The notes under the pieces are model-generated. The model was not told the origin of the DNA. It saw only the letters and a program-made list of their open reading frames with translations, and did no database searches. Of a stretch of DNA of 64,000 bases, positions 1 to 64,000 are shown piece after piece. Each line of letters begins with the position of its first letter. The first letter of the stretch is position 1. Location of the stretch: NCBI GenBank assembly GCA_010093705.1, contig MU006096.1, forward strand, positions 828,004 through 892,003. The letters run 5' to 3'. This DNA is from Patellaria atrata CBS 101060. Lineage: Eukaryota. The position numbers and the translations under genes are program-made.

Positions 1-297
1 TCTGTTGAAGTGTCAATGAATTTTCTAAAGATTGTGATTATTTCTAGAAACTCGGTGTGCTTCCGTCCAGGACTCAGCAGTTGGAATGTAGTAGTTATCG
101 GTAAAGGCTGAATCCGTGCGGGTGACAGTGATATGGATCAGACTTAGTGGAAATACGCTGTTGCTACTTCTGCGCCTCAATATGTGGGCTGTTCTAAGGA
201 AATGTTGCCTTGCGAGGAGTCATCGCTAATATAAAAGAACACCTCCCTTTAGTGCTGGTGCGGTAGAAAATTATGGATCCTCATCACTCTCAAAACC

Positions 298-368
298 TCT
301 AGTCATATTCAAGATGTCTAGTCATATTCAAGATGTCTAGTCATATTCAAGATGTCCAGTCATATTCA
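298..368 (+). repeat. 19-bp tandem repeat (TCTAGTCATATTCAAGATG x3 plus partial copy)
   Basis: Units at 298-316, 317-335, 336-354 and a partial variant at 355-368; each full unit ends in ATG. Confidence 0.95.
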
Positions 369-1035
369 TTCTCGTCCAAAGTTACTGACAACATCGGAAA
401 TTTTCCTGTATCGCCTGAAAGATGAGGGTGACAGAGAATCTCCTCGCTTCGCTACAGCAATTCTGAGGGGAGCTAAGTCCTTATTAACCCTTAGTCATAT
501 GGGTTGAAATCTCTATTTTATGGAAGATGCCATACCATATTACGAAAATTTGGAAGGTACTCTCATCATCGTTTGGGATGGTAGTGACATCATTCCACTC
601 CACCATTTCCCAAAGGTTAAACAGTTCTTATATCTCTGCATGGAAGGGGACGATACCACATATGAGGAATTTAAAGCGTCGGTCGATCGGTCGCATCGTT
701 GGGATGACACCCCTGCGCAACGAGACAGGTACGCCGAAAAGCAGTCAAAAGATTTGCATATCTTCGAGACGGTGTTGTCAGATGGACGGAAAATCCGCAT
801 GAGCTACTACAATAATAAAGATAAGTCGCAGAAATGGACCGAGGACTCGCTTCCAGGGTTCCTGGCGGAAAATGAGGAATTGACCCATTATCACAATGAC
901 GCGAATGGAATCATCTCCGCAAGTCCACTTGAGCCAGACAGAAATAATATCTATATTCCTTATAGGACTGGTGCTCTGGTCATCTTTATGGTTCTTCGAT
1001 CAGAACTCGAATTGTGTCTTCTACCCCCAGAATAG
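352..1035 (+). pseudogene. Hypothetical protein, probably disrupted (in-frame TGA at 505-507)
   Basis: ATG 352 (MSSHIHSRPKLL...) is in frame with the 520-1035 ORF, separated by a single TGA. No recognisable domain. Confidence 0.45.
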
Positions 1036-1858
1036 AAGCGAGGGGGGAGTTAACACGAAGATTCCTTATTATGCACGTATCATTTGGACGACCCGTGTTT
1101 CAAATGTCCCCATAGCTTTAGATGACTACCCTTTAGAAATCAGTTCACAAGAGATGTAAGTCTGATCTACTTTCCACTCTGGAGCAGGGAGAAAGATTGG
1201 TCTAGATAGTAATTCCTGGGTTGAAGGGAAAGAAGCGACAGCGAACCCGGAGAAGATTAATTGAATAATGTGGAGCTGAGGGCGGTTCAGAAAGCCGTGC
1301 TCCTCAACACCAATTATTTTAATTCATCAGATTCCTTTCTTTCTTAACTCTTTTAATTGCTCAAAGTAACGAAGGTATCCCCTTATCATTATAAGCGGGC
1401 CGGAAGGAATCGAAGGATCGTTTACCGTAATTCACGTCCATTCCTTTACATGGCTGGATATCGATAATGTAGACTTATTCCGTTAATACCAGAAACTCAG
1501 GTTCGCACTATTAGGAGCTCGTTTAAGTGATGGCTGTGACCTTGAATTCAGTCAAGTAAAGACTTCGAATGAGCTCGGTTGACCGTCCCGAAATCTACTG
1601 GCAGAGTGGATAAGCAGCGATATGATTCAAATCCACGAGGTAATTTTCCGTACTTGATACAGTCTCCTGTTCCTAACTCCCAAACTACCTAAGAGATCCA
1701 GTATACAGCGCCCAGATCCGCGACCTCAGGCTATTTATACCTCTAAGGGGCACCGGAGATTCATTCCGAAAATCCTCAAGACGGTACTAAATTGGGTCGC
1801 CTTCCGCATTCCACAACTTTCCCTTAAGGGCTCTATCTCTCATCCACTCCTGACAAGT

Positions 1859-2766
1859 CTAGATAATGTCCGTATCGCCGTAATATGCCTGGGGCACATT
1901 GACCCATTGCACGGCTACTCCCCTTCGCCTCGCAACAGCATGCCACTCGGCTTTCAGAGACGGATGCTGAAACTCAGCGTTTGGTGGCATGATGTTCAGA
2001 TCCATGTCCTCGACCCCATCCGGCCGTGTCATGATGATAGTCTCCACAGGTACTCGAGCCAAGGCGTGCCACCAGGTGTGCTCGTCGAGGGCCAGTTGTA
2101 CAGCACGAGTTTCTTCAGCTTCTTCCAGTGGACCCAAGCTGGATGTAGGAAATCTTCTTCTCGTTCCTCCGGTATCGCTGGTAGATACAGCTCGTCCCTG
2201 ATGGAGATGAATTCCTCGACAGATTTTAAAGAGTTGAAAGCATAGCAAAACGTTCTGTGCATATCGTAATGATGATCGTCTAACTCCTAGTAGTTACGAA
2301 GTGGGATGTCAATTACGAGACGACGCAGAGAAGTGCGAAGGCACAGCAAAAGCTCAGGAATTCTGAGAAGGCACGGCTCATCATCGACCTTGGAAGTGTT
2401 GGAGCCTAGATATAGGGAGGTGAGAACGTTGACTGGGTTGGGGATTGTGGCAATGCCGATTTGAGGGAGCCAATCGGTAGGAGTGCTATTGTATGCGTGC
2501 CTTAGAGTGCGATTGTATGCGTGCCTTAGAGCGCGGACAAACAACTTAAGATGAAGAGCAGGATCTATGTATAGACAGTGGCTGTAAAGATGGCGCGTTG
2601 CTATTGGATTGAGAGAGTGAGATACTAAAGTAAAAGAATGAAGGGTTTTAGTAACAACATGGGAAGGAGGTAGAGCAATTGCTTTCTTGTCCTTAGGAGA
2701 GATGTCCAGTATCAGGTCTAGAATATCGAGAAAGCGCTCTATAGGGAGTGTCTTTGTGTGTGCCAT
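1859..2766 (-). pseudogene. Disrupted fungal hypothetical (F-box-like N-terminus) protein
   Basis: ORFs 2287-2766 and 2029-2262 are in frame, split by TAG (RLVIDIPLRNY*ELDDH...EEFISIRDELYL...WKKLKKLVLYN). A frameshift near 2095 leads into the 1859-2248 frame. A 24-bp internal duplication lies at about 2489-2535. Confidence 0.7.
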
Positions 2767-3760
2767 TCCTTTTGAAATAGAAGTCGATGAAAGTGTGGAT
2801 CTTCTTGAGCTGAGGCTCTAGGGATGTCATAACGTAAGATGACATCGATGCGTTTGGTGGGTTAACTTAACTGTGTCGCATTATGTAAGAATTTGAGAAA
2901 CTATCACTGGTGTATGTCTAATTAAGCTTTTGAACTAACCGCATTGGGTAGTACCTCTAATAGGATTGGAGAGCAAAAGGAGCACTCTCTGCTCGCTTTT
3001 GAATTTAGAATAATTGTCCAAATTGCGAAGACGTAATTGAATTGCAATTGAAATGAATTCCACAGATTGATGCGGTGTAATAAGTAGTTTGGCTTCCCCC
3101 TTAAACTTAAATTTGCACCCCATTGCCCGTAGCTCTTACAGAAGAGCAATTCTGTGAGCTTGCTAGTTAATAGAGTTCTCCCCGATTCCAGGAATTCAAT
3201 AGTATCTTCCCCTGTTAGTTAATCCCATATTACTGCACGGTTGGTCTCGCAATTACCCCTGGCTTTGCTGTAGGTGATGAGCCAGACCGTACTCTGTATT
3301 GCAGAAATTTCTGAACGCTGTACGAACCCCTAAACCGTACAGCATCCTATTGCATACTGTGGATAACTCTCCTTTGCGCTGTTTACCACGCAAGCCTCTT
3401 TGAGTCAATAAATATCCTTTATTGTATCGAAGAATACCTGATGAAGTAAGACGTGTGTTTACGGGAAGAATCACTTTATCCACCACCCGTATGCAATAGG
3501 ACGCTTTACATACCTTGGAACAGCTTTCAAGTATTAGCTTGGAGTATCCGATGATATCTGTGGAACAAACTAACAGCCGCCGAGGAGTGCTAACCATGAC
3601 GGAGGAAGAGATAAAAGAGCGATGTTTAAGTTTGTCTGTAAAATGCTTTTCAAAACTGCCGAAGTATTAACAACTACAGAATTTTGAGCCCGCTGCCGTG
3701 AATATTGTTTTCAGATTTGATGATAATCCTCATGCAAATTCGATTCGGTACGCCCAAACC

Positions 3761-4198
3761 TTATCTGTGCCGAGTTAGCATTGAATTACCTAACAGAGAC
3801 CGATCGCTGGCCCGCGTTTGCATTCCTCGAAATCGATGTTTCGGCGCCTCGGGATCTGCTATGCGGACGCGAATTGCATTTCTGGGGCTCCTGGAACCAT
3901 GCGTGAGCGGTTCGGCCGCCCTGTGGAAGGAACGGTGAGAATGCCGATCACCCAGCACCCCGGTTATCGTCACGCTTCTTACGCTGTGATAGTATTCGGA
4001 TTTGGTAGCTTTTCTGTTGATCAAGATCTGCTGAAACGTGAAGCTGAAGTTAGCAGGCGGGACGGAACGGGAAGCCCCATACGGTAGGTCGTCTCCAGCT
4101 TGGATCGGCCTCACCGGCAGTTTTGCGAAAGTTGCAACAAAGTGATCCTCAGACTCTGGAATTATCACTACTGGGCGCGGAGACCGAGAATCTGACAT
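3761..4198 (-). CDS. Possible hypothetical protein or degenerate gene fragment
   Basis: 145-aa ATG ORF ending near a GCTAAC...CAG acceptor-like motif; no homology recognised. Confidence 0.25.
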   Translation of the reverse strand: MSDSRSPRPVVIIPESEDHFVATFAKLPVRPIQAGDDLPYGASRSVPPANFSFTFQQILINRKATKSEYYHSVRSVTITGVLGDRHSHRSFHRAAEPLTHGSRSPRNAIRVRIADPEAPKHRFRGMQTRASDRSLLGNSMLTRHR

Positions 4199-6669
4199 CG
4201 AGGGATTCGGGAAAAGAGCATACTGTACTGTAGCTCAAGAGCCGCGTTTTATTTCCGGGCTGAAGGGAGAATTATACCGGCGTGACCGGGCGGTAATCTG
4301 TGTTGGCAATCTTACTCATAGGCGCGTTTAGGCGTTCTTCAGGGAGACGTGTTGGTTATATCCTGGCTTGAAGGTATGAGCTTGCCAGTTCTTCTATTGA
4401 AGCTTGGGACTATACGGTCTTTCCCGTTACTTCAAGAAAAGAGTATTGATAAACATTGAGGACAAGAAATCGAATGGTGAATTGTACAGTACAGTACAAT
4501 ACCATAAACGCGACGTTTCTGAGAAAACCCGGTTTCGCCGAAACCTCCCTGCGTAGATCCAGATAATCTTAAAGCGAGAAAGGTAGCGGCGCGCTCAGTT
4601 CAATTCTGGTAGATCTCCCGTTTTACGTTATCGAACTGTAACATCTGTCTCAGGAGGTGAAGCGACTCCAAGCGAGGCCAGGGGGAACTGTCAGCCACAG
4701 GAGAACATCGAAAGTTTCTTGTTATTGCGGCGCACAATAGTGGGAAAATTGTTCATCATGATAGTAATCTTCTGTACAACGAAGATGCTTCTTTGGTAGT
4801 TATGCTATAGGTGTTAAAGATCCCAATTCTCGGTATGTGAAACGACACGATGGTTCCAAGTTGAGCTCTGGTGATTTAGTAGAGAGAAATATTTGGCGTA
4901 CGTAAAAAAACTATAAAAGTTCGCTTTTCGAGGACGGTTATTGGATAAAATTTCAAAATTGCCATGGATTTCCAGGTGGACGGGAACATGGGCCATGGAA
5001 TGGGAAGGCCTCGTCCCTGTGCGTAAGCAGACCGTCTCTTTGCTAACGCAAAGTAATATAATAGAAATCTAATCGGTTGCAACTTTGCAAGTAATAATAT
5101 ATAGTGAGCCCTATAGCTATACCTTTTTATCTGAGTCCAGTTCTGCGCACGTGAAACTAATCTAGTTCAGGATGAATTCTCAGTCCGTCCCTTCGTGCCG
5201 ACGGAGCCCGACGATCAGGTTAAAGAGAGATGGCAGATGTATGGACGTTGACGCATAGTGACAAGTGACACCGCATATTAAAATCATGTCATGGTTGAAT
5301 CAATGTCTCACACGAGACAATCATAGGCAGAGTGGAATTTCCACGTCGGATGACCGTAGTCTTTTGCTCAGGAGACATATTTTTCGGTGTACGAAAATAT
5401 GCAGTACAAGTAGTACCAATAGTGAGGAGCTAGAAAATTTGGTCAAACCATTTCACATACCTAGCGGAGAATAGTTATGTGAGCGTCCAGCATATTCCTC
5501 GTCGATGGGCAGCCACAGTGGTCTTCCAGACTTCGATGATATCCCACGCTGCATCCTTCTCAGGTGTTGTTCAGGACTACCCGAGCGTCTAGAGTCCTCA
5601 ATGATATCCCTCCCGCGGAAAACTGGTGCTGTAAAAGCGCCAGTGCTAGCAAATGAATACTGAGCAGATTCAACAGAGATTTAAGTTCAGCGACTATGAC
5701 AATGTATGTTCCTGAAAATCGAAACTGACTGGCACTGCTAAAGCTGTCCTCAACTCTTCTTATTGAAACTCCAATCCCGTCTGAGAGATAGGCCAAATAG
5801 TCGACTCTGGATAGTAGTAAGTACGCTAACCCCGCGAAGAGGGAGTGTCCCCGGTAGTTTTAGGGATGACTATTGGAGGATCCTATTACCGGTAATCGTC
5901 GAGTACCCGCGCATAACGGCTTGCATGAGCATCACGGGAATCGACCGTAGAAAGGCTACTTTTGAAGGTCTCGCCATTGCCACAGATATTGACCAGATTT
6001 GTGGCTGAAGGAAGCACACATATCGAAAACGAGAGCTTCAAAAACCGCTGATAATAGTAATGGTCATTCCTGAAGGCTCCAAACTTTGGAGGAAGTCGGG
6101 CTGTTTCGCGAGGACGGCTTAAGAAACCCAGATGCCAAAAATTCCAGTAAGGCGGTGCAGCCGCTTTTTCGGTGCCCTTTTGCCTTGGTTTACTATCCAA
6201 ATAATGACAAGGACGAGCCTCCACGGACGGACGAGGAGAATCTGTCAAGAAGTAATTGCCCGACAATCACGCAAGAGGACTTAAAATCATAATACAAAGT
6301 AATAATATGTCGTGTATCATTCCACTGAACAAGTTGCTGTAAAATTTAGGGTATACATACATGCCGTAGAAGTTTCCCGGCGTTCAGAGATCACACAAAC
6401 CAGGTTCTTCTGGAATGGCTCTGCGATCTTTGGCTCGATCGTAGGGCCTCCAGTGGCCTTGCAGCGTGTTTGGTAGCGGGTACTGCGACAAAAAGCTCTT
6501 TTCAAGACTTTGATCAGCTTCAAGAATCAAATGGTAGAATCAGGCGCACCTTTCGTTAAGGAGGATCATGCCTGCAAACGCAATGATAATAGAAGAATCG
6601 AGCAGATCAAATAGCCGCTGTCTTGTGTGCCTGTGAATCGTTGTCTCTTAATAAGAATTAAGAGACGGT

Positions 6670-6714
6670 GGTGCAAATGGTGCAGATGGTGCAGATGGTG
6701 CAGGTGGTGCGGAT
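6670..6714. repeat. 9-bp tandem repeat (GGTGCAGAT-like x5)
   Basis: ggtgcaaat ggtgcagat ggtgcagat ggtgcaggt ggtgcggat. Confidence 0.9.
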
Positions 6715-7489
6715 GGGTTTCTGAGGTGCTGCTTGCTAAAGCGTGTACTGCTAAGCGTCTTTTTTTTTTTACTTCTTATTCCCAACAGACTGGTCTCCGA
6801 CACCGAATGCTGTGCGGGCGCTGGTGGGCCTGCACAAAGACGCGCCGCTAGAACGTTCAAGGGCCCGCAGGCCTTACTGTGCTCACTCCCACTTCCCAGC
6901 AAAAGAATCCATATTAGCCTAGTGACCCGCTGTTCGCTGTTGCTGCTTCCATCTCTTTCCTCTTCCCAATCTATCACTCCCCTCGTACCCTTCCCCCCTC
7001 CTCCGCCTTCTTTGCATTTCAGGAGGCGAAAAGTCTTTTCCCTGGTTAATTACCTGGGAAATCGGGCCATTTTGTTTTATCTTTACTGTCGAGTGCGAGC
7101 CCAGTATAGATTCTTGGCTCTCTGTACGTTCCCTCTTTGGCCTTGGGGAGTTTGCGAGATAAGCCCGAGTTTTGGCTTCATCAACACCCCAGTTGCACGT
7201 TTTGCGGGAGTCGATCAGGATTTCGTCTTTTGCTGCTTTATGGTTCCCCACATACCTATAATACAGCAGTTGATCATCCATTATTATAACGCCCATAGCT
7301 AGGGAGTGCTGGCCCAGCATTGATTATCGTTCATTTATACACCTTACCTCGCCGGACACCTCAACTTGCCACCACTCCGTATATAGCAAAACCGAAGTAC
7401 TCATGAAGGACGTCTGAATTTTCGAATCAATTCTCCAAAGCTTAAAGAGAACTGAATTTTTTTTTTTTGAATTTTTTTTTTCCAGTACG

Positions 7490-8790
7490 ATGTCTTCACC
7501 AGCACCTGAGGAAGTTGGTGCTACGGATGAGAGAACGCAGAGAAGGCAGAGCATTGGAAGATATGTCAAAAGATTGAGGACGGTACTGCGTAGAGGAAGC
7601 TCGGCCAGAGGAGTACCAGCTGCCAGCTCGACCCAACCAGAACCCATCGTGGAACCACAAGCTGCTGAAGCAACACCAGATGCTCCAGCTACTCCAGCTC
7701 CTGCACCTGCACCTGCACCTGTTCAATCTGAGGAGGTTCCTTCGAGCAATATCATCGTCCCTGATCCTGAGTACACGTCGTAAGTTGCTTAACTGACCCT
7801 TGTGCTACAGCTATATACTAATTCTCGTGCAGACTTCCTATAACTCAGCTTCCACCAGTAACCTCTACTCTTGGTGCTAATTCCTATGTACGAACTGCTG
7901 CTCAACAAGAGCGGGCCAGAGCTCTCTTTGCTAAATACGGTCTCACTCTGGACTCTCATGAGTGGCTTACCACAAATACCACTACCAACATTCAACGTGT
8001 CGAGAAACCAATCCGAATGCGTGTCCGTCGAGCGTGCCATCGTTGCCAGACTACCTTTGGAACTGACCGTATATGTACCAATTGTGAGCACAAACGTTGC
8101 AAGAAGTGCCCACGTTTCCCTGAGAAGAATACGGAGAAGAAGAGCAAGGACACCATGAAGGAAGGTTATGTTGGGGAGATGGGAGAATACATGAAGATTA
8201 GAGCAAAGCCCAACAAGGCTCTTTTAACGGAACCCATCCGGCCGAGTCAACAAGATCCAATCTACAGGCCCATCAAGCAGAGAGTCCGTCGCGTGTGCCA
8301 CCGTTGCAACACTACCTTCCTGTCTCCTTTAGCCAAGACATGTGAAAACTGCTCTCACGTCCGCTGTACCAAGTGTCCGCGCGAACCTGCCAAGTATCAG
8401 AAATGGCCTCAAGGTTATCCTGGTGACGAAGCATATAACAGTTCAGACGAAGAAGGGTTCAACAAAGTTGAACAGTGGAAACCTCCCAGAAGGACGTATA
8501 GGAAACCTCGTCAAAGGGTGAGGTGGAATTGTCAAAATTGTGACACACTGTTCGTGAGTAGGGAGAGAAATTGTGCAAAATGTGGTCACGAACGCTGCGA
8601 GAACTGTAAACGAAGCCCGTAAGTTAACGTAACCCCTCACTACAAGATATTTAATACTAATTCCTATTTCAGTTCTAAAAAAATCAAACAAGAACCAGTA
8701 TATGATCCGGAAGTCGTCAGATCTCTGGAGGCCAAGCTTGCGCATCTCGCCCTTCGTGGGCCTCAACATATGAGCGCTACTGCTGCTTGA
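7490..8790 (+). CDS. Fungal hypothetical protein with three Cys/His zinc-ribbon-like repeats (3 exons)
   Basis: Introns 7780-7832 and 8619-8672 (GTAAGT...CAG) join in frame. Three RVRRxCxxC...CxxCxHxRCxxC repeats. Confidence 0.85.
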
Positions 8791-9229
8791 CGAAAGTTTT
8801 CGAAATTTTCTTCCATATAGACACGACGGTGGATGATTTGTAGGATGTTCATTTCACGATAATTCGATCTGTTTTGCTTCAATAACGTGCGCGGCTAGTG
8901 CAGAGGCAACGACCAGGGCACATGCAACCAGCAAGAGACGGACAGCACACGGCTCTAAGGATTATTCACTATGTACGGTATCTCCAAGCAAGGAGCCTAG
9001 GACCATGTCGTCTCCCAAGCGCAATTTCTTCTATATAAATTCAAACATTACGCAAGGCGAAAACGCTTCATACTTTGCACTCTGTCCCTCTTGCAGTATC
9101 TCGATCACTTTGTTGATATATTCCCTCGCGCCCCCAAACCAACCCCTCAGACGTTAGAAGTTTCCATCGCACAATTACAAACGTCTGTACGACCATCAAA
9201 CCCAGGCTAAAAGCTCCGGGTATCACACA

Positions 9230-11315
9230 AAAGATGGGAAGTGGGGAATAAGCTCACGCTCAGCACCCAAGCATGCGGTCTGTGGGAAAAAGCTCACTCC
9301 ACCCCCCAGAAACATCCGCCTTCGGAACTGTCGCTGTGTTTTTGTGCGACCAACCATCATACGATTCCAGGTGAAGAGATTATTGACAGCCGCCCCCTCT
9401 GAGAGCATTACACGATAACGGCTGTGTGTGTGGGTTGTCTTGGCGGATTGCTACGAGGGGGTTGAAGAGGGTCGTTCGGCTTTTTGTGGGTTGCGGGTTG
9501 CCGATTTTGAAAGTTTGGCAGAAAGACATGCTAGCAATTCTAGTTCTATACCCCAGCCCTGCTCATACAATCGAAAGCAAAGTTCTCTATCACAGCTCTC
9601 TCTCCCTGTCATACAGTAGCAGAACAATTCACTAACTCTCACTCACCCAATCTCACCCTCGGTAAACTCCAAAAACCCCGAAAGAAAAAGAAAAGAGAGC
9701 AAAATCTCACACCCACCTTCCACGCCACCAATAAATTCCTCTCACTCGCATCCAGCGACAAAGAGAAAACCCTAATGCAGAGAGAAACGGGAATAGTCGG
9801 TTCTCCCGGCGGCGCCATCAGGATCAATAACCTTTCGTCTTCCCAATCTCCTGACTGGCCCGTCGCCCCGTCTCCCAAGGAACGGTTGGGTGCGAATGTG
9901 CAAGGAAAAGGGGGGTTGGGTGTAAGCGCGTTTAAAGTGCTGGAATGTGGGTCTGCAGGCGCGCGTTGTGGTGTCACGGGAGGGGAGGGGAGGGGAGGGG
10001 AAGGGGGGGGGTTTCGGTGATTTTTCTGAATGTGAGCGGAATCGAGGGCCCTAATACTCATTTCTATATTGCAGTAATGTTGATATCGATATGAAAAAGA
10101 CGAGAAAGGAATCTCTAAGCACGCTCTCCTCCAACTCTAAGAGTTCGTCAATGCACCGACCACGCCCCAGACTGGTGGGAAAAAGTCGAGTCAGAACTCT
10201 ACATGCAGCACTTTTCTCACCACTCCTGCGAAAATTCATCGATCCTGTACTCTAATACTCTTACTGTGCTCCTCCCGTCTATACCTTGCCCCTTGGGACT
10301 CTCCTACACACCTGCTACTGTATGGAACTGCTTCCGTCATGCATGCTGGGAACTGTAGAGGTGACTGATGAGTTGTTCGGTTCACCGTCATTCGGTGCGA
10401 GGCGCGTCTCGGGAGCGGGAAGAGCATTTGGTCCGCGGGTAAGTATGCGAGAGTGGGGTCTGGGATAGCCGTTGGGGGTTTGTTCTTGGTGGAGGGATAT
10501 ATCGTTGGTACAGTACAGGTTACTTTTTGGGTACATGATGCGATTGCAACTATACGGGTACTCGTATGGGTGCTGACCATTTCTATTGTTGCCCGTACTA
10601 CATCATCCGGTACAGTAGAGTACACCTTCAACACAACAGCAAGTACGCGCTCTATCATCGTACACCGTACCTCCAAAACCACAATATCTCACAACAGAAC
10701 CTCACCTCCTCCCATCCCAAAAACGCCTAAAGCGACAAACCCAAAAACTTTCCGACCCAACCCACCCAATCACCAAACCCGTTTGCACACCAAGGAGCTA
10801 AAATTGGTCCCATCCCCGTTTTCCCCACACCAGCCAAGGTCGGCGAGGTCGAAAAGCGGGTCGCAGGGTGGTTGTCCGATCTCGCGCCCCGGGTACAGAT
10901 CAAGCTGCTAAACTGCTAACGGGAAGACTGGGGGTTGTGATGGTTTGGGCGAGGTGCAGGTGAGGGGCTAGGGTTAGGTAGGGGTTCTGCAGGTGGGTAT
11001 GGGTATGATGTATGGGGGGTTGTATGAGTGACATTTTGTAGTGTGTACATCTCTTTAATACCATGCAGTTTGCTGCTGCGTGAGGTACTTCTATGGAGTA
11101 CGATTACTATTTGGAAGTTCCAAATCGTTGTTCTTGAGATTCTTTCCAAAAGTCAGCGAGATCTTTCATCCTTTCGGCGGAAAAGGATGCGGACGCGCCC
11201 GTTTCTTAGGGCTTGGTTCAGTTCGTGTTCCTCTTTTGCCATCCGTCATCGTCATCATTTTTCGTTCATCCTGCCCATGATGCCAAATTACCATGGAAAA
11301 TTCGAATTATGTATA
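9230..11315 (+). ncRNA. Candidate telomerase RNA (TER); boundaries approximate
   Basis: No credible ORF and many G-U-containing hairpins on the + strand. Template-like AACCCTAA at 9768-9775, long-range helix 9560-9572/11018-11030, P6.1-like GGGC-TTG-GTTC at 11209-11219. Pseudoknot not securely identified. Confidence 0.5.
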
Positions 11316-12653
11316 TAGGTAGATCTTAACATTGGCCTCCTGTGATAGTCCTGCAGTTATGATCCCAAAAGCCCCCAATCCCGCGGGATCAACGGGAAGT
11401 GGGTCCCGCCTCGCTCCTACCCGTCCGGTACCGTCTCCCGGCCTGTTAAAACGCAAGCCATCCTGTACTCTACACTCCCTCAAGTCAACGGGTTATCGTT
11501 CGATTAATATTACACTCCCACAGCAGTTTGTTGGAACTCTTCACTCTCGCATACCGTACGGGTAGTATCACGGCCAACGCGCGCCTGTCTCACTGCTGTC
11601 TGTGTTGTTGCAGTACTACCCCTAATTCCGGAGCTCTTTCTCGAAAATCTGATCTGGGGCGAGGGGTTGTCGGAGAATATGGCGATTGGGGGAAAGATGC
11701 GCGGTAGGGATGGCAAAGATTGGAGGAGGGGCTGAGATGTTGGAAGAAAGAAGGCCCGACTTTCTGTTTCCAAATTGCACGTCTGGAGTGGAATTCGTGG
11801 GATGCGGGGAGGCGATGTGGGTGGATCGGTGAGTTGCGGTGCAGCGGTCTTTCACTATTGACCGATGAACGGCACATATGTACGGTGTTTACGACAGAGT
11901 GCGCCGAGGCAGAATCACGCACCGAAGAGGCACAGTTTGCGTCTCGTTCTCACGTTCTTGGGTACCGGCTGGATAGGGGTCCCATTCGGTCCATTCCTTT
12001 GCCCCGGCGTCTCCGGTTCGACGTTATGTCTTTGAGATAAGAGATGTGATTGGGTTTAAGGAAAGGCGCTTAGACGGATCGGACCAGTTTATAGTACTGG
12101 CATGAGGAGAAATGATAGGGATGGTTGTATACTACTATAGGGTCATCCCGAACGGACAAAAGACGATAGGATAACAGCATGCAGGCCCAGGAATTTGAAA
12201 CCGTAGGTAATATATAGACACACATGTGATTATACGTCTTAAAGTTCAAAAGTCTTCTGCAAGAGCTTGGAATTCATATGGAAATAACAAGGGTTCATGT
12301 GTGGCAATGCTTGGAGTGTTTTTGACATTCATTTTCATTTGAGTATGCTTGCCGCCATGGTATATAACATGAAGATTCACTCTGTTCATCTCTATTCTGA
12401 ATAACAATGCTCGGTCTCTATATAGTACATGTACGTTTGCTAGACATCTACCGGGGGGCCGTCAAGTCTAGAATTTTATAAGTTCTGTAACGTCCACATG
12501 GTCGGGCTATGGCAACGCAGTTTGGAATCCTCACCCTAATCACATTTAACGATGTGTAGTAGCCGATTCTTTCCGTCACATTGGGGTATGTTTCAAATTG
12601 GCCATTATTCGTGCGGCTCTGAAGCCCCATATATATCTCCTCGTGTCTCTGGT

Positions 12654-12827
12654 TGTCATGGCTTAACCTCAGATGGAAGCTGAAAGGTATATTACTATAT
12701 ATACATGAAGCTTAAACTTTAAGGAAAGAAAGTGTTGGGATAGCCTATGCTGTTCTACTAAAGTACAGTATGACTAAGCCGCTGGATCATACAAGGCACT
12801 TATACCTATCGGGTCCAACCCGTAACA
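12654..12827 (-). mobile_element. Solo LTR-like element, inverted relative to the next copy (strand arbitrary)
   Basis: 174 bp bounded by TGT...ACA; near-identical to the reverse complement of 12956-13118; no target-site duplication. Confidence 0.75.
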
Positions 12828-12955
12828 CCTTACCGCTGATAGCGTTCCCTCGCATTGTATTGTTAACTAATCCCTTTTAAGTATCTTGAATCCCTTTATC
12901 GTATTGAAGAATTCCCGGAAAGTAAGACATATAGCTACGGGAATGATCTAGCTAT

Positions 12956-13118
12956 TGTCACGGGTTAGACCCGATAGGTATAAGTGTCTTGGATGATCCA
13001 GCGGCTTAACTTTAGCAGAACAGCATATGCTGTCTCAATACTTTCTTTCCTTAAGTTTAAGCTTCATGTACATATAGCAATATACCTTTCAGCTTCCATC
13101 TGAGGTTGAGCCATAACA
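12956..13118 (+). mobile_element. Solo LTR with 5-bp target-site duplication GCTAT (strand arbitrary)
   Basis: TGTCACGG...CCATAACA termini, flanked by GCTAT at 12951-12955 and 13119-13123. Confidence 0.85.
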
Positions 13119-13768
13119 GCTATTAGCGGTATATAGTCGAGAGCTGTATATATTCCTCGTCTCCAGGCCAGCCTCCGCAACATTAACTGCCGATTAAGAA
13201 TCGGTTTTCTTATGAGGTAGTATTCGATGAATTGACCTGAATGTTGTCGCCGCATACCCCGCCTGTATTTGTCTCCGCCATGTTCATCTCATCCTGAGCT
13301 GTCGATTCCAACCGCCTTGAATGTTATATGGGCTGATAATTCTTCGCATGCGAGTTTGTACAGGAATAGAAAAACTCATCCTCAGCTGTTTGATTGATTA
13401 GTTCTTTTCTATTGTCTGATGCGGTCACTTTATGAGGGAGCATGTGGACGGGCCTATATTAAGAAAAAAAAAAAAACCTACCATCTAGTCGGAGGAAACC
13501 CTATGTTCACCCCACGTAGCTTGGGGCCCTCAGTAGTTCTATTAAATAGTATATATACTGCCCAAATGAGTGTGTGTTCTGAATACATGCTTTATGCTTC
13601 CAGAACAACCCAATTTATTAGATATACAACATTTCAATAGCCACGGCCTTCTATCAGAACCCGTACTAGTTTGTTGACAAATAATATCATTGTGAATACT
13701 TCTCTAACGTTGGCTCGACATACTCATGTACCCACTACTAATCATGCGCAGGCCTTAGTCTTTCGACA

Positions 13769-14119
13769 ATGTCTCCTATCTCGAAATCCATTTTCAAGAA
13801 GTTCCTCAACTTAATGCCTAAGTCCACAGTAATTCAAAAGGCAGTCAATACTGAGTGTGGCAGGTGTCTTTGGCCTTCCCAAACCTCCAAGAATGACCAA
13901 AAGTACAACTTCCGGGCAGATAAAGGCTCCGATCTACCAGGTGGCAAGGTCGAGTTGATCATTCAAGCCAACAAGAATGCGGAAAATAAGGGCGTCCGAG
14001 AGAATGTACAGCAGGATAGTCACAGAATCGTTGCGAAGGTTGTTGTTGATCCAACTAATGACCCTTCGGGAAGCTCTGTGGAGGACGATGCGCTGAACTC
14101 GTTTGAAAAGAAGAACTGA
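13769..14119 (+). CDS. Small hypothetical protein (116 aa)
   Basis: Intact single-exon ORF with good start context (ACAATG) and globular composition. Confidence 0.65.
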   Translation: MSPISKSIFKKFLNLMPKSTVIQKAVNTECGRCLWPSQTSKNDQKYNFRADKGSDLPGGKVELIIQANKNAENKGVRENVQQDSHRIVAKVVVDPTNDPSGSSVEDDALNSFEKKN

Positions 14120-14696
14120 GCTATAGAATATTATACGGCTGTCAGTATAAGCGATCTGAGGAAATAATAGGCGGAACTTCGGGCGTATGGGTCTTGGCAA
14201 GGAACGACGGATATCTTGTCAGAGAGCGTTCTTCTCTCTTCATCAATTTGTTCTTCGTCAATGAGTACTGTTTGTTATGTGATGCTCGTGCCTCTGGAGA
14301 TACTGGCCTTGGCATCATTACTTATATATTAGTTAATACTCTACAACGTCCTGTTATATACGGTAGAGAGCGTGATCCTTCCCACAACTATACGTCTTGC
14401 TTCATCAGGTATTCTTCGATATAATAAAGAAAATTTAATCACTTAAAGAGGATTAGTTAATAAATAATGTGAAGGAATGCTATTCACCGTATGCAACAGG
14501 ATGCTGTGCGAGCTCCAGCTGTGACCTGAGCCAGAATTACCCTCAATTTCACTAGTTCAACGCACAATCGTCTTTCGAGCTCCTTTGTCATCTCCTTGTT
14601 AATCTCTTTTTGAATATGATACTCACTTGATGCTTTTACAAGAATATCCCTAAGTCTCGTTACATTTCTCGCTGGTCTTTTTGTTACAACCGCGTA

Positions 14697-16461
14697 ATGT
14701 CATCATCTCGTAAACTTACCGAGGATTACCGGCTTTTTAATTACACTAATGGTCGTTGGCTCTGGAATGAAAGGCAACAACTCGATGCTCGATACCAGCG
14801 CTTCAATGTTGAGAAACTTGGAAAAGTTGCGAGTGAGGCAATAGGTTCGACTGGATGCATTCTCGTTGGAAAAGATTGGTGAGGGCAATTACAACAAAGC
14901 ATTTCGGCTTATCATGCAAGATGGTCAGAAAGTCATAGCAAAGATCCCCAATCCGAATGCTGGCCCTGCCGGATATACAACTGCATCAGAAGTAGTTAGT
15001 TTGGACTTTGTCAAAACCATCTTGACCCTACCTGCGCCAAAGGTACTGGCTTGGAGTACGACGAAGAGGAATCCCGTCGAGTCTGAATACATCATCATGG
15101 AGGAGGCAAAAGGGAGCCAGCTTCACAAACTCTGGCAAAAATTAGAACTGAGAGCAAAACGTGACATCGTTCGCGAGATTGTCGAGGTTGAGAAGAAAGT
15201 GCTCTCCGTATCGTTTGATAAGTACGTCACCTACCTGCATCTACACAATGTAGGATGTAATTCCATCGTGGTGCTAACATTTCTTAATAGAATTGGATCG
15301 CTATAATTCAAGGATAGTGGATTTGCAGACTTCGGAAGCGCTAAAGCTACAGCAACATCCCCAGAATTGGAAGAAATCATCGAATCACGCTTCTCCATCG
15401 GGCCGATTGTCCGAAGAGAGTTCTGGGCAAAAGAACGAAGTGATATGAGTCAATACCACGGTCCATGTATATTTTCATATCGTCTTGAGCATGCTGTTTG
15501 AGCTGATGGATTTGTGTAGGGAGATCAACAGATCAATACTTCGAGTCGATCGCCCGACGAGAGATTGATTGGATAAAGACGTACGCAGACCCTCAGAAAG
15601 TGATAACAAATCCATGGTTGTACACATCAGACAAACAAAACTGCCCGGATGCCCACATATCGTCGCTTCGCAAGTTTATATCCGCCATTCCTAATATTGT
15701 CTCGAAGGATCACGATCTAGTTTCTCCCCGGCTCTGGCACCTAGATTTCCATCCTGGGAACATATACGTCGATGAGAATGGCCAAATATCAAGCATCATT
15801 GACTGGTAAGGAGCATGGACGTCTCCCTTATTCATTGGAGCTAACCCACCAATGGTTCTAGATTACTCCGTCGAGATGATGATGAAGCTACCAGATAACT
15901 TCAAACAACTTGATGAGACCGTAAAAGACCAGTTGCGATATCAAGTCGCCCAGTCAATCTTGATATGCTCATATGAGACGCGTACTGCGAATGAGAACCC
16001 TTTAATGCACAAAATGATGAGGTATCCACAAGGGAAAACGTTGAAGGAGCTTGAAGCTTTCGCTAATGCTACTTGGGATAACTGTTTGTTTCCCTTTCGA
16101 GAATGCTTAATTCGCATAGAAAGGCAAGTTCAAAACAACTAATTTTGTTTAAAGCGGGTACGCTAACACTTTTCGAAGAGAATGGGATGACTTTTGCTCA
16201 GACAGGCCATGTCCGTATCAATTTTCTATCGAGGAGCTCGGACAACATCAAGGAGAAAGTATAGCGTTCAACGAGAGCCAAGAGTTTTGGGCCTCAGTAG
16301 GTAAAATCGTAAGCGACGAAGGATACGTTTCCGAAGAGGATTTTAGAAAAGGCATTGAGATATTCCAAAGCTTGCGAGAAAGTGGTCTGAATACTCTGTC
16401 CGATAAAGACTGAGAGGATTTTGAGAAGCAAACACGTTGGGTTTTGAATATTGGGACATGA
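14697..16461 (+). pseudogene. APH/phosphotransferase (Aim9-like kinase fold) pseudogene
   Basis: Motifs YTNGRWLWNE, IGEGNYNKAF, AKIPNPNAG, LWHLDFHPGNIYV, IIDW. Frameshift near 14860; stops at 15304, 15807 and 16411. Introns 15222-15290, 15467-15519, 16124-16178 (GC-AG). Confidence 0.9.
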
Positions 16462-17249
16462 CGCGCTCGGTATGAAGTTACTGCACTTGTTGGCGAGAGG
16501 TGGAACTCAAAATCCGACATCAAGTGTACCCTTATGTAAGATACATGTACTCGAAGCCGGCATCTCAGGGCGAACAAGTTGCTGTAAAACGCTCATCCAC
16601 GGTGCCATGCGAGAGGTGTAGACAATTACTGCCGACTGTGATGACTTTACAACAGTAAAGTAAAATGTATACATTTATTTTCACCATTCCTCCTTTGAAT
16701 TGACTATTGGAATACGAACTGTGTGTATAAGTTCTTTGTACCTTCTCTTTCACCAACATTCCCATGGTGAACCATTAAAAGGTACAAGGCCCGGGACGCT
16801 GTGTAATCTCCCCGTCCTCTCGGATTATGATGGGATCGTCTATAAATAAGAAAGAACTGGCATTATGAAACTAAACACCAGAGTGCGTGATCGATTTACC
16901 TTCACTTCCATTGCCATTCCCATCTTGTGGTGGTGTACCAGGAGGACGAATAAGGTCTCGTCCATTTCGGAATGCCGCAACGGGGTAGGAGATACCCTCA
17001 AAAAAGCAAAAGCCATAATGAATCGAAAAAGACCATCCCAAGTCCAGAAGTTTTTGGATAGCTCTAGCGATATTTAAAAAAAAATTTGTGCCTACAGCAA
17101 CTTCTCTCTCAGACCAGATTTAAAACTAGAGAGAAAATGAGAGCATAGTTTATGTAATACGCTGCAGCTTTTCCTCCCAGCCATTCATTGCTTCCCCGTC
17201 CATGATACCATGAACATAGCAATCTGCAATATCTTATCAATACTATGTT

Positions 17250-19123
17250 CTAAGCGCGATAGGGAAGATTGTCCAGTCCTGAGGGAATATTACTCACTTT
17301 CAATAAGCTGATAGCATCCAGCATGTTCCGATTCCTCAGAATATGGTCCCAGAATAAAGGGAACCTGACTTCCGAGGAGAATGAACATGTGGTCTCCCGG
17401 TTCTGGTGTCTGTTTGATGGTGAAAGTAACCCAGACCAAAATAACCTCGTTGAGTTATGAAGAAATTATAACCCTCCCTGCTCGAGTAGGAGCGCATTAG
17501 GAAGCCTTCATCGTAAGGTAACTTTGTGAACACCGGATCTTGACCTAGTCGTTTAACTGGAGGACTAAGTTTCATATCCCAATGGGGGGTCCATGAAAAA
17601 ACATCAAGAATATCTCCGTATATATTCGCGGGTAAAGCCGTAAGATCAAAACCCTGCCACGGAATCGCTATCCTCAAATTACCGCTACCGTCATACTTCA
17701 GGGGGTCGTATATGGATATTATACGATCAAAATATACTCCGCTCGTAGTGAGACGAAATCTATGATATTCAATCTGGGGCATCGCAAGATTGAGAGAACA
17801 AGAGTAAAACTCTCACTCTAAAACACGGCGAAACCTCATGTTAAACGCTACTGACTTGGTATCATTTGTAAAAGTCTCTGGTTCTTCTTCCAATGACCAG
17901 TTGAAGTTAGGGACCCAGGATGGTAGTGATTAATCCGAAAATCGCGCCCCGATGAGAATTCTGAGGTTTCTCTCCTGAATTATTTCTGCCACAGCCGCAG
18001 ATGCCCATACATCCTGTCTGTCCAAAAAGTAGTCCGGCTCAATCCTTTGCGGTCCAGATTTAAGCCTAGAAAGACCTAATAAAGTATATACCTTATCACG
18101 CTGATCTGACGCTTTCCTAGTCGAATATTCTTGTATCAGATCGGACAGACGCATGCTATTACCAAGATGTAGATATATTTCAAGCAGGAGTTCCAAGCTA
18201 AGACCGAGTTTCAAGTGGTGGAGAGATTCAGTGCTGGTCTCTAGTTCTGGAACTTTTTCATTATAACACTTCTCAAATTCTATTTGTAACGAGCCGGGAG
18301 GAATTGCGAAAGGGTCTAATACGAAGAGGATATCCTTAGAGAGTGCGAAATCCTGTACTGTCCATATACGTTGGAACTGCAGACAGAATGCTTTTAGTTC
18401 GGTTGTTATTCGAGTGTAATCGAAAGAAATCTGCATACCTACCCACTCAGCATGTTGGAATTGATCGACAAACCTTTGCAGAGATTGAATCCCCAGCTTG
18501 GTAACCACATGCTTCCGTATGAATCGATGGTATGTGCTGCTTTTGAATACAGCACGATCCAAGATATTACGAAAGTGACCAAAAGTGATGAATAGGACGA
18601 GCAACGCGGAAAAGAGCGGGCCCTGCGCGGCTCTACACAGATACTTTGTACGGGACCACAATAGTTGTAGGAGGACCATCCGGCTACTAGACTGGTTAAA
18701 CCAAGTTAACAAACGGGCTATGTCTCGAACTGTCCTCTTGTCCGAATCCTCGGTGCATATATCACCAATCCAGACGAAAGTAGCAATGGCGTTAGAATAT
18801 ATTTCCCCCATGAGAGCGACTTGGTAAGATCTCTCTTTATCGTCGGTTTGACGGATACAGATAGCATCGATCCACACCACCAAGGCAAGGTCAGGGCACC
18901 TTATGCGTTTCAAGACGGTGAAAAAATTGATAGGGACTTTCCATGGTACATTATCGATGAAAATCTCGGTGATATTTGGGTCGCCCCAAACGTAAGACAA
19001 GGTGGTATATTTGGGTTTATTATCTAACGAAACGACAAACAGAGAACAGGATATCGGATCATCCCACTTCCCAGAAGCAGCGTTAGAAGTCTGATCTGCC
19101 TTCCCGTGAGTTCTTCGTTCATA
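17250..19123 (-). pseudogene. HET-domain (heterokaryon incompatibility, HET-6-like) pseudogene
   Basis: Motifs IRLLTL, LSYVWGD, WIDAICIRQ, RDKVYTLLGL, LPSWVPNF, FFITQRGYFGLG. Frameshift near 19075, stop at 17930 and further frameshifts downstream. 3' boundary approximate. Confidence 0.85.
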
Positions 19124-19641
19124 TTTGAGCCCAAAAGGAGAGTCGAGGGTTGAAACAGAGAAGATCGTGGACGGTGATCATAGGAGCTCTGATTCGGTGG
19201 TTAAATTATTAGGGTAACTCTGGCATCTATTTCGCAAGAAGCATAAGGAGACAAGTTAAGTTGACTCTTGGGAGCCTGGTCGAACCTTTATAGATTCCAA
19301 CGCAGCAAAGCAGAGAAAACCGTTGCAGGTACCTTTTCGCTTGCTCCACCAACCTATCAACAGTCTACAATTGTGGTGGTGTAAACCCGTGAGATCGGGT
19401 GTGACCACATAAGTCTCACCTGACGATCTAGGTATTTCAGACATCTTTGCGAGAATTAGCGGATCAAGGAGAAATAATAGACCAATACTGACCGACCCTC
19501 AGTACGGGGTTGGAGTTTCACGAGGAGAAAGATTTGCTCAACAGAATAAGATCGTCTAGTATATCATTACAGATGCTTGTAGGTTGTTTCTAGCGCCTAT
19601 TAAATGCTCGTAACAAAACCTTACACACTGCAAGTGAGGTA

Positions 19642-21656
19642 CTAAAAGTAACCGGGATTTTGAGACCCATACTGCTGACCGAATCCCGGTAAGGGATCAT
19701 GTTCCATACCGTCTAAGTTCATAAATTCACCCAAATCCGGCAGAATAGCTTCTTGATGTTGCGGCTCCGGTTGGGGTGGCGTAGGTTCTGATATGACCTC
19801 CGTAGTAGAAGCTGGGGGCTGTAAACCGTCCAATATCCGCGTGCTAGGTGGGACCGCTCTGCTTAGAGCTTCTCTCCGATCAGCCTTGCGGATACCGACT
19901 GGTTTGGAAGTATCCGAGTCAGGGCCACCACGACCGTTGATCCAGAAATGAGCGTCGTTGATATCACCACAGCGAACGTTCTCGCTGAATGTTTTTGTAT
20001 CCAGTAGGATCGGGAAAATAAGAGAGGTTTCGTACCATCTCCCTTTTATATCGCTGAGTTCGATACGGCTAAGGGAAGAGGAGAGTTTCCAGAATATGGC
20101 AGTCTGCTTTGTTGGAATGGTCACGCTATTGCGCCACTGCAGGTCCTTTTGCATTCTAAGTGGAAGATATGACGGTTCCGGAAGTTGTTGATTTACTGGA
20201 ACGGTAAAACAGGTGTAAATGTCGCCGATCAATACTACCGATGACTTTGACTTGGCACCGGAAAAGTCGCTCTGAACCCTTTCAAGAATTTCGTTTATCA
20301 CCATTACGTTAGGGTAGTTTGTTCCAGTACGGAGTCTGATGGGCTCTCCTACCCAAATCTTTTCACTACCCAAGTAGAGTCCATTCCACCATCGCTCGTC
20401 GAGACCTGGATTAGGACTTACTCTCTTGACAAGGTCAAAGAGAGTGTATGTAGAGTCTATGTGCTTAGCGGCAAGGATACTTCCATCCACTTCTGAGTCT
20501 CCAAATCCGAAATCACCTTTCGCAATACGCTGCCAGTCAGCAGTCTCGAATGTTACATTCATCTCATTTAACGCCGCGCACGTTAGCGCAGGTGCACTCC
20601 AAGCGAGCCACGGCCTCAACATATGCCCCTGAGGTACGGTGACTTCAGCTGGATATGCTCCCGGAGGTGACAGAGGTTGGACAATGTAAATTCGTTCATC
20701 GCCCTGGGGTGCCGCCTTGTTCCAGTATCTTCGTGATATCACGCTCAGTCCCCAACGTGGCCCTCTATTGAACCAAACTATCTCGCCTGGCCTGTACATA
20801 AATTTGTCGTACTGAGCATCAATTTGTTGATCGGAATTTCTTGGTTGTGGTAGTGGTGTAGGTATTAGTCGCTGCGGAGTAGGTTGAGGTAAAGGGGAAT
20901 GAGCTGGAGGAGGGGGGCCTGATGATTTCGATAATGTGTTAATAGGAGTTTGTATAGACATTGGGCGCCGCGGAATTTCGACAACGGGGCTTCTCAAAGT
21001 GATGTGTGGTTGTCCCTGTGGCTCTTCTTTCTTGATTGTAGATGGGCCATTCATATCTTTTGTTACAGCGCCCTTTTCTGGTTCGAATTCTTCTGGTGAG
21101 CAGAGTTTGCAAGAGCAATTGCCAGGATCTCCTTTCTCGTCCGTAACTAGCCATAATAGATGCGGAAAGAAATCGGCAGGACTTCTGAATCGCTTTCTTC
21201 GCCCTAGCGGATGCCCATATAAATACGCATCTTGTCGGTCATGACCTCCACCAGCATGATTCTTCGCTTTCGAAGGATTTTCTTTATCCGTAGCCTTGGA
21301 TTTGATATGCTCGTAAAGGCGATAGTTTTCGGGGAGCGCATCGAGGATACAACATTTGTCTAGGAGAGACGTTGATTAGTACTAGACATATTAAAATATC
21401 GCAGTGGCAAGTTACCGCTGTGTTCTGCACCTCCAAGTTCGCGTACCAACATGCCAGCCAACTTTCGCCTCCAGTCCAGATGCTTCAATTCATCGGGGCC
21501 TATCTCTCGGTAGTAATCGCTGACCCCTTTCGCATCAGGAGTACGGTCCAGCTGGTCATCTGTAGGCTGATTTTTATCTTTCTTGCCCTTCGAGCCAGCC
21601 GGTATTTCGAGCTTGCCGTCAGAACGACGAACGTATAAAGGGTAAAAACGCGTCAT
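19642..21656 (-). CDS. clr2: Cryptic loci regulator 2 (Clr2)-like transcription-silencing protein
   Basis: LPENYRLYEH, DAYLYGHPLG, RFRSPADFFPHLLWL...CSCKLC, YRPGEIVWF, GLYLGSEKIWVGE; intron 21415-21360. Confidence 0.85.
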
Positions 21657-22695
21657 AACATGGATGATCAAGACGCGAAGCTTGATTCTATCTGACGCTT
21701 TCTAGTTGCGAAAAACCTTTAGCTCTTCTATTCCGTCTGTATGGGTACATGCTGCTAGTTCACATCATCATTAAGTTCGAAACTTCCCAGCAGTATGATC
21801 CTTAAGCAAAGCAGCAGTTAAGATTGAATATTCTTCCCGTCGGTTCGGCGTTTTACTAGAGTATGCGCCACATAATGAGGCTGGTGCTCTGAGGTTGATA
21901 TCTTAGACTAACCCAAGAGGGTGAGACCAGGTAACCACCTCCAGTCTACTCCCGTAAACAAAATAAGGACTAACTTATAACCTAAAGTTTCCCAAGATTG
22001 TTCCAAGACGGTGACAAAATGCAATTTATAAATAAGAGGTCACAAAGAAATAGTAAGGAATCATTATTGGTCAGAAAGTTCAGTTAAACACAGTAGCTCA
22101 CTCAGTCCATGATTATCTGTAGATATCATCGATAAGTACCGTACACCATACACATCCAAACCGAACCGCAATCCTGGAAAACGCATTTTTGCTTCCACAT
22201 GCCGTTGATAGACCCTTAATATCACCCAATCACCCACTACAATTGGCCCTCACCAGCCTCGATACGCTCGCTGAATCACACCCGGTAACCTATCGCACAT
22301 AACTTATGTGCTGTCCCCCGGCACTGTACGGTGAAGTCGTACGTACGGTTAGACATCCGGTACGATTCTGCTTTCACCGTACTGTACAGTTTGAAATCTC
22401 TTTGGCGAGTGAGCGTACAGTACGATAGGCAATCCATGGCCCGACAGAGAACTAACAAGTACGTGGATGGATTTTTGCAACTCAAAGGCGCCGAAAGGCG
22501 AGTGATCTGATATCTTAATTTTCAAGACGTACGGGGAGTGGAGGTAGGTCAAAGCATCGGACAAAGTACCGGATGAAAATACCGTCTATATATTCCCAGT
22601 TGCAGCTCGAGACCCACAAAATGTCCAATCTAACACCACTCATTCCGTCATATCCGCAAGAAAACCCCTTAACCCTCCTGCCTTACCTCGACCAG

Positions 22696-23290
22696 CTATC
22701 CCGCTGCAAGCTTCTCGCCCACCTCCTCCACCTCCTCCGCATCCGTGACCTCGATCACCTTCCCGACCCCACTTGCCTCCCTTACCAGCTCCTTCGCGCC
22801 CGCATACAACATCCTCTGCTGTGCCGTCGTTGTCGAGGGCATGTAGTATAGCATCACATACGGTACAGACAGTCTACCACTCGGCAGCGTTACGGGGTAG
22901 GAGAGCAGGATGAAGCGCGGGGTGTGGTCGGGGAGGTCGGCGGCGATGTCGGGGAGGGAGGTGTAGGTTTCGGGGTTTTCCTCTTGGGAGATTTCGAGGG
23001 TGTCTTTTTTGATCTGGTCTTGAGAGGGAGTGGGGTTAGAGTTGAGTGTAGAGAGGAGTTCTGTAAGGGGTGGAGGGATGGGTAAGAGAGAGGTATGGGG
23101 TGTGCGGAATGACGTACAGATCACCGCTTGCGGATCTTTAGCTCTGCTGGTCCCGAGGCGGAATTTGCGGAGCGCGGTGTGGGTTTCGGGGGAGATGGTG
23201 TAGAGACGAGCTTCGGAGGTCTGGTTGCGGGCGGAGGAGTGTTAGTAGGATGGTACCGTATGGGAGTCGCAGTCTCGAGGGATCTACCAT
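22696..23290 (-). CDS. GMF1: Glia maturation factor (ADF-H/cofilin family, Aim7/Gmf1-like)
   Basis: Spliced product MTSEARLYTISPETHTALRKFRLGTSRAKDPQAVIYQI...LPDHTPRFILLSYP...RMLYAGAKEL; introns 23287-23221 and 23117-23019. Confidence 0.9.
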
Positions 23291-23596
23291 GATGAGTTTG
23301 TCTCCCGACCGCTCCGGAGCGGTTCGGAATAAGGTAAACTGAGGTGGCCCGGGGAATATCAACTGGTAAGGTAGCGATGTGGAGGTTTCCAACCTATTCG
23401 TTGACTATCGATGGGAGGGGCAGTTCTATCGCGCCAAGAATCAACAGCCCCTCATGCGCGCGGCTCCATAGCTCTTCCCCTGAAGCGCTACCCACCATCT
23501 CGATGATCTCGTCCCCTCGCACCTCCTCTATACGAAACTGCAGGTTCTCTCAATCGGTGCCCTCACTCGCGCCTACCCTAATTCACCGCCTTTCAT

Positions 23597-24736
23597 ATGT
23601 TCAGTCGACTCAACCAACTGGCACGACACCTTTCGCGCCCAATACCAAACTATACGTACCGCTCTGCAGCGGCGGTGGCGCCTCGGCCCGGGTTCACGAG
23701 CGGTTCTGGTGCGGCGTCTTCAACGTCACTGGGGCCCATCATGGAGGGGAAGAGACCGATACATACGGCGGGGTGCATCATCATTGGGGACGAGGTACTG
23801 GGAGGGAAGGTGAGAGAGACATCCTTTGCGCGCGCCTGGATGATGTGGGAATACATTGAAATGGGAAGCTGATGATGCGGTGCAGACCGTAGACACGAAT
23901 TCTGCCTACTTTGCAAAGTTCTGCTTCTCGCTGGGAATCAATTTGAAGAGGATAGAAGTCATAGCCGATGATGAAGAAGAGATTGTGGAGACGGCACAGA
24001 GGATGAGTAGAAATTATGACTTTGTGGTTACATCAGGCGGTATAGGGCCAACGTGCGTGGCCATTGGTATTACGGTGAACCAGAATCGCTGACATGGATG
24101 TGCTGCAGACACGATGATATAACATATCAATCGATAGCGAAAGCGTTTAACCTACCCTTAATATTACATGGAGAAGCATTTTCGCGGATGAAAAGATTAT
24201 CAAAACCACATCCTTCACAGCCAAACTTCGATTGGAAGAAAAACTCTCCATCACTGGAAGCAAAGAAAAGGATGATAAGATTACCTTTGGATGAATCAAA
24301 GAATATGGATGACCAGGTTATTTTCGTGAGCGACAAGCTGTGGGTACCTATCTGCGTCGTCAATGAAAATATTCATATCCTACCTGGTGTCCCGAGACTA
24401 TTCGAGCAAATGCTTGACGGCTTGAAGCCGAGATTACTACCCCGATTGAACGATCCGGAAGGTAAAGGCGTTTATCGGATCCTATTCTCAACGCCGATGG
24501 CAGAGAGTGCAGTAGCAGGCTATTTGACAGAGCTCGCGGCAAAAGTAGAAGCCAAAGGTGTAAAAGTAGGCAGTTATCCAAGGTGGGGGAAATCTCATAA
24601 TACGGTGACACTCGTCGGCCGCGATAAGGAGTTCATGGACAACTTGATACCAGAAGTCGAGCAGGCCGTTGGAGGTCGCCGGGTTCTCGCTGAGGGGGAG
24701 GACGATACAGACATAGAGTCCGACAAAGATAGCTAG
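23597..24736 (+). CDS. Molybdopterin-binding (MoCF/CinA-like) domain protein
   Basis: IIIGDEVLGGKTVDTNS, VVTSGGIGPTHDDIT, ILPGVP; introns 23810-23885 and 24053-24108; N-terminus resembles a mitochondrial presequence. Confidence 0.9.
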
Positions 24737-26510
24737 CGAATACCTCTAGCAATAATTGCCTCAAGATTGAGTGCTTGTACAATACAAGTACTCGTACAAG
24801 ATGCAATCGCCAGGATGGTGTTTTCTCGTTGATAAGATTTTCGAATTTTTGACAAACACTTTTGTGACTCGCTGAACTGGGGGGTAATTTTCAGCGTAGG
24901 GCTGGAATTGGAGTGCGGGCGCCGATTCTTTAGGCTAAGCTTAGCGGTGCAGCTCGCAATAACCGCCTCTCAGACGTTTGGATGGGCAATCGGGCATCCT
25001 CGCGGGAAAGGAGAGAGGGGACGTGAGGGGAGTACTAATTCTTGAACACTACTACTGTTGTCCGAGGGTTTAGTTTTACTTCGTCTCTTTTTCTCTTCGG
25101 ACGGGAACAGCTGATGTTAGGTTGTCGCGCCAGCACAGTAGTACAGTAGTTATCGTGTGGGTACCTTATCCTCCACCTGCAATACTGTACCTTTAGCATT
25201 CGTTTCGCGCTCCCCGCTTTAAGGCCCTGGAGCCGCTCGAGAATTGTCGCAAGTTCGCAACACGACAGCGTGGGTGGACAGGGTTGGGCCGGGATGGGAG
25301 GCTCGATCAAAGTTGCAGCTTCGCTTGCATGCATGCTCCGTCGATAACATGACTTTGGCACTTGCAACCTCACGCGAAGACTAGAAAGAGATAGACGAAG
25401 AAAAAGGAACGTCGTCGAGACGCGTACCGTTCAGTATATCAAGAGACATCACGTCTCTTCCTCGCCGGATGCCGATATCAAATAGAACGGTGACTTTTCC
25501 CTCTGGAAATATACCATTTTGCCCCTCAACTCATAACGCAGGACACCATTTCTCCCGCAACCACTCAGATTGTGTCTTTGATACCTTGTAATCGCCAATC
25601 AAAACCCTCTTTGCCGACCTTCCGCTACTGGCTCTCATCATGCCAGTCTGCGAGGGACTCAGGAGAGGAGATGGGATTTCATGCAGCAGCAGGGCGGGCC
25701 GGGTCACTGCGTCCGCAAATCAGCACCAGTGACTACCTTACTACAGTACTGGTGATGGCGGGCGGGAGTGTGGTGACTTCTCTTTGGTGCAGACCTCTTT
25801 TTGTGATGCTCACCGAGGCGCCCGTGTTCACCACAACTCGTCTTTCCGAGCTCGTAGTGGGGAAGAGACACTTCATGTTCATCTTCTGACTGGATTGACC
25901 ATGAGCAATCGATGCGGATGAGGAGACAACTGCTCAGGCCATCACATTGCAGTTGTAATCGCGCTATCCTTCTCTTTGCCATGCACGTTGCTCCAATACC
26001 GTAGCTACTAAACATAGGGCTATCTGGGGATATGGCATATCCATACATATCTTCGGCGGCATAAGTTCTCTCACCGTAGCAGCAAAGATAGAAGTATGGT
26101 ATGAGGGGGGGAGCCAGGGGTCATTCCTTGGATTTATGGAATGACAGACGACATAACAGCTAGTGTTTACAAAGTCATACCGGTATCTGGTAGTAGGTGA
26201 GTGTATTGTATGATGTATGATGTACTATACTTTTTGACAGAAAGTTAACTTGGTGATGCAAAGTTAAAAGGGTCCGTGGGGAGTTCAGCCGTGTTGGATG
26301 GCCAGTTCATAGGCTTTCCGTAGTAACAAAAAGCAAGGCTGTCACTAGAAGATGGTGCACCTTTCCTGCTACAGTACAACTAAACCCCCAGAGAGCTGAG
26401 GACCCCCCAGCGGTACCCCCCTCTCCCCCTTCAAGGCCCGCCAGTAGGTACTAGTAGACTGAAGAGTACCTACCCAGGCCTGAAAGACAGGAGCCCCCCC
26501 CTCCCCCAGC

Positions 26511-26538
26511 CATAGCGGCCACAGCGGCCACAGCGGCC
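26511..26538. repeat. 9-bp tandem repeat (CACAGCGGC-like x3) upstream of ras
   Basis: catagcggc cacagcggc cacagcggc. Confidence 0.8.
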
Positions 26539-27019
26539 AACCCCCCCCATTCGCACCCACTACTGCCGCCAAGTCGAGCTTGAACTAACCCCAAAGAGCA
26601 CTCTGGAAGCATAGCGCTCATAGCGGGTGCACCACTCAAGGAAACAATTGAACGAACGGAGCGATTCGTGAAAAAGCACAAGCTTCGTCTACATTCATGG
26701 GCTCATGGCCACCAACCTAACTGTTCCTCTCATTCTTTGACTCTTCTTCTACCTCCCTACATCAACAAAGTTTCCGTACGGGTATTCTCTCATACTTCTG
26801 AAAACCTTCATTATTGCCTAATTCACTTGCCCTCCGATCACTTCCTCAATTGATCAAAGCCCGTTCGTTGATCCTGCACTGTTCCGTTCCATCGTTCCAT
26901 CTGAAAGACCCCGTTGCTGCGGTTGAAGCTCCTCCTCTCGGAACCTTAGCGAGCAAGCAATCGACCTTTGGATTCTTTTCCACCCTTTTCTTCTCTTTCG
27001 CTCATAACTGTAGACGAAG

Positions 27020-27891
27020 ATGGCATCAAAGGTATGTCATTCATTTACACTGTAGGCTTAGCCTGTCACTGATTTCAACTCCCCCAACAGTTCTTACGAG
27101 AGTATAAGCTTGTGGTTGTCGGAGGAGGTGGTGTTGGGAAATCCTGTTTGACAATTCAACTCATCCAGAGCCACTTCGTTGATGAATATGATCCTACGAT
27201 CGAAGGTATGCCTGGACTTCCCGAGTGTGCAGGATTCAGCTGACCAGTCGCCTACCAACAGACTCATATCGCAAGCAATGTGTGATCGACGACGAGGTCG
27301 CATTGCTCGACGTACTAGATACAGCAGGTCAAGAGGAATATTCTGCGATGCGAGAACAGTACATGAGGACAGGTGAAGGGTTTCTACTCGTCTACTCGAT
27401 CACATCCAGGCAGTCATTTGAGGAAATCATGACCTTCCAACAACAGATTCTTAGGGTCAAGGACAAGGACTATTTCCCGATTATAGTGGTTGGAAACAAG
27501 TGCGATCTGGAATCCGAGAGACAGGTATCGACTCAAGGTGCGTTATCTTTTTTTCCGCCACTGCATCCATCATGGTGTTCCTGCATTATCTTCACTTTGC
27601 TTTTTCACCATTGCCAGTCCGAACACCAAAAGTCACTAACTTTATTTCCGCTTTTTAGAGGGTAAACGACTAGCTGAGAGTTTCGGATGCAAGTTCATCG
27701 AAACGTCCGCTAAATCCCGTATCAACGTCGATAACGCTTTCTTTGATATCGTCCGCGAAATCAGACGGTATAACAAGGAGATGTCCGCTTATCAACCCGG
27801 AGCTGCCAATCACGGTCAAAGACCTCAGGAAAAGATCGATATGGAAGGTTCAGATAAGAAGAGGGGATGCTGCGGTTGCGTAGTGATGTAG
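27020..27891 (+). CDS. ras1: Ras small GTPase (Ras1/RasA)
   Basis: [47 protein letters not shown]-terminal [12 protein letters not shown] box; introns 27032-27090, 27206-27261, 27538-27658. Confidence 0.98.
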
Positions 27892-30040
27892 TTGCGGTTG
27901 CCTGAAGTAGTTACATATCTGAAAGGAGCAATGGTCATAATCGTTGGGCAGGAAAATCACTCAAAATCACAACACCTGGAAGGTGGTAAAAGTCCGGGAT
28001 CACATTCAAAGGAAGAATTGGGAGGAAGAAGCTCGCCATATGGTATTTATGGCTCTTTAAAGCACGCGTGGAGGAAGCGCTCATGCTACAGGTCAAACCT
28101 CTGATCTCTGCTCGTCAGAATTGGGGATTTATACGCACACTCTGGCTTCTATCTCGTGCGCATTTCCTTTTTTTTCAGTCCATTCTGTCTTGTTCACTGG
28201 TTTCAAGATTGGAGAAATGGTGTTCAGTCATGGTAGTCGTCGTGGGTTTGCTTTGTTGATGCTCATACTACTGGTATTGCAATCTATTTACTCTCTTCAA
28301 AATTCACTCCTCTATCAAGGATTCGTCTCCTGCTCTGTCGTTCTATCATCTCCTATCCTACTTTGGATCCATTAAACAGTGCGCAGTAGTCAATCCCTTT
28401 TCACCGGTCGATCTCTCTTGCTTCCCTCGAACCGGATCTTCAACACCTCCCTCTTTCGTCTTCCAACAATTTAGACCCCGGAACCTTGCCGCACATTATT
28501 TTCGACCCGGCCTGCCGCGAACTTTTACTGTAACACTTTTCCGCCTCCGCACCATGAAACACCCCAAAACGCAAAAGGTTCGTTAAGCGAGGCGATCGAA
28601 ACAAGCCCTATCTGGTAGTTTTTGAATTTACCCCAGGTTTCGAAACGCTGGAACCCGGCTGTTTCAGCATTTGCTCCTTTTGGGATTCAACTTTACTGCT
28701 TTGCAATAATAAAGAAGTTATACATTATTATTGCTGCGGTAGCATTAGAAAGGACCAGGATGTCATGAGTGCCGGCACTAGAGAGAACACCGAGATGGTA
28801 TAGTATCTTCTAGAGCTGACTTCCGCTAACACAGGTACCATACCTCGACAACCTCCTCTCTCACATAATGCACAACACAACCACAACAGAAAGAAAAAAA
28901 ACCCACAATTGAAAAGAAATGTATCCGCTGCACCCGCACCTGCGCGCGGCGAGGCACACGACACCGAAACCGAAACTCAAGCGAGCCGGCCAAGGGGAAT
29001 CGCAGATATCAGCCCTACGGTTGGTTCGAATGACGTCGTGGCTCTTTGCTTACCTTTTCCAGTCGTTTCAGGACGTGTTTGCCGAGGTGTGGTGTGGTAA
29101 GAGGGGCGATGCAGGTGAGACGGGTGAGACGGGTTGGCCCGTTCGGTCCGGTTGCGGAGTGGAACCTAGGTTTAGTACTACGGTGCGGCTGCGGCGCGGG
29201 GAATTGAGATGGATGTGTATGGGGGATTATGGGGGGGTTCTGGGGGGTTGGGTTCGTCTTTGGTAGTTGGGGACGTGGTTGGTGAGGGTTTTTGGCGAGG
29301 GGGTTTATTCCGCAGTGGAAGTCGATACGTACAGATACTGTTGTAGACCATTATATACGTAGGTTCTTCGAGTTCTTAGTTAGAGAAACTCCATATCTTC
29401 CCTTGCTGCTTCATTCATATTCATGTCTATGTAGTTTTATTACCCTTACCGCACCGGGCACCACTATCAAGATGTATGCTAAGTGGAGTAACTGACTATA
29501 TCTCCTTTTCATCCGACGATTTTTAAACCTGAGTAAGGTAATCGAATGTCTGTCTAAGGTATAATGACACGGTAAACCTACCTACCTACACACATAAGAT
29601 ACCACGACTCTCAGCCACGCGGTCGTAACTTCCATATCAAGGGGTAGAAGGGATATTGTAAATCGAAAAGAATAACAAAACCTCTCCCCTCCCCAAAACA
29701 AAAGGAAGACGTTGAAGAAAAGAGTAGAAAATAAAAGAGGGGGCTAAATAGTCCCCATGCTCCCCAAGAAGGCGTGGTACATCTGTGGATTTTGATGTGA
29801 ATGGGGAAGCGCCAGGAAGGTACAAGGGCGTGTGGTGTGCTATAAGGAGTGAGGTGAGTAATTTACAGTACAGGCAGTCAGGACAACATCGATGTGTACT
29901 GAAAGGGACGGAGAGAAAGGACAGATGGGCTGTGATATGTGATACTTTCGATATGTGCGGTCATTAGACATTGCATGTATTAGTATATTCTGGGCTTCAG
30001 TCTTCGAACCTATCGAGTCCACATGCGACAGATGCCTCAT

Positions 30041-31641
30041 TCAAGTGGCTAACACCTGTTCTTTGCTCGCATTATCTCCATCTCTGCGCTCGGATTCCTC
30101 ACCGGGCATTACCTCATCCAAGCTCATTCTCCCCATCCCCTCAATACTCTCCTCAATAGCAGGCTCCTCCCTCTCGCTCATCTTCTCCCTCAACTCTGCT
30201 TGCAATCTCTCCCTCTCCGCGCCCTCTCTGACCTCCCGCTCCTTCCTCTCCAACTCCTCCAACCTTACCCTCGTCCTCTCCGCTTCTAGCCTCTCCCTCC
30301 TTTCTCTCTCCGCTCTCTCTCTCCTCTCCACCCTCTCCCTCTCCTCGCGCTCCAAAGCCTCAAACTCCTCTTCCACCTCCCCTTCATCCACCACACCCGC
30401 CGTCGCCCCCTCGCCAACAACCGCACTAACCTCCTCGACCGTCTCCATCTGCTCCCTCAACTTCTCAGCCACGTCCTCCGCACCCTCGACACCCCCGACC
30501 TTGCGATTCAGCTCAGCGAGGACCTTCGTCGAGGCCTCCATTGCTGAAACGACTTCGACGTTCGATGCTGCGGCTTCGATGCGGGCGAAGACTTCTTCGA
30601 GCTGGTGCAGAGTCGCGATACGCTGGGACAGGGTGGCGTCGACGAGTTTTTTGCTCCGTAGCGCTGCGCGGGCGGTCGTGGTATCCCTTCTCACGACGGC
30701 TTCACGGGCGGTGCGGTCGTGCTTTTCCACCGTGGAGATTAGGCGGGGGATTTGTGCTGAGAGGTCCTGGATGAGTGCGCGGAGGTTTGCGATCGAGGTG
30801 TCGGATTCGGTGATCGGGGTGGGTGGGTCGTCGCTATGGGGCGAGGCGAATTTAATAGTGTGCTTATTATGAGAGACGAGATGACGGTCGCGGGAGAGGT
30901 ATGTGAGGAGGATGGAGAGGTCGGTTTGGGAGAGCGGATGGGCGAAGATGTGGGAGAATTCGGAAGCGAAGGTGCGAGGGGTGAAGAGAAGATCTGGGTA
31001 TGAGGTTTTGGCGAACACGGTTGTGATTATCTCCCTGGTTACTTCTTCCAAGTTTGCGACGACAACCAAGGTCCCGGCGGCGAGTTTGTTATTGGTATTG
31101 CTTGCGTCACCTAGTACACCCAGTTGACGCAACGACCACACTATTACAGAGAAGGGGGATATGCTCCAGCCATCGTGGTAGATGCTCGTTTTCGTAGAGA
31201 GAAAGTCGTTCAAGGGGATCATCTCCTTTTTGGCTACTGCATCTTGCTATACAACATCAGCCTCCAGTGGGAGAGCTGCAACGTGAGAATGACGTACTAT
31301 CACAGCTCCAAGGGCCAAAGGTCGACCCAGATTTGTAGTCTCCAATGCTCTCGCTAGTTCTTCTCCTGTTCCAATCACGAAGAGATCATTCATAACTCCG
31401 CCTTTCGAAGGTATCAGCCCGGCGCTCGAAGCTTTTGTGATAGCTCTCTTCCAGGCTGAAATGTTCGCCTGGTAGCCATCGGGATTAGTGGTGCGGTAAA
31501 CGCTGAAGTCAGAGTAGAGAGAGTCGAGGCGATATTTACTACACTTGAAGTTAGCAGCTGATGTATGGCGATAAGAAGCGATGTGCGGTACCTTCTGAAG
31601 GCCTCTTCGTTGTCGTAAATGAAGTTAAGGAGCTCTCTCAT
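30041..31641 (-). CDS. CHMP7: CHMP7/Cmp7-like ESCRT-II/III hybrid protein (Snf7 family)
   Basis: N-terminal RLDSLYSDF...NPDGYQANISAW; C-terminal Snf7 core ARAALRSKKL...IEAAASNVEVVSAME; introns 31591-31539 and 31297-31247. Confidence 0.85.
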
Positions 31642-32062
31642 GATGGTCGAAGCTGCATAGAGAGACTGCAACGTGTATGAAGGGAAAGAAAGTAGGAGAA
31701 TTTGTGCAGAAGTTCAGTACAGTAGTCGGCTTCACAAGGTTTGATGTTTAGAGGTGAGGTCAGTGATGCCAATGGCGAGTCATGTCACATCACAACAAGG
31801 CTGAAACGACAACAATTTTCATGTGAAAATAAGCAAACACTTATACAAACATCTTCAAAAGTTTCGTATATTGGTATCAATATAAACAAAAAGTCATTAT
31901 TGTGTCTCTAGCATCAAAGATGTCACGCTAGACAGAACGCCTGTCTTACACCCGTTAGAGTCATTATTTCTTCTACCATGCACGCCATCGTCAAGTGGTT
32001 GGATTAGATCAAGTGAATATCTTTCTTCTTGCGTTTCCATGGCCATTTGTCCCTTGACCCTT

Positions 32063-34461
32063 TCATTCAAAATTCTCATCCTTGAAGTTTTCATCTTTGA
32101 AAGCCGGCTCATCGTCATTAGTCCGCATGGGTGATAAGGCATTATTGTCCATCCCACCGAAAGGGGCCTGCCCACCTCCCAGTAAGCTCTTCCCGCGACG
32201 GCGAATGTTCATATTATCCCCAACTTCCTCAACAACTTCCTCCTCCTCTTCTTCCTCGACATCCTCCTCAGCTTCATCGTAACCTACTGCAGCACGCCTG
32301 CTTGCTGTGACGACTTCCCGGATGTCTTCTAGGAAAGCCTGGATCGCATCAAATGCTTTGACTCCGGAATCCGTAGCCTCAAGAGAGTTGTACTGCGCTG
32401 TTGCCTCGTTCAAGCAACGTTCTGCTTGCAAACTTTTGCCGAGCCGCAACCACTGGTCTGTAGCCATGACGTTCCAAAAAGCAGCCTTGCGTCGTCGGGA
32501 ACCCCAACCCATACTCCCTACGCCGGGACGGGATGAGTAGCAAGAACTCACGCGTTCCGTATATATCGGGAAGCCGATAGGGCCAACTAATCTGTTCTCG
32601 ATTATGCGAGTATTCCACTTTGCCGCTTGATCTGCGTTAGATGATCCTCTTATCCTGAGAAGCTCTGCTCCCAGGGTTAGCGCCCTAAGCGCGCTATAAG
32701 AGTCGCTACATCGTGTGGCATAAGAATAGTTCGCAGTTTCTAGCTGCTGATCTACATTTTCCACTTTACCTTTGGAAGAAGCGGACGGAGGAAGTAACAA
32801 CGAGCTTAAGGCCGTCATCTCATTCGCTCCAGCATAATGTTTCCATGCTTTATCGTTATTGAAATCAGTCCGTAACACGTCGTAAGTGCTTTGTGCTAGC
32901 TTGAAGTCTCGAAGCATGAACGCAAAGTCTCCTAGTCTTCTCATTATGGCCTCTGGAGTATCTGGGCGATAAAATCCATGTAAGGAATCATAGTTATTCC
33001 CCGTTGAACTTTGGCCTCCAACTGGGCTTGAAGAGTTTCTACTGCTAGATCCAAAAGGAGTCCATCGTTTAGAAAGAGACATGAATCGGCCGCTAATTCC
33101 CCGCCTCCTGGACGCAACCTGTTCATTCCATTGCGCGGATAAACGTTCCATCGTTGGTACGACTGACTGGACGACCAGCTCTCGTACAAAAGTCCTAATA
33201 GCTGTCATATCTGAGTCAATGAGACAAGGAGTGGGGTCTTCATCGTCTTCTGAATTTTCTATGTTCAGATCGACTTAGTACGTATCATTCAATTACCACA
33301 AGAACACTTACCGCGCTTTTGGATTTCCATTAACTCTTCGCCAGCAGATATCCACCCACACAACGGTAACTTTATACTATCATCATCAGTTGGCAAACAG
33401 CGAGTACTTTTTATTCGTAACAGATGACAATGGAGACCAAAGTGTCTTTTCATCTGTTCATAGAGTGTCTGCGACTGCGCAACGTCATCGTGATCCTCGT
33501 CGTGGACAAGAAGATAGTACCGTAGAAAGTCATTGCTAACCCACGGCGGCAACCTGAACTCACTATTCGTAGCTGTATATAATCGTCGAAGTTCCTCTAA
33601 AGCGTTTGGATTCCGCGAACTTATGGAAATCACACATGCGACAGGGTGAGAAAAGGTCTCATGAGGTGTAAGGGGTATACCGGAGAGAAGGCGTTTAACA
33701 TAATGGGTGAAGTAGGGTGATGCTGAGGATGACGGCTCTGGATCGGTTTGTTTACTGTTCAGGTAGTCTTCGGAGAAGGTTTGCGATTGGGATTCCGCAT
33801 AGCTAAGGTGGCGATCCACAACTTCTTCAACGTGACTTATGTCCCCACCCAATCGCGATAACGGGGATAAAACTTTCTGCGGCGGTTCCACAATACCATT
33901 GACAGTTGAAGGTCTTCGTTCAGTGCTTCGCCTGGGCGGCGATTTTAATATATTCAAGCTATCCCTTAGCCCTATGAACCGTACGCCATAATCATCAAAG
34001 CTCTTGCTTGCTCCTATACTATCCCTGATTGTAACTTTCCCGTGTATATTGTCCCCAAATGGTCTTAGTAGCTCTGCTAATCCGCCTTGAATACCCTTCT
34101 CTTGCATCAATTCCTCGGTATCACTTGAGGGAAGGACGTAGATAGTCGGGACAAGTGCACGCTGTACAAGGTTCCGGGGATCATCTGGGCTAGTGGAAGC
34201 TGGCGGACCTGGCGAGGCAGTTCTTCTAATACTGCCAGGTGGAAATATGGAAGAGGCTGTAAGTGTAGAGGTTGATGAATCTGAAGCAGGCCTTGGAAGA
34301 GTTGTGGAAGCGTACAGAGTGTCCAGCGATGGACTTGACCCTCGACGTCCAAGATTGATAGTAGAGCTTATAAGATCTTGCTTTCTTTTCGGCAGTATTA
34401 TCGACGAATCTGGATCTGAATAAGTTGGTGATTTAAGAGACGAAGCATCTTGAGAAGTCAT
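32063..34461 (-). CDS. TRS85: TRAPP III subunit Trs85/TRAPPC8
   Basis: PHETFSHPVACVISISS, LRYYLLVHDE, MKRHFGLHCHLLRI, RRLGDFAFMLRDF, DFNNDKAWKHYAGANEM; intron 33311-33259. Confidence 0.92.
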
Positions 34462-34787
34462 CAGGGCCTCCTCCGGCCGCAGCTCGGGTGCTGTAGGGTA
34501 TGCGCCGCCTCCTCGAATATCATGGATCGCCGGATAGATTGGTGAGGTATCCTTACACTCAATATTATCCAGAATGTGGGTCAGATGCGTGGTGTTATGC
34601 GATTGAGAATGTAGAGATATACGTAGTTTTTTGTTTGCGGCTTGCCCTCACATCGCAGGCCAAGGGGAGCCGCGGCGATGATCTGGTTCCGCATCCGAAC
34701 TTTTTGATATTTACAAACAAATCTACAAAAGTACAATCAGTATCATCGAGCAAAGGATAAAAGAGCAGCTTCTCATCAAACAGTTGA

Positions 34788-37700
34788 ATGACTCTAAATC
34801 ATCGAACTTTGTTGCAGAGAAGTTCATACAGGCTTTTCCTTCGCCCTGTCACTGTACCTGCTCCTTGGTCACCAAAAGCCTCGTCCGTTGACATTCTCAT
34901 TCGCCCTATCGAACGTCTAACCCTTCACCAAAGTCGGAACATTTCCAAAGCAAATGCGTCCTTCTCTTCAAAACTTGTGTTATCGTCTAATGGATCTTCG
35001 ATAAGACTGTGCCTCCGCTGTATGAATTCTGAACCTAAGGAACCAAGCCCCAAGAGGCGACGATTGCACACAGAGGCATTGACTGAAGAGCCTCATCAGT
35101 CACTGGACGAAGATACAATGTCTCCAGTACCTAGAGAAATCAAGCTAACTGCTACCGAGGAGAGGTTAAAACGTCTACTACTTGATGTTGCCGCTTACAT
35201 CGATGCTAATCCTACCTCAGCTTCTGTCGATGCACAGCTCCAGATCCCCAGCGAGCTCAACAGCTCGAAAGTAGAGCTACGATTTGCTGGGGGATGGGTG
35301 CGAGACAAATTACTGGGGGTGGGAAGCGTCGACATTGATGTTGCGATCAACAACATGACTGGCGAGCAATTCGCCTTGAGGATGAAAGAGTATATGGACA
35401 TCCCAGGTAACGCTGAGAAGTATAATCTTGAAGGTATCGGCACCTCTGATGACGCTGGCATGACCCAACAGAGTAAGTTTGTTGGTGGTCTTCATAAGAT
35501 CAAAGTGAACCCAGAGAAATCAAAGAATCTGGAAACTATCACGACAAAGATCTTTGGACTCGATATAGACCTTGTTAATCTCCGTAAGGAAACATATACT
35601 GAAGAGAGTCGTAATCCCCAAATGGAATTTGGAACGCCGGAAGAAGATGCATTACGACGCGATGCAACCATCAATGCCTTATTTTATAACCTGAACATCT
35701 CCACTGTCGAGGACTTTACTGAGCATGGCTTAAAAGATATGGAGCTAAAGATTATTCGGACGCCATTGGAACCCTATCAGACGTTCAAGGACGACCCACT
35801 ACGTGTGCTTAGACTTATACGATTCTCAAGTCGACTAGGTTATACGATTGACCCTCAGACCGAAGAAGCTATGGCCAATGAGGATATCAAGACTGCTTTG
35901 AAGTTGAAGATTACCCGAGAAAGGGTTGGCGTAGAACTTGAGAAGATGCTTCGTGGCCCTGATCCGTATGGGGCGTTGTCTCTCATTGATCGACTTGGGC
36001 TTTACGAAGTCATTTTTACGGACCCTACTCCCGAAGAAATTACTATCTCCCCAGAGACGACACGCTTCTCTGAAGCATATGCTGTGGCACAGGGACTGAA
36101 CCGACCCAGAGAGCCCTCTGGCCCACCTAAGGGGTTTGGGCCTCTTACCACCATCTCCTCAATCTTAGTCCGCGATAAAGAGGACTCTTACCTTACCTGG
36201 GTTCTGTCTGCTCTAGTTCCCTGGGCCGACGCTCCCAGACAAAATTTGAAACCAGGCAAATTAGCACCCCCGTTCGCTGTAGTGGCTGCACGAGAGGGAT
36301 TCAAAGCGCCTAATAAGGTTTGCGATGTCATTAGCTCTGCGATTAATAATCTTGAGGAAATCAGAGATTTAAAAGATAGGACATCAAAGATCGAGTTAAC
36401 CTACGGTAACGAATATGATCAGGAGAGAGTCGGTAGGGATGTCCTTGGTATGGCAGTCAGAAGATGGGGACCAACATGGCGTAATCAAGTCACTTTCGCC
36501 CTGATCTATGAACTTACCACTCCTGCGGATTTGGTAACCGAAGGCTTCGAAGAACGTATGTGTTTTCCTGCTTTCTGCACTATGGTTAAGCTAATACCAA
36601 ATAGGCACCTACAAGGGATATGCGTCTTTCCTCGCTCGTATTAAGGACCTTGATCTTTTAGAAGCATACAATTTCAAACATCTAGTCGATGGCAAACAGC
36701 TCGCATCTGCTCTCGGCATCCCCCCTGGCCCTTGGATGAAAAAGACTCTCGATCTGGTCATGTCATGGCAGTTGGCGCATCCCGAAGTCACTGATCCGGC
36801 CGCCGTCTTAGAGGAAATGAAAGCTCAACGTGACAGCGGTTCGCTGAATCTAAACGTGCCCCCGACTAAGGAGAAGAAAGATGGTCAAAAGGAGAAGGGT
36901 GCGAAGAAGGGTGAGCTAGCCCCTTATCTTGCCCTAAAGCTCCTCCACCTAACCGTCCGTCCCGCATTCCAGAAAAGCGGCCTCAGATCTGAGATCACCA
37001 AGCACGGTCGTCTAGACAAGCGCAGAAAACCGGGGATAAGGAAATATGAAGGGATAATGGAAGACGAAACTGAGAAAAAGCCATGGAAATCAACCGAGAA
37101 TAGATATATCCTCTCTATCTTGGACTGGTCCCTTCATGTGCTCTCCCCCGCCGAACTCGATGAAGCATGGCCCCTTCTCGTACCCCCAATCCTCAACATC
37201 CTCGATGACCACGATCCCGTGTATAAAGCTCGTGGCGCCGTCTTCCTTAATCTGCTCCTTAACATGACACCCCCATCCCTCCTCACCCGCACCGGTCTCG
37301 GCGAGGTCTTTGCAGACGCCCTTATCCCCCTATTCACATACCTTCCCTCCCTAACCCCCGAATCCCAATCCATCGAAGTCCTCAACGCCGCCTTCCCGGC
37401 CCTCCTCACCCTTTCTCGTCTCCGCTACCCCCGCACCATAGCCAAATTCCTCGACACTACGAACAAAGACCGCGAAAAGTTTCTCCATGTCATCATGCGC
37501 CGCGGTATCCTTTCCCCGCACGCTCATTGCAGGGATAATGTCAGGATCGCAGAAACGCTCCTTGACAATCTCCCTCCCTTGTTGCAGGAAATGGGCATCC
37601 TCAGCGTCAAACACCTCAAATCCACTCTGCCCATCTTGAGTACCACCCTCGCTGATCCGCTGGGGCCGGCGTATCCGCCCCTTCTTATCTCGGCCGCTAG

Positions 37701-38028
37701 AGCACTCAAATCTGTGATTATGAACGCGTGGCCGAGGATCCCGCAGTATAAAACTCCAGTGTTGAAGGGGCCTGTGCTGTGCTGGCTTAGGTGTCAGGAG
37801 GAGAGGAACGAGGGAAAGGTGTTGGAGGACGTGGAAAGAGAGTTGAAGGAGGTGATGGAGGTGTTTGGGGAAGCCATGAGGAAGGATAAGAAGTTTCCTG
37901 CTGAGGTCGCGGAGTTGGTGCAGGCGGATACGCGGTTGGGGGGTTTGGCGGGGAAGGAAGTGCCTTTTAGAACTGGCGTTGGTGCGGGTAAGGAAGGTGG
38001 GAGGAGCGAAGATGTGGTAGAGGTGTGA
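34788..38028 (+). CDS. CCA1: CCA tRNA nucleotidyltransferase fused to a C-terminal Tti2-like domain (1063 aa)
   Basis: RFAGGWVRDKLLG..DIDVA, DLVNLRKETY, EEDALRRDATINALFYN, DDPLRVLRLIRF. Intron 36556-36604 splices in frame into the ORF ending at 38028, which carries WPLLVPPILNILDD, TGLGEVF, YLPSLTPE and NAWPRI. Confidence 0.88.
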
Positions 38029-38649
38029 TTGATCGTGGGTGTGAGGTTGGGAAAATGTGTATTTGTATCGTTAATGTTGGTTATTCCCCTGAATTGTACT
38101 GGTTGGCGTTCCTCCACTGCTGCATGCTTGGTGGGTATGTAATGAATTCGAGTTGTACCTACAGTCTCCGATTCCGTGTAGTTCCATCCATCAGTACAGG
38201 ACAACCTCCCTCTTTCTATAGTCTACTTGATCTGTATCGTCCCTTGAATTTTCATATTCTCGTTGTACCGTACAGCACGGACATGGTATACCGTACGAGA
38301 AGACTATGCAGGAGGAAGGTTCATTCCAGGCTCAGCAGACCGTCGCGTATTCTTACTGTTTTCAGGAAAGTGTATGGTATTGGGCAAGCTTTACGGTATT
38401 GGGGAGCTGTACAATAATTGGGGTAATTATGCTATACTGTAATTAGAAAACTGTACGAGATGACCAGACTACCAAATAAGTATTTCTAAAATCTGCGTTG
38501 ATGTCCTATAGTCCCTATCGATGTACGCTATCATACCATGACTCGTAAAACTCGTCTCTGAAACGTGACGCACGAAACCCAGATCATAAATGCAAATAAA
38601 TATCCGCGACAACATATCCATACCACAACCCCATCTAGATTCCCTCCAT

Positions 38650-38749
38650 NNNNNNNNNNNNNNNNNNNNNNNNNNNNNNNNNNNNNNNNNNNNNNNNNNN
38701 NNNNNNNNNNNNNNNNNNNNNNNNNNNNNNNNNNNNNNNNNNNNNNNNN
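38650..38749. other. Assembly gap (100 N)
   Basis: Run of N; probably hides the 3' end of the adjacent HET gene. Confidence 1.
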
Positions 38750-40801
38750 CTCTCCCGTCGTCCCCCTCCGGGTCCTCCACCCCTCCACAACCTCCCCCTT
38801 CATGATCCCATGCACATAACACTCCCCCACCAAACTCCACTTGGCCTCCTTCCCCGTAACCCTGCGTAGCACAAACGGGACCTTCCCCCCAAACAGGACG
38901 ACGACCTTATCGTCCGGCCTCAGCACCTCAGGCCCGATACCAAAGTATCCCTTCGCGGTAACGAAAAAGCGACGCTGATCGCACGCCCACGCCGCGGCGC
39001 GGGAAAACGCCCCCGCGCTCCCATGCGCCGCCGCCGCGCGGAGGGAATCGAGATACGCCGCGTCCTCATCCCCGTCGGAGTCCGGGTGCGGCGAGACGGT
39101 GGAGGAGGCGCGGGACTTGTTACCAGGCTCGCAGGCCTGAAGCCAGTAGGCGGAGAAGTCGGCGGTGTGGTGGAGGACGTCTGGATCGGCGGGCTGCTGG
39201 CGGTCGTTGAGGCCGGCCGTCAGCGTGAGGCTGAAGACGCGGGTTTCGTTCTCCCGCGTCGGGTAGATGTGGTCGGGGGAGTGGGCGCCGCATTCTTTCC
39301 ACAGCGTAGCGACGGCGTGGGGTTTGTGGGTTGTGCGCCGGCGTGGGGGAGAGGTGGAAGAGGGGTGGATGGCGAAATCGCGGCTGCGGAGGGGCTTGCA
39401 GGCTTTGGTTATGGTGTCGAAGAGGAGGCCGCGAGTAATTAGGATGGACCAGGTGTCGGATTTGGTTGGGATGGGGGAGGAGGTGCCGGAGGCGGTGTAG
39501 TAGGATGATGAGGTGCCTAGGATATTGCAGTCGGAGTGCAGGTCCCAACGTGGGAGCCAGGAGGGGAAGTCGGCGTGGAGTTTGTCGTTGTGGGCGGTGC
39601 GTTGGACATGAGAGAGGAGGGCGAGGGATTTGGTTTGTGCGAGGAGTTTCACTGCGACTTCCCAGTAGATCTCGAGGACAGGTTTGGTGTAGTCGGGTTG
39701 AATCTGGCCAGGGGGTGTGGAAGCGCTAGGATGATCGAGGAGAGCGAAGACTTTGTCCCGCGGGTCGAAGGAGTTGTAATGGCGAGATCTTTGGAGAACG
39801 TCTAGGAAAGTGATATCGTCAGGTTCGACCCGGAAGCCTTGTGATAATTGTACGATGTTGTCGAGTCGTAACTGGTATTTTGCTTCTAATTGAGGAGCTT
39901 TTCTTATGATCCAAGATGCGGATATCACCAGCTCTCTCCAGTCGACTGCATAGTCTCCACACATTATTTCTGCTGACGACGCAACACCGATCTGTCGAAT
40001 GATAAAGATATCGTTAAACCACGCTCGACATAACAGATTAGACAACGCGTTCCATTTATGATCATCCGCGCGTGTAAGTTGATCTGGCGTTATCTCAGGA
40101 ATAGACTGAGTTGTCCTCTTCTTCTTCCCCTTCCCCTGAACCAAATCCAAGAAATGCGCATTCAACTCTTTGATCAATCCAAAAGCTAAATCCGCATCGT
40201 CATCCTCATTCTCACCCAACCAAACTAGCACATCGTCCGCATGGGTAAAGATATCCCCCATCAACATCATCTGCTGGCCCCTTTCTTTATCGTTTTTCTG
40301 ATCCATGCACACCTGATCCACCCACAGCATACGCGGTCTATTTTGCAGCCTAACCCTCTGCAAAGCAGCATACAAGTTCATCGACACTTCCAAGCTCTTC
40401 CCATTACACACCACTTCCTCCGCGTCTCTTGGCTCATCCGAGACATACGACACGGCCTCATACGGCGGTGCCCGATCAAGCTTAGCAAACCGTAACCTTC
40501 CAACAACCGGCTGCACACCCGCCCCTGGGTGCAGCTCAAACAGCCTAATCGTTCTTTCGTTAGGGAGCGGCTCAAACTGGTAACTATGGCCAGAGAGTCC
40601 GAAAAGCTTGAGCAAGCCCCCAATAAACATCATAGAAAATCCCAGAGATGCAATCGCGAACCCTATAGCCATCTGTGTGACGCCTATTAATATGATTTTG
40701 AGCCCCGGAAGCTTGTCCGACAAGTTGACCAGTGTTTCCAGGTCTTTGGTCCATCCTAAGGACGCATCGGCCAAATTCATGAAGGCCAGGTGGTCTTCCA
40801 T
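38750..40801 (-). CDS. HET-domain protein (HET-6-like); 3' end falls in the gap
   Basis: IRLFELHPG, YEAVSYV, LWVDQVCMDQ, DPRDKVFALL, PSWLPRW, RRFFVTAKGYFGIGP, GGKVPFVLR, LVGECYVHGIMKGE. Confidence 0.9.
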
Positions 40802-41358
40802 ATTGTTATGGAGGAAGAAGGTCTTCTACCTTCAGAATCTTTCATGAGGTAGAGGAATAAGCTGAAGTTCGTGTGCGTTACGCAGGCTTACCTTGTGCCT
40901 CGAAATGGCAAAATGTTGATATTAACAGAGACATAGATTGTTCATTACTTCTCGTTTAAGAGTATTTAAACATAAGCAACCAAAGGTATAGTTTCGCTAA
41001 GGATATAAAATTCCCCAAAACACACAACTAGGGAGAACCGGGTTTTTTACGTGGTCAAGCAGCCAGCAGTTCCAGAAATAGAACCAGGGAAACCTGAAAC
41101 TTCCGAGATATTACCGCGACCAAGGAAGTCAAGACACGCGACCATACCGTATGATTCAGATCTCAACATAATGGTCATCCGTTCTTTTACTCGGTGGACA
41201 TTTACATCTGATATTGACAATAATGCTTTTGTAATAGTAAGCTACCCTATTATCATATTAGGAAATTTCATCTCAACACCAGTATCACTTCTAACGCGAT
41301 ATTTACCAGGAGCCAGGTACCCATCTCTATACATACGGGGAAAATTGTTACAGCAGCC

Positions 41359-42943
41359 CTAACCCATCAGGCTCGATTCACTGGTTCCGGTGCCAGCTCC
41401 GTCAAGATCCTTGAGCGGTTCCTCTGGGACCCGAAACATTGGTATCTTTCGGGACGGTGGGGAAGCCAGTTCCTTCGGCAAGACTGTCGGACTCTTTCCT
41501 CTGCTTCTTTGGCTTGATGACGGGAGTTCCGAATGTGGTGGATCTCGGCTTTGGGATGACTGATCATTAATATTGGTGACTTTCGATCTTATGCTAGCAA
41601 GAGCTACTCCGTTGTTTTCGTACGGGCGGGCAGGGTCTATCGAACTATCTGAAAAGGACTTGTCGGCCGGTACTAGTGAGGGAGAGAGTTGAGAACTCTC
41701 AAATAGTGACGGCTGAAGGGAATGAGAATTGTCCGGTGTCCGTGATGTAACGTCTCCGTTTATGTTCGAGTGCCGTACATCTTTCTTCTCCTCTTCCGAG
41801 GGTGGTTTATTCCTTTTCTTCCGTGCTTCCGCTATTAGCTGTGAGAATTGATTTTGATTGTTCTTCGCCCATCCGGCACCATCAAAGTCCTTTCTCATGA
41901 CACTCGACGTAGAGACAGTGCCGCTGGGATTGAAGCCACCAGGTGCGTTGCCGCCCTGACTCCTCTCCCAGGTATCTAGCTCCTGGAGTAGTTCCCGCTT
42001 TGATCGTGGCTTTGAGGAATCACAATTAGAATTCCACAAATTCACCCACTCAATATGACGGCGTTGTAGGAGTTGACGTGGACCCCAGTTAGGAATTCCG
42101 GATTCCTTTATTTTCTTTCTTAATTGAGTCTCGTTTAGGAGGGAATAATTCAGCTGCGATATTCGTGCGGGAGGAGGTCTGGCATGCTGGTTACTTTGTG
42201 GGTCGAGGGATGTAGAGGGTTTTTTTGTAGTTGATCTAACGCAGTCAATCCACAAGTGCTACACATATCATCCTCCTTCAAGCTCCACTCGCTTACCTTG
42301 ACTGCACCTTCCCATTTTTCTCCTCTTCCATCTCTTCATCGCATCGTTCTAAGTGTTGGAAGACAGCCTCCTCTTTCATCCGCTTGTTACATATTGGACA
42401 TGCTACAAGGCCGTCATCCGGTTGATAGTCTTGGTCCGATTCAGGGGCAGTGTCCAGGTCTATGACCTCTTGAGAAGACGTTGCCGTTGCGTTCGCGCGT
42501 TTGGTCTGACTCCTGGTCGTACGCACCTTGCTCCGTCTTGCAATATTCTCGTGATGCTCATCTTCGATATCCGTATCCTCCAATTTTCTTTTCAGCGCTT
42601 TTCTACTCATAGAGCGTTCTGCCTGCCCTGACTCAGCCTGACGCGCCAACTTCAAAGTTGTAGGTCTCGCTTCTTTGAAAGCATCCACAAGTTCTTGTAC
42701 AGCCCAGTTTCGGCGCAGTTTGCTATCTTGGTCGCTAGCTCTACAGGCGGGACATTTGCCGTCCGATGCAAAGCATCGTCGTATACATAGCGAGCAGAAA
42801 GTGTGTGAACATGATGTTATCATAGGAGTATCGAAGAAGTCTTTGCAGACCTGGCAACGGAGAGCGTTATCGAGGCGTTCGAGCTTGGATAAGGATGTAT
42901 CGTGCCAATCCGAAGGGTCCGGTAGCTCGAAATTGCGGTCCAT
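41359..42943 (-). CDS. RAD18: Postreplication repair E3 ubiquitin ligase Rad18
   Basis: RING (CQVCKDFF...CSHTFCSLCIRR...CPAC), UBZ (CPIC...HLERC) and SAP (YSLLNETQLRKK...WVNLWNSNCD) domains; intron 42296-42236. Confidence 0.95.
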
Positions 42944-43930
42944 CGTCGGACGTGTATGTAAAATCGAGAAATATACGACACGAGTTTCGTCTCGGTGTTA
43001 ACCGCGACAAGGTTGAAGCGTGGGCACGTGACTGGAAAATATGATTGGTTGACTGCACTGACTATTTATAACACAAACCTTACCTTTACCCCTAATCCCC
43101 CTTGTCCATTAAGGTACGGTTTGAACATTCGAAGTCAGACACTCGGGAAAATTCACGTATGCGGAGAAGTTTCCTATTTATATATTAGGAAGGTTTACCT
43201 TAAGATCAAGATGTTCCGCTAGTTGATAAAAAGCACTTTCTTGACTGGAGACTGGTTTACTGATTTCAGCGCAGGTCAATCCACTTCGATTGAACTATTT
43301 CCCCCTTATTGAAGCACACATACCATACAGTGCAACTACAATCACGATTAACTCAACATTACATTTATGCCCGAATCAAGTATTGGAAAGGGGTTATATT
43401 CTGCGGTCCGCCAGTATGTGTTCAGCAAGCGTACAGCGATCCCACGGGTGCCGAAGATGATAAATGAACATAATCTCTATTCTATCATGTTGATATGGAA
43501 GATAATAGTACACGTATTCTACATAAGATATTCTAACAACTTATTACTGAATGTCTGTCAATAATCTTCAAGGACGCCCAACTAATCGACTACGCTGCCT
43601 GTACCTTCCCCTCCTTCTTCTTAACTTGTGCGTACATTTGCCCCTTCCCATACAGTTATCTGTCATTCTGCCCTTACACCAACTCCCTCCTCTTCTCAAA
43701 CCCTCTCTCACCCGTACTCATTTCTCTTTCATGAGAATCATAGCTCGCTGTACGCTCCCATCAACATGATATCCGACTTGACCGTACAAGTCGCGAAGAC
43801 CTCAAAGTTGGCTGGCGCCAAGAGTCCCCTAGGAGATGTACAGCATGCGTACAATTGACGGGTGGTGTTGGAACAGGAAAGGGGGAGCAAGCACAGTTAA
43901 GTCGGAGATACCGCGGAGGTGATATCCCGC

Positions 43931-46900
43931 TCAAGAAGTCGTGGCGGCAGTTTGTTGACTATTGAGTAGTGTAGCCAATGCCTCGTCTGATAGACTCTCC
44001 ACATATTCCCTCGTGAGCTGCGGGCTATCACCTAGCGCGATATCAACGTACATCTGTCTCGTAGTGGGTGACAGAACTGGGGTTGGTGTATCCGGTCGCG
44101 CTTCCTCACTGGCTTCGCTATCATCTTCCGCACTTCCATTCCCAGACTCCGCACTTCTATTCCCAGTCTTCGCATTTCCATTCCCAGTGTCTCCACTCTG
44201 GCGGTTCACGTGCCCTTCCATTATCGCAACTTGTCGCTCTATATCTTCCCGCTCTGAAATTTTTTCGAGATACACCTCGAGCGCTGGGACATTCTCAAAT
44301 TTGAAGGTTGCCGGGAAATGAACACCAGCCGACGGGAGATATTCGTCCAAGGTGAATTCGGAGCATTTGAAAAAACGATAGAGGAGCAAGAAGTCCAAAC
44401 CTCCGCTAACGGCCAAGTTTATCAGCATGGCCAACCGTGTGTAAAACATCATGGTGGGGTTGAAATCTTCATTTGGAGTCAGACCCAATGCAATTGCCCA
44501 GGCATTCGCTATAGTCATCCATCCACAGTCCCAATGAAATCGTTGCCTTGCACATTTCAGTTTTTCAGGAACTATTATGGTCCTGCCTTCGATCCACTTC
44601 GACTTGTGTAGCGCATTATGTGTCTCGTTAACAACCTGGTATATGGGTAATTTCCCCTTATGTGGTCCACTTTCGAGCTGGAACTCCTGGAGATATCTTG
44701 GCATAGTGTCTGCGATTCGCGCTCTGATCGGACGCGGATGCGTATCCTCGTCTCCAGGACTGTCAATGACTAATAAAACAATATGTCCTTTAGCATCATC
44801 CTCCTTTAATGCAGCTGCGACTGCATTCTGACCTCCTTCCAGGTTCTTCAGTTTTCCAAAGTCCGGTACAGTGTTCCAAACCCAAGGAAGGATAAGTGTA
44901 GACCCGGGTCGTATGGCCGGAGTAGACCTTGTTTGTATTATATTTTCCCGGCAAAATTGCAAGGCGTTAGGTCCTATAGCACTGAATTGATGGTTTCCAA
45001 TTACCGTTATAGCCTCTGTGACCGAAGTTACAGCCAATGCCACCTGCTGGTCGTCCAATAGACGTGTAGGCACATCAGGCGGCCCTGGGTCGTGAACTAG
45101 AGTTACCAAGTCTTTTCCGGTCGATGAAAGGGCCCTATTTATCTCGTTATCTAAGTCTTCGCATGGATCTTTGTTCGCCGCGCGCAAACGGCGCACATCA
45201 GCCAAGCTAAGTTTGGGTCCCAATGCCGGTCTGTCCCAGTGGTCTACCAAGTACTTTTCCAGGATAGCCGTCTCTGCTTCCCCAACGTCATCCGGATTCT
45301 TACAGAATATTTGTATCAGCCTCCTTATAAAGCGGTTTGTGGAGCTAGTAGGGGTGGATTGAGCTGAAGGGCTCGAGTAATCAGGCTCAAGCAGGTCTTC
45401 TAGTTTACTGCGTAATACGTCTGTTGAATCACTGGACCAGACGTCTACGCTGCACTCCACGAGGGCTCTTGTCATCATGTCTCGTGAGTCCCAAAACCTG
45501 TTTTGGAGGGCTTCGACGTATTGTGGATGACGAAGAGACTGTGTAACGGCTTTGAAAATATCAGGAGAACTGAGCGCTACAGTCGTATTGAAGGTCCAAA
45601 CATTCCGGTCCACTTTGTGCACATAATCGTGGCAGCGGAGAAAGGCGTAGAGAAGAGGGAAATCCAGTTCCCCATCAAGAGCTAGACCAATGATCTTGAT
45701 TGCTTCTGTGTAGAATCTGATTCCAAGGCGTCCCATCTTCTCATTGATCTTGAGCCTTGTAGCCGCAATCCAGCTGTTTACGATTGCGTAGATACCGGAA
45801 CTCCATGTTTGATCTTCAGATGTGGAGGGGTTTACAGGAAGTGGGTCTGCAAACGTGAGTTGGTATTCTTCCCGACGTCCTATCCCTGAAGGCCATTGGA
45901 GATTACGGAGGAGCGAAGTGAAGAAGTTTTCAATGGATTTTTTTCCTCCTTGTATAAGTTCAGACGGGTCTAATAAGTGGACCGTTATAGACGCTCCACG
46001 TTTATAAAATCTAATTCCAGTAATATGATTCTGGTCATCTGACAAAAATTCAAGAGGAAGAAATAGCTCCACGGTTGAACCAGTAGCGAATATCCTCACA
46101 TGATATCCGTCTTCCGCCAATTTCGCAGCAGCATGGTCAACAAGGCCTATGGGATAACTTGACTCACTGAGAGCTTGAGTGACAGTGGCAACAGCCCGTC
46201 GGACAAGTTCTAATTGTAACGGCTTCCCAATCTTGATTTTAGCAGATCCACTCGATACTTTCTTCTTCAATTCGCCACGAAGGTAAGTGCACGGATCTTG
46301 GTCGACTTCCTGGAGCTTTGATTCCCTAGCCCTAATATTTAAATCATCGGGTCCAGGCTCCACCGCCTCTTGTTCTGAAATAATTGGCTCTTGTGCTGGA
46401 GTAATTGGCTCCTGTTCTGGAGCAATTGGCTCTTGAGCCGGGGGTGTAGGGGATGCACCAGCCACCTCCTCATCGCCACCATCAACGCTAGCACTCTCCG
46501 TCAGTGGGTTTAGACAAACGTTCCTTGCAGTCGTACGAGCGTCGTCTACCCGTTGCGGGAGACGTTGAAGGACGTTCCGCGGATCCGGTCTGTAATGGTC
46601 CCCATATTTCTTAGGCCAAAAGAAAACAGCATGACCAAAGAATTCGATGACGCTGAAACCGTTCAACGGCCCAATGAGGGTACCGGTTCCGTCCTCGGAA
46701 ATCTGGTCAGCTTTTCTCTTTTTGGTAGAGGCTACCGGATCCGTTCCTCGCGCCGCAAGGTCTCGAACCACTTCACCATTGACCGTGGTGCTGGCCGGGT
46801 GGCTCGTACGCAGCCAGAAAGGGCGATCACTGTCAGGAGTGCCATTTCCACTTCTGGTACGTTTTTCACGATACTCCTCTGGGGTACCGCGTCTCACTAA

Positions 46901-47515
46901 CTCCAGGGTGGCATTGGTGAGTTCAGCTGAGACCTGTTGTCCAGCGAGTGTAATCCTTTTATTGTTAGAATTGTGGTCTAGGACGGTTGAGTTTACTTAC
47001 AACTGAAGTTTTATCTCATCGTCTACGGAAATGTTATTCAACCCACGGTTCTCACTGTTTGGCAGTGTACGTGACGGGTCGTCAGGAGGAATTCGGGGCA
47101 GGGGTTCGCAGTACGAAATTATGGCCCCGTCGTGCGCTAGCCGGTGAAGCTCCTCGGAGACGGGCTCTTCGACCGGTGTTAGCTTATTGGCTCTTCGTAG
47201 TCGTGCGTGCAAGCGTTGTGTGCCGAACTGCCAGTTACTACGCTGGCGCTGTACCCGCAGCGCAGCAGAAGGTTTGGTAAAGCCGTTTTCCTTGCTAAAA
47301 CCGTACCAGATATGCTCTGGAACGAGGGGTGAGGGCAAATCGCATTCTGGGGGAAATATAGGACGTTGGGAAAGTAGTTCTTCTCGATCTGTGCGGGCTT
47401 CGGTCTGTCTCTCAGACGTCTCTTCTTTTCGAGTCTCGGATCCACCCCGTGAAGTCGCCCTCTTCTTCTTGAACCCTTGCACCTTCTGGGTAGCCGGTTT
47501 CCGTTTAGGTGGCAT
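43931..47515 (-). CDS. Large hypothetical protein (1179 aa) with two tandem Ulp1/CE-clan-like protease domains
   Basis: A 45-nt intron at 47000-46956 joins the 172-aa and 988-aa ORFs in frame. Internal domain duplication; H...D...Q-x4-DCG motif in the second copy. Protease call is by motif only. Confidence 0.75.
46376..46440 (-). repeat. 21-bp coding tandem repeat (PAQEPIA/PEQEPIT/PAQEPII)
   Basis: Three heptapeptide units in the 43931-47515 gene. Confidence 0.85.
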
Positions 47516-48167
47516 TTTCCCTTGTAGATTTTGATATTCGGCTAGGAATTAAAGATGGGCTTTGTGGAAGGCAAATGAAAGTTCAAAGACGAATATGATG
47601 TCCATGATGGAAATATGGTCCACCCGTTTAATGACCCTGAATGAATTGAAGGAACAATGGAGTTGCCGGATGCGGTGTTCTCAGCAATGGAAAATCACCG
47701 AGCAATTGATATTTCATACAAATAAAGTCAAACTGAAAGAATAGCATGTTATAGAGAGGATGATGAATTCATTAAGAGGAATGCACTCTAGACTGCGAAA
47801 TTTGAGGAACAAACATAGAGTTCCGGTTTTGTAGTTGAGTCTACGTAGAAACTGTCAAGTCTTAGAAAGCGCTATCAAAAACCACCTATCCTGTCGTCGA
47901 CTAATGGATAAGTATGATATCGGGTTGATCTATGTAGTCGTCTTTGGATAAAGGCAAACAAGTAAAGAAATTCCTCGTGTTCTTCATTTTAAGTTATACT
48001 TTTGCTGATTCCATTTTGGGTGCAGGTAGCTCGCAAACTTCATGACAAGTCCTTTATTTGTTTCCTGCACGATTGCTCTATTGAAAGAGGGTTCTGCAAC
48101 ACAGTGAATACTATAATCCTATTTCAATGGAAAGTAGCAGATATCGGTTTTTCTTAATGGTAGGATA

Positions 48168-49049
48168 TCAAGTCATATACTTATCCATTACGTCAAATAC
48201 CACATTGTTCTTAACTTCACAATTACTATTATTGTATATGCAACCTAGTTCCTCCTCCAATTCTGTACCGATGTTTGACCCCATGTTTCGAATCATGTCG
48301 GCTGCTTGTACGCAAGACGTCGTTTGATCAGCCATAACATCGTGTTGCCAGTCGTCATTGTCCAGTGACTCGGGAACTAGCGGTCCTGGCATTATGGTAC
48401 CATTGCGATCTAATTCTTGATGGTGCGGATACGCTGAATCGTGGTTTCGATTTTGCGCACTATCGTTTTGAGAGACAGGTATGAGGTTGGTGGTTAGAAG
48501 GGGTGATCCGTTTGTAGTCAAGGGAAAGTCGGTATTCAGAGGAGATAGGACGGTTTGAGGGTGGGGCGACGTTGACATTTGGACCATACCTAGCGATATA
48601 AAATCTAATGGTATTGATGTTGCAGTTCGTTGGAGTTGGGGAGCGGATGAGCCGCACGTCAGGGTTCCATTACATGGTTTCCTAGTGCTTAGCAGGTTCT
48701 CCAAAGAGGTTGATGCTTGGAACGTGTTTGTCTCTTGTTCATCAACGAAGGTCTCTATCTCCTCATCAGGAACTCCCTTTTGTTTGAGCAATGCTCTTAG
48801 ACGCTTATTCTCTTCTAAGACGCGTCGGGCGGCCAATTGTATCTCAGCGCTTGCTTCTACGCCTAATTGCTCGCAGTTACGATATTTCCACTCTAACTCC
48901 TGTAGGTACTCCTTTCGACGAGCACGACTACGACGTTGGTTGTCACGGATACGGGCAAGGTGATCTTTCTAATGGTATACGTGAGCAGATGGGAGTCGGA
49001 TAGGCTGACGTGGAGCTGTAAATTCACTCACTGTCCCGTTCTCAGGCAT
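48168..49049 (-). CDS. bZIP-type transcription factor
   Basis: 18-nt exon 1, intron 49031-48969, then LARIRDNQRRSRARRKEYLQELE...ARRVLEENKRLRALL. Confidence 0.88.
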
Positions 49050-52000
49050 ATTGTGCGCCAAGAAGCATACAGTAAACCTAAACGACAATATTGTCCAAGC
49101 TAGGTGATATACAATTGTACAAGCATACGTTCGTTATTGATGGAATTCCATTGTCTGTGTACCGCGATTGGTAGTGTACGGTTTCATTTGACGTTCATGT
49201 GGCTAATACCCACATTCATCGCCTACGCCTCACATGGATGGATGGGGAAATTGCCCGCATAGCGTTAATAAGCATCATCGGCTCTCGGCCTTATCAAAAC
49301 CTTAAGCTGAACCGCAATAATTTGGAATATCAATCTATCTTGTACAACAACGAAGATCCTGTTTCTTCGATATCGTACAGTACAGACGATATGATCCATT
49401 ATTAGAAGAATCATTACTTCGCCCTAGGCAGGCGAGAGCCATTGAGCGTTCGGAGACCCAAGCGCTGAAGAGCGAGTAATATAAAAGTGGGATGCAAGCA
49501 TGCGGCACAAAACGATCTCCCTTTTCGTGGGATGCATTGCTTTGCCAATGGTTCCGCTCTTATCACAATAAAATACACTTCGGGCCTTTCGGCTGTCCAT
49601 ATTGTACTCCAAAGCCCCTTGGGATGTCGGTCACCTTGCATAGGATAGAATACATAACCGAAAGGTCGAGTCCAATCTACAATCTTTCGCTTCGGGAAGG
49701 ACATCGGGAGGAAGAAAGTACAATCGTACGTACATGGCGTTTCTGTCATTGCCTGTGCATGGTGTCACTCCTGACTGCCGTACGTTGCAGATAACTTGGT
49801 TTCAACCTTACATCTTGCATTCACTGGTTTACAGAATCAGTAAAACGTACGAAGACGAGGTGCAGATGACCTTCGACCTGAGTTCCCTGAGCTTACGCAG
49901 CAGTTTCAAAGGGATTATAACAGAAGAAAACCGCTTAAAAACTTTCATCGACTCGTCGACTTTAGGCCAAGGCTATCATGTAAAGTAAGTAGTAGGAAAA
50001 CATCCGACAATGCGCAAATAAGGATCTCAGTAGGTCGCAGCTTATGTGCCACATTGGTGCATAAATTTTCGAGGCCTTTTTTTTCTTATTATTCTTGCTC
50101 TATCTCTTCACCGCAACAGCGTTATAGCAACTTCGCAAGGCTCCCGCATAGAAAATAGACGCCGCTGTGAATCAAGGATGGTACCCGAATCAAGAGGCCA
50201 GTATCATGCAAGTAATATCATGGGGGGAATGCATGTCGATTGACTGCGAAGGCCCTTCATTGGATATCAGGATGGCGGGGTTCGCTTTCGGCTGCATCGT
50301 GAGCTGGCCTCAGCAACCCTCAGCAACTTTTGTCAGTAAGAATAGGAAAAGGCCGCCGACAGTTTCGTCGATCCCTTAAGGCGAGGCTTTTGCTGAGAGG
50401 TCGTCGTGGTCGTTCATCCCTCGTCGTTCAAGGTGAAAATGCGTTCAACTGCATTCACCATGGTGTCTATCACTCAAACAGACGCGATCTCCGCCGCTAG
50501 AGAAGGAGATCGCTTCCACGTCCACTGCGAGGACTGCTCATGTGGACGTAATTACTTTCTAGCGAAAGACCAGCAATGATAGATCAAGAAACGGGGGGTT
50601 GGGGGAATGTTTTGCCAGATGGAAGCAGTTTAGAGCATGCAATAATCATCAAGATGGCTAGAGTCATCCTTTTGTCCCAAGGAGTAATCATAAAGTGCGT
50701 AAGACTATCATTATTATAATAGACAACAACAATATGCTTAAGTTTCGTCGGCTGATTTAAGGTAGAGTTGTTTTGCGTGTGTGAGACGGGTTGGTGCCAC
50801 TTTCAGGCTTCAACCTTCAGCGGATGGCGCAAACCTGAAGGCTCGTCCCGTTGTTTGTAGGCTTGTAGCGTGCTTAAAATTGATGAGGCGTTTTTTGTAT
50901 CTCGATCGGTTTATAGATTCGTGCCTTTGTAGGCTTTGTTTACTGTACTCGTACCTGTAAGATGTCAGATTAAGTCAAGTGTCACAAGAAAGATGCAGTT
51001 CGTCCTAACCCGTTCCGTCCACGTAAAATGATTGCAATCACTCATCTTTGTTGATCGCAACTCTACACCTCACTTCCTAGTCAGCTAGAGCTACGACTGC
51101 TACCCTTACTGTACGCTACTTGCGGAAGAGAAGCAAGAGAAAGATGCAAACAGGGGAGTTGCGCGTCGGGCAGGTAGAGATTCATCCAATGGTGTGCAGA
51201 CGCGACGGGAGTTTCCAGGTCTTGGGTCTGCAAGAATGCAAGAAGTGCAATGCGTGAGCGTTGATGATAGACTTCATCTGGGTAACTCCGCAAAATACGG
51301 GCTGGTGCGGTGGTGCCGAGGAGGGGGGATAAACAGCCGTTGAGACTTGAGAGAAGTTGAGCAACTTGAGCCTTTGAGCGTCGCAAAAAGAGCCATTCAT
51401 AACCATCCATCCCCATTCGTGCCCATGTCGTTATAAGATTATTATTGACTCGACTTCGGTTGCTGAAGGTTCTCTGCCCGCTGGATGCGCTGATGCACGG
51501 AGAAAAATACCATGCAAAGTACATGCCCGACTCCCTTGCCCTTGCCCCCGATTTCTATCTTCCAAGCCTTTTTTGGCATCTCGCTGACCTCTGGGAGGAG
51601 CCTCCGTGAAGTCCCAAGAAGAAGTCGCATCTCGCATCCTTTCCTTTTCCCGTTCAACCCTTAGTATACCCATCCTGCCCCCATTTTCCCGCAACGACCC
51701 CTTCGACCTGGACACTTTGCCCATCTATTCATCTACCTTACCTTTCCCTCCCCTCATCCAAAACATACCTGTTCTATGCTTGATTCCCTCCTCACCGACC
51801 GCTCATTAGGGTCCATATACCGTGTATACTGCTCTTGTGATACACTCTTATTATTTCAATCTTTATCCTCCCACCTCAGCTAGAACTAGTCATGCTCTGA
51901 AATTATTCGAAAAGCAGCAAACGCCGTCCGTACAGTATCACGGATCCTCCGACCCTCCGACTTCTCACACAAATACTGTGGCAGGCCAGGAGCACCCCTC

Positions 52001-52208
52001 ACGTACTCCAACTCCTCTACCTAGATACGCCCTTTGCCCCCCTGTGGTTAGGGCTATATCTCTCAGCTGGTATCTCCTTCTTGTTCTTCCTTCGGTAGTT
52101 TCCATAATCCCATCGGTCCTTCCCTCCCTCCACCTACGTAGAGCTACCATTAACACGGCCATCATCGCGGGTTTATACCTCTTCAATCCCAAGGTGATTC
52201 TCATTACA

Positions 52209-53210
52209 ATGTCTTCCCAAGAGAAGATATCCGATACCCTTAAGAGCTTCAAGTTCCTCCGTGAAAATATACCGACATGGTTACAGAATCTGGCCGATGT
52301 AGAAAAGAAGATTCAAGAAAAAGCGTGTGAGATGGCTGTAGTTCCAGTTCACCTCACACCAGTAAAGAAGAAGACGGGATCCACGGAATCATTGAAGCCA
52401 AATGAGGATGATGAAGATAAAATGAGGCCCGAAGCCATCACGTCACCTCTTTTTGACACGACGCAATCCGCACTACGGCAACAAATGGCTCAGACGGCGC
52501 GAAGAAAACGCAAGACCGCTTCCGTGCTATCAGCAGCAAGCGGCCCAAACAAATATCGAACAAAGACAATGATAATAATATATTATGATAGCGAGATTCA
52601 AAAATACTTCGAGACGCTTGTACGTAACATCGGCACAGGGCGGAATTTATTACGGAGAGGCAAGATGGCTGCGAAAATGGAAGCAATGGCCGAGGCTGCC
52701 GAATTAGACGATGACAATGATAATGACGATGACTTCACACCTTCGAAACTCGGCTACCAGCCAAAACTCGGATTCCGAAGGACGGGAGGAGGTGCTGGCG
52801 GTCTTCCTAGTATTCCACAAACCAACACTGAGGCCTACGACTCGTCGGATAAAACACTGGAAACGGCACAGAGTCTTTGTGAACGTGGCGCACATCAGGT
52901 ATTACGCGATGGAGATTGCACGCACGAAATAAATGGAGCAAGGAAAGCATTTGAAGAGGTGTTGAAAATTAGTGAGCAACAGGAAAAGATCCTGCAGCAG
53001 AAGGAAGACATGAAGTCCCAGGTGTCGCTGCCAGCACCGGAGATCAAAATCCCCATCAAATCTGTTATCCCTGCAGTACCCGTAATACCTGTCGCCCACC
53101 CATTCATCCCCGCGAAGGCGACCGGGCCGATCGAGATAGAGGTGGATGATGATGGGGAGGAAGAGGAAGATTTCATACCGCTACCACCTATCCGGACGAC
53201 CCGTCGATAG
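52209..53210 (+). CDS. Fungal hypothetical protein (333 aa)
   Basis: ATG in ACAATG context. NIPTWL, IIIYYDSEIQKYFETLVRNIG and AQSLCERGAHQVLRDGDC look like conserved blocks. The upstream in-frame extension looks like 5' UTR. Confidence 0.85.
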   Translation: MSSQEKISDTLKSFKFLRENIPTWLQNLADVEKKIQEKACEMAVVPVHLTPVKKKTGSTESLKPNEDDEDKMRPEAITSPLFDTTQSALRQQMAQTARRKRKTASVLSAASGPNKYRTKTMIIIYYDSEIQKYFETLVRNIGTGRNLLRRGKMAAKMEAMAEAAELDDDNDNDDDFTPSKLGYQPKLGFRRTGGGAGGLPSIPQTNTEAYDSSDKTLETAQSLCERGAHQVLRDGDCTHEINGARKAFEEVLKISEQQEKILQQKEDMKSQVSLPAPEIKIPIKSVIPAVPVIPVAHPFIPAKATGPIEIEVDDDGEEEEDFIPLPPIRTTRR

Positions 53211-54293
53211 CATCACTTTCGTTCTCCAAATCTGTCTCGCGTTCAAGCGCTGTTATGTTTTCTATTTTGATTTATCGGGTCCCCTTCGCTTTGTCGTTTC
53301 TTTTGTAGGAAAAGGATGCATCTGCAACAGCGAGCAACTTTCATGACATGACATCTCCCTTTATCTATTTGCATGGGTCCAGAAAAAGATTCTACTGGAG
53401 TTTCAATATTCTCATCGAACCAAGGTGCATTTGGATTCAGCCTTCTATCCGTACGAACGTCTCTTTATTTCAAGCGTGTACCTAATCAAAGTACATCAAG
53501 TACTACTACTTTATTACTACCATCACTTATCATCTTAACTCTCGCTCCATTTATCGTGGTATATATCAATTTCTTCTGGAAGCGTCAATTCTTGCAGGTT
53601 CGTACCTGAGGTGACAGTGGGTACCTTCCAGCTTGAGTTACTGTCTAGGGAGTACCTTAAAAGGGGCAGGCGTCGCCTCGACTATGTTAAGGTGTACTTG
53701 ACCGTGACTTCTATATTCGGTTTGTGCCTACCTTACCTTAGGTAAACTTCACGTATCTTACCTAGGTAATGTATTAGGTAAGGTAGGTTGAAGTTAGGTT
53801 GCATTTTCCATTCATTTCTTGATTCTTTTTCTCATTGTATCGAAGTACGCATTCCCTCTTTTTCAATTATGAATCTTTAAGGACTATTTACTTATATGGA
53901 ACGAGTCTGAGAACGTAAATCAGTGAATCACTCTACACGTGACATGCTTAGGTTAACATTGAGCACCAATATTCGCTTGAATTTATTCCAAGTCTTGATT
54001 TCTTTAACAGTAACGTGGAGTTGGATGCATGCGGAATGCGAACTGCATGCATTCCACCACCATCCTTTGTTTAGTTTGATAAACTTCTTCTCTTTGCAAA
54101 CGTACGATACTTCAACTTTGCGCCTGTCGGATATTCACTGAACTTTCCTTCAAGTTATTCAGCAATAAGCGAGTCTCCCTTTCCAGTACCCCAACATTTC
54201 TTGACTTCTAAAGTCCATCACCATTCCTAGAATCATCTTCATCCCACCCACTCATTTACAACTTATCATCCTATCCTAAAATCACAACTCCCA

Positions 54294-57200
54294 ATGGACC
54301 GCTCCCCTCCCATCCCTCCTTCGGACTCTTCGTCCGCACCCTCGTCCAACGCCCCTTTGGTCCCGCCCAACCCGGCCAACGCATGGCCGGCCACACCCTA
54401 CTCAATTGCCTATCTCCCCCCTCTCGCCAACACAATCGACCCTTCTACTCTCCGACGTCGCCAAGGCGGCACAGTAAGTACCTCCTCATTCCTCCCCTTC
54501 CCGGTAGTAGCGCTTCTCACCCACCGTACGCTCTCTCTCTCCGTCTCTTCCTCCTCCATTGAACAGTTGAGTCAAAACGAACAAATTCCGCCGAAACTTA
54601 TGGTGGGCTCGATCGTAGGGACAATTAGATACGATAAGACTACGGAATTTACAATTCCTAGTCGTTATGTTGCGAGCGTGCGGAGAAGTAATGGAATGAG
54701 GATTATTCTAGCGAGGTGATGGTAATCATATGCTAAAATCACAACAGCTCCAACATTTACCGTGTGGGATTCTCACCGGCCCTGAACCGCCGTCTATCCT
54801 ACTACTCCAACGCCATGTCCATGACCTGATAACCTTTCTCTATGCCAACTCCGATTCGGACACCGCTCTTGACTGGCTCCTCGATCTCGAAACCCCCTAC
54901 ACTGGCCCTGTCCCGGATCCCATTGAATCCTCTTCTCGGGATCAAAGGCAAGATCACACTCAATCTCCGTCTCCCCCTGCCCCACACAACGCAGAATGTG
55001 TTTGCTCGTATGAGACAGCCTCTCCTTCACCCAACCTTACTACAATAAAACAGCATGCACAGTGTCTGGTCTTGTTGATCCGCTTACTCCTGGGCCGGCG
55101 GCTGTGGCATGTGAATGGTTACTCATTTTTCACGTCTTGGGTGGAGAAATTGCAGGAGCCAAACGTGAGGACCATGGTGTTTGATTACGCTGGACTGACC
55201 GACGCAGAGTTGTTTAGACTGCGGACGCCATACGAAGGACTCCGGAACCTGCTAGCCCCCACTTTAAGGTTCAACAGACCTCCTTTGTTCACGAGGGATG
55301 ATGGCGAAGTGGAAGGGGGGTTCAGTCCCCTAGAGCATGATGATAATGACCAGGAACCTGTCCCGCAAGAACTCACCCCACAGGAACCCGTCCCTCAGGT
55401 AGTCCTCCCAGACGAGGTGTTCAACATCGAGCATTACAGAGACTACGCGGTCCCGTACCTTGACAGATACGCCGAAAAAGCTGGATGTGCAGTGATTCGG
55501 CGTGATGTTGCGGATGGTGCGAGAGAATCAGGGCTCACAGATCAGGGGGGTGTTGATCCCAGCGTCAGCGCTCAGATCGGCCACATGAGTGCTTCACTCG
55601 AAATTTTACATGAGAGGCTTAAGGCTGAAGGTAGAGGAGGTGTGATGCAAGCTTTCGATGATGCGGCTTCTTATGACGCTGTTCACGCTACGTTTCTGGG
55701 ACAGTTTGTCGCTTTTACGCGTGCCCAGATGAGGAGAGCAGCAGATCTGGAGGTAGAAATTGCGAATGCGCGGGATGTGCTGGCTACAGATGTCACAGTT
55801 CCAAGACAGCTCGATGAAAACGATGCCGACTTTGCCTTAGGCGACAGGACGGTGGCTCAGAACAATTTCGTGCTCGCGGGCATCACTCCCGAGCTTATGC
55901 GAGCCCTCCACAACCAGCTAGACTCCCGTCAAGAACCTGATTCCCAGTCAGTCTCTACATCTACCCAACAATTCCCCGCAAACAACGGTAGGTTGGCGTG
56001 GATTGACGTCAACTCCCGGCTCTACCGCGCCCCCGGCTCCAGCACAATCATCATGTATACGGCACGGGATCTGAACCAAAAAGCCAAGGAGACCCGGGAA
56101 CTAGAAGAAAGAGGTTCCTCGCCTGCGGTCCCGATTCGTGAAGAGTGGAAGGGAGAAGTTAGCGGAATCTCGCGGCAATTGGAAGCCGATCTTGAGAAAG
56201 CGAAGAAAGAGAGTGAGGAAGAGTGGAAGAAGACCAGGGAACTATTGCGGTTAACGGAGGAGGAAAGACGGAGGAATGCGAGACTCAGTGACCAGGTTGA
56301 AGAACTGGGAAGGGAGAATGCGGAGCTATATAGAGTAAATGCGCGGTTAGAGCGGGATAATGCGGAGTTGGAGCGGGTGGGATCAATAGAGAAAGCGAAT
56401 AGGATGATGTTGTGGGAACAGGCCAGAGCAAGGGATTTGTATGAACAAGTCGATGCGGAGAGCTGGAGAAATTATGGCTTAGAACGCCACATAGACGAAT
56501 TACAAGGCTGGGGCGATGAGCTTGAGGAGGAAACGCACCGTCTAAAGAAGCATGGGGAGCATTGGAAAGAGAGATTACAGGAACAGAGGGAGATAAGGGA
56601 CCAGTCGGACCAGTGGAAGGAAAATTACGAAAAGCGTAAAAAGACATGGCGGGTCGCAGGATTCGACAAGAAGCGCAATCAGGTAGAATTCAGAACCGCC
56701 GCCCATAAGACCGACTACCACAAACTGCTGCCCAAAAAGATCCCCGAGAGCCACGAACGCGTCAGGATGCATTGGGATTTCGATCGCCAGGTTCCCATCG
56801 GCGTCGCCCGCGGCTTCAAGGCAAAACCAGGTGATCCGTCAGCACAAGAAGCCCGAACCTGGGGCATCCACATCAGTCCCATCTCGCAACTTCCTGAGGT
56901 TTTCGAGATTCCAGATCCGGGAGAACCGGACCCGCCGTATGTTGAATTGGAACCTGCATTAAGAAACAGAGTTTCTATATTGCCAGGTGCTGATGATGGT
57001 TCTTATTTCCTCGGAATCCGAGTTCCTGTGAAGGCGTGGTGTGATAAAACTAGTTTAGAGGACTTGGAAAGACCCTACCGCGAGAATGATATCTACCCCG
57101 GAGATTGGTACGAACCAGAAGCATCAAGTGCGAATCAAGGAGGTCCTGCAGGATCTGCTGGAGATCCGAGACCGTCCAACCAAGCAGCGTTGGACCAAGA

Positions 57201-58452
57201 AGGTGTGCAACACGGCCCCGAGGACGAGGAACGGGCGGTAACGTATTATGAAACAACTTCAAAGACAAAAGTACCTGGAACGAAAAAAGCAGCACAAAAG
57301 TGCCAGTTGAAAATTAAGCAAGCTACGACAGTACCGGCAGCCCCAGATCCTCAAGGGACAGAGCCCGATGAGGAAAATAAACGAGGAGAACCGGAAGCGT
57401 CAGGTGCGGCTCCAGGACCGTCGAATTCGGCAGCTGAGGACGAAGTGGAAATAAAAATCAAGCTTGAAAATGAGGAACCAAAGAATCCGACGCCAGAAGA
57501 TCAGCCCCGAGTAAAGGGACGGAAGAAGAAGGCAGCTGCGGAAAAGACGACCAAACCGGCTGCTGCTAAGAGGACTGCGACTAGAAAGGCTGCTGCAAAA
57601 GCGATTCCAATAGTCATTGAGGACACAGAATGCGAGGAGGAAGATGCCGCTCCTGACGATGACGCCCTTGACGATGACGCCCTTGACGATGACGCCCTTG
57701 ACGATGACGCCCCTGACGACGATGCCCCTGACGATCATACCCCTGACGATCATCCACCGTCAAAACCAAAGGGGGAGGGTAATAAACAGGCCACAACTAA
57801 GAAGTCTACTAGCAAGAAGAAGACTGCTAAATCAGCCACAACGGCATCAACAGTTCCCAGGGAGACCGAGACCCACGAGGACGACGGTGCTCCCGAGGAA
57901 GTCCCACCACCAAAGTCAAAGCGCGGTGGTAAAGCGGTTACTAAAAAGGCTACGACTAAGAAAATCGGTGGGAAAGGGAAGCGGAGGGCCGTTGAAGAAA
58001 TACAGCCGGACAAGGAGGCTGAAGCTGTACCACAAGCATTTGGTTCGAACTCGCAAGGGGATCAGGAAGCAGAGGCAGGTCCCAGTCAGAGACCTACACG
58101 AGGCAGGAAAAGGAAACAGACCGATGCGGATAATGATGTCCCTGATGAAGCGCCAACTACGAAGCGAAAGGCTCCGGCTAGAGGTGGTGCGAAGAAAGCT
58201 GCGACCAAGAAAGCTCCAGTCAAAGCTACAAAGGGGAAGGGGAAACAGAAGCAGACTGAGGAGGAGCCTGAGGAAGCAGAACCAGAATCACCTGGCTCGA
58301 AGTATGGAGATGAGCCTAAGGACCGGGAAGGAGATGATAATTACAAGCCTGAAAAGGGGAAGAAGAGGAAGGGTCCGGACGATGATGCCGGGGGTCCGTC
58401 ACAAAGAGCGACGAAGAGGGTGACGAGGTCGCAGGCGAAGTATAAGGGGTGA
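54294..58452 (+). CDS. Large hypothetical coiled-coil / low-complexity protein (~1294 aa)
   Basis: Exon 1 54294-54473 and intron 54474-54747 join in frame to the 1240-aa ORF. Central coiled coil; Lys/Ala- and Asp-rich tail. Confidence 0.8.
57652..57753 (+). repeat. 15-bp coding tandem repeat (C[C/T]TGACGATGACGCC, about 7 units; xDDDA)
   Basis: Encodes PDDDA LDDDA LDDDA LDDDA PDDDA PDDHT PDDH. Confidence 0.92.
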
Positions 58453-58559
58453 AAGGGGTATTTTTGGTTGATCTGTTTTCTGAGTTTTAATATTAGTCGC
58501 ATGCTCTGTTTCGTGTCGTTTTCCTCAGTTTTAGGATTACATTGAATATTGTTTACTGA

Positions 58560-59582
58560 TTCCCTAACATATCGGCAATTGTGATAGATTACTTCGACGG
58601 AGAGACTTTGTCCAATAGGGAAACGTGGCAGATCATGGACGGCTAATTTCTTACGACTGAATCTCCAAGCTTCATGTTCCGCCATCTCGTATAGTCGTCC
58701 TTGTGTCTGATCATGCTCTGAGAGCAATATCTCTTCAGCCCATCAAGAGACAAATTAGAGCGTGAAGTATCCCAGAATCCCGTATCGGTTATACGAAAGC
58801 GAAGTATGTCCGCAGTATACGGAAAAGGGGGCGAGAAATGATATTCAAGAACAGAGACGGGCGGTGAACATTCCAAATGCGCACCCATATGCCGATAAAA
58901 GAACTCTGGATCAGCACTCAATGCTGAGCTAATGTGATTTAGCCATTGAGGGGAAAGATAACCTTTGAGGAAAATCATTCTCCCTTTAGATTCTATCGGC
59001 TTCAATGTTTGCGGTGCTATGTTACAGATCTTGGAAGATGCTCTGGATGTGTTTCCGTGCTCATTGTTACATTGTGGAGCTTGCTCACAAGGTCCAACAG
59101 CGACGGAACCTATAAACGTCGAGAAATCGTCTGGAACTAAAAAATGCTTTGTGCGAGAGGGGTTCGTTCGGGGTTTGGTTAGATCATATAATGTCATAAA
59201 TTCGGCCTTACCACCAATTATCTCGCTTTTCAACCCGTCTGGATAATAAGACTGGTAAGGAGAGATCAGAAATCTGCCCAGTCGATCGTAATGCAATCCT
59301 GAATAGGCCAAGTCACCGGCACCTAGTTTCAAATAGATGTAGACTTGACGAAAATAGAGCTCAGGAGGCGATACTGAAGCTAATGTTAGCAAATGACGAG
59401 AGAATAATCTTCTCAACCGCTGGACGTACCGGTACATTCGAGTCTATTCCACTGTTGACCCGCAAACTACAAGTCCAATTTTCTGACCTTATCAGTCGCT
59501 CGTTCCAATCAGCATCCTGCGGGTGTTGTACTCGCTCGATTACTTGCTCTGAGGGTGTAATAGCATGAGATTGAACTGGCAT
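58560..59582 (-). pseudogene. Truncated hypothetical gene resembling the N-terminal region of fungal CorA-like proteins
   Basis: MIFLKGYLSPQWL...DPEFFYRHM motif; probable intron around 59430-59380; frameshift near 58647; no C-terminal membrane region before the neighbouring gene. Confidence 0.5.
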
Positions 59583-60989
59583 AATTCCCCATCAACTATT
59601 GAATCAGCTATGATCACGTTAGACAAATCAAAGAGCTCTGTCCTAGTGTATATGAAAGAATAGCCACGGAACTACTGAGAATTGATGTGAGACTCGATAA
59701 AGGTGCTCTCTTTAGTACAATACCGTTAACGCGAGGCTAGAGTAGAACTATGGAGTCTATAGTCCACCAGCCATATTTGTATAAGGAAATCGCCCCAGGA
59801 GAATGTATAGTACAGTACAAGTAGAGTCCGAAAGTTGCAGTATGACAGACCTATGCATGACCGGTGAAGACAGAGTAAGGATTGGTTAGGGGATATAAGA
59901 AATGCGGAGGCCACGAATCGTAACTAATCCATCGAATTTTATATTTTCACTGTGGCTTTCCTCGAGGGACAACAATTGAGATCACTATTGGTATTGATGA
60001 AGTACATGCTGATAGGGCTATTCTTTCAGTACTAGTCTTCTTGTAGAACTACTCCTGAAATCTACCAAATAGTATGTTAGGCACAGCGATGGTTCGTTCA
60101 CTATTATTCCGTATGGTCCGTAATTTGTATCTCCATCGTACCCTATCTTCAAATCTGGCTTAACGTCTCCTAAGTATTCTATTCTAGAGTACGTACCTAG
60201 CGTAATAAATATTTAAATAGTTTTCTTCGCGCGCGCACAGTTTGGGGAGCAACAAGTGTTTACAGATTCTACTGTGAGACAATTTTCGGAACACCCTCGA
60301 TGCAGACTGACCATGTAATTTTCAGCCACTTCCTGCAGCCGAGAACATGCGTCCAATAAGTTTGACACAAGGAACCGCCTTTGACCATAGCAGCCTTGGG
60401 TTGGCATGTATCAAGCAGACATATATGGATCTGGCAAATATTTCAACTATTCGTTGGATTATCCAATGGACTAGAAAAGGTAGCTGTGCTGATGCGTTCT
60501 TGATGCATTCTTGATGCAGTTTGCCTTCCGAGAATGAGTGGCACTCCGTTGCTCTAATCTGTCTATCTATGGATGTCAGAAGGAACAGGAGGGGTCAGAG
60601 ATGCTGTGATAAAGCTGATAATCTTAATCCTAGTGACTCAAGACAAAGGAAATCTTTTACGAGCGTTAGTTCCGAGATGATGTTGGGGGAAGCGACCGAT
60701 GTTGTTACAAAGCATCACAACATTAAAAAATGATTTTGAAGTACCCAGGGGTACTAAAGGCCGTCTACCGTATTGGAGAATACACTACGCTCCAGGAAGG
60801 CATCGAGTAAGCTGATATACTATCAGGAGATGAGTCTGAAGCTAATACCTCTGCAGCGTAGCGATCATCCCAAGAGTTTGTACTGACAATCCTCAAGATT
60901 GCCATCAGAGGGAATGGGAATGGGTCAAGCGTTAATAGCAGCAGCCACCGCAAATACACTCGAGTCCTTCTCTTCAATTATAAACTTGA

Positions 60990-61871
60990 GATCGATGGTT
61001 CATCATTATGGCGCCAGCTAAGATCCTTGCACTCATATATATAATTGAGGGGAAGGTTGATGAAGCCGACAGACATTTATCCTTGAAGAAAGGAACACGA
61101 TTCTTAGCAAGGACGACAGAGCAACATTGGAGTGAGTGCTCTTCATGAATCAACCCAGCTCCACTGACAAAGATAATTCGGGAGCTCTATGGCGGGCTAT
61201 GGGAAAGATCCGTAGTACCCAACAGAAGTATGACGACGCTCTAGAGTGTTGTGAGAGGGCCGTAGAGAATCTCAAAATTATCATTGGTGATAAACATTAC
61301 ATGACCGGGGATTGCTTTCACGATCTGTCCCTAGCATTCTCGAGGAAAAATAACCCTTCGAAAGCTCTGTAAGTTCATCTCAATTTTTGAGACTTCCTAT
61401 CACTTCACTACGGTCACGTCGACATTCCTGGGCCCCTGAACTCGTAGCCTTTGACTTTGGTGAACGGCCTAAGTCCTGCGTCTGGGAGGGTATCATCCTT
61501 ATAGTCTCGAACTTCTTGTACAGGGGAATCAGAGAGAACCTTTTGAGAGCAAGCATACAGTGAAAAATACCACGACCGCAGGAGGAATATTGTCTGACGT
61601 TTTCTAAAAGCACTATGCTGATAACTTTTAGGAAAAATCTTTCCAAGGCGATTCAAGCATTTGGGGATGCCCCGTATCGTCAAGAACAAGCCGCCCGAGT
61701 ATTGTGGAAGAAGGGAAGGTGTTGAAGGACACAGGCAATACTCTGGAAGCGAAAGCATTGCTTGGGAAAGCAATGAAGATCCGTAAGATCGTTGTGCCAG
61801 ATGATAATCGAGAAGAGCAAGTCTTGATGGACAAACACTGGGATGAACTAATCTTCTATTACTCCCGTTGA
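60990..61871 (+). pseudogene. 5'-truncated TPR-repeat remnant (C-terminus resembling NB-ARC/TPR NLR-like proteins)
   Basis: ALWRAMGKIRSTQQKYDDALECCERAVE...GDKHYMTGDCF; intron 61369-61631; ARVLWKKGKVL...WDELIFYYSR*; no intact upstream frame. Confidence 0.65.
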
Positions 61872-62340
61872 GCTTGTATTCTTATTGTAGCTTTTAGGGA
61901 GATTGAGAAAGGAATAATCCTTTAAGGTCCATGGTTCAGGGTTCATTATTTTGCTTTCTTCTTCCTGGAATTAACGAGGGCAATTTGGGATACTGGATCT
62001 CTTACATACAATTATATCTCTAGAGTTATAATAAAGATTGGCATTGTACCTATTCCACCACTATGCACAGCAGGATGATGTGAGGATAAAGTCAAGCTCT
62101 ACTTGCTTGTAGCGTGCAAGCTTACCCTATATGGTTAACTGGTCCATAGGTGTAGGTAGGCAAGAAAAGTATAAGCGGATAAGCCAGTTGGATTTTGATG
62201 TCACTTGCGAGAGATATTTAGGGTAGGATACATGTTGTAATAATTGATTGATCAAATAACCGAAGCCTATCATATCACTCAAGGTATACTAGAACTGTAG
62301 TATTTCGCATCTCTGACCGAAAGTTACCGGATCTACTCGC

Positions 62341-62805
62341 TCATAGGCCAGCATAATCGTCTACGGAATTTGCAAAGCGTCGAGGATGGACCGCTTGAAT
62401 CTCACTAAGCAATTCATATGCCTTCTTTGCAAATGTTTCCGGATCCGCATCGATACAATTTATTAAGGTCGCTAAAGCAGCCTCAACTACACGATTTTCC
62501 ATCAGCACACTAATAGCGTCATCGTTTGTGGTGACTTCTGTTTCCTCCCCCTTCTTCCTTGCACATTGGGGACTTATCTCTCTAACACGAAACCAGGCTA
62601 TCAATGATTCCACGTAGAGAATTCCAAGAGCGAGTGTTGGAGCTTTGACTCGGCCATACACATAGTTTGCCTCAGCGTCCCCAAAGCGCTCGTTAAAGGT
62701 TTTGGCTTCGTAGATAATAGAGCGAAGGTCTTTCCATTCGGTCGGGTAACCAAATGGGTTTTCAGGATCAGATTCCGCCTCAACGGTCAAGTTTGGGACA
62801 GGCAT
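62341..62805 (-). CDS. Hypothetical protein (154 aa)
   Basis: Intact ORF with ATCATG start context and helical globular composition. Confidence 0.55.
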   Translation of the reverse strand: MPVPNLTVEAESDPENPFGYPTEWKDLRSIIYEAKTFNERFGDAEANYVYGRVKAPTLALGILYVESLIAWFRVREISPQCARKKGEETEVTTNDDAISVLMENRVVEAALATLINCIDADPETFAKKAYELLSEIQAVHPRRFANSVDDYAGL

Positions 62806-63191
62806 GATGATATGTGTGGATTAATTGGTGGATGTGGTAATGCGAAGCCACCGGCTTTGAAGTATGGATATTATCCTGTTGAAGATGGGGACTGAGCTGC
62901 TGTACTCGCAGATAGAGTATCATTTTAAAGTAAGGGGAAGACGGGGAGTTATCGGGAACTCAGGGCATCATTTCCCAAGTTTCGAGGATTTTGATCGATT
63001 GCTTTCTGATTTCACCAACTCATTGAGTCATTTCGCAAACATAATACTTTGATCGAAATGTGTAAGATCCCCATCGTTCCCACGACAGCAATTGGACAGT
63101 GCTGGTTAAACGGGAGCAAAATCTCCAGATTGGCATGTCTTCCGTTGGCCTATGGGTCTAATGCAAATTCCACGTATCGAAGTTCGTATTT

Positions 63192-63875
63192 TCAGTCCTC
63201 GTCAGCATAATCCTCCATATCATCATCTTCATCGTCTTCGTCGTCAAGGTCATCGTCATCATCATCATCATCAATCCGCTCCATGGTCACTGGAACACCC
63301 AAATCCTCTCCAACTTCTTCGACCTCGGCTATGCCCTCCTCCCCGAACTTCTTCCCTACCACCTTCAATCTCTCATCTTCTTCTTTTGCTTGCCTAATAA
63401 TCTTCCTCGCTCTTGCAATAGCCTCTTCCTCAACCTTCTTAATTGTGCCTGACACCCTAATAACTCTGATTACACACGGCGTATCAATAGGCTTCGGTAG
63501 CTTCGTCATGAACGACAAAGCGGCCCAAACAAGCCGGTAGTGTTGTCGCGAAATGCGTATAATAGCGGTCGACGTGGCAGTAGAAAGATAAACGACTGTT
63601 CAACTATCAACATCTGTGACGAATTTAAGGGGATAGCTTGATGTACTTTTTAGCCCTGATGCTATCATTCCGGCACCCCAATCACCAAATAGATAGGCGA
63701 CATCATCCTCAATCGCTCTCCTGAGTATATGCGGAGTCAGTCTGTCAGGTGTAGGACGGTGGAATTGGATCACAGCTGGGACAGCTTCATCGGCAGTGGA
63801 TTGCGGGAGCTTCGCATTGGGCTTTTCAGGGTAGAGGATATTGCAAAGGAGGTATCGGTGCTTGATGCGGACCAT
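63192..63875 (-). CDS. POP5: RNase P/MRP subunit Pop5 (Rpp14/Pop5 family)
   Basis: MVRIKHRYLL, LFGDWGAG, VYLSTATSTAIIRISRQHYRLVWAAL, VIRVSGTIKKVE; intron 63646-63596; acidic tail. Confidence 0.95.
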
Positions 63876-64000
63876 TTTTACTCATCTCGGTTTAAGGAAC
63901 CTCAAAAACTCTTGGAATGCTTCCTGTCGTTGAAGAATTATAGCTGTCGCGTACAGAAGCATAAACGCGAAGTACGAAGAGAGAGAGTACGAAAACATTG

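Follow-up and report, generated by a model that had tools for sequence, protein, structure and literature searches.

The essential Tel2-Tti1-Tti2 (TTT) co-chaperone acts in the maturation of PIKKs, the kinases of the TOR, ATM, and ATR type; Tti2 is its small and least understood subunit. The yeast CCA-adding enzyme gene, CCA1, uses alternative in-frame starts to produce mitochondrial and nuclear/cytosolic forms of its product. The N-terminal region of Tti2 has been implicated in function in two organisms: in human TTT, TTI2 residues 1–193 pulled down TTI1 while residues 194–508 did not, though the latter fragment was largely insoluble (PMC8278493), and for yeast Tti2, short C-terminal truncations are, according to the authors, the only viable ones (PMC4889661). 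Taken together, these findings suggest that a Tti2 without its N-terminus may not work alone. No paper on a CCA1-Tti2 fusion was found in the literature searched, and a prior sequence-only reading of the DNA considered here likewise knew of no functional description.

The window, a 64,000-nt stretch of the Patellaria atrata CBS 101060 genome, carries a CCA1-Tti2 fusion gene on its + strand (34788–38028), whose product begins with a complete class II CCA-adding enzyme and continues in frame into the conserved core of Tti2. Two stop-to-stop open reading frames (34788–36644 and 36595–38028) are bridged by a 49-nt canonical intron (36556–36604) whose donor reads GTATGT and acceptor TAG, with CTAAT as a branch-like site; splicing restores the frame, and the resulting junction, which joins FEER to TYKGY, is that of the public protein P0019. 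In exon 1 (34788–36555), an N-terminal extension (with Met1, Met79, and Met111) precedes the enzyme's head, neck, and body, while exon 2 (36605–38028) holds the CCA tail, a linker, the Tti2 core, and the TGA stop (38026–38028) in a single stop-free frame. Counted from the first ATG (34788), which is directly preceded by TGA, the spliced frame comprises 1768 + 1421 nt or 1063 codons, the length given by the sequence-only reading, and the in-frame fusion it described is real at the DNA level in many independent sequences. The public model of the P. atrata gene begins at Met111 and, at 953 aa, is 110 aa shorter at the N-terminus. Neither a missed stop nor an indel, both raised by the earlier reading, was seen in contigs from two DNA runs covering 34400–38500 (0 differences, 0 indels), although these contain no splice joints and are not independent, since they are probably the data used for the assembly. 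Rfam and tRNA scans of the gene neighborhood gave no matches.

The N-terminal extension (34788–35117; 110 aa), missing from the 953-aa public model, has an Arg-rich start followed by a conserved SP-KRR(R/K) motif. In-frame ATGs follow at 35022 (Met79) and 35118 (Met111); residues K89, R90, and R91 do not vary, and 7/7 sequences have a methionine aligned with Met111. The proteins P0029, P0032, and P0183 likewise carry long Arg-rich leaders, and the extension may be a targeting leader. Yeast CCA1 resembles the fusion gene in having several in-frame starts that carry a leader.

The remainder of the first half is predicted to be a CCA-adding enzyme, since Pfam matches above cut-off, catalytic and templating motifs, a neck and body, and a complete tail are all present. 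The PolyA_pol head domain (PF01743; 35277–35759), which includes GGWVRD...DIDVA and RRD, scores 82.4 bits against a gathering cut-off of 23, with P0019 residues 54–214 spanning profile positions 1–126 of 126. PolyA_pol_RNAbd (PF12627; 35838–36017, residues 351–410) follows at 33.6 bits (cut-off 22). The C-terminal tail (36610–36831; P0019 residues 482–555) matches positions 2–75 of a 76-position tail HMM, which bears out the claim that the CCA1 frame resumes after the intron with its usual tail. GGWVRDKLL...DIDVA, RRDAT, and DDPLR are found in the window, and GGWVRD..DID, RRD, and DDPLR are invariant in 15/15 fused proteins; we take GGxVRD...DxD, RRD, and [ED]DxxR to be motifs A, B, and D of class II enzymes. 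Relatives in the PDB include 9ns2_A, annotated as “tRNA nucleotidyltransferase cca1” (E 4.4e-63), and human TRNT1 (4x4w; E 1.7e-14). The fused enzyme shares the head and RNA-binding domains and the full-length body and tail of yeast Cca1, Schizosaccharomyces pombe cca1/cca2, and human TRNT1. Stand-alone CCA1 proteins, however, terminate 6–10 aa past the end of the tail match, and it is this natural C-terminus (6–10 aa and a stop in stand-alone forms) that the fusion replaces with a 372-aa HEAT-like module.

In the window, the CCA tail, linker, and Tti2 core run uninterrupted within one exon. The Lys-rich linker (36832–36909; 26 aa) was correctly recognized in the earlier reading but is an unusual, lineage-specific feature, not conserved in the alignment of fused proteins: most relatives have 1–15 aa at the same place. 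Tail-to-Tti2 spacing was 1–49 aa in 49 fused protein clusters and 1–15 aa (median 4) in 66 metagenome loci. A hidden intron in the linker, from GTGAGC at 36911 to AG at 36939, was considered and rejected: it would span only 29 nt, a length not divisible by 3, and the alignment of homologues runs right across it.

The second half (36910–38025) measures 372 aa, close to the ~370 aa estimated earlier, and is recognized as a Tti2 core (Tti2C) both by Pfam and by likeness to experimentally defined TTI2. The Pfam check called for by the sequence-only reading identified it as Tti2 (PF10521) at 228.1 bits, far above the gathering cut-off of 25.2 (E 2.1e-67), just as both CCA domains scored above theirs. 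Residues 203–451 of human TTI2 align with the core at E 1.5e-5, and the human TTI2 chains 9wjy_B, 7f4u_C, and 7ole_J gave E values of 1e-5 to 8e-5 when the sequence alone was searched and of 8e-14 to 8e-11 when a profile was used. In the ESM Atlas comparison of predicted structures, a Tti2 cluster matched the core with a TM score of 0.87, and a chordate TTI2 cluster with one of 0.71. The motifs KPWK, LLVPPIL..DD, YLPSLTPE, SVKHL, and NAWPR are common to the core and to stand-alone fungal Tti2. Sequence, Pfam, and predicted fold indicate a core shared with human TTI2 (PDB 7f4u, 7ole, and 9wjy) and Saccharomyces cerevisiae Tti2, whereas the fused form differs in lacking the N-terminal ~190 aa, including profile positions 1–41, and in being covalently joined to another enzyme.

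Absence of the Tti2 N-terminus, already suspected from the letters alone, was evident in three ways. The fused core covers profile positions 42–278 of 279, whereas stand-alone relatives cover positions 1 or 2 to 279, beginning at their own residue 150–170; the stand-alone Tti2 of Piccolia aligns with the fused core only from residue 192; and a 190-position HMM of the missing region (Tti2-N) had no match in any fused protein of this N-less kind, in any of the window's six frames, or on any fused metagenome locus including up to 6 kb of flank. A protein search with Tti2-N of Helicocarpus (residues 630–822) returned only five matches, four Ajellomycetaceae stand-alone Tti2 proteins and one 164-aa fragment, all of them close relatives of the query, so that this search had no power for Dothideomycetes. 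The N-terminal helical region of full-length Tti2, which comprises ~150–200 aa ahead of the Pfam domain and reaching into it, is therefore missing from the fused protein. The region lost corresponds to the TTI1-binding fragment, residues 1–193 of human TTI2.

The same build with the same junction was found, as judged from protein and DNA databases, throughout Dothideomycetes and Arthoniomycetes, plus Pycnora. All 15 long relatives carry both PF01743 and PF10521, and the ESM Atlas holds a fused cluster of 62 members, which confirms the suspicion that the architecture already exists in databases. CCA tail and Tti2 without Tti2-N occur together in 49 of the 150 nearest protein clusters (50% identity), and tail and Tti2 core share one stop-free frame in 66/80 environmental DNA loci, these 66 representing 50 groups at 95% identity. 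In the survey across fungi that had been proposed, named fused proteins came from 15 Dothideomycete genera, two Arthoniomycete genera, and Pycnora (Candelariomycetes) and from no other groups, while other ascomycete classes have the two genes in tandem. Among named stand-alone Tti2 proteins that have an N-terminus of their own (18 near-length matches plus named representatives), no member of these fusion-bearing classes was seen, and the best named match of the 73 non-tandem metagenome loci was to Dothideomycetes (65) or Arthoniomycetes (8). Constraint acts on both halves: across 15 fused proteins, the CCA core has 125 invariant columns and the Tti2 core has 22.

Gene order in other ascomycetes points to how the fusion may have arisen. 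At 6/6 stand-alone-type metagenome loci with upstream DNA, a same-strand CCA1 lies just upstream of TTI2, with its stop 6–10 aa past the tail and Tti2-N 460–1080 nt further on. Best matches of these six loci were Lecanoromycete-, Geoglossomycete-, and Sordariomycete-like, and in Teloschistes chrysophthalmus CCA1 (525 aa) and Tti2 (532 aa) have consecutive locus tags; annotations that run the two genes together occur in Helicocarpus and a Fusarium species. CCA1 and full-length TTI2 are therefore separate, same-strand tandem neighbors in other ascomycete classes. Compared with such pairs (Teloschistes; loci L044, L061, L063, and L076), the fusion gene has the same gene order and strand and an orthologous tail and core, but in the pairs a stop and 460–1080 nt separate two genes, Tti2 still has its N-terminal region, with two introns in the core (seen at six loci), whereas the fused core is intron-free. 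This tandem arrangement suggests that the fusion arose by a deletion that also took ~190 N-terminal residues of Tti2. Neither the ancestry from tandem neighbors nor the loss of a counterpart to the TTI1-binding fragment was foreseen in the sequence-only reading.

The Tti2-core tree favors a single origin. Two changes of the fused/unfused label suffice on it, compared with a mean of 43.5 when shuffled, and with all 65 fused rows constrained to one clade the likelihood exceeded that of the free tree (p-AU 0.656). The free tree placed Pycnora next to an unfused Geoglossomycete protein with a support of 89, so a second origin of the fusion is possible. The CCA-core tree (29 rows) required 3 label changes, of which starred branches force only 1, had no resolution at depth, and does not bear on the number of origins. 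The fused Tti2 core branches where the orthologue of the class would be expected.

We consider it likely that a single ancient deletion, which took out the CCA1 stop with the 6–10 codons before it, the spacer between the genes, and ~190 codons at the start of TTI2, created the CCA1-Tti2 gene by welding two essential genes together, and that the product is bifunctional and the sole Tti2 of its lineage. The N-terminal half would add CCA to tRNAs, with starts at Met1, Met79, and Met111 probably giving mitochondrial and nuclear/cytosolic forms of the fusion protein, while the C-terminal half would fill the Tti2 position of the TTT complex, with no other Tti2 in the lineage. Since the lost part matches the human TTI1-binding fragment, Tti1 would have to be contacted by the retained core, by the CCA enzyme's helical body and tail, or by a Tti2-N piece from another gene.

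An artefact of gene prediction or assembly, in which two neighbors became one gene through an overlooked stop, an indel, or a spurious intron, has precedent in other classes, where merged models of 1236 aa (Helicocarpus), 1001 aa (Fusarium species), and 1070 aa (Teloschistes, beside the split 525 + 532 aa) exist. Here it is very improbable: tail, linker, and Tti2 core occupy one uninterrupted single-exon frame in the window, the DNA contigs show 0 differences, and an uninterrupted frame recurs in the 66/80 environmental loci and the 49 protein clusters, where a spacing of 1–49 aa leaves no room for a stop, spacer, and start. A real gene might still yield two proteins, if an internal transcription or translation start (e.g., at the tail methionines) or cleavage of the linker freed the Tti2 core. 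The window's Lys-rich, non-conserved 26-aa linker would suit cleavage, and methionine at tail position 44 is present in 55/58 fused sequences versus 5/10 stand-alone CCA1 tails. Nevertheless, we regard this as unlikely. The interdomain gap of 1–15 aa in most relatives leaves little room for a cleavable linker; Met44 is not singled out, because adjoining residues are as conserved (W43 58/58, A47 55/58, L48 57/58) and 3/58 fused sequences lack it, leading us to reject the tail Met codons as an internal start; the start of the Tti2 core has no conserved methionine; and a freed core would still be without Tti2-N.

Slightly less probable again is that the appended core is not a working Tti2 but a relic, or a module with another role, and that a full-length TTI2 or a complementing Tti2-N gene lies elsewhere in the genome. 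The reported requirement for Tti2-N in yeast (PMC4889661) and its binding of TTI1 in human cells (PMC8278493) would favor such a gene. Yet the core is strongly conserved (Pfam 228 bits, 22 invariant columns) and sits in the tree at the position expected of the class's orthologue; no Dothideomycete or Arthoniomycete stand-alone Tti2 appeared among the 18 near-length matches or the named representatives looked up, and Tti2-N had no match on fused loci with ≤6 kb of flank.

A more speculative extension, to which we give a low probability, is that TTT of Dothideomycetes and Arthoniomycetes physically contains the CCA enzyme, whose helical body and tail, joined 1–15 residues from the first Tti2 core helix, would replace the lost Tti2-N in Tti1/RUVBL docking. 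If true, tRNA 3′-end maturation or tRNA status would be directly coupled to TOR/PIKK biogenesis, and the tandem CCA1-TTI2 arrangement that other ascomycete classes retain would be an older hint of that same functional link. The fused proteins amount to a natural, class-wide deletion of a Tti2 region that is reported to bind TTI1 in human and to be indispensable in yeast; this deletion is accompanied by permanent fusion of Tti2 to an unrelated essential enzyme. Whether Tti2-N is truly required, what replaces it here, and whether tRNA maturation and PIKK biogenesis are linked thus become testable questions.

Common to Dothideomycetes, Arthoniomycetes, and Pycnora, the junction represents a rare genomic change that could mark the disputed placement of Candelariomycetes. 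The architecture itself was already in databases, unremarked. Because of the fusion, some database names are wrong: stand-alone Tti2 proteins are labeled “tRNA nucleotidyltransferase”, and fused proteins are named only as CCA or poly(A) polymerase-like enzymes.

The fused gene consists of two stop-to-stop reading frames on the forward strand (34788-36644 and 36595-38028) joined by a 49-nt intron at 36556-36604, whose donor is GTATGT and whose acceptor is TAG, with a branch-like CTAAT between them. Counted from the first ATG, the spliced frame has 1063 codons; a TGA lies directly 5' of this ATG, and the frame ends at its own TGA (38026-38028). Exon 1 matches the Pfam families PolyA_pol (PF01743, 82.4 bits) and PolyA_pol_RNAbd (33.6 bits), and exon 2 matches Tti2 (PF10521, 228.1 bits, E 2.1e-67, profile positions 42-278 of 279). 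The closest solved structures to the first half are the fungal-type tRNA nucleotidyltransferases 9kma_A (E 2.3e-63) and 9ns2_A ("cca1", E 4.4e-63), with human TRNT1 matched at E 1.7e-14. The last 372 aa (36910-38025; the Tti2 core) align with human TTI2 both in a single-sequence query (residues 203-451, E 1.5e-5) and in a profile query (residues 217-438, E 8e-11). The ESM Atlas includes this protein together with a predicted model (pTM 0.58, pLDDT 0.76), residues 583-932 of which resemble a Tti2 cluster (TM 0.87) and a chordate TTI2 cluster (TM 0.71). Given these Pfam, solved-structure, human TTI2, and ESM Atlas matches, both identities proposed in the sequence-only reading, CCA-adding enzyme and Tti2, hold, the latter including the Tti2 HMM match suggested there as a check. 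Within the Tti2 core (37583-37675), the long contig of X2, one of two DNA runs whose contigs cover the gene, splits into several short contigs, some with low depth and 1-3 differing letters; the other run passes cleanly, and the breakage may reflect minor heterogeneity or read errors.

Fusion of these domains is widespread among related sequences. With the second exon as query, 15 longer relatives were recovered, every one of which contained PF01743 plus PF10521. Queried with the 372-aa Tti2 part, a HMMER search across 1.84 billion representative proteins yielded 919 matches (E <= 0.001), the best 150 of which were sorted by four HMMs, one each for CCA core, CCA tail, Tti2 core, and Tti2-N (the N-terminal ~190 aa of Tti2). 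Among these 150, 13 contained all three of CCA core, CCA tail, and Tti2 core; 38 contained tail and Tti2 core in records cut at the N-terminus; 47 were stand-alone Tti2 with an N-terminus of their own of at least 150 aa; 29 lacked a CCA tail and had a shorter N-terminus (18/29 with partial Tti2-N); and 23 were fragments. Tti2-N was additionally present in two of the 13 full fusions, from Helicocarpus and a Fusarium species, and 49 of the best 150 clusters combined CCA and Tti2 core without Tti2-N, with tail-core gaps of 1-49 aa. From a metagenome scan with the patterns YLP[ST]LTPEx[DEQ] and WMKxALD[VI]V, the best 80 loci of 111 confirmed stretches were taken. CCA tail and Tti2 core shared one stop-free frame in 66/80 (50 groups at 95% identity, 34 at 80%), separated by 1-15 aa (median 4), and six loci that begin within the Tti2 core are uninformative on fusion. 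The Lys-rich 26-aa linker of the window's gene is a peculiarity of its lineage. Together, the 49 clusters and 66 loci bear out the in-frame fusion first read from the window. That two neighboring genes have been misread as one in the gene model is extremely improbable, since 1-15 residues between the domains cannot accommodate a stop codon, spacer, and new start. Only one locus (L048, a 1197-nt contig) had CCA tail and Tti2 core in different frames, which may stem from a small intron, an error in sequencing, or decay of the copy.

Of all features of the gene, the missing Tti2-N stands out as the most interesting. In stand-alone Tti2 of Pezizomycotina, the Pfam match begins at profile position 1-2 and at protein residue 150-170; in fused proteins it begins at profile position 15-42. 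Homology between the window protein and Piccolia Tti2 starts at Piccolia residue 192. At E <= 10, a Tti2-N HMM (49 sequences, 190 positions) had no match in the N-less fused proteins, in the 64-kb window translated in all six frames, or in any fused locus, up to 6 kb of flank included. These results agree with the earlier impression that the Tti2 part lacks its N-terminus. Pal et al. 2021 (PMC8278493) report that GST-TTI2(1-193) co-purified TTI1, and that GST-TTI2(194-508) was largely insoluble and did not co-purify TTI1. The fused lineages therefore either gave up exactly the portion of Tti2 deemed necessary elsewhere or supply it otherwise.

Across 15 fused proteins, 125 columns are invariant in the CCA core (GGWVRDKLL, DIDVA, and RRD included) and 22 in the Tti2 core, and at the sequence level both halves are under purifying selection. 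On this basis, we infer that the product is a bifunctional protein, the CCA-adding enzyme of the lineage and its only Tti2. That most species have almost no linker suggests near-continuity between the last CCA-tail helix (tail, 36610-36831) and the first Tti2-core helix, one running almost directly into the other, and the CCA enzyme's helical body and tail may replace Tti2-N as a structural stand-in. Alternatively, the Tti2 core could be made as a separate protein, which we consider unlikely, or the genome could encode, at another location, a further TTI2 or a detached Tti2-N, which we consider slightly less likely still. The fusion offers a natural experiment, spanning a whole class, on how the domains of Tti2 function.

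Among named proteins, the fusion occurs in Dothideomycetes (Patellaria, Diplodia, Viridothelium, Trypethelium, Tothia, Clohesyomyces, Friedmanniomyces, Dothidotthia, Parastagonospora, Lentithecium, Salinomyces, Eremomyces, Trichodelitschia, Piedraia), Arthoniomycetes (Coniocarpon, Chrysothrix), and Candelariomycetes (one metagenome-assembled genome, Pycnora praestabilis). Named Tti2 proteins that possess an N-terminus of their own are from Lecanoromycetes, Sordariomycetes, Eurotiomycetes (Ajellomycetaceae), Pezizomycetes, Orbiliomycetes, Leotiomycetes, Geoglossomycetes, Saitoella, Chaenotheca, Vezdaea, Cirrosporium, and Piccolia, with 0 from Dothideomycetes or Arthoniomycetes; class was checked for Pycnora, Patellaria, Piccolia, Coniocarpon, Chrysothrix, Eremomyces, Viridothelium, and Tothia and is presumed for several other listed genera. 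Best named matches of the 73 non-tandem metagenome loci were to Dothideomycetes (65) and Arthoniomycetes (8). In a Tti2-core tree of 129 rows (65 fused, 64 with Tti2-N; rows below 300 HMM positions, unclassifiable rows, and 12 near-duplicates left out), the fused/unfused label required 2 changes versus a shuffled mean of 43.5, with 0/500 shuffles as low. Constraining all fused rows together gave a likelihood 16 units above the free quick tree (p-AU 0.656), so a single origin of the fusion is compatible with the data, though not proven. The fusion is a possible rare genomic marker. The free tree placed Pycnora beside an unfused Glutinoglossum protein (support 89), and the CCA-core tree gave no resolution.

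Unfused loci hint at how the fusion arose. Tti2-N, Tti2 core, and sufficient upstream DNA were present in 6/80 metagenome loci (L044, L061, L063, L071, L076, L080; 4 groups at 95% identity), and all six had a complete CCA1 directly upstream on the same strand, a presence not built into the search because these loci were found via the Tti2 pattern. The CCA1 stop lies 6-10 aa past the tail, with the first detectable Tti2-N exon 460-1080 nt further; best named matches were Lecanoromycete-like (3), Geoglossomycete-like (1), and Sordariomycete-like (2). The Tti2 core carries two introns in these tandem loci, near HMM positions 78 and 237, but is a single uninterrupted frame in every fused locus (n=66), so the fusion lineage lacks these introns too. 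In Teloschistes chrysophthalmus, CCA1 (525 aa) and Tti2 (532 aa) occupy consecutive locus tags, and a second annotation merges both into 1070 aa. A merged Helicocarpus model (1236 aa) includes Tti2-N (residues 636-818, E 1.3e-31), and stand-alone Tti2 of 575-615 aa occurs in close relatives of Helicocarpus; the Helicocarpus and Fusarium merged models likewise point to tandem ancestry. The simplest history would begin with an old CCA1-TTI2 tandem pair, followed by one deletion, in the ancestor of the fused lineages, from the last CCA1 codons into codon ~190 of TTI2. Such an origin through fusion of neighbors could have been neutral. Public proteins P0118 (Helicocarpus), P0177 (Fusarium sp.), and P0185 (Teloschistes) join CCA1 to full-length Tti2, whole or in part, in classes whose related species carry the two genes separately. 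Close tandem neighbors were probably merged during annotation, genuine read-through fusions being the less favored alternative.

The public model of the window's gene (P0019, 953 aa, Patellaria atrata CBS 101060, Dothideomycetes) shares 99% identity across the entire second exon and the same splice junction, between FEER and TYKGY; its database name is "poly A polymerase C-terminal region-like protein." Met111 of the 1063-aa frame is the first residue of the public model, and the 110 residues upstream are probably coding. An SP-KRR(R/K) motif is conserved within these 110 codons (34788-35120), with K89, R90, and R91 invariant and a Met aligned to Met111 in 7/7 sequences reaching that far, and long Arg-rich leaders also occur in three other species. 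The -3 base is A at Met111 and T (weak) at Met1 and Met79. The conserved motif, combined with an Arg-rich leader common to other species, makes several in-frame starts probable, an arrangement resembling that of yeast CCA1, whose several in-frame starts give mitochondrial and nucleo-cytosolic forms.

Each half of the protein is an ordinary member of its known family, save that the Tti2 half falls short of full length. As the sequence-only reading had anticipated, public databases already contain the fused architecture, under uninformative or one-sided names; our literature search found no paper describing a CCA1-Tti2 fusion. One 398-aa JGI protein (P0015) has only the Tti2 domain, without a CCA tail, yet is named "tRNA nucleotidyltransferase (CCA-adding enzyme)," a label that seems to have been transferred from fused relatives; another with this name (P0013, JGI) is a fused-gene fragment covering the Tti2 core and some of the CCA tail.

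Upstream, a divergent TRAPP Trs85-like gene lies on the reverse strand (33289-34647; PF12739, E 1.6e-65). Its first Met, read from the frame translation, is ~330 bp from the CCA1 ATG, a spacing that suggests a shared bidirectional promoter region. The downstream neighbor, also on the reverse strand, is a HET-domain (heterokaryon incompatibility) gene (38531-40825; PF06985, E 5.3e-23), the 3' part of which is broken by an assembly gap, a 100-base N run at 38650-38749.
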